Source: a virus (Duplodnaviria > Caudoviricetes). From it: a DNA stretch of 64,000 nt. Where the stretch lies: IMG/VR virus record IMGVR_UViG_3300033463_000039, positions 53,994 through 117,993 of that record. One strand, given 5' to 3'. Positions 1 through 64,000 of this stretch are shown one piece after another. Both the position numbers and the translations under genes were made by a program. How positions within the stretch are numbered: the stretch's first letter is position 1; every line of letters begins with the position of its first letter. The notes below the pieces were generated by a model. It ran no database searches. It was not told the DNA's origin and saw only the letters and a program-made list of their open reading frames with translations.

Positions 1-3000
1 TCCATATTACATTTGCACTTCCATGATAAGAATTCCATCTTCCACTATAATATCCCATATCAAGATCAATTCTTAACATTTCTCCTACTTGCATACTAGA
101 ATAATCTACCGTTCTAACAAGTGGAGAACTTGTATCACTACTTCCAGAATGATTTAATATTACAGTTTCTTCAGTTGTAAAACCAACTGTAATTGAATTT
201 CCATTAACTCCTACTATTGTATATTGATATCTATTTTGACCTATTACAATTTCTCCTACTTTTGGAGTTGTATCAGGTCCAATTAATTGACTTCTTAAAT
301 ATATATTATTTGAAGGAGCAACGGTTGCTGCTCATACTGAAGCACCAGCTTCGCCATCAGAGCCTTCTAATTTAAACCATGTATAATCACCTGGGTTAAT
401 AGAATCTTCTTCTGTTGTATCTACATACGTTCCCATAAATTCACTAGGAGTTTTTGTCATTTGACTAAAACTTGAAGGATTTATTACATCTGAGTAATAA
501 TAGTGAAAATATGATGAATCTCCTGCTTCACCTTGAGTTCCTCTTAATCCTAAATTTATATTAAATTGTTGAACTTGCGTTCAAGTAACATTATTACTAT
601 CTGTATAACTAAATGTCGCAGTAATTAAATTTGTAATATTCTCTATTGCTTTTGTTGAATCTGCAGTTATTACCATATTTTTATTATTTACACTTCAATA
701 ATAACTTAAATTTGTTATTGATGAAGGACTAAATGTACAAGTAACACCTGTAACATCAACATTTTTAAATTTTGGATAACATTGAATTGTATATTGTTTA
801 TTTTCACTTGGATGATGATTTGTTTCTGAAGGTATTGTTATATTATTTGTAATTGGATTCATTTGTAAAAATGAAGTTGCATTATCCAAGTCTGTAATTT
901 CTTGTTGCACTGTTCTTTGTGAACCTGATGTCATATATAATTGAGTAGCAACAACTTTACCATTCTGATCAATAGAAAAGTTACCATTTCCTCAATCTAT
1001 ACTTGGCGCAGATAAGTTGATCTGCATACCAGTTCCCGCAGTAGTATCATAATTACCAGATGTTAAAATTGCTTGATTTGTACTTGGATCAATTACTATT
1101 TGTCCGGATCCAGTTTTTCCAAATCTAGCTGAACCATCACTAGCATCTAAAGCTATAGTTCTTTCTCCAGAACTATATCCAAATAAACCTGTTTCAATCT
1201 CTTGCCCAGTTTCTTCTATACTTCCTAAAAATACTCCTGTAAATGAATTGTCTTGTTCTTTTCTACCTGCTCCAACCTGAGGAGATAAAATTAAACCTTC
1301 ATCTTCATTTATTTGAATACTATTTCCATTTCAATCATTCATTAAAGCATTACTATATTTATTTAAATAAAGATGAATAGGAATTTGAATTGAACCCATA
1401 CTTGATACAGTACAAGTTATTCCATTATTTACACATAAACCATTAAATTCATCAACAGGCTTGTAATATTTTTGATTATTATTTAAAACTTGTCCATAAG
1501 TTTTTCTTAATTCTATATTAGACTCATCTTGTCAACCATTTATATATGTACTACCATAAATTTCCCATGTGTAAGTAGAAGTTCCGCTTACATCTGCAGT
1601 TCCATTTAAAGTAACTATTTCAAAAGGTTGATTATTATCATACTGAGGATATCTTCCATCAGTTGAATATATTGCATAGCGGAAGCCGCTATTTTTCTTT
1701 AGTTTTAATGTATAATTACTATTTGAAACTCTTGATACTATAACTGGCATTGTATCATAATAAGTCATACCATCATAAGTTACATTACATCTTACTATGT
1801 TTGCGGGGTCTGTATACTGTGTCCCGTCAAATGTTACAGCACCGGTTGCCGCATTTATATTTAAGTTAGAATCTTCTGTAATAACAACAGAAGATTGATT
1901 TTTTGTATATCTATTTTTTAATATACTCCAAGAAACATCTACATCTTTGAAATTTCCTTCATCATCTTGCTCAATATTAGAAACTCCTGAAGTAACATCT
2001 TCAAAAATTTTAATTCCATCATGTCATAATTGAACTTTAAACCATAAGTTTTGACTTACTGGAGTATAATTTAAGCTATAAGTTCCTGCGGCAGTATTAT
2101 AAGTTACCATTGGATAATCATTTAATTCTCCTGTCGCAATATTTGGAATTATTTTACAAATAAAATCTGTACCATTAGTTCCAGATTCACCTTCTTTTAT
2201 AAAAGATAAATTACTTTCTGCTTGATAAGAAACCCCTTCATAATCTATTTTTAATTTAATATTATTATCACTAGCATTTATATCATATTTTGTAGCAATC
2301 TCATACCCTAAAGAATAAATATTTGTATAAACATAATGTCCATCTTCTACTGTTGGAGTCCCATAAGAACTAGGTATAATTATCATAGTATCTGTCATAG
2401 GAACTATCCATTTAATTGCTGAGCCTGGAATTCCACTTTGAGGAATCTCCGCACCTAAATCATCATATAAAGTAAATGTTAATGGCAATAGAGTAATAGG
2501 ATTATCTAATGATTTATTATTTGGCGCAATTCCTTTTTCATTATATTTATAAACTTGAACTCCATTATTTATTACTAAATTATATTCTTGAGCCTTTTCT
2601 AATGAATTATATAATATAATAGAACCAGTTCCAATATAATTTCCGCTATACCAAACTGAACATTTATAAACTGTATAATTTATAATTTCATTTACTGCTA
2701 CATTTTCATAATTTTTACTTGTAGTATTTAAATCTTTAAAGCTTCCATAACAATCAATAGCAGCTCATGAATAAGTATAATTTGTATCAGTTTGAGAAGT
2801 TCCATTTATTAAACATGATAAATCTGTATTTCCTACATCAAAATAAAATTGAGTTCCATTACTTGATGCTATTGTTATATTATAACTAGAACTTAAATTA
2901 TATATAATAACTTCTTTTTCTAATATTGTATCATTATTATATACAGCTACACATTTATATTTATTTTCTTTTGCTAAATTATCTTGTTTAGCTACTGAAA

Positions 3001-4123
3001 TTTCATTTCCTGCACTATTTCATTCAATTAATAAATTATTTGGATCTGTTTGATCAATTATATTATATTCATTTAAACATTCCCAACCAGAACCACCTAA
3101 TTTATTATACTTTTCTGAATGAATTGTAATTCCTACATTTTCTTTAAACCAATAGTAAGAAAGATTAGCAAAATCATCACTTGCGGCCTTGCCTTTTACA
3201 CGAACTTGAGCTTGTATCTTCCTTATATCGGTTGCCGCACTTTGATTATCAAAATAAATTCCTTGAGGTGTTATTAATGATAATCCACAACTTGTTAATT
3301 CTTCTTCTGGAATTAAATCTGCAGAATAAATTTGAACATTTTTTACAAATATATCATCTTCTTTTCCTGTTGCTGTGTGAGGAAAATTATTTGAAAAAAT
3401 TTGTATTTGATCTATAGATTGAAATTTTAATCCATCTATTTCATAAGCACTAATTTGTTTAGTAAAATTTACTAAATTATATGGATTTCCGTTCATATTA
3501 TCAATATCAATAATAAAGTCCCTTTCTACAGGCTCTCCTGCCTCATCTGCATATGTAGTTTTAAAAGAAATCCCATAATTTCCTCTAAATTTTTGTTCTA
3601 AAGGTAAATTAGTTTTAAAATAAGCACCTAATAATAATGCAGTACCATTTTTAATATATAATTCTGCGGCATCCGCATTATAATCTATTAAATTTATATT
3701 ATTATCAGCATCATATAAAATTACCGAGTCTCCACCCGATTGATAAGAGCATAATCCAAAGACATCTTCAGATTGAGCTATATTATTACCTATTATATTA
3801 TATCTATTTTCTACAGAAATATTATTAATATAATCTGTTCCTAAGCTGTCAACAGTACCAATGATAGTTTTATTACTTGCCATATTATTGCCTGGAACAA
3901 GAACATAAACTAAACTGCCAACAGAATAAGTAACATCTGTTGAAGTAGAATAAGCATAAAAAGCACTATCTTGAAATTTTACCTTATACTTGCCAATTGC
4001 GGCATCTTGTACTTTTAAAATAGTACATTGAATAGTTTTATCGTAGTCAGCATTTTGAACCGCATGATCAACAAGGCTTTGGATTGTGTCAAGAATTTGT
4101 TTCTCATAATTTGTTGCACTCAT
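1..4123 (-). CDS. Giant tail/host-specificity protein, >1370 aa, runs off window start (code 4)
   Basis: Track ORFs 3020-4123, 2024-2488, 1532-1768 and 695-934 share one frame and each ends at TGA; reading TGA=Trp gives one ORF directly after the tape measure, with tail-fibre-like GTYVD..DS..P.DYTW motif. Confidence 0.8.
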
Positions 4124-4245
4124 TCTTTTCTCTCCTTTTTTCTCCTATTTTTTAATTCTATATAAATTTTAATTTTCATTTATATTTATTAATCTAAATT
4201 AACCAAAATAAAAAAGGAAGATACCTGAAGTATCTTCCTTAAATT

Positions 4246-7200
4246 TTATTTCTTTCCTATATATTGAGATGCGGCATTTGTTAAATTATTTAATGCTGTT
4301 TCTATTTCAATAGCACTCTTAACATTAGGGAAATTAGCTGTAATATGAACATCTTGTTCTAATACTGAACCATTTCCACTTCCATTTGCCACATAACCGC
4401 CTGAAGTTGCACCTGAAAGGCGCTCAAGGGTAGTTTGACCAACTGCCGCAGTTATATTTCTCATAATTGCAACAGTATCAAGTAAATTTCTAGTATCTTT
4501 TGCATTTAATACTAATTCTTTTTCATGTAAGAAAGCAGCTTTTGCATCTCTACTATTCCAAGTTCCTGTATAACCACCAGTATCTAGATATACAACTTCT
4601 CCTGGATAAATATAGTTAGCATTTCTCCCTCTTAAATGATCTTTATTATGTTGCCAAATTTCAGTATATAAACTTGCTTTTCCATAAAATCTTCTTGCAA
4701 TTCCCGATAAAGTGTCTCCAGAAACTACTGTATAAGCCTGTCCACCTAATCTATATCCTGCCCTTGGATTTGAATTAGTTTGTGCGGGCGCTGCTGTAGT
4801 TGTTTGTGCTGGTTTAGTTTCTGGTAAAGGAGTAGCAACTGTTTCTTTAGCTGCGGTCTTGCCTTTTTCAGCTTCAGCCGCGGCTTTTGCAGCTTCCTCT
4901 TTTTGTTTAGCTAAATAATCATGAGCATCTCTTGCTGCTTGTAATTCATCTTTATACGCGTTTGCTAGATCATTAACCCCTGCCGCAAGATCTTGTACAG
5001 CTTCTAATTCAGCTTTATAGCTTTCTATTACTCCATCATTACTCATTGTTAATGCTTGGTTAACTTCAATAATTTGATCCTCACCATTTAAAACATCTCC
5101 AACAGTTTCATTTATATCTGCTTGGATATTTTGTATAGCTTGATCATATTCTTCTGCTGCATCTTGAATATTATCAAAAGCATCTATTGTAGTAGGTTCA
5201 AATCCACCTTCATCTTTTATTGCGCTAATCATTTGTTGAATTCCATCATCTCATTGAGGAATTAATCCATTTAGAATTACATCTTGCTCTTCTTGAGTCA
5301 TATTCATATAAGTATCATATTCTTCTTGTTTTAAATTAGCTAAATCCATAAAAGCAGATTCTCTTAAGTCTGTTCTTATTTTTTCATTTTGTTCTACAAT
5401 ACCATTAATTATTTCACCATATTCTTGTTGAATTAAAGCTTCCTTTTGAGCTCTTAATTCTGGGTCATTGATTTGTGCAGCTTCCGCCATTGCTTCTTGA
5501 TAATCATTCCATGTATCATAAGCCTCATTTAAATTATCTATATATCTTTCTTTATCAAAATTATATAGAGAATTATATGCTTCTCTTAATTTATTTTGTG
5601 CATCATTAACAGCTTCATCATCTGCAACATATTGATATCTATAATTACCTTGAGTATCTCTTCTTAATCTTAATGTATTCTTTTGTGCTTGTGCTTCTTC
5701 AAGAGCTACTTGAGCTACTGTTAATTCATATCTCTTTTGCGCTCTCTCAATATCTTTTTCACTTAATTTATCGGCATTTTTTAATGCATCTAGTTGTTCT
5801 TGCATCGCCGCATTAAGTTTCTTTTGTGCAGACAAATTATCTGTATTATTTATTGCATCTTGATATTTATCTGCTAAATCCGCAATTCCTTGTAATCTAT
5901 TTATTTCATCTAAGAATTGTTCTGTTCTTTCTCCAACAATATCAAATTCATCACTTATATATTGTAAGCCTTTATTATTAGTTAAATTATCATTTAAATT
6001 CTTAAATATTTCATTTATAGTATTTGCTAATTTATCTTGTAAATTCTCAACAGCATCTTCAACAAGATCATTTCAATCTGCTACGGCATCCGCTCATTTC
6101 TCTCTGGCCGCCTCAAACTGTTCTGAACCTTGCTCAACTGCATCCATTTGATTTTTCCAATACTCAACTTGTTGTCTTTGGAAATCTAATTGTTTATTAT
6201 AATTATCTTGTTGAGCATTATAATAATTAGTTAATTGAGTATAAGCTTCATCTCCAAGAGTGAGTTGAATTAAAGTCATATCATGTTCAATTAAATCTGA
6301 AATTGCTTCATAAGTATCAACTTGATCATCTATTTTATCTTGAACTGCGTCCATTTGATCTAGAACATCTTCTTGAAGTTCATCTTGTATTTCTACAATT
6401 TCTTCTAAAGCATCTTTTAATTTATCAAAATAATCTTCTAAATCTTCTAATGATTGACTTCTTTCTCTACCATAAACATTATCTAAACCTTTATCAAAAG
6501 CTCTTAATTCATCTAAAGTTTCTTGAACATGTTTACCTAAAGCTTGGACCTCGCCAGTATCTAAATCATTTAAATAAGTTTTTAAATCTTCAATTCTAGC
6601 TTTTGCATTACCTAAAATGTCATCATCATCTATTTGATCGATAACTTTTTTCTTAAACTCATTTCAATCTCTTTCGGCTTCCGCAATATCTAGACGAAGA
6701 TCAACTTCCATTTTAAATTTTTCAATATTCTTTTCAGTAATTTTATCTATTGCTTCTTGAATTTGATCTTGTAAATCTGGAATTTCATCTGTAACTAATT
6801 CATCATATCTTTCTAAATTCTTTTTAAATTCATCAAAATTCTTTTTAGCTTGTTCTACAGTTTCTTTATAAGACTCTTGAGCGTCTGCGCCAAGAGAATT
6901 ATAATGATTAATAATACCATTTACATAGTTTTCTTGAGCTTGAAGCGCGGCCGCATAATTTCCAATAGTTCCATCAGAATTGAATCTAACTCCAGAACCA
7001 GCAAGTTTTCCTTGAAGTTCTTTCATCTCATCTGCGGCAATACCTAATTTTTGTTGAGTAACTGTAATTTGATTATTTAAAGCTTCAATTTGCTTATTAT
7101 AATTTTTTACAAGGTCTCCGCCAAATGCTTTATCTTCAGCATCTTCTAACCTATCTAATGTTGTTTCTATCTGTTCAAGTTTAACATTAACATCATGGTA

Positions 7201-10200
7201 TCTATCAATTTCTTCTTTAAGCGGATCCATTGTATCGGCTTTTTTAGAGGAACCTCCTCCTTTACCGCCGCCTCCGCCTTTCTTTCCACTAGAGCTTCCG
7301 CCACCTTTATTTTTTGATGAATAATTATTTGCTGACCCTGAAGCTTTTTTAGTTAAAGATTGAATTTTTGGAGCAGATCCATCTGTAGTCATAGCCATAA
7401 CTTCTACATAATCAGTATATTCATAAGCTTCTCCTGGGTAAGTTCTAGTACTCATCTTTGAAGGGTATGTATATTCTCCTTGCCCATCTGGAGTCGTTGC
7501 CTTTGCTACAGAATCTACTGTAGTTTCAGTAATCGTTGCATGACCTTTCTTTTTTATTTCTTTTTCTTCTGTCGCAAATTGAGCTTCAAATCCCATAGAT
7601 TCAAAGAAAGCATTTGCTTGATCTGCTGTCATATGAGCTGTGCTAATAATTCTTTGACATTCTTCTAAGAAAGCTGCTTCATTTTGACTCATTCCATCTA
7701 AATTTAATTCTGTTCCTACAACAATATCCGGAATTTGATTTTGAATGTTATTTAAACTAGATTGAAGAGTAGCAATTTCTTCTCCAGAAAGTTCATTATC
7801 TACTATTATTTTTGCTACAATAGCATCTGTTGTGGCAACTCTTAATTTATCAATAGCTTCTGCACTGCCATTTGCAGCCTTTTCAATTAAATCTGCATTT
7901 TTAACAAAGAAATCTCCGTCTAAATATTTTTCTGTATCTTCAGATAAATCAAGAACATCTCCAATAGCATCTCTAATACCTTTTAAAGCATCAAAATATT
8001 CTTCACTTTCTTTTCCAGAATCTTTTAAAACATCTATTCAATCTTCTTGACTTTTTGCTAATTTTTCAAGACCATTGTTCATTCGCATAATAGACTGAGC
8101 AACGATAACTCCTGCATCAGCATTATGTTCCATCTCATCAGACAGATCATTTATTCCATCCTGTGCATCTTCTGCTCCATTAGAAATAGACATTAAATAT
8201 TCAGCATAATCTGCTAATTCTTCTTTATCTAAGCCTTTCTCTTTTATCTGTTCGTCTTGTCCAGCCAACACTTGTTCAACAGCTTTGGCAGGATCTCATT
8301 GATAATTTTCCTCAGAAAAGCCAGCTTTAAAATTCTCTGTAAATTGTTGTCCACTTTCAAAACCTAATTTTTGGACATCTTCCTCAGAATACCCAAACAT
8401 ATCAAGTATCTCTTGATTTGACTTACCTCTAATTTTTTCAGCTTCTTCTGGAGATATGCTTCCAAAATATTGAGAAAAATCAAAAGTTTTATCTGAATCT
8501 GCCATAGCATTGGCTACCGCAAGAGTAAAATTAGCTCCATATTCTTTTCCAGCTTCAGATCCTGCCATTGAAGCTTTTTGTAATAATTTAATGACTTGAT
8601 CAGTTCCTTCTTCTACTTCTTCTTGAGCTTTTTGCTGAGAAGCTTTTGATGAAGCTTCATTATAAACTGCCGCACGCATTTTTCCTCTTGCTTCATTAGA
8701 AGAAAAATCTAATACAGTTTCTCCTGTATCATCAACATATTTTTTTCCTTTTTTAGTTGCTTTAGAGATATCTACTCCTGTTAATTGAGCATATGCTTTA
8801 GCTAAGTCTTCATCTGTTTTTAATTCTGATGTTCCAATTAAATTTTCTAAGTCCTTATCAGAAATTCCTTGTGCTTTTTTTAAATCATTAGTTAATTTTT
8901 TATTTAAATTTCCAGTTTGTTCTCACATTCCTACTGGATTTACTATCATTCCTAATGCTTTTCCTAAACCTTGCTCTACTTCATGACTTCAGGCTTCTTG
9001 TGAAGATGCAACATCTCCTCCTAAATTAACTGTCCTTCCTTGATTTTTTAAATCTTGCGCTTGTTGTATTTTTGTCGCTTGCTGTTGAGGAGCCGATTGA
9101 CCAAGGGCAGCTAATAATTGAGTATATATAGCTTCATCAAATTCTCCTTTTTCATTATAGGACATAGAAGCTAATCTTTCTCCATACTTTCCAGCTAAAT
9201 AAGTTTTATTTATAGATTCATAATATTGAAGATTTGCATTTTTTACTTTCTCCGTTGCTTCTGCTAATTTAAAAAACTCTTCTTTATTTTTGTCAATTTC
9301 TTCACTTAAGAAATTTAATCCTCATGCATTTCCATCTAATGCACTAACCCATTCTGACATTGATGCTGAGCCATTTTTTAATTGTAAATAAAAATCTTCA
9401 TTTTCTGCTTTTAATTGAACTAAACCATTAGTAACTTGATCTACTGTTCCTCCATAAATAGGATTTGAAAAAGAAGTTAATCCATTTTTATATGACTCTC
9501 AAAAAATTGATCTTTTAGAATCTGTTTGCTGAGATTTTAATTCAGCATTATTAGCTAAAATTTTTCCGCTATACATTCTTGACTCTGCTTTTGCTGCTTT
9601 TTCTTGTGCTTGTGTTTGAATATCATATCATGCATCTTCATCAAAAGTTAAAACACCATTTTTATAAGAAGATTTATCATATAAATCATATTCATCTCTT
9701 ATTTGTTTAGCTTTTTCATTAACTTCATTTAAAGCTTCTGCATATTCTTTAGTGCCTTTTTTTAATTCACTTAATTGTTTTACAGCACCACTATAGTCAC
9801 TCAATGTATTTTTTAACTCTTCAGCTTTTTGCTTTGCTTCATTATAAGCTTCAGTTAATTCTTGAGCTTTTTCTGCGGCCTCTGCAGCAGCAGTCGCATC
9901 TTGATGAAATCAGTCAGATAATCCTTTACATGAAGCAACTAATCCTCCAATAGCAACCACTAATAAACCTATATAAAGTAATAAAGGACCTCATGCAGCT
10001 ATTCCCGCAGTTCCTGCTTTTACCGCTTCTGCTTCAACAAGTCCTAACTTAGCAGATAAAATTGGTAGCTGTGTAGCAATACCTTTAATACTACTACCAA
10101 ACATTGTGAAAATACTAATAAGAGAAGTCATTGTTTGCAACAATTTTTCTCCACCAGATAAAGTTTCATTATCCCAAATATCTTTTATTTTTGGAACCAT

Positions 10201-12564
10201 TGATATTGCAGTTGCTAATTGTCCAAAAGAACCTGCCAAGCTAACAATAGATTGAGTTAAACTTACTTTTTCTAATTGTTTATTAATTTCTTCTATATGA
10301 TCTTTTCAAATTTGTGCACGAAGATCTAATTTTTGACCTTCTCCTTGAATTTGTTTGTCTATATTTTCTTCGCTTTGCTTACTAATTTGTATTTCTTCTT
10401 CTAAAACTTTTCTACCTTTTGCTATTGCATCATCAAATTTAGTCTGTTGTTTAGGATTAATAATATCTTGCTTAGAAAATTCTTTAAGAGTAGCTTTAAC
10501 CTCATTTATTGATTTCCTAGCCTCATTGCTTGTTGGAATTATTTTATATAATTCTTTTCTAAGATTTTCTAAAAAAGGTTTAAAATTACCTTCATCCTGA
10601 TCTAACTCAGGGACTTCATCAAATAATCTTAAAGTTTCTTGAAGTTTCTTTTGCTCATCTTGAATTTTTTGAATTACAAAATTTCCTTCACTATCTGGAT
10701 TTAATTCTGCTATAGAAACTTTTGATTTTCCTTGAGTAATAGTATCATAATATTTTTGTGCTTGAGCTATTTTTTCATCTCAAATAGCTTTTTCGTTTTG
10801 TGCATTTGTAGCTTCTTGAATTGCATTTCCATATTCTTTTCTTTGTCCTGCATCTAACAAAGTATAATAATCACTATAACTTTGTGTTCATCCGTTTATT
10901 AATTTTTGTACTTCATTATTATTTCCTATTTGAGCAAATTGATCTGCAATAGCTTGAGCAAAATGCTGATTTTGTGCATCATTAAAAACTGCTTTTATAT
11001 TATGAGAAAATATTGTTAAACCTCTTGCTATTTGAGTACTAAATATTTTTATTGCAGTAGTTCCAAGTAAATTTAAAACCCCAATTCCTCCACCAATAGA
11101 TTCAGTAAATTGAGCTAATAATTTTACAACTAAAGTTAATCCGTCTGTAACTCCAGTAATTGCATCTTTATTAATCATTGCATTATATAAACGTTCTCAT
11201 GCATTATTTAATTGATTAATATGAGCTTGAGTACTTTCCATATAAATATCTTGTTGATGTTGTAAAGTTCCTAAAGAATTCTTACTTATCTCTAATGTAT
11301 CTATATACATGTCTCAATTGTCAAATAAAGACATTAATCTTGAGTATTGTCTAGTACCAGCAACTGTTTGTGCTAATGCAACTTGTTGCTCTCTTGACAT
11401 AGAAGATCATTTGCCACCAATCTCTTCTATTACTTCTCCCATATCTTTTAATTTTCCATTAACATCAAGAACATTAAAACCCATATCTGCCATATCAGCA
11501 GTATATTTACCAAGAGAAGTCTCTCCATCTAATCCTGCTTCAATATCACTCATACGAGCATAAATAGTTTTTAATGAAGTTCCTATTGATTCTGGCGCTT
11601 CTCTAGTAACAGAAACAATAGTAGCTAACTGAGCATTTAATTGATCAACATCTACACCCATAATATTTGCAGCAGATGCTACTTTTGACATACCAACACT
11701 TAATTCTTCAAGATCTGCGGCGGTTGCTGCAGCTGTAGCCGCTAATTTATCTACATAATGTTCTGTTTCTGCTGCACTTACTTTATAACCATTTCAAACA
11801 GCTGTTAATTGCTCAGAAACTTCTCTAGTTGACTGCCCTGTAACATTAGCTGCTTTTAAGGTAGTTTCAGTTCTTGCTGCAGTTTCCTCATCATTTAAAC
11901 CTTGTTGGTAATAAATCAAAGAAGCTTCTGTATAATCTCTAGTTGATTTACCTAAACCTTGAGCCGCTTTATTTGCCTGTAAAGCAAATTTATTCATGCT
12001 TTCAGCAGATTTATCAGTGACAATTCTAATATCATTTAAAGAGCTGTCTAATTTCACTGTATAGTCATAAGCTTTTTGAATTGAGTTAACTAAATTATTA
12101 AAAATACTTGAAGAAATACCATATCTAACAGTATTTTTAAAAGTTGTTCCCATTTTATCTAATAATTCATTTGATTGCCTTAGAGCTGCATTCTGAGTAA
12201 TAATAGATGTTTGAATCTGTCTAAAAGAATTTGCTCCAGTAGCTCCAATTGCATTAAAATCTTTTTGTATTCTCTTTAAATCTAATTTATTTAATTCTTG
12301 ATTTAAAGCTCTTAAATTAAAAGTTCCTAAATTAGAATTAAAAGTTCTATCTAATACACTTTGTAATTGATTAACATCAGATTTTAAATTACCATAAGCT
12401 TGTCTAACTTTTTCTATGTCAGCAGTATCCATTTTGACTTTTAATGCATTAAAACTTGTATTTTGTATTTTATTTAATTCTGCTTGTAATTGAGTTAATG
12501 CGCTTTTATCTAAATTAAAACGAATACCATATTCAATTTGTCTTCCATAATCAAATTTTGCCAT
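4246..12564 (-). CDS. Tail tape measure protein (~2772 aa) with C-terminal LysM domain (code 4)
   Basis: Ten track ORFs from 11794-12618 to 4246-5232 are in one frame, separated by TGA; TP901-type TMP motifs (IGTSLKTIYARM), coiled coil, LysM YTVVSGDTLSGIARRFYG...IYPGEVV; ATG 12564 has an RBS. Confidence 0.9.
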
Positions 12565-12668
12565 AATCCTTTTTTCTCCTTTTCTCTTTCTTCCAAAAAG
12601 AAAAAACCTTTTTATCACAAATATGTGATAAAAAGGCTAATAAAATTAATTTAATATACCCAATTAAA

Positions 12669-13229
12669 TTACTTCTCTACAGTTGTATTTTCTGGAAGAA
12701 TAGGTCTTCCTCCATTTGCGGCAGTTGCAAAATCAACAACTGCTTGATATTTCTTAGGATCAAAATTTTCTACTATTTTTTGTGCGGCTTCCGCATTTCT
12801 AGGCAAATCTGTAATTAATTGATTTACTATGGCTGCCGCAGTAGTATTATATTTTAATTCATCTTCAACTCTTTGATTTAATAAATTTAATAAAGATTCA
12901 TATTCTTGAGTATTCATATTTAATAAAACTTCATTTATTAAACCATTACTCATTAAGCAATCATATAATTTATATTCATCTTCTCTTTGTTTATCTGTAA
13001 AAGTTAAATTTGTATATAAATACATTAAATGTAAATGAAAATAAGCATCAATTTTAATAGGACTATATAATCTATCTTCTTTTGCTTTTTGACAAGTAAT
13101 ATCTATTAAATCAATCTTATCTTGTAAAGGCAAATATTGTTTAACTTCAATTTTATTTCCATTAAAATTAAATTCTTTAATATCTTCCTTTGTTTTTAAT
13201 TTTAAATTTGCATAACTTATTTTTGCCAT
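12669..13229 (-). CDS. Hypothetical protein, possible tail assembly chaperone
   Basis: Intact ORF with GGAGG RBS, immediately upstream of tape measure. Confidence 0.6.
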   Translation of the reverse strand: MAKISYANLKLKTKEDIKEFNFNGNKIEVKQYLPLQDKIDLIDITCQKAKEDRLYSPIKIDAYFHLHLMYLYTNLTFTDKQREDEYKLYDCLMSNGLINEVLLNMNTQEYESLLNLLNQRVEDELKYNTTAAAIVNQLITDLPRNAEAAQKIVENFDPKKYQAVVDFATAANGGRPILPENTTVEK

Positions 13230-13406
13230 TTAAAATCCTCCTTTTTTCTCCTTATATTATATATTGATTTTTTAAAAAAATCAATTAACTGATAAAGTAA
13301 CTTTTAAATAAAATAATAAAAGTTAATTGGTTAATCCCTTAAAAATAAATTCAATTAAGTTTATAAACATTATTTTATTTTTTCGTTCTTTTTCTTTATC
13401 AGTTAA

Positions 13407-14807
13407 TTAAAATTGTAAACTATTTATATCAAAAGCAATAGACACATTTAACTTATGAATTTGACTAATAATATTTTCGATACGAATATCTGCTCCATTT
13501 GCTCCTTCAACTTTTTCATTTTTTATTTTAGGAGCAGTAATATTGCTTTCATGAGAAATTTTAAAACTTTTATTTCTTAATAAATCATTATCTAAAATTT
13601 TTTGTGTATCTATAACTTTAACTTTTCCCATCTTACTGTCCATTAATACAAAAACATTTGCATTTTCATTATTTGTTTTTAATGGATTTCCGCTAGAAAA
13701 AGCATCATATAAAAGTTCAAAACGAACAGCATTATCTATTTCTTCTTGAGAAACATTAACTCCATGAATAGGTTGAATATTTGCCGCATGAATATTTATT
13801 CAATGATTCGCATACCCACTATTTATCATTGCTAATAATGCATATAACAAACTTTGTGTTTGTAAATGAACTCCTCATTTATTAACACCTTCCCAATTTA
13901 AATTATAATTTTTTACAGAAGCTAATACAGATTCTCCTTTTATATTTATTTTTACATCGACTTTATTTTGAGAACTACCAAAAGTCAAAGTTGAACCATC
14001 ATCTAAAACATGTGAAAAAGAAGATACTTGATTTGTATCTAATCCAGCTAATGCTGACTTAGAAATTGAAATCTTAGCTCTCTGATTTCCTTGAATAGCT
14101 CCTTTTATCGCTTCTAAAGCTTCTTTTTCACTTAAAGCATTTATATTATCATTACAAGCTGCGACTATTGCTTCTCCAAAAAAGCCTCTAATTGCACTTT
14201 GAGTTGTATTAAAACTATTATTAATAGATTTTGCTTGCACTTTTTGGAGAACAGATTGTATATTTTTTGTTGAAATATCTTCTGGAGTAACAGTTATTGT
14301 TGAGTTTGTAATTTTATTATATAAAGTAATTAATTTTTCTGTTCATTTTTCAAAAGTATCTTTTCGCATAGTTGAGTTAGTCTTAAATTTTTCTAAAAGT
14401 TCTTTAAATTCTTTCACATCTGCTCGTAAACTTTTTAATTCTGCGGTTGTATTAGTAACACCTGAAAAAGTTCCTTTTGAAAACTGTGCAACATTTCCTT
14501 CTGAAAATTTATTTAATGCCTCTGTTGAAGTAACTTCTTCTAATAAAGTATAAATATAATCTATTCTTTTTTGAATTTCTGTATTAACTATTTGCCCATC
14601 TGCATTTTCTTGTATATCAGAATTTTCTTTTAATCTCATCTCTAATTGAGATATTATAGATGGAGAAATTTCTTGAATAGTTCCTAATCTTTGTTTTTTA
14701 TACTGTTCAAAAGGAGTCACACTAAAATTACTTCCACTCTTTTTATTTACACCATGTTTTATATAATTAATAGTCATAAAATGTACATAATTTCCTATAG
14801 CTCCCAT
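13407..14807 (-). CDS. Hypothetical protein, ~466 aa (code 4)
   Basis: Three track ORFs (14343-14807, 13875-14240, 13407-13643) in one frame joined through TGA codons. Confidence 0.75.
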
Positions 14808-14889
14808 AAAATATCTCCTTTATATATTAAAAAAAAGGAGGATTTTACTCCTCCTTAAAAATACCTACTTTATAAGAAGGTACTATAAA

Positions 14890-15768
14890 CTAAATGCTTT
14901 CATCATCACCAGGGTGTTTCATAACTGATGTTAAATCAGCTTCTGTGCTCTCAAAGTCTTCAACAACTTGGATTACACATAAAACTTTCTTTGTGCTGTT
15001 GAAATATGTATATCCAGGCATTGCATCCATTGTGAATGTAAATGTTGAAGGATCTCCTGTACTAGCCATACTAAATGTAAAGTTAGATTGAATTTTAACA
15101 TTAGGTAGAGTAATTTCAGCTGGTAAATCTTTACCTGTGCTTTGATCTCTAAATAATGTGCTAGCTTCAACATAGTAGTAACCAGCGAAGTTTTCAGCAT
15201 CAATTTGTAATTCAGAAATAGTTCCTGCATTTCTTACTATATAGTAATCAACACTTACTGTATCTCCTGTATTTGAAGTAGCTCCAGTAATTTTCTTTCC
15301 AGATACTGTTGTTCCTTCTACTAATTCTCCTGTTATAGATCCATCAGCTTCTGTAACTGCGATAAATATAGGAGCTGTAGCGTCGATTTCATCATCTTCA
15401 TTCATAGCATCTGTTAAATCAATTTCTCCTGTTGCAGAAACAACAGCTGCAGATGTCATATGAACATGAACTTCTTCCTCAGCATCTTTGAATAGACCAG
15501 CACCACTTAAGATACTAAATCCAATTGGTGAAAGTAATGCATCTTCAACTGTGAAAGTTAAAGTTTTCTCACCTTCCCAAGCGATAAGTCTTGTATTTCC
15601 TCTACCACCTTGAGCATAAACTGTTGTTGCAGCTCCCTCAATTGTAGAAGTTTTAGCTGTGTCTATATAAAGAACAGGTTGACCAGCTTGGAATGTTGTA
15701 GAACCTATTTTTTGAGCTGTTTTAGCTTTAAAAACTACGTTAGCAATCTCGCGAACACCAAACTTCAT
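14890..15768 (-). CDS. Major tail tube protein
   Basis: Intact ORF, beta-rich, position between neck genes and TMP; motifs YAQGGRGNTRLIAWEG and SNFTFSMASTGDPSTFTFTMDA. Confidence 0.7.
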   Translation of the reverse strand: MKFGVREIANVVFKAKTAQKIGSTTFQAGQPVLYIDTAKTSTIEGAATTVYAQGGRGNTRLIAWEGEKTLTFTVEDALLSPIGFSILSGAGLFKDAEEEVHVHMTSAAVVSATGEIDLTDAMNEDDEIDATAPIFIAVTEADGSITGELVEGTTVSGKKITGATSNTGDTVSVDYYIVRNAGTISELQIDAENFAGYYYVEASTLFRDQSTGKDLPAEITLPNVKIQSNFTFSMASTGDPSTFTFTMDAMPGYTYFNSTKKVLCVIQVVEDFESTEADLTSVMKHPGDDESI

Positions 15769-15854
15769 ATAAATTTCCTCCTTTTATATTTTTTAATTTA
15801 TAAAACTCCTTTTATTTCTTTCTGCTAGTATTAAAAAATCAATTAGAACATTTT

Positions 15855-16619
15855 TTATTGTTCTTCATTATCATTATCAGAATGAATATCCTTCATTCAA
15901 TCTTTAACTGGGCCTAAATCTTCAGACTTCGCGCCCGCTAGTAATGCACTTTGATGTGCATCAAAAGCAAGTTTCAATTGAAATCTTTGAAATTCATCAA
16001 ATAATTGATACAAAGAATAATTTAACAAAGCATTCATATCTTTGTTTTCACCTACTGCAAGAATTGAAATATATCTACTCAAAATAGCAACTTTTTGATC
16101 ATTTTTAGACTCTTTAGCCATAATTTTATTACGACTCTTTTTTAGCTTTTCTGCAATTTTACTTGCAAGACCGCCGGCTGGATTATATTCTTTCTCCCCA
16201 CCGCCTAAAACTAATATTTCATTCAATGCTTCTAAAAAAATATTATAATTTTTTTCATTTAAACTAAGCATTATATCATCTTGCTTTAAAACTATTTCAG
16301 ATTTATCAAAATCTAAACTAATTTCATAAGCAGGAAATAATAGAGATAAAACTTGTAAAACACATTGTTTATTATATTGCATTTTATTATTTTTTTCTCT
16401 AATTATTGACATTATTATATTAAAATTGCTTATATTCTCTAAACGATTTTTGTCCTCTTCTTCTAAATTCTCTTTAGAAAATCTTAATATTTCACAACCT
16501 GTAAAAAAGGTATCTTCTCCTATAAAAGCAATTTCTTTTATTGTAGGAGGGTGAAATAAAATATTTAATTCTACTAAAGGAATATCATTCCCAGACAATA
16601 ATAACAATTCATTAATCAT
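15855..16619 (-). CDS. Hypothetical tail-region protein (code 4)
   Basis: Track ORF ends at TGA 15897; readthrough adds WMKDIHSDNDNEEQ to TAA. Confidence 0.7.
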
Positions 16620-16624
16620 AAATA

Positions 16625-17221
16625 TTACTCTTCTTCTCTATCTGGTATTTTATCATCAGAACCATGAATAGCTCTATATGTTAAAGTATATCCTGATAAT
16701 ACTTCATCTAATACTAATTCATTACATCCCATAAAATTTAATTCCCCAATTCCAGTTAATTTAGTTTTATTTAAAATTCCATCTATATAACCTGCAATTT
16801 TAATTGGTCTAATTTGATAATTATCCATTACCCAATAATCAGTATGACATAATATATCAAAATGAATAGTACAATCTCTAAATTCCGGATTTGTTGCATT
16901 AGGAGTAAAATTATCAAAAGTAAGAATAATATAAGATTTTACTTTCTCATGTTCTGGCATAGCAATTTTTGGTGCTAATTTTATATAACCTTCTTGAACA
17001 AGAGTAGCTAAATTTGTATTATTAACTTTTTCTATATATTCCTCATTTGTTAAATTAGACAAACAATCTTTAGTAGGAATTACTAATAATCTTAATAATT
17101 GTTTATTATAAGGTTTATGATCAAAAAACAACTTTGTTAGTATTAAACTAATATCTTTCTCAATAGAAAGGAAAGATGAACTAATACTTGTAGAAGCTGT
17201 TTCTATAAGGTCTCTTTTCAT
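16625..17221 (-). CDS. Putative tail terminator/neck protein
   Basis: Intact ORF in neck position; function from synteny only. Confidence 0.55.
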   Translation of the reverse strand: MKRDLIETASTSISSSFLSIEKDISLILTKLFFDHKPYNKQLLRLLVIPTKDCLSNLTNEEYIEKVNNTNLATLVQEGYIKLAPKIAMPEHEKVKSYIILTFDNFTPNATNPEFRDCTIHFDILCHTDYWVMDNYQIRPIKIAGYIDGILNKTKLTGIGELNFMGCNELVLDEVLSGYTLTYRAIHGSDDKIPDREEE

Positions 17222-17234
17222 CTAACTCTCCTTT

Positions 17235-18236
17235 CTATAAAGAATTTATTGTAATTGTTTTTATTATATCTTCTTCTCCAGTTCTTCTATATATTAAATC
17301 TACAAAACCACTCTTTGAAGTTACAATAGTAATAGTAACAGAAGAGTCTGAAGAACCATCTATTTTTGCCTTAGTGTTGCTTAGGAACCAAGTTCCATCT
17401 GAGGCATTTTCAATAGTATAAGTAGATGTATCAAAAGGATACAAACTATCCTTTCCATTAATTGCGGGCGTCTGGTCTGGTATTGGATCAGTCTCATCTT
17501 GAGAAGGATCTGTCTCGTCCGGAGTTTCATCACCGGCCGCATCCGCATTATTTTCTTCAAATTCATTTGTAAATGTTTCTCTTAAATAAACAATTAACAT
17601 AGTCTCTGAAGTTATATCATCTACCATTTGTACTTCTCATAATCTATCTTTTATAGTTACTTTTTTAAATCTTTCAAAGTAACCTTTTGTTGTATCATCT
17701 GCTGTTATATATAATATTACTTCATATCCCATTTCGCTCCAAGAATTATGTCCTTTAGTATGCCATAGAGCTTCATCTCCATCTCTACTAAACCAACCAT
17801 AATATGATTTTCCATTGACAACAACTTCATCTTCTGCCTTTCTAATAGTTCCTCTAAAATAAGCATTTTCTTCTAATATTTCTTGAATAACAATCCAATG
17901 AGTATTAGTTTCTTTCCAAGTGAAAGTATCGCCAACTTTCATATTAATTTTTCTTAATTCTACTGGATCTCAATTTATAAACTTTTCATCCTCCCCATTT
18001 AGACATGTATCTTCATAAGGAATTGAAATAATCTTATCATCATAATCTTCCTTTAACTTATCATGATTTATTAAACATTTAAATTCTCTTTCATCATCTA
18101 ATATTGCGGTTTGAGCTTGATAACTATAAAGTAAAGCTTTCTTTAAACTTCTTAGCTTATCTTGATCCATTCTATCTTCTTGCGCAATCCCGCCTTGATA
18201 AGTTAATCTTGTTCGTAAATTATCTAGACTTGACAT
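17235..18236 (-). CDS. Putative head-closure/neck protein (code 4)
   Basis: Track ORFs 17970-18242, 17637-17942 and 17235-17627 in one frame joined at TGA. Confidence 0.7.
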
Positions 18237-18540
18237 ATTCACTCACCTTATTCATAAGGTTTAAACAATCAAAAATCATTCTTCTAAAACTGAAGAAATC
18301 ATCAGTATCTAAACTCTTAAGCCCTTCTAATTTACTAAGCAAAGAAACGTAATCAGGACCTATATCTTGATTAAATAATTCATACATTCCTGAAAATTCT
18401 TCTATAATAGTAGATAAAGGAACCTTTCAATCGGCTCCCTCTTCTCTACTTGGTAATAACTTATAAGTTCTATTTATAAGTTTTTTTAAATTTGCTAAAA
18501 TATCTTCTGTAGATATATCTACATTATATTTACTCATCAT
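18220..18540 (-). CDS. Hypothetical 106-aa protein missed by the ORF track (code 4)
   Basis: MMSKYNVDIS...REEGAD(W=TGA)KGPL...VKSR-TAA; fills the gap between flanking genes with overlapping start/stop. Confidence 0.7.
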
Positions 18541-19079
18541 TATGAAAGACCCCCTTCTGAAGGCGGCTTCATAATAGTATCAAAAGTTGATCTGATACGA
18601 CCATCTTCTGTAAGAGTCCTTCTCTTATACAATCTCTGTAAATGAAACCCTTCTCTTTCATATTCTTTTCTTAATGTAACTAACTTTTGAATATGATTTG
18701 CTTGAGAAGTAAATTTAAAATCTGTTCCACTATACTTCATTCTTACATTCTCTATACTAGCTAACTGTTGACCTAACCATTCTACTACCATATAAGTTGC
18801 TAAAATATTAATTTCTTCTGAAGTTAATTTATTATTAAAAAAGCCAACTTTATAAACAGTTTTAGTTTGTTCATCAACGGTTGTTGTAGTAGTATAAGAT
18901 TTTTTATAATCTGAGACATCCTTACGAGGAAACTCAAATTTAGGAATTGCAGATAATAACAATTCTTCTAACATACTGTAAGTCTCGTCTTTAGACAATT
19001 CCATATACATATCATCAGTTATCTTTGCTAGAAAAGAATCATAAATGTCAGAAAAAGGTGTAGTATATAAATTAGCCAT
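18540..19079 (-). CDS. Putative head-tail adaptor
   Basis: Intact ORF downstream of capsid genes; LTSEEINILATYMVVEWL...DFKFTSQANH. Confidence 0.6.
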   Translation of the reverse strand: MANLYTTPFSDIYDSFLAKITDDMYMELSKDETYSMLEELLLSAIPKFEFPRKDVSDYKKSYTTTTTVDEQTKTVYKVGFFNNKLTSEEINILATYMVVEWLGQQLASIENVRMKYSGTDFKFTSQANHIQKLVTLRKEYEREGFHLQRLYKRRTLTEDGRIRSTFDTIMKPPSEGGLS

Positions 19080-19096
19080 ATTACACCTCCCTTGTA

Positions 19097-19663
19097 TTAT
19101 TTATTTATTATTTTATATTTACTCTCTGTGCTGCTACTACCTGATTTTGGAGTCTTAGCCGCTAAAGGACTAGTTCTTCTCTTGTTTGTAGCCGCTACAG
19201 GACTAGTTGTTTGCTCTTCTAAATTTAATCTTATTGCTGTATCTACATCAAAATTGGTTTGTTGTTTTATTGCTTCTCTCTTATCTACATTATTAATCTT
19301 TAAATCTACTGCTTCTTGCTTAATTAAATCAACAACTCCCGCAGGAGCAAATTCTAAAGCATCTTTTAATTGATCAAGAGTTCCTTCTATTAAAAGTTTT
19401 TTAACTGTTTCTTGATCATAATAATATTCAGGCTCAATTTCACCTAATATTTCTTGTGCAGCATCTTCATCACCAATAATAAGATAATTTTTTAATAAAG
19501 ATCTTCCGCCTTTTGCCCAAGATAATTTTTCTATCTCTTCAAAAGTTACCATTTTAGTTTCTCCAGGACTAAATACCTTACGAGTTCCTGTATCTGGTAA
19601 TGTATATTCAACAGTTCCTGTATCTCTATTTGTTAAAGCAATTATTTTAGTTTTATCTATCAT
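19097..19663 (-). CDS. Hypothetical head-region protein
   Basis: Intact ORF with GGAGG RBS. Confidence 0.65.
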   Translation of the reverse strand: MIDKTKIIALTNRDTGTVEYTLPDTGTRKVFSPGETKMVTFEEIEKLSWAKGGRSLLKNYLIIGDEDAAQEILGEIEPEYYYDQETVKKLLIEGTLDQLKDALEFAPAGVVDLIKQEAVDLKINNVDKREAIKQQTNFDVDTAIRLNLEEQTTSPVAATNKRRTSPLAAKTPKSGSSSTESKYKIINK

Positions 19664-19829
19664 TTGCTTTATATACCTCCTTTTATCTTTATATTTGTCC
19701 TCATAAATAATATATTATAATTTTTCATATTTTTCAAGTTTCCAAAAGATAAAAGAAAAGAGGGAAGATTAACCATTATAATTAATCTTTTGATTTCCTA
19801 ATTATAACTTTGTCTTCCCTGATATATAA

Positions 19830-20867
19830 CTAAACTGAATATTCTGGTGCTAAACTTGTATTTCTGTATACACAGATATTATTTGATACTAATGTAGCAA
19901 CACCGAATTTCTTGTAAACTCTAATTTCTCTAGACCAATCTTCGTTATCTACTTCTTTAACTGCTGTAGGACCTTCAAAAGCTATCTTAACTGGTTTGCT
20001 ATTATCTCCAGCTGGGATAATCCATGCATATGATGGATCTATAACTTTTGTTGTATTTGTTTCATCTTCATAAGCTTGATTTAGAACAATTACATTATGT
20101 CCTTTATAGTTAGCTAAGTAACCATTATTCCATCTCTCATCTTTATGATTATCAGATCTCCAACCTTCTTCTGGAACCATTGTTGCAGCAAATTCATATG
20201 TACAATAAATTGTAGATTTTCCATAAGAATCAGCAACAGCAATTAAGTTGTCCATAGCTGCTTCATCAAAAGCATTAGTTGTTGTTTTGTTAGCTCCTTG
20301 TAATTCTTCTACCATTGCAATTAAAGCTTTAGCGATTTCTTTATAAACAGCTTCGTCTAAACCTTCCATAACAATTTCAAGAATTTCAGCGAAATCTACT
20401 CTTCCATCTAGGAATTCTTCAAATCCTATTTGAGCAGCTCCACCATAAGCTTCTGTATTTACATCTACGTATTTTCCATCTAGTTTGAATACTTCATAAA
20501 CGCCTGCTAAACCAACTCTAGTAACAAATCTTTTAGCTCTACGTCTTGCAGATTCTGTAATTCTTGTTACAAATCTAGCTTTATCACCTTGAGCTAAAGT
20601 TTTGATTTCAGCAAACATTCCATATTGCTCTAAAACTTTTCTTGGTAATACATCTGTAACTGTTTCTTCGATTAATTCGAATATAATATTTTTGTTGTTT
20701 TCATATTGTCTATAAGTACCTGCTAATTCATTTAACTCTTTTCTTAGAGTATCATTTAAATCAGAATAACTGAATTTATTTTCTCCAAAAGAATATGCTA
20801 CTTGAGAAGAAGAGTCTGCGTTAGCAACGGTCTTAGCTAGTTTTATTAATTCACTTTTTTCTAACAT
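19830..20867 (-). CDS. Major capsid protein (likely HK97 fold)
   Basis: 345 aa, follows protease/scaffold and a small head gene, strong RBS; all Trp codons are TGG. Confidence 0.8.
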   Translation of the reverse strand: MLEKSELIKLAKTVANADSSSQVAYSFGENKFSYSDLNDTLRKELNELAGTYRQYENNKNIIFELIEETVTDVLPRKVLEQYGMFAEIKTLAQGDKARFVTRITESARRRAKRFVTRVGLAGVYEVFKLDGKYVDVNTEAYGGAAQIGFEEFLDGRVDFAEILEIVMEGLDEAVYKEIAKALIAMVEELQGANKTTTNAFDEAAMDNLIAVADSYGKSTIYCTYEFAATMVPEEGWRSDNHKDERWNNGYLANYKGHNVIVLNQAYEDETNTTKVIDPSYAWIIPAGDNSKPVKIAFEGPTAVKEVDNEDWSREIRVYKKFGVATLVSNNICVYRNTSLAPEYSV

Positions 20868-20885
20868 AATACTTTACTCCTCCTC

Positions 20886-21395
20886 TTACGCGATTCTTTG
20901 AACTTTAACAGCAGGTTGTCCATCAGCTAATGTATAAACATCAACGATTTGGAATTGCATTCCTGTACTTACTGTTTTATCCAAAAATCCTTCGCTATTT
21001 ATTCCTAATTTTTCTTCTACTGCATAATCTCCCATTTCAAGTTCACTTGTAGCTGAAGTTGCAGCGGCTTTTAAGCAGTTTGTTGTAAATATATCACCGA
21101 TATTTGTTTTGAATAATCTTGGATATATAACTCCGTCAGCTGCTTCTGATGCTAGAGCAACATAATCTTTGTATGTTCTATAACCATCATATAGTTTTAC
21201 TTCGTTGAATACTAACATCCATTCTATTTCTGCATCACTTGAGAAATCTACGACTTTTTTAGCATAGTCATATTTTGCAAATTGACCATTTTCTAATTGA
21301 GCAATTCCAGTTGCTGGTAATTGTGCATAGATTTGACCAGTTCTTTGAGCAGAAAGATGGTTAGGCTCAACTTGTCCAAAACCTTTTCTTTTCAT
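20886..21395 (-). CDS. Putative head decoration/cement protein
   Basis: 169 aa between scaffold and MCP. Confidence 0.55.
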   Translation of the reverse strand: MKRKGFGQVEPNHLSAQRTGQIYAQLPATGIAQLENGQFAKYDYAKKVVDFSSDAEIEWMLVFNEVKLYDGYRTYKDYVALASEAADGVIYPRLFKTNIGDIFTTNCLKAAATSATSELEMGDYAVEEKLGINSEGFLDKTVSTGMQFQIVDVYTLADGQPAVKVQRIA

Positions 21396-21414
21396 AGTTT
21401 ATAATTCCTCCTTA

Positions 21415-22797
21415 TTATTTTTTGCTATTTTGAGTATCTATACAAGCAGAAATCCATGCAGGTACAGCTTCATCTTCTTGAGGAAGATTGAATGTTGCCT
21501 CTGGTGAATTTTCTTCTTCTATATTCTTATCATTTTTTTCTGAATCCTCTGAATCAAAATTAACCCTTTTTCTTACACAAATTACAGATAATTTAGATTC
21601 AATTTCATCTAAGCTATAATTTTTAATGTTTTCTACTACATCTTTCTTATCTTCATCTGTTAACATATAAAAACTATCAATTAAAGCATTTTTCTTTTCT
21701 GTTTCTACGTTTTCTTTAAATTCTACTAACTCTGCATATTTATTTTCTAAATCTGCATAAGATGCTTGTAGTTTTTTGTAATCCTCTAATGTAAATTCTT
21801 CTGCGGCTGGTTGCTCTTCAGTTGCTTCAACCTCGGTTGATTCTTCTTCAGCGGCTTCCGCATTTTCCTCAACATCAGATTCTACATCATTTACAGCTTC
21901 GTTAACAGGGTTTTCTTCAACTTCAGTAGTTTCTTCTTCTTTTTCTTCTTCTACTTCTGTTGTTTCTGATTCGGTTACTTCTTCAGCTGTTTCAACTTCT
22001 TCTGTTGTTGTTTCTTCAGCTTTAACTTCTTCTTCAACTACAGGTTCAGTTTCAACTTCTGGAGTTTCGATAACTTCTTCTTCGTTTTCCATGTTTTTTC
22101 CTCCTTCTAATGCAAATTTTAAATCTTGCATCATAGTAAATAATGTTTTCTTAAAATTGTCATCAACTTTTGTAAAAGTTTTGCTTACATCTGGAGCTGT
22201 TACACTAGCACCTTCAAAGCAAGGTTCTACATTTTCACCTAAAATGCATAATTTAGAAAATATTGCGTCATCAATTATAAAAAATTCCATATTTGAATTA
22301 TTATCTATTGACCAATGACCTTTTAAAGTTTCTTCATCTAATTCCATAGATTGATTATTTCCTTTATCAAGAACTCTTTGAGCTTCTTCAAATTGTCCTG
22401 TTCATAAATAACCATTTGTCATTAGATATTTTCTTGTTACAACATTTCCAAATTCATCAGTATCTTCAAAATCTTGAAATCATACTTTTGCATCTGGGGC
22501 AACAAATCCATAAGGTTTAGTTAGACAATTAAATTTAATACCTTCATCATCAATAATTACTTGTTCACCATGATCTGCAAAATCTTCATCCTCTGGTTTA
22601 TAATAACCAACGATAGGAGCACCTCTTAATGTCTTTGACATTTCAGTAGCAACTTCTTTATTGATATAACTACCATTACGATTTTGTCCTACATAAAGAA
22701 CTTTTATCTCACACTTACTCATCAAAGGATTTATATCCAAAGGTTGAAGATTTATAAATTCAGGAGAACTTATGGTTGCTATTGATTTGTGCATCAT
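21415..22797 (-). CDS. Prohead protease/scaffold protein (code 4)
   Basis: 22480-22797 and 21415-22347 in frame via TGA (KV-W-FQDF, GYL-W-TG); QSMEL...FSKLCILGENVEPCFEGA protease-like core, then acidic linker and coiled coil. Confidence 0.8.
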
Positions 22798-22873
22798 ACT
22801 GATATCCTCCTATCTTTTCTAACTACTATTATTTTAATTTTATTTAAACTCCATTAATGTTTTTTGTCCTATT

Positions 22874-24481
22874 TTATTTTTGAGATTCAAGATTTTCTAA
22901 AGTTTTTTCAGAAACTTCTTTACCTTGTGACTCATTTGTAGGACGTCCCGCCTCACTTTCTTCAGATTCTTTATTAGTTTTATTTTGTTCATTAACACGA
23001 TTCAAAACATCTGAATTCATAGTTGAGCTCATCATTGGTGGAATAAATACATTAATAAGATCAAGTACATCATTTTCAAAATATGCATTAGCAAGTATTG
23101 CGCTTTGAGTTTGTCCAAGAGCAATTTGTGCCAATAATTTACTATAACCAACTTGCATTTGTTCTTTGTACATTTTTGATAATTCTTTGTAATTATAAAT
23201 TGTTGTAGTTAATAATTGTGCTCTGAAAGAAATTTTCTTTGATACATTAAATTTTACTAATAAATAATTTAAGAAATCTTGAAATTGTAATAATAAATTA
23301 TACATTGAAGCTTCATCATTTAAAATTGATTTCTCAAGAGCTATATTACCATCTGTATTAAATTGCATTTGACTAATTCCTGCTTCATTATATACAGTTC
23401 TTTCAACTTTTGCTAAATCATCAACAGTAGTAGTTGTATTTTTATCTGCCATATCCGCAACATCTACATCAGCAAAAGTAGTTAAGACATCAATTCCAAC
23501 TGCTTTTCCTAACATATTTACTGCATTATTATGTAATTGTTGAGCTTCATCAACATCAAAAACTAAATCGCCATTTTTATCTACTGGCATTTTTTGAATA
23601 ATAATTTTTAATAATTTTTGAGCCATTCTTTTTCTATCTAGTCCTTGTGCTACATCTAAATCAAGAATAGCAGGAATTACCGCAATTAAAACAGGAAAAT
23701 CTTCCCCATTAATATTAAATTTAACAGCCTTGTTAATATCTAATAAATACCATCCAGAAGTATCTCCTTCAAAATCAGGAACTAATTTTCCTTCTTTAAA
23801 AAGTCTATATCCTTGCTTGAATTCTTTTGGAAATAAATTTAAAATTCTCATTTTTTGTTGAGCATCTTTAAATTTATCATCAAAATATTTCATATTAAAT
23901 TCTATTGCGGGTCTTCCCATTACACTAAATCTTGATCTACAATATTTAATAGGAAGCTCTTGAATTTGAACACTAGTTATATTATCAATAATATAACCAT
24001 AATAGCATCCATTTCTAACTACTTTTAAAGCAATATTTCCAAACAATTCTTTTATTTTTGAATTATCAAAATAATTTAATATTTTATAAAAATTAGTTAA
24101 TAATTTTTTATCGTTTTTTAATTCTTCATCGTTGATATAAGGGGTTATCATTCAATCATATCTATACATATAAGCTAAATATTTACAAAGTCTACCATAT
24201 ATACCACTTGTTCTATAAAAGAAATTTGAAACTGATTGCATTGTAAGTAAATCATTATCTGCAATAGCTTTTAACACTCTTTCTTTATTTCCTAAATTAG
24301 AGTTTATTCTATTATAAATAGAAACATCTGTTAAAGTTGCATCTTCTAAATGTTGTAAACCAATTTTTATTTTAGAAAAATCAACAGGAACATATGATTC
24401 ATCTGGATTTGCGGTGCCATTAGAAATAGTAAAACCTTTTTTCTTTATCTCATCCATTCTATTATTAATCAAAGTTGACAC
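22874..24481 (-). CDS. Portal protein (code 4)
   Basis: 24152-24481 and 22874-24151 abut in frame with one TGA (YRYD-W-MITP); ~535 aa between terminase and protease. Confidence 0.8.
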
Positions 24482-24514
24482 CTCTCTTTGCTATAATTTT
24501 TTAGTATATTTAAT

Positions 24515-24884
24515 CTAAAAGCCTCCAAGCGCATAATAGATATTCATAATATAATCATAACTAATTTTACTTTCCTCTGTATAAGGAATAGCAATTAAAA
24601 TAATATTATGTTTTCTACAATATTCTCTTTTTAAAAAATCATTATATTGTTGTCTTTTTAATCCGGCTTTTTCCTCCAAATTTACTTTTTGCAACATAAT
24701 GCTGAATTCCTTGATACTCTAATACGAATTGTAAATTTTCATCATCATCAAAAACTGCAAAATCAAATCTTAAAGGAATTCCATTTGAGCTAATCAAATC
24801 ATCAAAAGAATATTCTTCTACGTAATTTAATCCAGCTTGCTCAAAAATTTCTTCTATTTTGATTTCTCCTCGACTCGCTCTCAT
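24515..24884 (-). CDS. Vsr/DUF559-like PD-(D/E)xK endonuclease, requires +1 frameshift at CGG 24665-24663
   Basis: SRGEIKI...LRFDF...LEYQGIQHY...FGGKS(+1)GLKRQQYNDFLKREYCRKHNIILIAIPY; two overlapping track ORFs join at AGC-C-GGA. Confidence 0.8.
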
Positions 24885-24995
24885 TCTACCTCCTGTATAA
24901 AAATATATACATAGATATGATTCGATATACTAAACATTTCTAATATATATTTATTTTTTTCACAATAAATTAATCAAAATCTGCCCAAAAGAGAG

Positions 24996-26753
24996 CTAGT
25001 TTAAAAATAAAAATTGTGAAATATCTCTTTTCTTTCTTTTTTTCTTTCTATCTTCATCTTGTTTTATATAATATAATCCATATTCAAAAGCAGAAAATTT
25101 ATCTTTAGGAATCCCGCGGCTAGATTGTTTTAAAATAATATTTGCACCTTCATTTTCTTCTACTAAATTTAACATTTGAGTTTTTAAAATTGTAGTTAAT
25201 GTAAAAGGTTTTAAATATTCCGCTCTTTTATCTCCAGACATAGTTTGACCTACTTTTGTAGACATTAATTTTACTTTCGCCTGAGTTTCATCTATTAAAA
25301 ATTTAATTTTTCCATTTAATAATTGAGTTTGAACATAACTATGAGCTTCTGTATTTATAGGTAAATTTGCTTTTATTAAATACATAGCATTACTTTCTAC
25401 TCCTGGTCCATTAACTTTTTTATATTGTTCTGTTATATCTTCATTAGTTCCACCTTCAACACCAAAAGGAGCAAGATCATCTCCTGACTCAGGATCAACT
25501 TGCGCTTTAGTCATAAAGTCAACTAAACCAATACCTAAACCATTAGCATCAATTACAACAGAACGAGCTTTATATTTATAAAATAATCTTTTAATATGAA
25601 TTGCTTGCTGTTCAAAATCTTCAGCTTCATAACTATATAAATTTACTAATGTTTTTAATGCGGCGCCTTGTAATTGTGGAGTTACTTTAAAAACACAAAC
25701 TTCTGTAGTACATTTTAAACGACCAACGTCAACTCCTAATACATAATAAGCAGTTTTATTTGAGCGGCCGCTATATTCATACTCTGGTTGTAATAAAACT
25801 CTGTATTTATCAAACTTTTCCGCAGAGAAGAATGCGTTTTCTGCATCTCCACTTCATTCTGATTCATATTCTCTTGCAAATGAATTGTCATTATAAGTTC
25901 CATCTAGTTTTAATTCTTCTATAAAAGATTTTTTTAATAGTTTTTCCATGACTGGAACGCGCCAAGATCCTCCTAGAACGACTGCTTCCGCAGGATCAAT
26001 TATTTCTTGAATTAAAATTTGAATTAATTTATCATAAGCAGAACTATTTTTTCAACCTGCGGTAGTAACATAAACTTGACTTTTATTAGTAACTTCTTCT
26101 TCAACTCTTGAACCATCAGATAATCTTCTATCAACGTTCATAGTAGGAATAATAACTTCATTTAAAATAGTTTGATCTATCAAAATACACTCTTCCATTA
26201 AACCACCAGTTGCTCTCTTACCACGAGTACTTTGCTGAGCAGCCATAACATCAAGTTTACTACCATTTTTAAATTTATATTCAACCATATTCTTAGAAGA
26301 CTTTGTTGCGCCTCTAGTCCAGTCTATTTCATTCTTAATTCCAGGTATTAATTTACAAATTTCATCTGCTTTATCCTTTAAAATGCCTGCCGCTTGTTCT
26401 TTTCCTCCAGTAGTAACAAATAAATGTGAATTAGGATATAAAATACATCTTAACATCAATACTAAAACTGATAAAAAAGATTTTGAATAACCTCTAGGAA
26501 AAGTTGCATAAGCATATCTATGACGCATCGCCGCACGCAAAAATAATCTTTGATAAAAAAATAAACTAAAATTTTCTTTATTTTCGGGTCCGCATAAAAA
26601 TTCAACAAATATATCAGGATATTCTCTCCAAAAAGCAATTTGTTTTCTTAAATTAGACATTTGTTGTTTTATACGGTCTTCAGATATCCCAACTTTTTTA
26701 GCTTCTTGATTTTCTACATGTTGCAAAATATCATTAAGAGCCATTTTTACCAT
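24996..26753 (-). CDS. Terminase large subunit (code 4)
   Basis: Walker A FPRGYSKS, Walker B-like GGLMEE, VTTAG-W(TGA)-K, FAREYESE-W, nuclease LGVDVGR, VIDANGLG, KDKFSA; 26052-26753 in frame with 24996-25514. Confidence 0.9.
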
Positions 26754-28057
26754 CTCCTTTACTTAAAGAAGTTTGTTCTGCAAATGTCTCTTGATCTAAC
26801 TCTTTTTGTCTTTCAGCTTCTGCAAGAAAAGCTTCATAATCCTCATCTTCGACCTCGGTCGTTCCTTCTTCAGCCGCATCATTCATCTCTTTTTGAATCT
26901 GGATTTTCTTTAAAGCATCTTCAATCTGTTGCCCAAAACCTAGGTCCTGGGTAACTAATTTATATAAATAATCATTCATATCTTTTAAAGTAAAATCTAC
27001 TTTATCTTGTGGAATATCAATAGCATATCTAGGGATAAAGCCTTCTCGTTCACACATAGAAACAAGCTCTCCAACGGAATCAACAAAATCATTTTTATTT
27101 TCTTTATTTTGAGCAGCAGTAAATTTCGCTGATTTTCTTAAATTTTCACTTACTTTTGATAATTTTTGAAAAGAATCTATATCTCCAATATCAAGAGCCT
27201 GATTCATTTTTAAATTTGTTTTACAAATTAAAATTAATGTATTTTTAGTATCTGCATCTTGAATATCAAAAGATTGAGTCATTTTATCATAATCAGTTTC
27301 TAATTCAACTCATTCATTTGGTTTATACATTCTTCCTCATTTAACAGCTAAAGCAATTTTATCTTCTTCTGTTAAATCTGCGGCAGGATCTGGTAATTCA
27401 TCTTCCGCCATGTATTGATCATTAAAAACATCAACACTCATAGGTGGGATTGCGGCTGTTGCAGAATTCTCCGCTCCAGGTATAGCTCAAGTAGCTCCTG
27501 GCTGAATATTTCCAGTAGAACCTATTGGAATAATAGGTGCTGCAGGAATGTTACCGAGGTATATCAGGAGGAGGATCGCCTTCCGCATGTCTAGCTTCAG
27601 TAGAAGTTAACGTTTTATATTCCGCTTCAGAAATTTCTCCTTTTTCAAACTGTTCTTTTGCCAAAGCATTTCTTTCTTCTCTACGTTTCTCCTCTTCCGC
27701 CTCGCGCTCTTCAAATTCTTTTTGTATTCTTTCTGTATCTTCCCAACTATAATCTTTTCATTGTCTTAATTTCATTTTTGATAAATATCTACCAAAGACA
27801 GAAGAAGAAGTAAGTTTATTAGGATCTTTTTCATAAATTCTATCTCTTAAAGTATTTCATTCAGTAGGAATATAAGGAACATCCATCTTCTTCAATAGTC
27901 ATAAAAAAGTCTCAGGATCAAAATTATCAATATGCATTGTTAAACATTTTTTACAAAGTTCTGTTTTACTACCATCTTTATAAGTGAAAAATTGATTTTC
28001 ATCCATTGTTTTTCCACATTTTTCACAATAATATCTTGCTTTTCCTTTATCTGGCAT
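26734..28057 (-). CDS. Zn-finger protein upstream of TerL (candidate terminase small subunit); code 4 plus +1 frameshift at CGG 27556-27554
   Basis: MPDKGKARYYCEKCGK...LCKKC N-terminus; frame 0 reads CCT-CGG-TAA, the +1 frame stays open (TGA=W) into track ORF 26734-27282. Confidence 0.7.
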
Positions 28058-28074
28058 AAAAATCAACATCTCCT

Positions 28075-29143
28075 TTAATCTATTATAGTTAAAAGCATTT
28101 TTAATCTATCTTCTTTATTCTTTTTATTGCGACATTCCTTACAAATTGAATAAAAATGGTCTTTAGAAGTTTTATTTTTTGAAAAAAATAAATTGTTTGC
28201 GAGTTTATATTCTCCGCATCGCGAACATTTCTTCCATTGACCGACCGCCGCATAAGTATAATATCATTCTAAATAACGCTTTTGTTCATTTTCCGCAATT
28301 ATCTTTGGTATTTTATTACGCCATAATGCACTAATGTATTCAACAGAGTGCTTAATATGAAACTCACGCTCTAAATTTTCTTGGATTTCCGCATTACTTT
28401 TTCCATCTATTTTATAAATCAATAGTTGATAATACATTGGATATTTATCTTTTAATGCGGCATCTACCGCGTTATCTAGATCTATCATTGCGCCTCACAT
28501 ATCAGTATTAAATTTTGCATAAGTTTCTTCTTTTAGCGCTGAGTAATTACACAAGAGAGCACTAATATGAGAAGGATTAAAAAAAGAGATAATTCCATCG
28601 CTATGCGGCAACCCTTGCTCATCAATGTGTATGTGCTCGCTTAAATCCGCATAAGCAAGGTTTTGCGCAAGTCCGCGGTGTTTTATGAAAATCATCTTTT
28701 AATAGATATTGTTCTTGATACATTTCTATTAATTGTTTTTTTAATTTATATTTCTTTTTGCCTGTTGCGGCCTCCGCACTTTTTTGTACTATTGATATGG
28801 CCTCGCGCAAATTTTTAAGATCTGGGTTACGCTCTACATCACGCGGCGTTATTTTTATTTTAGGTGTTAATAAAATATTTTTATCATTTTCTATTATTAG
28901 GTTTGAAACTCCATCTTCGCCATTTTCAAACTGAGAAACAAGTCCTTGATAAGAAGTTTCGCGCTTTTGAATAGTTAGCATGCGATTATCTGTCAATATT
29001 TCTTTTGTTTTTTCGGCTGATATAATATAATTAGATAATATTTCTATGTAGCTTTCTGATAAATTTTCTATTGGAGTTTCTTTTACTATTTGGTCAACTA
29101 AATTTTTGCGACCTTCCGCATCTAAACTATAATCTAGCTTCAA
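28075..29143 (-). CDS. Hypothetical protein with HTH-like segment and C-terminal Zn finger; code 4 plus +1 frameshift at CGG 28675-28673
   Basis: 28622-29143 joins 28495-28695 at CCG-C-GGA; TGA readthrough at 28497 and 28266 then gives ...WKKCSRCGEYK...SICKECRN. Confidence 0.75.
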
Positions 29144-30012
29144 CTTTTTTGTTCCTCCTTTTTATGAGTATATTGTAAGATAAAATTTTCTGAAAGTCAA
29201 TGGCAGATTGGACAAAAATGAAAAATGATATAAATTTTTTTGGAATTTAAGTGAATTTTTGGAGTTTAAAAGAATTTTTGGAGTCTGAGATGTCCAGGCG
29301 AAAACTTTTTAAGAGTACTTAAAAAATTTTTTCCCAAAAATGTACCCCATTAGAGTTCCTAAATGGTACGTTTGCGTAGTACATAGCATTGGAATAAAGG
29401 AGAGTACTAAAAGAGGATTGGAATAAAAAGAACAAGAAAAATAAAAAATAATTATTCAACATTTTTCTAAAAGTTTTTTATTTTATTTTTAAAATAAAAA
29501 TTATTAATGATCGGCTTGCTTGCGGTTATGGCAAGCCGAATTTTACAGTTTACATAATGACTAAACTTTTTTGCGAACAAAAATTTGTTTTTTTACAAAT
29601 GTTTTAAATTCCTAAAACTCTTGTGTCTGTAGGTTTCCGCTTCAGTACAGTAATCAAAAAGCGAACATTTGTTTGGTTTACATAATTTATTATTTTGCGA
29701 GTTACCAAATTTTACCAATCCGCTTCAAACCTTACTCTAACAAGGCTTACACGCTTTAAAAAATATTTTAAAAAAGTTACGGAAAAAGTATTGACAAAGG
29801 TTCGTTAATAATGTATAATAGTATTAAGTTAAGAGAGAGAACAAACAAAGAACAAAAACAACAAAACTAATAAAAGATAATAACAAAGAAAAGACAAAGA
29901 CAAACAAAAGATTTTGTAACAAAAATGTAATAAAATAAATAACAAAAACTTATTGACAAAACATAATAAAAAGATTATAATTAAGATAACAAAAGGAAAG
30001 GAAAAAAAGAAA

Positions 30013-30240
30013 ATGAAAGATTTAAATAATAATGAAAGAAATGAGAAAAAATTAGGAATTGCAAAATTTATGAAAAGAAGTGATTTTGGTTTGTATGATT
30101 TAAGAATAATAAATGATGAAGATTACTTTGACAAAGAAGATGATTGTGGAATAATGTTCTTTTCTAAAAAAGGTATGACAGACTTTTTAAAAGAAGAATT
30201 CGAAAATTACAAGTTTACATTAGTAGAATTAAAGGCTTAA
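30013..30240 (+). CDS. Hypothetical protein
   Basis: ATG 30013 after purine-rich RBS and promoter; terminator hairpin follows. Confidence 0.65.
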   Translation: MKDLNNNERNEKKLGIAKFMKRSDFGLYDLRIINDEDYFDKEDDCGIMFFSKKGMTDFLKEEFENYKFTLVELKA

Positions 30241-30365
30241 CAAAAGCCTTTTTTCTCTAACATCTATTGACAAATAAAAACTTTAATGATAAAATAATAA
30301 TAACGAAAGAAAAGAAAAAGAAAGCAAAGTAAACATAATTAGATAGAAAAGGAATTGAATTGATT

Positions 30366-30854
30366 ATGAAAAAAATATTTTTAGATTTAGATGGAACATT
30401 AGCAAAATTTAATGTTAGAAATGCAATAGAAAGATTTGCAATTGAAGAAGGTTTTTTCGCAAAACTTGGAGCATACAAAGGAATTGAAAACATAGATGAA
30501 TTAGCAAAAAATGGAAATGTTTACATTATTTCTGCAAGTCCAAACGAGCAAGCAGACAAAGATAAGTTGACATGGATTGATAAGTTCTTACCAAACTTGC
30601 CAAAAGCAAACATTTGTTTTTGTAGATTAGGAAAAAATAAAGCGAAAGAAATAAAAAAGAATTTTAACATACAAATAAATAAAGAATGTATTTTACTAGA
30701 TGATTATACTAAGAACTTAGTAGAATGGGAAAGCGTTGGCGGAGTAGGGATTAAGAGATTAACTTCTGTTGCTGATAACAAAAGTGGAAAATGGAAAGGA
30801 TTAGCAATTAGAAACTTAAGAGAACTAAAAGGCGCATTAACTCTTGTAACATAA
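30366..30854 (+). CDS. HAD-family 5'(3')-deoxyribonucleotidase
   Basis: IFLDLDGTL motif I, IISASP, DKLTWI, LLDDYTKNL. Confidence 0.8.
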   Translation: MKKIFLDLDGTLAKFNVRNAIERFAIEEGFFAKLGAYKGIENIDELAKNGNVYIISASPNEQADKDKLTWIDKFLPNLPKANICFCRLGKNKAKEIKKNFNIQINKECILLDDYTKNLVEWESVGGVGIKRLTSVADNKSGKWKGLAIRNLRELKGALTLVT

Positions 30855-30943
30855 ATGTAATATTTATTTTTTAAAAAAAGTGTTGACAAATAAAAATAAA
30901 AATAGTATAATGTAATCAAGTTAAGAGGAAAGGAAAAAAACAA

Positions 30944-31156
30944 ATGAAAAATTTAAGTGATAAAACAAAAGTAGAAATAATGGTAGGAAAATTAGTAATC
31001 TTCTTATTAAAAAGTGTAATTGCCTTTGGTGCTTTACTAATTGGAATTTGGTTAGTTTGTCAAATTTATAATTTTGTACTAATTCACACTTGGGCATTTA
31101 TAGTTTTAGGAATAGTTGACATAATTCTATTTATTGTTTTCATAATCAGAGGTTAA
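30944..31156 (+). CDS. Small membrane protein
   Basis: Two hydrophobic segments; own promoter and terminator (31159-31180). Confidence 0.7.
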   Translation: MKNLSDKTKVEIMVGKLVIFLLKSVIAFGALLIGIWLVCQIYNFVLIHTWAFIVLGIVDIILFIVFIIRG

Positions 31157-31543
31157 AAGCGGGCGGCAACCCCGCTTTTTTCTTGGCTTTGCGGAAGGCT
31201 GTAACCCTTGCAGCTGTAAGGCTTTTGCGCAACGGCGCGCTACCGATTGAATTTAATGAAGCGCGCCGAGTTTACATAATATTAGTACCGAACAGATTTT
31301 CGGAACGGGAAACCCTTGCTACACTTGGGTTTGCAATCTCCTGAAAGTGCCGCTTCTACTGAGGTAGCGAAAACCGAACATTTGTTTGGTAGCACTGAAC
31401 ACGCGTTTGGGTTTACATAATTTTGTAACATTATTGTAATATTTCTGTAACAAAAATGTAATAAAAAAAATTGTAAAAACTATTGCAATTTTTTTTATTT
31501 ATGATATAATTAAGACAATGAAACGGGAGGAGAAAAACAAAAA

Positions 31544-32008
31544 ATGAAAATAGAAAAAATCTTTAATTTACATAATATTGCAACTATAAATCCTATCACT
31601 CACAAAAAAATAAATAATGGGTATAGAAAAGAAATTTGTTACAAGGCTTTTAAAACTGGAGTAATTGATTATAAACTAGATAATACAAGTTATGACAAGG
31701 ACGGAGACTTAAACAAAAAAAGTTATATATATCAAGTAAAAGGTTGCAAGGCTGAAATCAAACTATTAAAGCAATATAAAGACATCAAAGGTTTTGAAAA
31801 TGTATTAAATCAATATTTAGAGACAAATAAAGCAAATAGATATGTTTACATAATTGAAAAAGAAAATGATACATTAGCAATTACAATGAATAAAAAAGAA
31901 TTCAAAAATTTTGTAACAGAATTAGGAACTTATAGCGAAACGAGAAATAATATAAGACTTTACAAAAATGACAATATAGTTTACAACTGGGTAACAGCAA
32001 ACGCTTAA
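31544..32008 (+). CDS. Hypothetical protein
   Basis: Intact ORF with promoter and RBS. Confidence 0.7.
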   Translation: MKIEKIFNLHNIATINPITHKKINNGYRKEICYKAFKTGVIDYKLDNTSYDKDGDLNKKSYIYQVKGCKAEIKLLKQYKDIKGFENVLNQYLETNKANRYVYIIEKENDTLAITMNKKEFKNFVTELGTYSETRNNIRLYKNDNIVYNWVTANA

Positions 32009-32113
32009 TATATAAGCGTTTGCCGCTTCAACCAAAAAATTTATATAAGGACTTGACAAACAAATCAAGCGATGATATAATATAAACATAATAAGGAAAG
32101 GGAACATAAAAAA

Positions 32114-32806
32114 ATGAAAATTGATAAACGAAAAAAATATTTTCTTACTTTAGATACTGAAACAACAAACAATAATTTTGAAAGTGGCTTCAATGATGGA
32201 CTTGTCTATGATTTAGGCTTTACAATTACTGATAAAAAAGGCAATATTTACCAAAAAAAATCTTTTGCAATTAAAGAGATTTTTGATTGGAAAGAACTTA
32301 TGTCAACTGCTTATTATTTCCATAAATTACCAATTTATTATGAAAGATTAAAAAATAAAGAAATGGAAAAAATTAGCATTTGGAAGGCAAGACAAATAAT
32401 TTTTGAAGAAATGGAAAAATTTGGAATAACTGAAATTTATGCTTACAATACTTTATTTGACATAACAACATTAAATAATACTGTTAGATATTTAAGTGGG
32501 AGTTCTTGTAGATACTTTTTTAAATATGGTATAAAATTCAATGATATTTGGCACATTTCTTGTCAAATTCTGGGAAAACAAAAAACTTTTCAATGGGAAA
32601 ACATAAGAAATAAAAATAATAACTTAATTACTAATGCAGAACGAATGTTTGGTTATTGTGAACAAATAGACTTTGAAGAAGAACATACAGCATTATCTGA
32701 CGCAATAGTCGAAAGTCAAATACTCTCGCGATGTTTAAAAAGTCATCAAAAGGTTGATAAATCAATAAGTCGAGGGTGCTGGAGGCTCTGTCAACAAGCG
32801 GCTTAG
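32114..32806 (+). CDS. DEDDh-family 3'-5' exonuclease
   Basis: LDTET (ExoI), AYNTLFD (ExoII), HTALSD (ExoIII). Confidence 0.85.
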   Translation: MKIDKRKKYFLTLDTETTNNNFESGFNDGLVYDLGFTITDKKGNIYQKKSFAIKEIFDWKELMSTAYYFHKLPIYYERLKNKEMEKISIWKARQIIFEEMEKFGITEIYAYNTLFDITTLNNTVRYLSGSSCRYFFKYGIKFNDIWHISCQILGKQKTFQWENIRNKNNNLITNAERMFGYCEQIDFEEEHTALSDAIVESQILSRCLKSHQKVDKSISRGCWRLCQQAA

Positions 32807-33022
32807 CGGCCGCCCTTGCCGCACCGGGGCGCAGTTTACATAATTTTGTAACACAAATGTAATAAAAAAAGTATTGACATTTTCAATTTAAAATAGTATA
32901 ATAAGATTAACAAAGTTGAGAGAGGAAAAAATAAAATCTCAAAAAAAAATTAAAAAAAAGTATTGACAAACAAAAACAAAAATGCTATAATAATATTAAA
33001 GAAAGGGTAAGAGTGAAATAAA

Positions 33023-33142
33023 ATGAACCAAGCAAAAAGACACGAAATGAGAAAAAAATATGAGGCTAGAGACCAAGAAAGAAAGGCAATTCGCTTAGGC
33101 TTAAAACCAAAGAAATCAAGCAAAAAGAAAGGGAGAAGATAA
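33023..33142 (+). CDS. Small basic protein (39 aa)
   Basis: MNQAKRHEMRKKYEARDQERKAIRLGLKPKKSSKKKGRR after promoter 32963; below the track length cutoff. Confidence 0.5.
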   Translation: MNQAKRHEMRKKYEARDQERKAIRLGLKPKKSSKKKGRR

Positions 33143-33226
33143 ATTCCCAAACGCTTGATACATAAGGGAAAGGGGGAGAAGGGAAATTCCCCCTCCCACG
33201 AAAAAATAACAAGGGGGTTACATAAA

Positions 33227-33706
33227 ATGAGTAAAAGATATAGATTTACAAAACAAGATTTTGAAATTTTACAAAATTTTATAGATGAAAATATTGAAAG
33301 CGAAGAGCCTATTGATTTACATAAAAGTTATAGATTTGAGTGTAGCCCCTTTGAAAATGAAATTTACATAAGTAATAAGAGGGTAAACAAAACAGATGTT
33401 CAGTTTAAAAAATGGTTTGAAAAACAGCCAGAATATACCCCAATTAACATAACATTTTTATCTATTTTACATGAAATAGGACACATAATGACTAGAAACC
33501 AAGAAACCCTTGATAATAGGGACTTACAAGAAAATATCTACCAATTTTTGGAAGAACAAAAAATAATTACAAATGAAGAACATAATTTTGCATACTTCTC
33601 TATCCCTTGCGAGAGAAAGGCTACAATGTGGGGAGTTGAATTCTACAAAAACAATGTTGAATTATGTAAACAAATAATTAAAAAAATAAATTTAGAAAAT
33701 TTTTAA
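33227..33706 (+). CDS. HExxH Zn-metallopeptidase-like protein (paralog 1)
   Basis: LSILHEIGHIMT...YFSIPCERKATMWGV. Confidence 0.65.
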   Translation: MSKRYRFTKQDFEILQNFIDENIESEEPIDLHKSYRFECSPFENEIYISNKRVNKTDVQFKKWFEKQPEYTPINITFLSILHEIGHIMTRNQETLDNRDLQENIYQFLEEQKIITNEEHNFAYFSIPCERKATMWGVEFYKNNVELCKQIIKKINLENF

Positions 33707-33774
33707 AAAACTATTGACAAGTTTATAATAAAATGTTATAATATAATTAAATTAAGGAAAGGAGATTTTAAATT

Positions 33775-34134
33775 ATGGAAAAGAAAATCACAAAAAGAGA
33801 CAATTACAATACTTTGAGAGGAATAGTTGAAAACCTAGGGAGAGTAGACTTAGTAGAATTCATTGACCACGAACTTGAATTACTTGACAAGAAAGCTTCT
33901 GCAAAGCGTCCTACAAAAGTACAAATTGAAAACGAAAACATCAAAGGCTTGATTTTAAAGGGATTAGAGAATTTAGGTAGACCTGTTACAATTAGCGAGT
34001 TACAAGAGAGTGAAGAAAACCTTGCAATCCTTTCAAATCAAAAGATAAGCGCCCTATTAACTCAATTAGTTAGAGAGAGTAAGGTTACAAGAATTGAGGA
34101 CAAGAGAAAAGCATACTTTACAATAGCCGAATAA
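33775..34134 (+). CDS. Small winged-helix-like protein, family A
   Basis: LVEFIDHELELLDKK...TISELQE...SNQKISALLTQLV. Confidence 0.7.
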   Translation: MEKKITKRDNYNTLRGIVENLGRVDLVEFIDHELELLDKKASAKRPTKVQIENENIKGLILKGLENLGRPVTISELQESEENLAILSNQKISALLTQLVRESKVTRIEDKRKAYFTIAE

Positions 34135-34446
34135 TCTCAAAGCCTAGAGCCACAAAGGTTCTAGGCATTTTTTTTTGTCTCAAAAACAAACATTTGTTCG
34201 GGCGGGCGGCGCGTGGGTGGCCGCTCTGATGTACTGCGCGCCGCGTTTACATAATAACTTAACTTTTATACATTTTTAACTGGCAGCCGCGAACATTTGT
34301 GTGGTTTTAAAACTCCTAAAATTAAGCGTTTGAGCCATTTTTTTTTTATTTTTGCGATAATGACATCATTTTTCAAAAATTTTTAAAATCTGCTTGACAA
34401 ACTAAATAAATTTTGATATACTTTAAGTAAAGAAAGGAAGGGAAAA

Positions 34447-34947
34447 ATGAAAGAATTAGAAATTTTAAAAAATGGAATGGTTAACATAATTGAAATCTAT
34501 CAAAATTTTGTAAATAAAATTGATGATACTATTGAAATTAAACAAGGTGAAGACTACACTGCAAGCCTTGAAGACTGGGACATTGAGATACCTTTAATCG
34601 TAAGCGAGAGTAACACTGATAAGTTTATGCTAAGTGTTAGGGAAATGAGCTATTCTAACGACCTTGTAAACTCAATAGACGCAAGTGTTTGGAGCTTTTT
34701 ACATGAAATTGGTCATTTACAAACTAGACAAGGCGATTTAAAATCAAAAGTTATAAGATTTTTAAGTCATAGATTTAAAAGTCCATTACAAGATAAAATT
34801 TACTATAATATTCCAGAAGAATTAAACGCAACAGAATGGGCAGTAAATTATGTAAACCTAAATTGGTATGAAGTAAAAGCCTTTGAACAAGAGCTTTTGA
34901 AGGCTTATGAAACCCTTTATACTAAAGTACTTGCGGAGGCTGTTTAA
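34447..34947 (+). CDS. HExxH Zn-metallopeptidase-like protein (paralog 2)
   Basis: WSFLHEIGHLQT...YYNIPEELNATEWAV. Confidence 0.65.
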   Translation: MKELEILKNGMVNIIEIYQNFVNKIDDTIEIKQGEDYTASLEDWDIEIPLIVSESNTDKFMLSVREMSYSNDLVNSIDASVWSFLHEIGHLQTRQGDLKSKVIRFLSHRFKSPLQDKIYYNIPEELNATEWAVNYVNLNWYEVKAFEQELLKAYETLYTKVLAEAV

Positions 34948-35305
34948 GCCTCTTTTTTTATGTAAACCTACAGATCTTCACCGGTGCGCAATTATGTAAA
35001 CCAAATGGCAAATCCTGCCTTTTCTGCTTAACAAAAAAAGTTCAGTATTTATGCGGCTTCCGCGTCTTTTTCAAAAAAATTTAAAAAAAGTGTTGACATT
35101 TAAAAAGTAAAATGTTATAATAATTATAATGAAAGAGAGAGAAAAAAACAAAAATCTTTTTCAAAAAAAATTTTTTAAAAAACTTTTAAAAACCTATTGA
35201 CATTTAAAAATTAAAATGTTATAATAATTATAACAAAAGCAATAAACAACCTTGAGAATTGCTTGAAAAGGTTCATAAATTAACATAAAAAGGGAGGAAT
35301 TGAAA

Positions 35306-35668
35306 ATGGAAAACAAAAAAGTTACAAAAAGAGAATACTATGGAATGATTTTAGGAATGGCTGAAGTTCAAGAAAGACAAGACTTAGTAGATTTTATCAA
35401 TCATGAAATTGAATTATTAGACAAAAAAGCAAGTGCTAAAAGACCTACAAAAGTTCAAATCGAAAATGAAAACATAAAAGGAATAATCCTTGAAACACTT
35501 GAAAATCTAGGCAAAGCAGTTTCTATCTCTGAAATGCAAGAAGCAAATGAAGATTTAGCAATATTATCAAATCAAAAAATTAGTGCTTTATTAACTCAAT
35601 TAGTAAAGGCTGAAAAGGTTGCAAGAGTAGAAGATAAAAGAAAAACACTTTTCAAAATTGCAGACTAG
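35306..35668 (+). CDS. Small winged-helix-like protein, family A
   Basis: Shares ELLDKKASAKRPTKVQIENENIK and LAILSNQKISALLTQLV with 33775-34134. Confidence 0.7.
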   Translation: MENKKVTKREYYGMILGMAEVQERQDLVDFINHEIELLDKKASAKRPTKVQIENENIKGIILETLENLGKAVSISEMQEANEDLAILSNQKISALLTQLVKAEKVARVEDKRKTLFKIAD

Positions 35669-35779
35669 AAATTAAGGCGGGTAAGCCTTGCCCGCCCGCC
35701 TACTTTTTTAAAAAAACTATTGACATTTAATTATTAAAATGATATAATTACAATAGTGAAAGGGTAAGAGTGAAAAAAA

Positions 35780-36163
35780 ATGAAAAATAAAAAAGATATT
35801 AAAATACCAAAAAATTACATTGAGCAAGCTATGAAAAGCCTTGATATTACTGAAGAAGAGGCTATCCAAATGTATTTAGAAGATGAAGGCATTGAAATCA
35901 ATGAAGAACAAGAGAGATTATGTAAACTTGCAAAAGAAAACAAAACAGGCGCAAAAGCAGATAAAAAGCCAAGAAAACCAACAGAGCGCAAACCTAAAGA
36001 AAATCCAATAAAAGAACAAATAATTAAAGAAATTTACCAAATTTTAGAAAAAAATAACAATTATTGTAATATTTTGGTAACAAATTCAACTAAAACTATT
36101 GATTTTTCAATAGAAAATAGAAATTTTACAATAAATTTAATAGAACACAGACAAAAAAAGTAA
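35780..36163 (+). CDS. Hypothetical protein, family B
   Basis: MKSLDITEEEAIQMYLEDEGIEINEEQE closely matches a segment of 38154-38603. Confidence 0.7.
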   Translation: MKNKKDIKIPKNYIEQAMKSLDITEEEAIQMYLEDEGIEINEEQERLCKLAKENKTGAKADKKPRKPTERKPKENPIKEQIIKEIYQILEKNNNYCNILVTNSTKTIDFSIENRNFTINLIEHRQKK

Positions 36164-36973
36164 GAAATTGTCCTAAAACTTGCGGAAACCGCTTGTTTTA
36201 GGGCTTTTTTATTGCATTTTGCATAATAAGTTTACATAATTCAGCGGGCCGCGGACACCGGTGCGGCTCCGTTTGCAGGTTTACATAACAACTTTACATA
36301 TTTTAATGTCAAAAAATAGTTTACATAATAATTATACATAATCCCAAAATAGAGGGCGAACCCATGTTCGACCGCAAGGCTCCTTGAGGCCGACCGCGAC
36401 TATATGGCCAAGTTTTTTAGGCTTAGTTGGGCCGCTTCGCGTTCAATAATATTTTTCCCGAAAACATAGGGTACCTTTAGGTTTATATAACACCTAAACA
36501 TAAAATTTTAATTTTATGAAGCGGCCGCACTCGGTAGGAAGATTATATGGTCTAAATTTAGAATATTTTATTTGGAGATTTTAATCCCTAACGCAACACA
36601 GTATTATATGATTGATTATTATAAATTTTTATGATATAATTAAAAGGGAATATAATATAATATATATAATATTATTATTTATATGTCAATAGAAGAAAAA
36701 AAAAAATGAAGCGGCATCCGCTTCAACTATAAATATATATTATATGAAGTAATGTAAAGAGAAGCGGCAAGCGCTTCTCTTTTATTTGGGATCCTTAAAA
36801 CCAATATCGCATCTCTAGCGAGATGCTTAAATTGGTTTGTACAGGCTCTGAAGTGCCTACGGCACTTCTCATCTGAACTAAAGTAGAGTAGGAATATTAA
36901 ACGTCGTCTTCTAAAAATAAAAAAAGGTCTCATATATAAGTAACTTTTATTGAGAGCGACCACCACACCAGTA

Positions 36974-37020
36974 CAATTTTCAACAATTTTCAACAATTTT
37001 CAATAATTTTTAACAATTTT
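36974..37020. repeat. Tandem 10-bp repeat CAACAATTTT, ~4.7 copies
   Basis: caatttt caacaatttt caacaatttt caataatttt taacaatttt. Confidence 0.85.
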
Positions 37021-37091
37021 ATAATCCTCAATAACTTCATATAATTATTATTTGCATATAATCATCATTATCTCTTCTCTAAAAAATTTTT

Positions 37092-37225
37092 GTCTAAATT
37101 AAATACTTCTCTTAAGCTCACTGGCTGCTAGGGGTCTATTTGCAAAGCAAAATGGTCTAAATTTAATAGTTTTCTTAAGAATATATATATCTCTTTTATC
37201 CTTAAGAAAACTATTAAATTTAGAC
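37092..37225. repeat. Three copies of a 25-bp element, two forming a perfect inverted repeat
   Basis: GTCTAAATTTAATAGTTTTCTTAAG at 37155-37179, exact reverse complement at 37201-37225, 3-mismatch direct copy at 37092-37116. Confidence 0.9.
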
Positions 37226-37232
37226 AAAATAA

Positions 37233-38003
37233 TTAGTTTTGCTCATTATAAAATCCATTCAACTCTACACTTTGACCTAAACACAAATTAGTATCTATAT
37301 ATTCTCTCTTAGTTTTAAATATATCATTACTCTCCAAAAGTTTTTTACTTTCTCTTATTTGATATTCACTAAGTCCAGTTATCTTAGCAATATCTTCATT
37401 AGTAAATGGCTGATTCTTTTCCGCTTCAATTACACCAATCCAAACCTTTAAAAGCGGGATCCAGCTTCTTTTATTATTATTCTCCGCAATCTCTTTACAC
37501 TTTCTTATCATATTAATTCCAGTTTTCATATCACATTCTGCGGACCTTACTATTGCGGCAACGAAATAACCTTCATCAGTAGATTTATCTTCTTTATATA
37601 TTATAAAGTCTCTTTCTTCAAGTTGCTTTAAAGCTTGCTTAATACTTATTATATGTTCTGCGGAAGTTGGTACACCAATATACTTTAAAAAGTCTTTATA
37701 ACTTCCTCTAAATGTCAATAGAGGAGATATGATAATAGCTAAAAATGCTACAAAATCTCAATTCATTAATCGTAAAATTTCTTCATTTAGCCCGATTTCA
37801 GACTTGCCCTCTTCATAAATTGTTAGCGCCCTACAATCATCCTCGAATAGCTCTATATAATATGCGGCAGCCCCTCTCCCCCTTTTTTCTAAAGATACCC
37901 CATATTTCTTTTTTATACTATTCAATGTGCGTTGCCCCTTAGTTTTTAAGGAAGATTCAGATACATTATATTTCTCACATACCTCTTTAATACTTAATTT
38001 CAT
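37233..38003 (-). CDS. Multi-HTH DNA-binding protein, candidate replication initiator (code 4)
   Basis: 37758-38003 and 37233-37718 in frame via TGA; HTH-like segments SIKEVCEKYNVSESSL and TNEDIAKITGLSEYQIR. Confidence 0.6.
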
Positions 38004-38153
38004 GCGGCGGCCCCCTTATTTTTTATTTATATCGCCCTCTTTTTCGAATAATAAAAGTCTTTTTTCGTTTTTTCTCGTATCGTCTTGAAAAGATATTCAG
38101 AAGTCAGAGAGTTATTTTTTATAGCCCCTTAAGTAAAGAAAAAGGGTGCTTAA

Positions 38154-38603
38154 TTAAACACCCTTCTTAGCTATACGCTTTTCTACTAAATCTAACTTCA
38201 TTTCTTTTCCATTATATTTAAAGGTAATTATCTTACCTATATTAACGATGCGGCAGTCGGTCACTAGATCTCCAAGTCCAGTCAAGTAGTCTGCTAGCCC
38301 CGCAATTAAAGCTTCTTTATCAGGGTTTGCTTTTCTTTCAACTTTACGAGTGCGGTTGCCGCGTCCTGAACTTGCTTTGTGAATAGATGCAGTTATTCTA
38401 TTATCTTTTGCTTTTTGATTTAATTCTTCTTGTTCTTCGTTAATTTCGAAACCCTCATCTTCAATCCACATTTGAATTGCATCTAATTCTGTTATATCTA
38501 ATGACTTCATACTTTTGTCTATATATGACTTTTCTACTCTTTTGATAGTTCCATTATCTAATTCAACATCATATGTATTATTTATTAACTTATAATCTTT
38601 CAT
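38154..38603 (-). CDS. Hypothetical protein, family B
   Basis: Paralog of 35780-36163; ATG 38603 follows GGGAGGG RBS. Confidence 0.7.
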   Translation of the reverse strand: MKDYKLINNTYDVELDNGTIKRVEKSYIDKSMKSLDITELDAIQMWIEDEGFEINEEQEELNQKAKDNRITASIHKASSGRGNRTRKVERKANPDKEALIAGLADYLTGLGDLVTDCRIVNIGKIITFKYNGKEMKLDLVEKRIAKKGV

Positions 38604-39010
38604 GCGGCAATCCCTCCCTTTTAATAAAAAATTTAAAATATATTTTTTCATTATAAATATTATATCATATTTTTAAAATTTTGTCAACTTATCGTTCTTA
38701 ATTTTTTTAATAGAGTATGCGGCAACCCAGCCTTGACAATCTCTTAACCGGGCTCCCGCACATATTTCTGAAAAGAATTGATATGCAACATATAATCTAT
38801 ATGCTATAAAAAGAATAATACATATGATAGCGATAATTTTTTCTTTATTCATTATTATATCCCTTATCGATTTTTTCTATATATCGTTCTAAAGAGGTTC
38901 TTTGATAATATGGACAATCTTTTTCTCTTGTTTCGTTATAATAACCTTCGTTATTTTTACAGGTCATAAAATAATCACAATTAAAACATTTGTTTGCCAT
39001 AATATACCTC

Positions 39011-39346
39011 CTATTCATAAATTTCTATATAAGTGCAAGGATAAATATGTCTATCTCTATTTTTTACATTATCCCAACATTCAATATCTTCGTAATCTTC
39101 TCCAGTTCTTACAAACTCGATTTCATCGCAATCGTATAGAAAATTCATTATAGCATTAACATCTTCGTATTCTGTATACCATTTAACACTATCCCAGCCT
39201 ATTATGCGGCAGCCGTCTTTAGTTTCTTGGTCGCAATCAAATTTTGTCATATAAGGATATAAATCTTGTAAATCTTCTTCTAATCTTTTTATATCCTCTT
39301 TTCTTCCACAAATTCTAACATCACTTCTGTATCCCATTTCTCTCAC
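39011..39346 (-). CDS. Hypothetical phage protein
   Basis: Intact ORF MGYRSDVRI...VKWY...FVRTGEDYED. Confidence 0.65.
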   Translation of the reverse strand: MREMGYRSDVRICGRKEDIKRLEEDLQDLYPYMTKFDCDQETKDGCRIIGWDSVKWYTEYEDVNAIMNFLYDCDEIEFVRTGEDYEDIECWDNVKNRDRHIYPCTYIEIYE

Positions 39347-39636
39347 CTTTTACCCTTTCCTTTTTTATTTATTTATACAGATTTCCCATTCTGTATTATT
39401 TAACTTTTTAAGTTTTACATTTAATTTTTTGTAATCATCGTGAATTCTTTCGTAAATAAATTTTTGTAATACATATAAATTTTTACTCTCAATTTTTTCT
39501 TTTACAATATTATCAAAAACTTTATACATTTTTTATTTCTCCCTTTCCTTTTCTATATATATTATATAATATTTTTTTAAAAATATCAATAGAAAATAAA
39601 AACAATGCGGCAGCCAGGTTACTAGCCGCCACATAC

Positions 39637-40482
39637 CTACGCTTCCGCAATATATTCTTTTAATTGTCTACTTCGTATTGGATTTCGTAATTTTCTTAAA
39701 GCTTTTGCTTCAATTTGTCTTATTCTTTCTCTTGAAAGATGCATTTCTTGTCCAATTTCTTCTAATGTTTCAGGAAGATCGTTTTCAAGTCCAAATCGTT
39801 TTATTATAACTTCTTTTTCTCTCTTATCTAAACTATCTAATGTTTTTAGTATTTGATTTTTTAAATCCATTTTATTAACTGCCGCATTTGGAGATTCAAA
39901 TTTATTATCTTCTATAAAATCCCCAATAGTACCATCATCTTCCTCATCTCCAATAGGAGCATCTAAAGAAATAACTGTATTATTATATTCATATAAATCT
40001 TGAACTTCTTGGAGATCCATTCCCGCTTCTTTTGCTATATCCTCTATTGTAGGAATTCTTTTTTCCTTCTCTTGAAATTGTTGTTCAATCTTTTTAAGTT
40101 TATTTATTTTATTTATTATATAACTTGGTAGGCGGATCGTTTTACTTTTATTAAAAATTCCTTGTAAAATTGCTTGTTTAATCCAATATACTGCATATGT
40201 ACTAAATTTATAGCCTAAAGTATAATCAAATTTATCAACAGCCGTCATTAAACCAAAAGTACCTTCTTGAATTAAATCAACTAAATTTAATTCTGACCAA
40301 CCCTGATATTTTTTAGCAATAGCAACAACTAATTTAAGATTTCTAAGTATAATTTCATCGCGGACGCCAGCTTCACCATTCTTTAACCTAGCGAAAACTT
40401 CCTGTTCCTGCTCAGGAGTATATAATTCATATTCCCCTAATTGATTTAAAAATATTTGTAAACCATTTATACTATTTTCCAT
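39637..40482 (-). CDS. RpoD-like sigma-70 family factor
   Basis: NLKLVVAIAKKY, DLIQEG, GYKFSTYAVYWIKQAI, SLDAPIGD, TLEEIG...SRERIRQIEAKALRKLR. Confidence 0.95.
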   Translation of the reverse strand: MENSINGLQIFLNQLGEYELYTPEQEQEVFARLKNGEAGVRDEIILRNLKLVVAIAKKYQGWSELNLVDLIQEGTFGLMTAVDKFDYTLGYKFSTYAVYWIKQAILQGIFNKSKTIRLPSYIINKINKLKKIEQQFQEKEKRIPTIEDIAKEAGMDLQEVQDLYEYNNTVISLDAPIGDEEDDGTIGDFIEDNKFESPNAAVNKMDLKNQILKTLDSLDKREKEVIIKRFGLENDLPETLEEIGQEMHLSRERIRQIEAKALRKLRNPIRSRQLKEYIAEA

Positions 40483-40556
40483 ATATTACACCCCTTATAA
40501 AGAATAAGGTGAATATATTTCAATTCACCTTATTTAAACATTTGGTTGTTTATATA

Positions 40557-40898
40557 TTAGTCATTAGCTACTTGATAAGCAACTTTCTTTCCGTCTTTTG
40601 TCTTTACAACTCTACCATCATCAACTAATTTTTTAAGTAAAGCTGAAGCTTTTTGAGTAGAAGTTAAACCAAATTCACTTACGATTACATCTATTGTTGT
40701 TGGTTCTTCTTGAGCATCTAGATATTCGAAAACTTTCTCGATAACTTCTGCATTTTCTCTTTGAGCTTTTGTAGGAGTAGTTCTTTTCTTAGAAACTAAT
40801 TCGATTTGTCTGTCTAAGAATGCTACTAATTCAGCATTATCTGCTACAATCTCCTTTAATTCATTGAAATAATCTTTCTTTGTTTTTTTGTCTGCCAT
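40557..40898 (-). CDS. Small winged-helix-like protein, family A
   Basis: LVAFLDRQIELVSKK...STQKASALLKKLV. Confidence 0.7.
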   Translation of the reverse strand: MADKKTKKDYFNELKEIVADNAELVAFLDRQIELVSKKRTTPTKAQRENAEVIEKVFEYLDAQEEPTTIDVIVSEFGLTSTQKASALLKKLVDDGRVVKTKDGKKVAYQVAND

Positions 40899-41735
40899 GA
40901 TAATCACCTTCCTTTTCTTAATTTTATTTTTTTCTTTTTCTTTAATATAATTATAACAAATTTTTTATTTTTTATCAATTTAAGATTATTTAAGTAAGTT
41001 TGTTGTTCTTCAGTTTTCTGTGTATATGAGCTCCTATTCCACAGAGAGTATCAGGGACGCCACGTGAAGGCAAACAACAGATCCCCATAAGTATGGTATA
41101 TGAGAGTTTAACTCATCTAATGAACAAGTTCCCTAAAGCTGGCCTGCTTGAACTACCCTTCCATCTCGGTATCTCGACCGATACAATATGCATCTACTTA
41201 CTGCAGATAAGGAGTAACTTCCCCTATAGGCTTCAAAAAGTTACACATATTGCCCATACTTTTTTTATGTTCTTCTATTGAAGGCTGCTATTAGCTCATA
41301 ACATTTAACTTTCTAGCCTCAGATTGTACCTTCATAAGATATTTTCAAAGTATATTTGTAATAGAAAGTAAAGGATTTTACAACCTCCGCACACACGTTT
41401 CTTATTTTATAAGGAGTTTCACCTTTGCACGACATTTATTTCTTACTTTCTTATTACATTATTATTATATAATATTTTTTATAAATAATCAATATTATAT
41501 ATTTTATTGGGTAAGAGTGTTGTAATTAGTTGGAATCCAGACACACCACGAGGAGGTTTACAACTTGTGTCCATAGAGATAAATAAAAACTAATGTAATT
41601 ATTTATCTCTTTATATATAGATTATTTTTTACATATGAGAGTGGTTTTTATTTAGGTACCACTCAAACCCAATCTATATACAATAAATTCTTTTGTTCAG
41701 GGGGAGAATTTATTACGAAAGAACCCCCATTTATA

Positions 41736-42098
41736 TTAATCTGCTATTGAGAAATAAGATTTTCTTTTATCTGTTGTTTTTACAACTTTATTTGAATTTA
41801 CTAATTTTGTTAATAGAGCAGAAACTTTTTGATTTGAAAGAATAGCTAATTTTTCATCAGCCTCTTGAATTTCAGAAATTGTAGCAGGTTTTCCTAAGTT
41901 TTCTAATGTTTCTGTTATTAATCCCATTAATTCAATATTTTCAACTTGAACCTTAGTTAAAGTTTTGTTTGCTGCTTTTTTATCTAATAAAGCTATCTCA
42001 TGGTTGATAAATTCTACAATATCTTCTCTACCATTTTCTTTTGCTAATTCAATAATTTCTGCATAACGCATTCTTTTTGTTATTCTTTTTTCACTCAT
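41736..42098 (-). CDS. Small winged-helix-like protein, family A
   Basis: IVEFINHEIALLDKK...SNQKVSALLTKLV. Confidence 0.7.
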   Translation of the reverse strand: MSEKRITKRMRYAEIIELAKENGREDIVEFINHEIALLDKKAANKTLTKVQVENIELMGLITETLENLGKPATISEIQEADEKLAILSNQKVSALLTKLVNSNKVVKTTDKRKSYFSIAD

Positions 42099-42163
42099 TT
42101 TTAATTCCTCCCTTTTCTTTATATTTATATTTTATAATATTTTTTATAAAAAATCAATAGCTA

Positions 42164-42391
42164 TTACATTATTCTATCATTATCTTTGTAGCCCTCATCT
42201 TCTAATAATTGAACCCAACTTTTTAAAGATGATAAAGTTATTTCATAAGTTGCTATATTTAAAAGTCTAATAAAACCTTTCATAGCGGCATATCCAGAAA
42301 CATCTGAACAAAAATTTATTTTAGTTTCTATATCATAAGGTTGTTCTTCATTTGTTCCATAATTATCTTGCTTATAATTTATAGTTATCAT
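42164..42391 (-). CDS. Hypothetical protein
   Basis: Intact ORF with RBS and promoter. Confidence 0.6.
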   Translation of the reverse strand: MITINYKQDNYGTNEEQPYDIETKINFCSDVSGYAAMKGFIRLLNIATYEITLSSLKSWVQLLEDEGYKDNDRIM

Positions 42392-42490
42392 TTTTTTTAT
42401 TTCCTTTCCTTATCTTTATATATATTATATAAAAATTTTAAATAAAAATCAAAACAAGACTTATCATGCGCGGCAGCCCGCATCATTTAA

Positions 42491-43166
42491 TTATTTTAAA
42501 ACTTCCCATTGTTTATATAAACATCTAAATTGGTCATTTAATTTAATATTTTTATGAAAATGTCCAAATCATCATTGATTAAAGTCTATATAATTTTTAA
42601 GCGCCTCTAATTTATTCTCACTATTATGATTTATTTTACTTTGGTCTAAACTCAAATCGCATAAAGAAAATTTATATTCATTTAAAATACTTATAGGACA
42701 AGTATGAGAAAAAACATAATCATATTGACCTATATCTATAAGGCTTATATCTTGATCTGTAATGCTCTCTTCTGGCCATCAAGAAAGATGTTCAACTCTA
42801 TTAAAATTGTCAATACTTTCGGCTCCGCCTATAAATAAACATTTTTTATTTTCAAAATATTTTATTGTTCCTCTTTTTAATCAATGAATATGATCTGAAA
42901 CAATTCCTTCATTATTTTCAATAGATAAAGAGTTAAGAATGTCAAAATTTTCATGATTTCCATCTAAAAAATATAACATTGGTACACTTTCATAATTTTC
43001 TCACTCTTTAATATAATAATACATATCTTTTTTTGTATAATGTCAACATATTCCAGCATCCCCTAAAATTATTATATTGTCTTCTTCTGTTAAATTCATT
43101 TTCTTACGAAAATCAAGCACTTCTTTAAATTCTCCGATGTAGGTCTCCTCTAATATAAGTTGCCAT
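42491..43166 (-). CDS. Calcineurin-like metallophosphoesterase, absent from the ORF track; code 4 plus +1 frameshift at CGG 43136-43134
   Basis: GDLH(+1)G, LGDAG, LDGNHENF, GGAESID, SWWPEE (TGA TGG), FSHTCP, WWFGHFH (TGA TGA): full motif set recovered. Confidence 0.9.
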
Positions 43167-43478
43167 TTATTTTATCCTCTTCTTTATCATATCAAAAGCA
43201 TAATCAATTTGACCTTCTAAGATTGCATCTTGTTCTTCTTCTGTTATATAAAGACTTTCTGGTACATTAAAAAGAAACATATTTCTTTCTTTTTCTGTTA
43301 AATATGTATCAATATTAATTTCTTCTACAATAGTAACAGAATCTTCTAACAAAGATTCACAAATTTTATGCAAAATATTTGTATGTTTACTAGGATAAAT
43401 TCCTATATATTTTCTATCTATAAAAACTTCTGCTCCTGCTAAATCTTGAGTATGTAAAATTAACATAACTTTTGACAT
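43167..43478 (-). CDS. Hypothetical protein
   Basis: Intact ORF, stop abuts the phosphoesterase start. Confidence 0.65.
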   Translation of the reverse strand: MSKVMLILHTQDLAGAEVFIDRKYIGIYPSKHTNILHKICESLLEDSVTIVEEINIDTYLTEKERNMFLFNVPESLYITEEEQDAILEGQIDYAFDMIKKRIK

Positions 43479-43618
43479 ATTTTTATTCTCCTTTCCTATT
43501 TTATATAATAATTATATCATATATTTATAAAAAAATCAATATGGAAAATGCGGCGGCCGCTCAGTAGATCTCCTCATTGAGATTATATCTTTCTACCGAC
43601 CAGTCGCCGCACAATTCT

Positions 43619-43694
43619 TGGTAGCGGGGGATGGACTCGAACCATCGATCTTCAGGTTATGAGCCTGTTATGTTAACCGCTGCACCACCCCGCA
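43619..43694 (-). tRNA. tRNA-Met(CAT), initiator-like
   Basis: Cloverleaf, loop CTCATAA, unpaired 1:72 (U/U), encoded CCA; A29-U41 replaces the first of the three initiator G-C pairs. Confidence 0.85.
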
Positions 43695-44034
43695 ATGTCT
43701 AAATTATTTGAATTTCTCTTCTCAAATAATATAAAGGAATACCATGGTATATAAATATTTTGCATGATTTTTAAGTGGCACGCTGACACTATCTTTATAT
43801 AAAAATTGGATAACCCTCCCTTTGATTTTACGAAAAAGTTTACTGCTATCATAGCGAGATACTTATTCATAGGTCATGACTCCTATTACTTCATTTTCTC
43901 GGCTCACTAGAGACAGGTTTAGTTAACCTATTAACTGCGTACCTATAGCAAGGTCTCCTCACTTAAGGGAAACGAGCTTTTTCAACCAATTTATATTAAA
44001 AATATTATATATTATTTTTTTAAAATTGTCCATT

Positions 44035-45390
44035 TTAATCTTCTGGATATTTGCCCCAAATAAGTTGGCTTTCTCCTTCATCATATTCATCACTACCCCA
44101 ACAATATTCTACATAAGCAACTTCATCAGAATGGTCTTCTGCATATCTTACGGCATCACTTTCTGAACACCAGCAATCTATAAAGTCATAATCGTGATCA
44201 TAACATCTATATTCTTCCCAAGATTCATCTGCAACATGATAATTTTCATTTATATGGCCCATTCCATTATACTCAAATCTTTCATCATAATCATAAGCAT
44301 CTGTATAAGTACCCATATATTCTTCTCCGCAGCCGCATGGACAATAAATAGTTGTATCATAAATTCTAAATGCAGGATATTCTGTTATATCATCATTTTT
44401 TAATAACCATACTTTTTTGCTACTATATTCTGAATATCCATATTCATCATGTTGTCTATAAGGCATTATATCATCATGGTCTAAATTATTGTTTTTCCAT
44501 AAGTTTTCAACATTTTTTACATTAGCTATATAAGTTTCAACTTTATTTCTTAATAATTTATGAAAATTATCACTTAAATCACTTTTGCCTGGATAAATTT
44601 CATTAAAATGAACTGCTGTAAAGTTATCATTAACTGCTATTGTCATTCTCATCATTTTATATCGAATATCTTTTAAATCATAAGTTCCATGAAGTTTAAA
44701 TGAGCCATGTTCTTTCCAAATATAAGTAATAATAGTTGAGTGATCTAACACCCCTGCCAAACAACCATCAGCGTGGCTACCTTCATTTGCATCATTATCT
44801 AATCTATAACAAGATTTCCAATTATATGGATTTTCACTTGAAAGCATAATATCAACAGGGTCAATAGATAAAGTAAATGTAGCTTTCATATTGTTATTTT
44901 CCCATACTCTACCAAGAGCAGTAATCATATCATCTGGAGCATTTAATTTATTTTTAAAGAAATGAGTAATTGTAATTCCATTAAAATTTTCTTGTTGAAA
45001 AGCATCATATAATAAACTTCTATTATCCCAAGAAATATAATTATCATCAACTTTATTAGAAGGAGTATTTAAGAATATTCTTATCCAAGGATAATAAGCT
45101 ACATATTTTTTAGAAATATCTAATAATTTATTTTTATATCTATCGCGGTCTTCCTCTAGATATTCAATAGGTAAATCTATTTGTGTGCGGCCGCCAAAGA
45201 AATCAAAAATATATTTTTTATGTTTAGCCCAGTTTAATAAATAATCTTTAACTACTTCATCTTTTAAATCTTTTATAGCTATTCCTGAATATTGAGAAAT
45301 ACATTTTGTAAAGTCTGCAATATTAATTTGCTTTATCATTAACTCATATTCTTTTCCTAATTCCTCAATTAACTCTCTTGCTTTTAACAT
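44035..45390 (-). CDS. Hypothetical phage protein, 451 aa
   Basis: Intact ORF; LSIDPVDIMLSSENPYNWKSCY and CPCGCG motifs. Confidence 0.75.
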   Translation of the reverse strand: MLKARELIEELGKEYELMIKQINIADFTKCISQYSGIAIKDLKDEVVKDYLLNWAKHKKYIFDFFGGRTQIDLPIEYLEEDRDRYKNKLLDISKKYVAYYPWIRIFLNTPSNKVDDNYISWDNRSLLYDAFQQENFNGITITHFFKNKLNAPDDMITALGRVWENNNMKATFTLSIDPVDIMLSSENPYNWKSCYRLDNDANEGSHADGCLAGVLDHSTIITYIWKEHGSFKLHGTYDLKDIRYKMMRMTIAVNDNFTAVHFNEIYPGKSDLSDNFHKLLRNKVETYIANVKNVENLWKNNNLDHDDIMPYRQHDEYGYSEYSSKKVWLLKNDDITEYPAFRIYDTTIYCPCGCGEEYMGTYTDAYDYDERFEYNGMGHINENYHVADESWEEYRCYDHDYDFIDCWCSESDAVRYAEDHSDEVAYVEYCWGSDEYDEGESQLIWGKYPED

Positions 45391-45452
45391 ATCTCAATCC
45401 CTCTCTTTCCTTATTATAAATATATTATATTATATTTTTAATAAAAAATCAA

Positions 45453-45692
45453 TTAAGATATTTTTTCATAGGTTTTTATTTCTTCTTCTACTAGATTACT
45501 AATCCAAAGATCCCTATCTAAAACTTCTGGTATAGAAAGATGATAAACATCTGATATATATGTATATATAGCATCACTATAAAATTCCCAATCCTCAACC
45601 CCGCTATTTTCTAATGCGGCAAGGGTTTCATTTGCCCATAGCAAATTTTTTAGTTCTGTTTTACTAATTTTTACATATTCTTCTTTATCCAT
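45453..45692 (-). CDS. Small phage protein with GVEDWEFY motif
   Basis: Similar motif (DVESWEGY) in 62116-62319. Confidence 0.6.
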   Translation of the reverse strand: MDKEEYVKISKTELKNLLWANETLAALENSGVEDWEFYSDAIYTYISDVYHLSIPEVLDRDLWISNLVEEEIKTYEKIS

Positions 45693-46523
45693 TATTTTCT
45701 CCCTTTAAATTTTCTTTTTCATACATTTTTTGAAAATTCTTTCTTGCAATTATACATTCATTTCCTGTTACTCTTCCAGTATAAAAATCATAATTCAAAG
45801 AATAACAATCTCTATTATATTTACAGCCTCCGCAATATTGACTACCATAATACATTTTAATTCTCCTCTAATAATTCTTGATAAGCATCTATTTTTATAT
45901 AAATATCTGGATTATCTTCATCTGCTATTTCTTTTAATTCTTCTATTTTTTCTCTTATTTTGGCTTTGCTAATATAACTATTTAATATATTTTTATGTAC
46001 CCAATTTTCTAATTTGTGATTATTTTTATTTTCATTTCTTTTCTCCTTTTCCTTTACTTATATATAAATATTATAATATATTTTATTTAAAAAATCAATT
46101 ATAAATCATGCGGCAGCTGGTCCTCCGATCTCTAACCGAAGCCCGCACATAAAAACAAGGAGAAGCATGATACTTCTCCTTTAGGAAAGGGATTGAATTT
46201 TGTAAATAAACATTTCTATTTATTTACATATACATTATAATAAAAAATTTTTTGAAATTCAACTTTTTATTATAAGTTTTTTCTATATAAGTTAAGATTG
46301 TTTTTTAAGAGAGAGGATTTTAAAATAAATAAAACCCTCTTTTTCCATTTATATTTTGGAAGAAATGAAAATATGAAAATTGATATTATTTATAAAGCAT
46401 TTCAATTTCGCTTTTGTAATACATTTAGTTTTAATCCAGACTCACCGCGTGGAGGTATGTATTTATTAAGTCCTTATTTATTTTCTAATATTATTATATA
46501 ATAAAATTTTATATTTTTCAAAA

Positions 46524-46623
46524 TGGGGGAGGTGATCAGAATTGAACTGATGTACAAAATATATTCTCATTAAAGAGGTATGTTTTTATAAAACAATATA
46601 TCTTGGCGAAACCAAGCACCCCC
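46524..46623 (-). ncRNA. Miniature tmRNA-like RNA (tRNA-like domain only)
   Basis: GGGGGTG/CACCTCC acceptor with G3-U70, unpaired CTTGGTTTCGC D region, 11-bp helix CAAGATATATT/AATATATTTTG, T arm ATCAG-TTCAATT-CTGAT, encoded CCA. Confidence 0.7.
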
Positions 46624-46723
46624 ATTTTATATAAACTAGAAGGTAGACTTTTACAAACAAATGTATGGTGCTACCTCAACCATTAAGATATTATTTTAAC
46701 TAATTATAATATCTTTCATTCCT

Positions 46724-47725
46724 TTAAATTGACAAATAATTCATTGGATTAACTAATTTTCCGCCAATTAAAACTTCAAAATGCAAATGATAACCCGTTG
46801 AACGACCTGTCGAACCTACATATCCTATAACTTGACCTTGAGAAACTTTTTGACCAACAGAAACAGATATAGAATTACAATGTCCATATCTAGTAATCAT
46901 GCCATCTCCATGGTCGATAATAATAAATTTACCATATCCACCATATCAACCTGCATGAATAACTGTTCCAGTTTTTCAAGCATAAATAGAAGTATTACAT
47001 GGTGCTATGATGTCTACTCCAGTATGCATCCTGCCATGTCTCATACCATACGAAGAACCAATATAGGTATAATTTGCAAGCGGGATCCCCTTAGAAGAGT
47101 AGCTTCTCACAATAGAAGAACGTCTTGATGTTGTGTTGTATTTCTGCATAGCTGATTTGGCTGCACGAGCGGCCGCCTCTTCTTTCTCTTTCTCTGTTTT
47201 TACTTGTGCTATTTTATTATCAAGCACTGCTGTAGATGTAATTGTGGAATAACTTACATTACATTCAGTTATATCGTACTCTTGTGCTTTTATATCATTT
47301 AATTTTTTAATAAAATTTTGACAATCTTCTTTAGATTTAAAATAATAATTATTTTTATCATTTTTAATATTTAATTTTGCACTAGATACAATAACATCTA
47401 AAAGGTTTGAGATATTTCCTTCTTTAGAACTTTTTTCAATATTTTGTTTAATTTTTACAGGCTCTATTGAAGTAATATTATAACCATTTTGTTGTAATTC
47501 TTTTGTAAAATTTGTTACCATTTTTTGCACTTTATAATCTGCTTGTAATGTTATTGTTCCAATAGGAGTAATAACATTATTTTTTTCAATACTAGCATAA
47601 ACCATGCTAGTAGAAGTAATTAATGCATATAAAATAATAACAATACAAATTAAATTATATATAGCTTGTTTTTTACTTGCTGTATATCCCCTTATTAGGG
47701 AGAGGGGTATCTCTTTGATTTTCAT
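46724..47725 (-). CDS. M23 family peptidoglycan peptidase with N-terminal TM helix (code 4)
   Basis: HTGVD motif; readthrough of TGA 46978 gives AG-W-YGGYG...TRYGH...[15 protein letters not shown]...VNP. Confidence 0.9.
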
Positions 47726-47804
47726 AATAAAATCCTCCGTTAAATTAAGATATTTAAAGGAAACTTTATTATAGGATATTGTGTTTTTGAGGGCGGGCGC
47801 CCTC

Positions 47805-47880
47805 TGGTTCGCTCTCCATGACTCGAACATAGACTCTTTGGGGCCAAGGCCCAACGTGTTACCAATTACACCAAGAGCGA
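47805..47880 (-). tRNA. tRNA-Gln(TTG), atypical C33
   Basis: U1-A72, stem TTGGG/CCCAA, loop CCTTGGC, encoded CCA. Confidence 0.75.
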
Positions 47881-48116
47881 ATATATAATGGCATTTATTA
47901 AATAATATTATGACTTAGGTCAAGTAGATTTTCTCCGTGAATGTACACTTCCGTTACCAGAAATGCGCTTTCGCTTTAAAATTCAGATATGCGGTTGCCC
48001 TACATATGACTTGATTACCACTTAGTTCATACCTTAAATTTAATAAATATCGGCCTAGAAGTTTTCCTTACAATAATTTGTTATTAACTAGGATACCGTG
48101 CCATTAAAAATAATAA

Positions 48117-48192
48117 TGGAGCCACTTGTCTGATTCGAACAGACGACCCATACTTTACAAGAGTATTGCTCTACCAACTGAGCTAAAGTGGC
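48117..48192 (-). tRNA. tRNA-Thr(TGT)
   Basis: Canonical cloverleaf, loop CTTGTAA, CCA. Confidence 0.95.
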
Positions 48193-48333
48193 ATAAATAT
48201 AAAGGCTCCTGACCAGAAAATATATAACTAGTATCAAGTATATAGCGAGTTATGTTCTCCCATTTTTCTATATTCTATATTTTCTACTTTTTAAAATCAG
48301 GATTAGTTATTTTATACTCTATAACTATTGAGT

Positions 48334-48408
48334 TGGTGATCCCAACGGGAATTGAACCCATGTCTCCACCGTGAAAGGGTGATGTCTTAACCGCTTGACC
48401 ATGGGACC
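48334..48408 (-). tRNA. tRNA-Glu(TTC)
   Basis: Canonical cloverleaf, loop CTTTCAC, CCA. Confidence 0.95.
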
Positions 48409-48418
48409 AAAAATTATA

Positions 48419-48511
48419 TGGCGCGGAAAGTAAGATTCGAACTTACGGACCAAGAAATCTTAGTCGAGGGTTTAGCAAACCCTTGGTTTAAGCCAACTCA
48501 CCCATTTCCGC
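48419..48511 (-). tRNA. tRNA-Ser(GCT)
   Basis: Loop TTGCTAA, long variable arm, G73, CCA. Confidence 0.9.
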
Positions 48512-48512
48512 A

Positions 48513-49040
48513 TTAATCCCACAAATCCCAAAAGTATTTAGTAAATAATTCAAATGCTTTTTCTTTACATTCATTTCTATATATATAAATTTCTTTATCT
48601 TTATTAAACATATCAGTTTTTATTTGTTGATATTCTCTATATCGATCTGGTTCACAAATTCTGAATTTATTCCAATTTCTTTCGTTTGCTTTATTCCATT
48701 CTTCACAATCTTTTATTTTTATATCCTCTGTTGAAAGTCCACCAAATTTTAATATATATGGAGGAAGTTCAAAATTCATATATTTTTTAGTAAGTTCTTC
48801 AACTTCATTTTGTCTTGAACAAGTATCTTCATTAGCCTCTCTAAAATAATATATCATTTGATTTAGTATTTTAGTCCATTCTCTATCTTCTAAATTGCCA
48901 GGATATCCATGTCTTTTCTCATTAAATTCAGTTAACATATTTGGAACAACAGTAAGAAACCAATAACTTATATCATATAAATCACTATCACAATAACCTT
49001 TTTCTTGTCTTTGTTTTTTCATTTTTCTTTTAAAAAACAT
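48513..49040 (-). CDS. Hypothetical phage protein
   Basis: Intact ORF ending AFELFTKYFWDLWD. Confidence 0.7.
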   Translation of the reverse strand: MFFKRKMKKQRQEKGYCDSDLYDISYWFLTVVPNMLTEFNEKRHGYPGNLEDREWTKILNQMIYYFREANEDTCSRQNEVEELTKKYMNFELPPYILKFGGLSTEDIKIKDCEEWNKANERNWNKFRICEPDRYREYQQIKTDMFNKDKEIYIYRNECKEKAFELFTKYFWDLWD

Positions 49041-49053
49041 AATTATCCCTCCT

Positions 49054-49440
49054 CTAAGTCGGCATCTGTGCCTTCTTAACTATTTCTACTTTTGCAATAA
49101 AATTACCTAATTTAAAAGTAATAAATTTTCCTCCATTTCTTGTATAAGGAATATTTAATTCTTTTAATTTATTACATATTTTAACTATTATTTCTTCTTT
49201 AGTATCATCTCTAAAAGCTTTTTTATTATCATTTTCAAGAAAAGCTTTTGCTTCTTTTAAACGAACATCATATATTTTATTATTAACTAATACTAAATTA
49301 AAAATACCATCTCCAGTAAGAGAATATTTTCTTTTATATTGATTATAATTATCATTAAAAATAGATTTTAAAAATACTGTACCAAAATTATAATCATACT
49401 CCCAAAAGTAATCAACTTTTTTATTAAAAAACTTTTCCAT
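49054..49440 (-). CDS. Hypothetical protein
   Basis: Intact ORF with promoter and RBS. Confidence 0.65.
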   Translation of the reverse strand: MEKFFNKKVDYFWEYDYNFGTVFLKSIFNDNYNQYKRKYSLTGDGIFNLVLVNNKIYDVRLKEAKAFLENDNKKAFRDDTKEEIIVKICNKLKELNIPYTRNGGKFITFKLGNFIAKVEIVKKAQMPT

Positions 49441-49577
49441 TTCTTTTTATCCCTTTCTTTATTATAAATATATTATATTATATTTTTTTATAAAAATCAA
49501 TATGAATAATGCGGAAGCCCATAAAAAGACCTCCGCAATAAAAAGTTGCTTATACTAAAATTAAAAAATCATATGTT

Positions 49578-49979
49578 TTATTTGATTTCAATATTCTTCT
49601 TTGCTATTTTCTTTTGTTCAATCTTAGGAATAGTTATATAAAGCAAACCATTCTTAGCTTGTGCTTGAATATTTTCTAGGTCTAAGGCCTTATCATCAAC
49701 AGCGAGTCTTGATGACATTGAGTACTCTTTACCTGTTATTTCATCTTTTGTTTTACCTTCTATAACTAAATAAGATGTATTACTCTCATGTTCTCTTGAA
49801 ATTTTTAAATCTTCTTTATTAATTCCTAAAATATTATGAGTAATTATTATTTTATCATTTTTATGATATGCAGAATAGGGTTTCATATCTTTCTCATCTC
49901 TATTGAAACGATAAAATTTCCTATCCCAGTCAAATCAATCTTCATCCCAAAATAATTTCATTAATCCATCATTTAACAT
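49578..49979 (-). CDS. Small heat-shock protein, Hsp20/alpha-crystallin (code 4)
   Basis: GINKEDLKI...IQAQAKNGLLYITIPK; true start ATG 49979 with GGAGG RBS, through one TGA (FWDED-W-FDW). Confidence 0.85.
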
Positions 49980-50020
49980 ACTAAAACCTCCTATTAAAAA
50001 ATCATTTTAGTATAAGCAAA

Positions 50021-50097
50021 TGGTGGAGCTAAGGAGAGTCGAACTCCTGACCCCCTGCTTGCAAGGCAGATGCTCTAGCCAACTGAGCTACAGCCCC
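50021..50097 (-). tRNA. tRNA-Ala(TGC)
   Basis: Canonical, G3-U70, loop CTTGCAA, CCA. Confidence 0.95.
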
Positions 50098-50333
50098 ATA
50101 TATTTCCAAACAGTATTACTTTTATTTAAAAATTGTTTCATCTTTTTCCATGATTTTAAAGTCATACGATAAAGACCTAATTTTTCAAGATAAATACCTC
50201 TGTCTTTTTTGTTAGAAGAAACATGCTGTAATTCATTTTCAATGTTTATATCAAATTCATCAAAACCTCTAGAATTAACTGGTAAAAATTCTTCTTCTTC
50301 TTTATCATATTTTGCACATACTTCTATAATCAT
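50088..50333 (-). CDS. Hypothetical protein (last codons overlap tRNA-Ala 5' end)
   Basis: ORF with GGAGG RBS. Confidence 0.55.
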   Translation of the reverse strand: MIIEVCAKYDKEEEEFLPVNSRGFDEFDINIENELQHVSSNKKDRGIYLEKLGLYRMTLKSWKKMKQFLNKSNTVWKYMGL

Positions 50334-50396
50334 TTATTACCCTCCTATATTAAAAGCGGGAAGGGAGAAATTTTGTTAATCTCCGCTGCCCGCACT

Positions 50397-51239
50397 TTAG
50401 TTCTTTGATAATAAAATATTGGTAATTCTGGAAAGACTTTTTCATACTTTCAAGTTGGATAAATAATCGTATTATTCTGTCATAAAGTGAGATTGATACT
50501 CACAAGATTAGCATAGATTGGAGTTGTATAGAAGATCCCGCGTCTTCTACAAATATACCTGCGTTCTCTGGATTTCCTGCTGGCGCCTAAGCCACATTGT
50601 TATAGATAATTTTACTTATCTTCAACCATAAATGCAACACTTCTAATATTATATCTGGAAAGATTATAATATAGCTTGCACCCAATCGCTTAGCAACTTT
50701 CTCTAACCTTTTTATATTTTTACCTATTGGCTTTGGTTAAGCAACCTATTGACGATATTTCAATCGTTACCATCATAGTCCTCTATAGCATCTACTATTA
50801 TTAAGGTACTTACTTATGTAAGGAAATACTTCTTCCAGCGTATTTCAATAATATAAAAAATAGTATTTAGTTATCTATATAATAAAATGGTGGCCGCCAT
50901 TTTATTCTGCTAAAAGCACATATAGAGAGAGATTGATTACTCTCAACCATTCAGGGTTCATGTTCCTATATTTAATAATCCACGGTTTTATGCTATCTAC
51001 TCATTGCCCTCTTATTTCAACCGCAGTAGGTAATCCTTAACTTGTTTGCTTCGCTACTAGCACATAGTCTCTACCTACGAGATCAATGATACTTTATACT
51101 TATTATTTAGACAGCCCTCTTCCCTCATACTTCTGTATTATATGACGAATCTTTTGAATTCGTGTAAAGAGGCACTCTTAGAACGAAACCATTCTTTTTT
51201 GAGTTACTAAATTACAATATTTTATTATCAAAGAACTAA
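50397..51239 (-). ncRNA. Candidate large structured ncRNA (~840 nt)
   Basis: No track ORF; ends are a perfect 25-bp inverted repeat (50397-50421 and 51215-51239); lies in the tRNA cluster. Confidence 0.55.
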
Positions 51240-51441
51240 TATAAAATTCCAGATAGTCGAGAGTGCAGTTTCAATCACTCGCATTTCCGCTGAGGTTGCG
51301 TTTTACCTTAATTCTATATGGGAGATGGCCCTCCCTCGTCCTCGCATTGGAACTATATTTTCTTCTCGCCTTTTAATACTTGGCTATCAACTATCTTTGA
51401 TATATTTATTATATGAAAAAATTTTTTAAAAGTCAAAATTT

Positions 51442-51672
51442 TTATATAGAAAAATAACAAATTGATAAAGCTTTTACATCTGCATATTCTTTTTTTAATT
51501 CTTCAATGCGGGCTTCCGCATCTTTATTATCTCCTTGAATTTTTTCAGTATATAAAACTTTATATGGGATTTTTTCTCCACTAAATGGAGGTCCCCACCC
51601 TTGAGTTACTACTATTTTTTTATGATGAATTTTAGGTTTTACATAAGCTTCAGCTTGTTTTTTTATTGCCAT
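51442..51672 (-). CDS. Hypothetical protein
   Basis: ORF with strong RBS. Confidence 0.6.
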   Translation of the reverse strand: MAIKKQAEAYVKPKIHHKKIVVTQGWGPPFSGEKIPYKVLYTEKIQGDNKDAEARIEELKKEYADVKALSICYFSI

Positions 51673-52063
51673 GTTTTTTCTCCTCTCCTTTTAAATATAA
51701 TACAAATATTTTTTATTAACGCAATTTATTTGGGGAAGCGGCTACGTTCTCCGCTTCGATAGAAATTTATTACCACATACAGTATGTCATTAACTTGCTA
51801 GTTCCCAATCCCTAGAATTTCATAACTGAGAACTTATGGATTTCAGTAAGTCCACTAGTTTGAACCTTTCCATCTCACTGACTTTTGAATGACTTTACTT
51901 GTTAACTTACTCCATTTCCTGACCATTACTATCAGGCTCGGCTGTTAGATACCCATTTTGGTCCCGGGCGATTTATCGACATCAGATATCACTCTATTAT
52001 CCTCAAATAATCAAGCTAGACAAGCCTTATTCTAACTGTATTATCGATTAAGTCGAACCCAGG

Positions 52064-52137
52064 TGGCACCGAAGGCTTGATTCAAACAAACATAACTAGT
52101 TTTGGAGACTAGGGTCCTATCATTAGACGACTTCGGT
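52064..52137 (-). tRNA. tRNA-Trp(CCA), degenerate D and T loops
   Basis: Stem CTAGT/ACTAG, loop CTCCAAA, G73, CCA; T loop TTTGAAT, D loop lacks GG. Confidence 0.75.
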
Positions 52138-52148
52138 ATATAAAAATA

Positions 52149-52244
52149 TGGCACGGGACCAAGGACTTGAACCCTGACCCGAGGTTTTGGAGACCCCGCT
52201 TTACGGTTTTGAAGACCGCTGTGCTACCATTACACTAGTCCCGT
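52149..52244 (-). tRNA. tRNA-Trp(TCA) opal decoder with a second anticodon-like arm (CCA) in the variable region
   Basis: ACGGGAC TA GTGT AATGGTA GCAC A GCGGT-CTTCAAA-ACCGT AAAG CGGGGT-CTCCAAA-ACCTCG GGT CAGGG-TTCAAGT-CCTTG GTCCCGT G CCA. Confidence 0.85.
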
Positions 52245-52466
52245 ATCAATGTTTGTATAAGTTAAGTTTTTTTTTGCTTAACTTTATATATTTATTATAA
52301 TAAAAAATTTATATAAAATCAATATAAAAAAAATTAGGTTATTATTTATAAAAAACAATAACCTAACACATCGATAGAAAGAAGGCATAGCAATAGTCAA
52401 AATGACTATCACTAATATTATATAAATTTTAATACATATTAATTAATCTATTTTGCTTAATTTATA

Positions 52467-53183
52467 TTAATATCAACCCTTCTTTAAAAAAGAATTTCAT
52501 GCGGCAGTTGGACTCCCATATCTTTGTTGAATATATTTTAGTCCCCATCTTATTTGAGTTTTATAATTTGTTTGTCAATCAGATCCCTCACTTGCCATTT
52601 TACTTCCTGGAAGTGCTTGTGGGATTCCATAAGCTCCAGAACTTTTATTTTTTGAATAAGGATTTCATTTACTTTCTTTATCTCATAACTTTACTAAACA
52701 TTGAAAATCATTATCAGACCAACCATATTGACTAAATAAACTATAAGCATATTGCTGATATTCATTTTTAGGTACTGCCGCAGATTGTTGAATTTTTTCT
52801 TGTTTTTTAATTATTGTTTTTTCTGTAGAAATATATTTACTAAAAATATATCTTTCTTCTTCTTTCCAAATAATTTTTGATCAGTCGCCTTCTTCTCCTA
52901 TTTTTGTTAATTCTGTATTAATTCCAACAGTAGTAATAATTTGACTTTCTTTTGAGGCTGCCGCTCTTATATTTACTGTAGTAGTTGTATAAACAATACT
53001 ACTTTGTATTTCTTCTTTTTCTTCTTCTATTGTAACATTTTCTTCAATTATTATATTTTCTATATAATTAGTATTTTCTTTTTTCTTATTTTCTATATTA
53101 GAAATTTTTTTACAAGCAGAAACTATAATAAGTAAAGTCAATAGCATACAACAAAGAAGATATATTCATTTCTTCTCTTTCAT
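52467..53183 (-). CDS. SH3b plus lytic transglycosylase (SLT-like) protein (code 4)
   Basis: TTTVNIRAAAS SH3b; with TGA=W: CLVKLWDKESKWNPYSKNKSSGAYGIPQALPGSKM...QIRWGLKYIQQRYGSPTAAW...KGWY. Confidence 0.9.
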
Positions 53184-53186
53184 ATA

Positions 53187-53510
53187 TTATAAACCTAAAC
53201 TCCTTAATAATTCAGATACATTTGCTTTTTCTTCTTCTGTTGGCTCTATATGTTCAATTTCTTTCTTTTCTACTGGTTTATCTTCAAAATTAATTTCATT
53301 TAAATTTCCAGTTGATCCTGGAATAGCATTCTCAGAATCTGGAGTTACATTTTCTTTTGCACAAGTTAAAGAAACTTTTATTTGAATTGGTAAACCATCT
53401 TCTTCTCCACAAATTCTAATTTCTTTTCCGCCATTATATAAAAAAGCACCATCAAATGTTTTTAATATTTTTTCTATAATCTCACCTTTTAATATTGCAC
53501 CTTTAGCCAT
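53187..53510 (-). CDS. Hypothetical protein
   Basis: Intact ORF. Confidence 0.65.
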   Translation of the reverse strand: MAKGAILKGEIIEKILKTFDGAFLYNGGKEIRICGEEDGLPIQIKVSLTCAKENVTPDSENAIPGSTGNLNEINFEDKPVEKKEIEHIEPTEEEKANVSELLRSLGL

Positions 53511-54318
53511 TTCTTTCTTCTTCCTCCTCTTTTTTCTTTTTAGTAACTATTAAATTTGCTTTTTCTAATGACTTAGATAAATCTATAATTTCATAACATA
53601 ACTTACAATTATCTCCTTTTAAACAGCGGCAGCCGCATCGAGTTCTTTTTTGCGCAAACTCAGGAATAATAAATCTACTATCTAAATTTTCTTGTAAATC
53701 AATTATTATTTCTTTTAAATTTCCAAATCATTTTTTATCTTTTTTATATATTTTATAATAAATATTAAAATTATTTATATCTCCATAAAATTCACATACA
53801 TCAATATATGGTTCATAAATAGAAATATCTTCAGGTCTAATTCAAAACTTAGTTATATCATTATTATCAGTTCAACTTGTTTGTGCTATATTTGGAAAAG
53901 TTCTTATTTGAATATTATTATTTTTTGCTATTTTAGAAATTTTATCTAATTCAAATCCTAATAATTCAGTAATATAAATATCTGTAACTCTATAATTAAC
54001 TAGCCCAATAAAAGTGCTTCAAGTATTAGCTTTTATATCAAAAAATAATTTAATATCTTTATATGTTTCTTTTATTTTATCTATTTCTGGTGTTCTTTTT
54101 ATAAATTTTAAATAAAAATTTTTATTATTTAAATCTAATATTTTTTTAACATTTTCTAATGTTGCATTTTCTTCATTAAAACAAATATTAAATCTTTTGT
54201 TTTGTTCATTATTTAACTTTGTTAAAGCTTCTAAAGATAAAATTTTATCATATTGAATATTTATTTCATCTATATCTGAAGGAATATTATTTTTATTAAA
54301 ATCAATACAATATTTCAA
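53503..54318 (-). CDS. Peptidase U32-like protein with Cys-rich C-terminus (code 4)
   Basis: Readthrough of TGA 54021 gives ...F-W-IRPEDI...K-W-FGNL...CGCRCLKGDNCKLC. Confidence 0.6.
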
Positions 54319-54329
54319 AATTTCCTCCT

Positions 54330-54695
54330 TTATTTCTTTTTATATACTCTAAAAATTCCATCATCAGTTCTTACAATCTCTTTAGTAATTAAATTTTCTT
54401 TTTCTAATTGAGTTAATCTAGAAACTATTTTTTGTTTACTAACTTCTATTTTTAAAATATCAATAATATCTTGAATTGTTTTTGTTTTATCTGTTTCTAA
54501 TATTGATAAAATTTTATTTTTTAAATCATCTTGTTCTTTTTTCTTTTGCTCATTACGCTTTTTAGCTCCTGCCGCCTTTTTGTCAACAGAAGCAATCTGA
54601 TTATTTAAAAAATAAATTAATTCATTTTTTTCTAAATCATCTGATTTGTATAAAATTTTAATTATTTTTTCAAAATATTCTTTTTTTGTTTTCAT
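54330..54695 (-). CDS. Small winged-helix-like protein, family A (divergent)
   Basis: LIYFLNNQIASVDKK...TIQDI...SKQKIVSRLTQL. Confidence 0.65.
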   Translation of the reverse strand: MKTKKEYFEKIIKILYKSDDLEKNELIYFLNNQIASVDKKAAGAKKRNEQKKKEQDDLKNKILSILETDKTKTIQDIIDILKIEVSKQKIVSRLTQLEKENLITKEIVRTDDGIFRVYKKK

Positions 54696-54786
54696 TTTTT
54701 ATTCCTTTTTAGATAATATATATTTTATTATATATTAAATTTTCTAAAAAATCAAAAAAAAAGATATGCGGCCGCGCATATCTATT

Positions 54787-55047
54787 TTAATAATTTGCAT
54801 ATATCCAATCTAATAATTCATGTTCATCTGCTATTGTTAATTCATCGCTATCTATATTTAATTCTTGCATTACTTTTTCTAAAAATTTTAATTTACTATT
54901 AAAAGGATTTGCTATATAATTATTTTTTATATAATTTTGTATATCATTTTTTAAAATAGCTGAGTTTCTAATATGAAATCTTATCCCATCTATAAATAAA
55001 TTATTTCCATCTTTTGTCGGATCCATCGGATTATCAAATTTGAACAT
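54787..55047 (-). CDS. Hypothetical protein
   Basis: Intact ORF. Confidence 0.6.
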   Translation of the reverse strand: MFKFDNPMDPTKDGNNLFIDGIRFHIRNSAILKNDIQNYIKNNYIANPFNSKLKFLEKVMQELNIDSDELTIADEHELLDWIYANY

Positions 55048-55048
55048 T

Positions 55049-55231
55049 TTATTTTTCCCCTTCCTTTTTTTCTTTAAAAATTTTTTTGTCTATAAAGAAA
55101 AATATTATTCCGCCTATTAAGTTTGCTATTATTGTATTTGTTAATGTTGAAAAATGTAAATTTTTTAAACATAATGCTAATACAGGAGTACTTAATTGCC
55201 ATCTTATTAAATATAGTATAAATTTTTTCAT
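55049..55231 (-). CDS. Small GtrA-like membrane protein
   Basis: LYLIRWQLSTPVL...IIANLIGGIIFFFIDKKIF. Confidence 0.55.
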   Translation of the reverse strand: MKKFILYLIRWQLSTPVLALCLKNLHFSTLTNTIIANLIGGIIFFFIDKKIFKEKKEGEK

Positions 55232-55617
55232 TAATTTTCCTCTCATATTTTTATGTTCTATCTTACATATTCATCTTCAATTTCTTCAATTTTCTTTTGT
55301 ATTTCTATTGCAATAGGTCTATCTTTATATTTTTCTTTTAATTTTTTTAATTCATCTAAACTACAAACGCCCCAATGAAATCTAGTATAATCTAGCTCTT
55401 CTTCTTCTAACTCACTCATATTTTTATTTCTCCTTTGTTATTTTATTTATTTCTTTTTCTAATATTTCTATTAAATCAAGTAAATTTAATATTTGTAAAT
55501 TATTTGTATTTTCTTTAATTTTTCTTTTTATATAATCAAATTCTCATTTCTCTTCATAAGTCATTATAATTATCTCCCTTTATTTTTATAATATAAAATA
55601 ATTTTAAAATTATCAAT

Positions 55618-55881
55618 TTATTCCTCTATCAAATAACCAAATTTTTCTTTCAATAAATTTTTTAAATCTTTATTTTCTTTTTCTAATTGTTGAATATAAT
55701 TAAAAATTAATGCACTATCTAAATTATTTCTTACTTCTTTTTTTGTTTCTTCTTTTATAAAATTTTTTAAATCTATTTCATTTGATAAAATATTCTTTTT
55801 ACTATAATCATAAAAAGTAAAAGCTCCTCCAGGATATACTTGTCCATTTGAATAAATTTTTCTATCTGTACATATTTCCAT
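55618..55881 (-). CDS. Hypothetical protein
   Basis: Intact ORF with RBS. Confidence 0.55.
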   Translation of the reverse strand: MEICTDRKIYSNGQVYPGGAFTFYDYSKKNILSNEIDLKNFIKEETKKEVRNNLDSALIFNYIQQLEKENKDLKNLLKEKFGYLIEE

Positions 55882-55985
55882 ATTTAATCTCCTTTAAATA
55901 TTTTTATTAAAATTAAAATTACTAAAATTGGACTTAATATAATACTTAAAATACATAATAAATTTATAATTAAATCAATCATTTT

Positions 55986-56519
55986 TTACCTTTCTTCATA
56001 TTCTTTTTTTAATCTTTGCATTTCTCTTTTTTCTTTTCTTCTTTGTTTTTCTAATAATTGTTGTTTTGTTAATTTTGTATTTATAGGCTTATCATAATCA
56101 AAAGCTTGAATCTCCATGTAATCAGTATTTAAATCAATATCAATTTTTCCACTGTCTATAACTGTTTCTGTTGAAAGAGTAACAAAATCTAATTTTCATT
56201 GTCTAATATGATTATTAACTATTTCTTCTTGATTTCTTGGAAGAGAATGCATATATCTATGTGCTAATTCACTTACTTCAGCCCCATTTTCATTACTTGT
56301 TGGGCCCCCTTCACTTTTATGTTGTAAATGATGATAATTCATTCTCTTTTTTAATATAGCAATTTCTTTTGAGGTAAAATGTTGTTCTTTTATAAATTGT
56401 TTATATCCTTTTATCTTAGGTAATGTTGAAATATATTCCTCAGCCTTCGATCTCTCAAACATACACCCCTTGCCATAAATTCGTTCTAATTCTTCTCGCT
56501 TCTTTTTATTGCTTGGCAT
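55986..56519 (-). CDS. HNH-like endonuclease (code 4)
   Basis: YHHLQHKSEGGPTSNENG...AHRYMH; continues 69 codons past TGA 56198. Confidence 0.65.
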
Positions 56520-56664
56520 TTTTTCTATCCTTTTTATTTTTTATATATAAATAATATAACAGATTTTTAAAAATTTCAAGTAAACTATTCTTTTTGCTTT
56601 TTAAAAAATTTTTTCTTATAATTTTTTTATAAAAGCTTTCATCAAATGGAAAGGAGTTGATGAT

Positions 56665-57033
56665 ATGAAAATAATACAAAATAAATTCTTTTGTACTGAA
56701 TGTGGAAAACAAGGAATTTCTATTATTAGACAAGAGAACCAACAAAGAGAAACAGGACATTTAAAAAAATTATATTGTTTAAACTGTAAAAAAGAAACTA
56801 ATCATGCGGAAATTCGTGAAGTAAGCAATTATACTGAAGAAGATTTTCAAAAAGAATTTGAACTAGGCAGATTTGATCGCGGCCGCCGCATAGAACAAAA
56901 AAAATTAACGCTTTGTACTAATTTAAAATGTAAATATAATATAAATAAATTTTGTTGGAATGCAAATAAAAGCTTTAAATGTTCTCATAGAAGATATGAT
57001 AATAAGAAAGAGGTGCTTAATGAGTCAATATAA
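56665..57033 (+). CDS. Zn-ribbon protein
   Basis: CTECG...GHLKKLYCLNCKKETNH. Confidence 0.65.
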   Translation: MKIIQNKFFCTECGKQGISIIRQENQQRETGHLKKLYCLNCKKETNHAEIREVSNYTEEDFQKEFELGRFDRGRRIEQKKLTLCTNLKCKYNINKFCWNANKSFKCSHRRYDNKKEVLNESI

Positions 57034-57478
57034 AATAACAAAAGCTTGGTATGATGAAAATACTGGAATATCATATGCAGAGATAATGACAAAATTTGGA
57101 GTGTTCTCTGGAACAAGTCAATTACATGAAGAAGATAAAGATATTGCTTCTAAATTTCAAGGGTGTGAATATGCAAAAGTACGAGCTATTAAAAAATATT
57201 TAAAAGCTAAAAGAAGAAAAATAAAAGCAAAAATTGACATTTTAAAAAATATTATAGATAATTTTACTAAATTAAAAGGTTATAATCCTTATTCAAATGA
57301 AGCTAAATATGTTAAAAAACAGTATTATATACAAAATGCAGAATTTAAAAAAGTAAATCAATCTATTGAAAATTTAGATAATTATTTAAATCAAAAAATG
57401 GAAAATTATAGAAAAGATAAAGAACAATTCTATAAGAAAATAGAAGAAAAACGCGGCGGTCCGCAAGAAAATAAATAA
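57020..57478 (+). CDS. Hypothetical protein
   Basis: ATG 57020 after GAGGTG RBS. Confidence 0.65.
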   Translation: MSQYKITKAWYDENTGISYAEIMTKFGVFSGTSQLHEEDKDIASKFQGCEYAKVRAIKKYLKAKRRKIKAKIDILKNIIDNFTKLKGYNPYSNEAKYVKKQYYIQNAEFKKVNQSIENLDNYLNQKMENYRKDKEQFYKKIEEKRGGPQENK

Positions 57479-57595
57479 AATTACTAAAAAAATTCTAAAA
57501 AAGGATTACCTCTTCATTAGAGGTAATTTTTTTTGATTTTAGTAAAAAATTGTAATATAATTTATATATATGATTTTAAGAAAGGAGAGAGAATT

Positions 57596-57751
57596 ATGGT
57601 AAAAATTAAATTTCAATATAGAGATAGCTATTCTTACCCTAATTGGAATACTCAAGAATGTATTGTTGAGTCAATAGAAGAATGCAAAGAAATATATGGT
57701 TTAGGGCGAGATTGTGAATATGAAATTTTAAAAGTAGAAGATGTAAAATAA
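57596..57751 (+). CDS. Small hypothetical protein
   Basis: ATG 57596 after promoter and AGGAG. Confidence 0.55.
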   Translation: MVKIKFQYRDSYSYPNWNTQECIVESIEECKEIYGLGRDCEYEILKVEDVK

Positions 57752-57761
57752 AGGAGATAAT

Positions 57762-64000: not shown

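Follow-up and report, generated by a model that had tools for sequence, protein, structure and literature searches.

The genome of a TGA-recoded phage contains a 100-nt RNA gene that is very probably an internal-deletion derivative of the phage's own tmRNA gene (ssrA), from which some 285 nt have been lost. The deletion took the tag reading frame together with all four pseudoknots (PK1-PK4), and left a complete tRNA-like domain (TLD) closed by helix 2. The locus is less exotic than first proposed, being a deletion allele of a gene kept whole in sister phages, and of a kind already known from the mycobacteriophage DS6A. The whole statement, that this deletion-derived TLD-only RNA is also functional, either as a competitor for SmpB or in tag-less rescue, we consider evenly balanced.

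The stretch of DNA that was analysed (64,000 nt, hereafter the window) forms the 3' portion of a 118-kb viral contig from IMG/VR, estimated to be 78% complete and with a GC content of 28.5%. The contig is TGA-recoded, many of its long genes having an open frame only with TGA as a sense codon, and its large terminase shares ~44% identity with the terminases of Enterococcus and Geobacillus phages of ~140 kb. The RNA gene follows an M23 peptidase gene at a distance of 100 nt, inside a co-oriented cluster of eight tRNA genes. The cluster also includes a 96-nt tRNA with anticodon UCA (52149-52244, minus strand; labelled 'SeC' by ARAGORN) that adjoins a tRNA-Trp(CCA). This tRNA(UCA) is found as well in a TGA-recoded distant relative (L267:786-881) and is therefore conserved in that sub-group.

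The gene occupies positions 46524..46623 of the window on the minus strand, as do all the elements described below; the RNA runs from 46623 to 46524, so that RNA position i corresponds to window position 46624 - i. The acceptor stem is formed by GGGGGUG (RNA 1-7, 46617..46623) and CACCUCC (RNA 90-96, 46528..46534), which pair at 7/7 positions and include the G3:U70 alanine determinant (its U70 is RNA position 94). It is followed by the D-loop analogue CUUGGUUUCGC (RNA 8-18, 46606..46616), without a D stem, a tmRNA-type GG..UUCG loop that aligns to the tmRNA consensus GGaUUCGAC. The 5' strand of helix 2 (P2a; RNA 19-29, 46595..46605) and its 3' strand (RNA 59-69, 46555..46565) form 11 bp in a constrained fold, C19-U29 with A59-G69, flanked by G17.A71 and C18.U70. 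Between both strands there is an interior of 29 nt (RNA 30-58, 46566..46594) with two small hairpins of 5 and 3 bp (RNA 30-42 and 47-58), in place of PK1, the tag frame and PK2-4; the same interval measures ~285 nt in close relatives, and no GCN resume codon was found in these 29 nt. The linker UAC (RNA 70-72, 46552..46554) corresponds in the alignment to the GAC with which the GGAC motif of tmRNAs ends. The T arm, AUCAG-UUCAAUU-CUGAU (RNA 73-89, 46535..46551), has 5/5 pairs and a consensus T loop. At the 3' end, the encoded CCA is preceded by a discriminator C (46527, RNA C97; discriminator and CCA together 46524..46527), at a place where tmRNAs usually have an A.

The nucleotides known to touch SmpB deserve a separate mention. 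In E. coli tmRNA, U17, C18, G19 and A334 are the SmpB contacts in ribosome structures, A334 being placed in the pocket of SmpB Trp122 (PMC8363625). The equivalents of the first three, in the D-loop analogue, and that of A334, linker base A71, are all retained in the 100-nt RNA. RNA position 18 is C where A is usual, and C18.U70 replaces the usual sheared A.G pair. We considered A18C together with G70U as signs of decay and have withdrawn this reading: the same C, and the same C.U pair, are present in the full tmRNA of close relatives, so that they are lineage-typical and no decay. More generally, UUCGC...UAC in place of UUCGAC...GGAC is typical of the lineage and common to the window's RNA and to the full tmRNA of its relatives.

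Directly 3' of the gene there is a strong sigma-70-like promoter (TTGAAA-17-TATAAT, 11/12 matches; 46493..46521, minus strand). It drives the next transcription unit and is outside the RNA; the same stretch also follows the full tmRNA in close relatives.

The first-pass annotation of this locus had described a tmRNA-type 5' end without D stem, the G3-U70 pair, an 11-bp helix 2, a T arm and CCA, with the mRNA and pseudoknot domain swapped for about 30 nt with two hairpins and a C instead of A as discriminator. All of this is in the sequence, with the stems fully paired. The search with the Rfam tmRNA model that it had suggested also came out in its favour. RF00023 matches the RNA end to end (model positions 1-374) with 54.3 bits, over a gathering threshold of 47 bits, and an E-value of about 1e-18 to 1e-20. 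The match covers the elements of the TLD (7-bp acceptor stem with G3:U70, stemless D-loop analogue, T arm, helix 2), while ~280 model positions are represented by 9 unaligned nt, and there is neither an mRNA-like domain (resume codon, tag frame and stop) nor PK1-PK4. A second covariance model (R1), built from 28 TLD-only RNAs on other viral contigs and without the window's RNA, matches it over its full length with 48.6 bits (E 6e-10). The tmRNA-type match of the 100-nt RNA is far beyond chance. ARAGORN, the other program proposed, found no tRNA and no tmRNA in the 100 nt. Since there is no tmRNA call, there is no tag frame that ARAGORN can find in the 100-nt RNA.

Regarding its predicted folding, the RNA folds better than its shuffles (z = -2.7), and the minimum free energy (MFE) structure given by ViennaRNA is more stable than the TLD-type fold by 2.2 kcal/mol. 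The MFE structure favours by this amount a CUUGG/CCAAG hairpin in which the D-loop analogue would be tied up, and this counts against function. The gap is within the range of 97 sister RNAs, for which the median is 0.65 and the maximum 9.3 kcal/mol.

The idea that the gene is a decayed ordinary tRNA finds little room in these data. There is no anticodon arm and no D stem, so the RNA does not make a cloverleaf, and both tmRNA-type models fit it end to end. The phage's own tRNA-Ala, the obvious candidate, does match the tmRNA model weakly (32.6 bits), and reaches 27.6 bits with R1, 21 bits below the 100-nt RNA. A tRNA-His-like reading, in which C73 would go with a G-1, was rejected as the base before G1 is U. 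Also rejected was an attP copy of a host ssrA, since an attP would carry the 3' end only and both the 5' and the 3' ends are present here. A further trivial explanation is that the assembler collapsed a full tmRNA, and a single assembly is behind the short form; the flanks and the retained ends are, against this, ~12% diverged from the full-length alleles and are hence no collapsed copy of them. Altogether we consider it highly improbable that the gene is an assembly artefact, a decayed tRNA-Ala or an attP copy.

The origin of the gene is best illustrated by its closest relatives. These were reached through homologues of the neighbour protein P0002 (451 aa), many of them on long contigs, by look-ups in the protein database and in the contigs; a search of IMG/VR for related loci using P0002 gave no match. 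The decisive comparison is with the P0002 cluster at ≥90% identity, in which seven loci span the site (the set L394-L403). They match the window at 47563-46625 and again at 46562-43618, with 87-97% nucleotide identity, and the spacing between the two matched blocks is 394 nt in the relatives versus 62 in the window; the second block starts inside the 3' strand of helix 2. At this same site, ARAGORN (run on four of the seven loci) finds a full tmRNA of 383-386 nt with the tag AKANYILCAA (AKANYILCTA in one). The 100-nt RNA aligns to about the first 25 and the last 50 nt of this full tmRNA. Compared with the relatives, the window also lacks ~47 nt directly upstream of the 5' end, and these contain in the relatives a TATAAT-like stretch (identified by eye), so that the gene's own promoter may be gone.

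More distant relatives tell the same story. In six contigs (L262-L268, 48-56% identity) the corresponding tRNA cluster contains a full tmRNA, 374-451 nt long, and the site is syntenic in them, with the M23 peptidase gene on one side and the P0002 homologue on the other. One of these (L267), which as said above is TGA-recoded and has the same 96-nt tRNA(UCA), carries the M23 peptidase gene upstream of its full tmRNA. An unannotated full tmRNA (Rfam, 77.9 bits) is found also in Phass-1 (OQ749652.1) at about 92139-92577 on the minus strand (L258:1501-1939). Phass-1 is a published TAG-recoded phage of the human gut, and the word tmRNA is absent from the paper that describes it. Given the full tmRNA in the seven close relatives, in the six distant contigs and in Phass-1, the copy in the window is, to judge from the sequences compared, a private deletion. 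The first-pass annotation had named precisely such a finding, relatives with the full gene and a private deletion here, as one that would speak against its proposal of a mini-tmRNA, and this is what the seven close relatives with their 383-386 nt genes and AKANYILCAA tag reveal. Of that proposal, the description of a TLD without the mRNA and pseudoknot domain stands; as worded, the rest is not supported.

A rival explanation of the short form would be that a recent deletion killed the tmRNA gene and the ends have not yet decayed, leaving at most an RNase P site that ends the peptidase transcript. Several observations point in this direction. A complete gene, canonical tag included, is retained by all seven close relatives that span the site. 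The short form may thus have arisen recently and be neutral or slightly deleterious; of the eight or more genomes sampled at the locus one alone carries it, and no close DNA relative of it was found in the phage collection, in IMG/VR (searched with the 5' end pattern) or in the JGI metagenome contigs (the five JGI matches are three copies of another TLD-only RNA, of 69 nt, and two weaker matches). The A-to-C change at the otherwise invariant discriminator is private to this copy, the upstream 47 nt are gone, and any internal deletion would keep helix 2 automatically, so that the survival of this helix is uninformative about selection. Against a dead remnant, none of the differences disrupts a stem, in spite of a divergence of ~12% between the segment from the M23 peptidase gene to the tmRNA and the full-length alleles, and in two stem pairs both partners have changed. 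Acceptor pair 5:68 is A-U in the relatives and G-C in the window's RNA, a change that L262 and L265 indicate to be derived in the window's lineage; T-stem pair 2 is G-C in the relatives and U-A in the window's RNA; neither of these compensatory changes can be dated as before or after the deletion. Moreover, the private changes A-to-G, U-to-C and A-to-C go against the AT bias expected in a genome of such low GC, and selection maintains the same end state in 97 or more other viral genes (see below). We regard the remnant as a real possibility that falls short of being probable, and the odds that this copy has a function, instead of being a fresh remnant, are for us about even.

TLD-only molecules are not without precedent. 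In the papers of the tmRNA Website the tmRNA of mycobacteriophage DS6A is described as 'TLD only' (Hudson, Lau & Williams, 2014, PMC4131195; PMC11915505), and in the 2025 tmRNA database paper DS6A is the only phage named for this type. Like it, the window's RNA is a phage tmRNA homologue with little beyond the TLD and without a tag frame, in which the TLD is closed by helix 2 with a short cap in the standard, non-permuted order, and R1 matches both (DS6A 28478-28560 with 63.9 bits). The differences are also clear. The match in DS6A is of 83 nt and in a mycobacteriophage, whereas the window's RNA has 100 nt, is AT-rich and has the discriminator C; it belongs to a tRNA cluster whose TGA-recoded phage has its relatives among phages of Bacillota, and its sister genomes keep the full gene. 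Full-length phage tmRNAs, on the other hand (those of L394-L403, L262-L268 and Phass-1, and also of the Bxz1 group of mycobacteriophages), have the same locus and ancestry as the window's RNA and share the features of the TLD, but they are 374-451 nt long and have the pseudoknots and tag frame that the window's RNA lacks.

Outside phages, tmRNAs without coding sequence are found in jakobid mitochondria (Jacob et al., 2004) and in plastids of Mallomonadaceae, and are described in the database literature as thought to act with SmpB without tagging (PMC11915505). These forms are organellar, inherited vertically and served by an imported SmpB encoded in the nucleus; the window's RNA is instead a viral gene and any SmpB would be that of the host. 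Another kind of non-standard phage tmRNA genes are the two-piece tmRNAs of marine and soil phages (S-CRM01, Tunturi_4, Melnitz), which are circularly permuted and keep the coding piece, while the window's RNA has the standard order and no coding piece. In the BLAST comparisons of other mini RNAs, the matches in Tunturi_4 (Tunturiibacter) and S-CRM01 (Synechococcus) turned out to be such permuted two-piece tmRNAs and were discarded as TLD-only cases.

In order to place the RNA among viral genes at large, we have searched IMG/VR using a degenerate pattern of the TLD, retaining only matches with pairing acceptor and T stems. The scan yielded at least 99 distinct sequences of 66-118 nt. A model-based alignment was made of 98 sequences, i.e., 97 from other viral contigs (loci L022-L246) and the window's RNA. 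In this alignment 96.5% of the cells are paired, a share that drops to ~50% if the partners are slid. The filter did not look at helix 2, in which 7/8 pairs have double-sided changes, and G3:U70 is present in 98/98 RNAs although the filter would equally accept G:C. The discriminator is A in 97/97 of the other TLD-only RNAs and in the full tmRNA of every relative, and C in the window's RNA alone. TLD-only tmRNAs recur in other phages and are evidently under selection there.

The genomic context of these genes is that of ordinary phage genes. The flanks of 75 loci (149 ORFs) contain capsid, prohead protease or portal genes and the like, with no enrichment of translation factors among these 149 ORFs, and co-oriented tRNA genes are near 26/99 of the loci, among the matches listed. 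We have also surveyed 33 of the larger carrier genomes, 18 of them ≥90% complete. In 30/33 the mini form, which occurs twice in one of the 30, is the sole tmRNA-like gene above the Rfam cut-off; G001 has a full and a mini tmRNA, and G012 has two minis. SmpB is encoded in 0/33. The same pattern applied to prokaryote genomes gave at least 120 matches, of which seven passed the stem filter, five of them with G3:U70. The prokaryote cases (L282, L291, L331, L300) include a version of 86 nt common to three Poribacteria MAGs and another of 72 nt, from a Saccharibacteria MAG, with UUCGCC as in the window's RNA.

Such genes are common in uncultivated phages, with strong covariation and an invariant alanine determinant, and have been little noticed. 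ARAGORN was silent on 76/84 of the TLD-only RNAs on which it was run, and the surveys of phage tmRNAs in PMC7162821 and PMC9004378 were ARAGORN-based, so they would probably have missed TLD-only genes, which would explain why the class was overlooked. As a tentative generalization, which we hold to be possible and no better than that, there would be a widespread class of phage TLD-only RNAs that hijack the SmpB and AlaRS of the host to block tagging or to rescue without a tag, the window's RNA being a newborn member beside its full-length ancestor. No full tmRNA, SmpB, RF-1 domain protein (including the ArfB type) or AlaRS is encoded in the contig itself, and a phage-encoded partner for the 100-nt RNA was rejected in view of the lack of SmpB, of an RF-1/ArfB-type domain and of AlaRS.

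The RNA would most likely still be cut from the transcript of the tRNA cluster like a tRNA, and would most likely still bind the SmpB of the host, given that all of its stems are preserved, as are the nucleotides known to contact SmpB. A73 is an identity element for alanine. Charging by the AlaRS of the host is less certain for this copy, since the discriminator is C instead of A. At stalled ribosomes the RNA would compete with the full-length tmRNA while being unable to add the degradation tag, with the net outcome that tagging would be inhibited or that rescue would take place without a tag. A published TLD-only molecule is reported to strongly inhibit tmRNA in E. coli, chargeable or not (Mao, 2009, RNA Biol 6:355, as summarized in PMC4131195 and PMC11915505). 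With this example, and with the recurrence and apparent selection of TLD-only genes in other phages, a role of the window's copy as a decoy or in tag-less rescue is plausible by analogy. For the family as a whole, the invariance of G3:U70 and A73 suggests that charging matters, and this argues for entry into the ribosome, as a tag-less rescuer or a charged competitor, which fits better than a passive SmpB sponge; the C73 of the window's copy leans the other way.

A more specific function would be related to the genetic code. The first-pass annotation had suggested that the RNA guards ribosomes that pause at in-frame UGA (or CGG) from the trans-translation of the host. The phage does use TGA heavily within its genes and carries the tRNA(UCA), and where a stop codon is unassigned, tagging blocks the propagation of phages and plasmids and deletion of ssrA restores it (PMC6207430). 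This shield is possible but not favoured, because the recoded relatives retain tag-encoding tmRNAs: full genes are found in the TGA-recoded L267, in the close relatives and in TAG-recoded relatives. The 97 other TLD-only RNA genes span a GC of 0.38 to 0.73, and for them a link to recoding may or may not exist. On balance we deem a shield specific to recoding unlikely. The locus provides a natural pair, a full tmRNA (AKANYILCAA) versus a TLD-only form in a context otherwise 87-97% identical, and this is the comparison required to learn the benefit or cost to a phage of doing without the tag. If TLD-only RNAs are active, they would be a cheap and recurrent route by which phages interfere with bacterial ribosome rescue.

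Some other features of the neighbourhood are worth recording. The region is a mosaic, in which identity to the close relatives is 87-89% towards the tmRNA and ~97% towards P0002. Compared with them (L394:1890-4494), the window lacks at 46012-46040 / 45853-45900 ~2.6 kb of small genes, including a DUF7695 gene, that in the relatives sit between the tmRNA site and a Gp5.9-like gene. Just past the strong promoter that follows the mini-tmRNA, at 46406-46474 (minus strand), there are matches below the cut-off to two HDV-like ribozyme families (drz-agam-1, 17.9 bits, and HDV-F-prausnitzii, 16.8 bits) that share the core ACCUCCACGCGGUGAG; a sequence similar to this stretch is seen in the close relative L394 at about 1440-1480. 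A leader-like element of 61 nt (46355-46415, minus strand) is 87-90% identical to L262:2987-3046 and L264:4074-4133, where it precedes a gene of 179 aa that does not follow it in the window. A ROOL RNA is located a few kb downstream of the tmRNA in three of the distant relatives (L262:3712-4326, L264:4799-5403 and L267:6587-7223; Rfam 152-175 bits), and nothing reached the threshold for it in window 47700-51400, which includes an 840-nt non-coding stretch. Finally, between tRNA-Thr and tRNA-Gln, a region of 205 nt (47892-48096, minus strand) matches the OLE RNA model RF01071 (positions 279-595 of 616) with 106.7 bits, and looks like a truncated OLE-like RNA within the phage tRNA cluster.

Follow-up and report, generated by a model that had tools for sequence, protein, structure and literature searches.

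A phage opal suppressor tRNA with a second, tryptophan-type anticodon arm as a candidate identity element for the host synthetase

Introduction

Wherever genetic code 4 is in use (Mycoplasma, Spiroplasma, mitochondria), a tryptophan-accepting tRNA(UCA) reads both UGA and UGG, and its gene often adjoins that of a tRNA-Trp(CCA). Such code-4 tRNAs belong to class I, with a variable loop of 4–5 nt and a cellular TrpRS that has co-evolved with them, whereas the phage tRNA(UCA) described here has a 26-nt hairpin displaying CCA in that position and faces the synthetase of a standard-code host. An anticodon-arm mimic bound by a synthetase outside tRNA is found in the E. coli thrS operator. A similar likeness exists in yeast, where HisRS recognises an anticodon-like hairpin in an mRNA that is not a decoding anticodon (PMC6542539). 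Both of these mimics are regulatory mRNA elements, whereas in the present case the mimic would lie inside a working tRNA and serve aminoacylation.

Long variable arms act as synthetase identity elements in the class II tRNAs (Ser, Leu, bacterial Tyr), as is proposed here for a tRNA of another kind. In class II tRNAs and in allo-tRNAs it is the length and orientation of the arm that matter, the loops being short and unconserved, whereas the loop considered here is a conserved 7-nt copy of an anticodon loop; allo-tRNAs also have an 8/4 or 9/3 acceptor/T branch, against 7/5 in the present tRNA (PMC5389517). In the suppressors derived from E. coli tRNA-Trp, i.e. the opal suppressor (UCA) and the amber suppressor su7, which is charged by GlnRS, the change of anticodon alters or weakens recognition by the synthetase (PMC9976931), and this is the problem that a decoy anticodon would solve. 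They are, however, point mutants obtained in the laboratory from a class I tRNA, and carry no compensating element.

The TGA-to-Trp gut phages of Borges et al. (10.1101/2021.08.26.457843), as presented in the accessible portions of that paper, resemble the present phage in having a tRNA(UCA), a low GC content, late genes in which in-frame TGA stands for tryptophan, and no TrpRS of their own, so that charging by a host enzyme is presumed; how phage suppressor tRNAs are charged is stated there as an open question. The same portions list the tRNAs without describing their structure, unlike the analysis reported here. Full-text literature searches returned no description of a second anticodon-like arm in a tRNA, and none is mentioned in the accessible portions of 10.1101/2021.08.26.457843, PMC12636597, PMC12386605 or PMC5389517.

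Structure of the tRNA(UCA) gene

The window, i.e. the whole stretch of DNA that was analysed, makes up the right-hand 64 kb of an IMG/VR virus record of 117,993 bp and about 28% GC, and encodes a portal protein, the large terminase, a virion protein and topoisomerase II subunits. The whole record has 8 tRNA genes, all of them inside the window, and one of these has the anticodon UCA. Its parts and its immediate surroundings are as follows.

52149–52244, minus strand: whole tRNA(UCA) gene, 96 nt with encoded CCA, five-arm cloverleaf (ARAGORN; Rfam RF00005, 55.8 bits; minimum free energy fold)
52238–52244, minus strand: 5′ strand of the acceptor stem (nt 1–7, ACGGGAC), pairing with 52153–52159 (A1-U72, G3-C70, G4-C69, G5-C68)
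52221–52235, minus strand: D arm GUGU-AAUGGUA-GCAC, Trp-like, with 4-bp stem and 7-nt loop (sequence, fold, alignment)
52203–52219, minus strand: arm 1, the decoding anticodon arm GCGGU-CUUCAAA-ACCGU (UCA at 52212–52210)
52199–52202, minus strand: linker AAAG between arms 1 and 2 (fold)
52180–52198, minus strand: arm 2, the putative decoy anticodon arm CGGGGU-CUCCAAA-ACCUCG (CCA at 52190–52188)
52160–52179, minus strand: GGU junction and T arm (CAGGG-UUCAAGU-CCUUG, 5-bp stem; sequence, fold, alignment)
52149–52152, minus strand: discriminator G73 and encoded CCA end (sequence)
52064–52137, minus strand: ordinary class I tRNA-Trp(CCA), 11 nt downstream of the tRNA(UCA) (ARAGORN, Rfam)
52294–52322, minus strand: promoter-like site TTGATT-17-TATAAT, about 50 nt upstream of the tRNA(UCA) (consensus match only)

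Arm 1 begins one base (A26) after the D stem, like a normal anticodon arm. The variable region between the anticodon and T stems measures 26 nt and forms a 6-bp hairpin instead of the 4–5-nt loop of class I tRNAs, and the minimum free energy fold of the 96-nt molecule is the five-arm cloverleaf. The minus strand was re-read, and together with ARAGORN, Rfam and the fold it agrees to the base with the initial annotation, which had described a tRNA-Trp cloverleaf with two complete anticodon arms, UCA and CCA. The pairing of a tRNA(UCA) gene with a tRNA-Trp(CCA) gene is also seen in one relative (L002).

ARAGORN reports a 96-nt tRNA with anticodon tca and the label ‘SeC’, which is due to the UCA anticodon alone. 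Together with a long variable arm and G73, the signature recognised by SerRS (PMC5389517), this label would fit a serine-accepting class II tRNA or a tRNA-Sec, in which case UGA would be read as serine or selenocysteine by way of SerRS. The anatomy speaks against both, as the tRNA has a 7/5 branch and a 4-bp D stem with a 7-nt loop, compared to an 8/5 branch and a 6-bp D stem with a tetraloop in tRNA-Sec (selC, RF01852), and the general Rfam tRNA model, at 55.8 bits, scores above the tRNA-Sec model.

In the present lineage the two arms have GGUCU.CAAAACC in common, and an origin of arm 2 by tandem duplication of an arm is plausible, if not demonstrable. The double arm is not a product of assembly. 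A Logan contig of the probable source run (316 nt) covers both arms with no mismatch, and contigs from two other bovine-gut studies (1320 and 1674 nt) cover them with 1 and 2 mismatches, respectively. The UCA and CCA triplets are 22 nt apart and fall inside one 31-mer, and a chimera of two alleles, a caution raised in the initial annotation, is therefore ruled out by contigs from three studies. In bovine-gut runs, contig depth over the D arm and UCA arm (window 52184–52237) reaches 630–760 against about 12 on the flanks; this peak corresponds to a conserved 39-mer common to many co-occurring phage strains. One run bears the label metatranscriptomic but is probably DNA. A blastn search with the tRNA pair against 50,697 GenBank phage records gave no match.

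Meaning of TGA in the phage

Long reading frames appear in the record only with readthrough of TGA, one of them extending over 2790 codons with 20 TGAs, and the long open reading frames of the 118-kb record contain 213 TGA against 169 TGG codons. With one tRNA(UCA) in the record, this tRNA would be the sole dedicated decoder of some 200 codons, including those of structural genes. An example of such a client gene is that of the large terminase (TerL).

24996–26753, minus strand: large terminase gene, with TGA at W234 and W300 (homologue alignment)

Both positions are tryptophan in all 120 closest homologues, and in relatives with the same type of tRNA they are encoded by TGG in one phage and by TGA in another. 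On this comparative evidence TGA is tryptophan in the present phage. Its position at invariant Trp columns and its interchange with TGG bear out the initial annotation, in which the tRNA was taken as an opal decoder of the tryptophan type, here in a phage recoded at TGA. The same two observations weigh against serine or selenocysteine; about 213 in-frame TGAs without any SECIS logic are incompatible with selenocysteine, and 13 of 13 phage tRNA(UCA) inserted tryptophan in an E. coli extract, a set that, from the accessible portions of the report (PMC12636597), may or may not include the extra arm. A serine or selenocysteine identity of the tRNA is highly improbable. The concern about SerRS expressed in the initial annotation was a real one as regards the long variable arm and G73, but it is contradicted by the position of TGA at Trp columns.

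No release factor gene was found in the record. The frame of the topoisomerase II large subunit (57835–59529, plus strand) contains TGA only at its last three ‘Trp’ codons (556, 558, 563), in a tail that is poorly protein-like. This gene probably ends at the first TGA, which suggests that TGA may still be a stop in early genes.

The record probably derives from a bovine gut metagenome, and the TGA-recoded cattle ‘Agate’ lineage of about 127 kb, which fits in size, habitat and code, is the likely candidate clade. The tRNA cluster also includes an OLE-like RNA (window 47892–48096, minus strand; Rfam RF01071), covering mostly the 3′ half of the model, with counterparts in four relatives (L030, 5210–5602; L034, 5822–6158; L037, 11595–11987; L058, 5077–5348). 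Scores for the phage and these relatives are 85–124 bits, against a gathering score of 50, and L037 has in addition a ROOL RNA (152 bits). OLE RNAs are known from anaerobic Firmicutes, so that a copy in a phage is unexpected and hints at the phylum of the host. With the B. subtilis-like acceptor stem of the tRNA also considered, a Firmicute is the probable host. The tmRNA model matches 100 nt of the phage (window 46524–46623, minus strand; 54.3 bits), from model position 1 to 374, and the match resembles a tRNA-like domain that lacks the tag-coding segment; in relatives L003, L027, L034 and L037 the tmRNA is of full length, about 400 nt.

Conservation of the second arm among phage tRNA(UCA)

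IMG/VR was scanned for a UCA arm (GGTCTTCAAAACC) followed by 18–40 free bases and a T arm, with no constraint on the variable region. The scan yielded 77 loci which, with the window, represent 63–64 distinct tRNAs; the boundaries given by ARAGORN, with a tail rule, served to assign the 7/5 and 8/5 classes. The anticodon stem was set to GGUCU..AAACC in every scan, and the sample consists of lineages with this stem and not of those with others.

The motif UCCA lies in the variable hairpin of 41 of the 42 distinct 7/5, G73 tRNA(UCA) with a long variable region on viral contigs, compared to 0 of 21 tRNA-Sec of the 8/5 type and 1 of 50 Ser, Leu and Tyr tRNAs of the same loci. The one exception (L048, 2931–2988 region) is a Trp-like 7/5 tRNA(UCA) whose 28-nt variable region has neither UCCA nor a clean hairpin. 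The statement in the initial annotation that no natural tRNA of this kind was known to have been described agrees with our literature searches, but the structure itself is common and not unique.

Within arm 2, the loop is conserved and the stem varies. U33, C34, C35 and A36 are present in 40/40 sequences, A37 in 38/40 and A38 in 35/40; the loop is exactly 7 nt long in 33/40, closed by 4–7 bp, and has 6, 8 or 9 nt in the other 7. The 5′ linker before arm 2 ranges from 0 to 7 nt across the family, with many of 0–2 nt. In an alignment of 29 sequences, the stem of arm 2 is free in sequence yet paired, with double compensatory changes in 3 of its 4 inner pairs and 93% of cells paired. The structure as a whole, with five helices, is 98% paired, a value reached by none of 500 shuffles, and the acceptor helix is 100% paired with all 7 pairs covarying. 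G73 is found in 40/40 aligned members; the pair 2-71, C-G in the present tRNA, is G-C in most relatives.

At least two scaffolds carry the motif; the first has a Trp-like D arm, the second a Sec-like 6-bp D stem and tetraloop. Opal tRNAs on the second scaffold (L008, L013, L014, L020, L039, L045, L050, L051 and L065; 7/5, G73) carry GUCCAAA or UUCCAAC as their variable-arm loop. The recurrence of the decoy loop on a second scaffold points, as far as sequences can tell, to convergence or to a very old divergence. Class I tRNA(UCA) with the same anticodon arm form a minority (18 loci, about 10 of them Trp-like) and have no decoy. A looser scan of genome contigs gave, among the 120 matches listed, at least 116 genuine 8/5 tRNA-Sec with UCCA inside the variable stem and at least 4 double-arm tRNAs, the latter on short contigs of low GC content from MAG bins (Coriobacteriia, Oscillospiraceae, Treponema), which is no reliable host assignment.

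These data bear on whether arm 2 has any function. Arm 2 as a neutral relic of a duplication would account for the sequence common to both arms in the present phage, and class I relatives with the same D arm do exist. A relic would hardly keep its loop invariant while its stem covaries, in some 40 sequences and on several scaffolds, and more than 200 TGA codons have the tRNA in question as their only decoder; nor is an artefact compatible with contigs of three studies spanning both arms, or with an architecture that recurs in about 40 distinct sequences of independent metagenomes with compensatory changes in arm 2. The probability of a relic or artefact is negligible, and we consider a neutral relic essentially excluded, together with the suggestion in the initial annotation that arm 2 might be a fossil of the suppressor's origin, a suggestion at odds with a loop so strictly conserved and a helix that covaries on diverse scaffolds. 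Switching of register between the arms, another of its suggestions, is rejected, since the family does not conserve strand-swapped pairing (3.3 and 2.9 of 5 pairs, compared to 4.9 and 4.7 for the arms themselves). For collapse to either allele by recombination, which it had also envisaged, no evidence was found, the existence of class I relatives with the same D arm notwithstanding.

Amber relatives and a natural exchange of the second arm

An amber scan built like the opal scan, again with the variable region unconstrained, gave 61 distinct phage tRNA(CUA), each having 17 nt or more in its variable region. In 53 of them the variable region contains UYUG, i.e. the glutamine anticodon, and in two more it contains C-YUG; among 40 opal tRNAs, UYUG is found in none. 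The hairpin of these amber tRNAs (L226–L349, e.g. L235, L269 and L257) shows CUCUGA or CUUUGA. In ten amber phages with TerL 58–62% identical to that of the present phage, 33 of 51 in-frame TAGs align with glutamine of the present phage, most of them at invariant Q columns, and none with tryptophan; the Trp columns are TGG.

One relative, G070 (L350, IMGVR_UViG_3300028805_000058; 146 kb, 93% complete), combines an amber anticodon with a tryptophan-type second arm. Its TerL is 69% identical to that of the present phage. It has no tRNA(UCA), and its single tRNA(CUA) (G070:C1:10262-10354) has a Trp scaffold and a GUCCAAA second arm and adjoins a tRNA-Trp(CCA) gene. Of 19 in-frame TAGs in G070, 14 align with TGA (9) or TGG (5) of the present phage and none with glutamine, and they include the invariant TerL positions W145 and W234. 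From these alignments G070 appears to read TAG as tryptophan. TGA was also considered as a sense codon in G070 and rejected, as the TGA/TGA alignments between the present phage (G000) and G070, under a TAA-only stop, are antisense shadows of conserved genes. A scan for further tRNAs combining CUA with a CCA decoy returned only that of G070, one odd tRNA-like sequence (L368) and chance matches.

To our knowledge, TAG as tryptophan is known only from the plastids of Balanophora (NCBI table 32). No report of it in phages was found in the literature, and it is absent from the phage codes reported in the accessible portions of Borges et al. (10.1101/2021.08.26.457843).

The TAG alignments thus indicate that one and the same decoding anticodon, CUA, goes with glutamine where the second arm shows YUG and with tryptophan where CCA takes its place. 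The decoy is not the only difference between these tRNAs, as their bodies have a Gln-like acceptor stem in the one case and a Trp-like one in the other, and comparison alone cannot separate the contribution of the decoy from that of the body.

This correspondence between second triplet and amino acid helps to weigh two further readings of arm 2. The first is dual decoding, with either arm offered to the ribosome, UCA reading UGA and CCA reading UGG. Each arm does have a natural junction (A26 before arm 1, and a ‘variable loop’ of 3–4 nt, GGU, after arm 2), and most arm-2 loops are canonical, with 7 nt, U33 and A37. The irregular loops in 7 of 40 members and the many linkers of 0–2 nt fit such a role poorly, and an ordinary tRNA-Trp(CCA) gene lies next door. 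A U34 anticodon moreover already reads UGG by wobble. Finally, G070 and the amber tRNAs have the same design, yet there the sense codon of the second triplet is unrelated by wobble to the stop codon. Dual decoding is thus improbable.

The second reading holds that arm 2 is bound by some reader of the tRNA-Trp anticodon loop other than TrpRS. Candidates are the T-box leader of the host trpS gene or trp operon (specifier UGG), binding of which would raise the supply of Trp-charging capacity, a host anticodon nuclease or defence factor that the decoy would titrate, or a modification enzyme. T-boxes are common in Firmicutes, to which the host probably belongs, judging from the OLE-like RNA in the tRNA cluster and the B. 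subtilis-like acceptor stem, and since the conserved feature is precisely a mimic of the anticodon loop, it could be bound by any reader of that loop. The amber suppressors, on the other hand, have a version with the Gln triplet, and the decoy triplet tracks the encoded amino acid; such a match is predicted by a role in charging and not obviously by a T-box or nuclease decoy, and the acceptor determinants for tryptophan are also kept. Another reader of the loop is therefore an unlikely explanation.

Identity elements and a model for charging by host TrpRS

Class I tRNA-Trp(UCA) function in code-4 bacteria, and the change from C34 to U is of only moderate cost for E. coli TrpRS. Considering also the 18 phage loci with class I tRNA(UCA) and no decoy, the decoy would not be strictly required for charging. 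The elements of bacterial tryptophan identity are G73, C34-C35-A36 and A1-U72, with G2–G5 pairs in addition in B. subtilis (PMC9976931). The acceptor end of the present tRNA(UCA) keeps the determinants G73, A1-U72, G3-C70, G4-C69 and G5-C68. The triplet C34-C35-A36 is absent from the decoding arm (U34-C35-A36), and CCA is found in arm 2 only.

A gene of the TrpRS/TyrRS family (PF00579) was found in none of the 52 records with a double-arm tRNA, including the present one, of which 12 are at least 90% complete; among the 18 records that have a class I tRNA(UCA), 3 contain such a gene. This contrast (P about 0.015 over all records; 0/12 compared to 2/7 near-complete genomes, P about 0.12) involves records that are not independent, and a link between the absence of a TrpRS gene and the double-arm tRNA is suggestive only. 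The class I tRNA(UCA) found together with an own TrpRS-family gene of 330 aa are L081/L102 (G008), L084/L101 (G011) and L080/L103 (G007), and two of the tRNAs of such phages have A73 and not G73. These three phages may be of the ‘code change module’ type of Jade phages.

We propose that, in this Trp-type suppressor tRNA, each of the two functions of an anticodon falls to a hairpin of its own. Arm 1 (UCA), in the normal position of an anticodon arm, would read UGA on the ribosome, while arm 2, in the position of a variable arm, would display a 7-nt copy of the tRNA-Trp anticodon loop (N-U-CCA-A-A). Along with G73 and A1-U72, arm 2 would restore to host TrpRS the C34-C35-A36 element that was lost from the decoding arm. 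The case for it is the match between decoy triplet and amino acid in three combinations of anticodon and decoy, the retention of the acceptor determinants for tryptophan, and the fact that no TrpRS gene was found in the phages. That arm 2 supplies the anticodon identity element for host TrpRS is, on this comparative evidence, the explanation we regard as likely. Of the four ideas on the extra arm put forward in the initial annotation, this is the one favoured by comparison of sequences.

We infer a contact of TrpRS with arm 2, which might be made in either of two ways. The enzyme might reach the side arm on the variable-loop face of the tRNA, the face approached by class Ic synthetases. TyrRS approaches tRNA from the variable-loop side and grips the long variable arm (PMC1934993), and as TyrRS is a paralogue of TrpRS, an element in the variable arm would face the class Ic enzyme, provided that TrpRS approaches from the same side, as we infer by analogy. 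A side arm of 5–6 bp in a class II-like position would, however, miss the anticodon site of the synthetase unless the junction rearranges. Alternatively, arm 2 might transiently take the stacked position of the anticodon arm during charging, which is conceivable given the normal A26 before arm 1 and the normal-length GGU ‘variable loop’ after arm 2.

Extended to the amber relatives, the proposal becomes a general one, namely that suppressor tRNAs of recoded phages part decoding (arm 1) from identity, given by a decoy that is CCA for tryptophan and YUG for glutamine. Once identity is freed from the decoding anticodon, any stop codon could be assigned to either amino acid. On balance, we lean towards this being a general trick in such phages.

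Implications

If suppressor tRNAs of recoded phages carry their own copy of the cognate anticodon loop, this would account for their charging by a host synthetase that reads the anticodon. Such an anticodon mimic, being part of the tRNA itself, would represent an identity element of a new kind and would provide a natural blueprint for genetic-code expansion, in which the codon read is uncoupled from the amino acid loaded. In the phages themselves, it would explain quick switches of the code (TGA to Trp, TAG to Gln and, apparently, TAG to Trp) without a dedicated synthetase.
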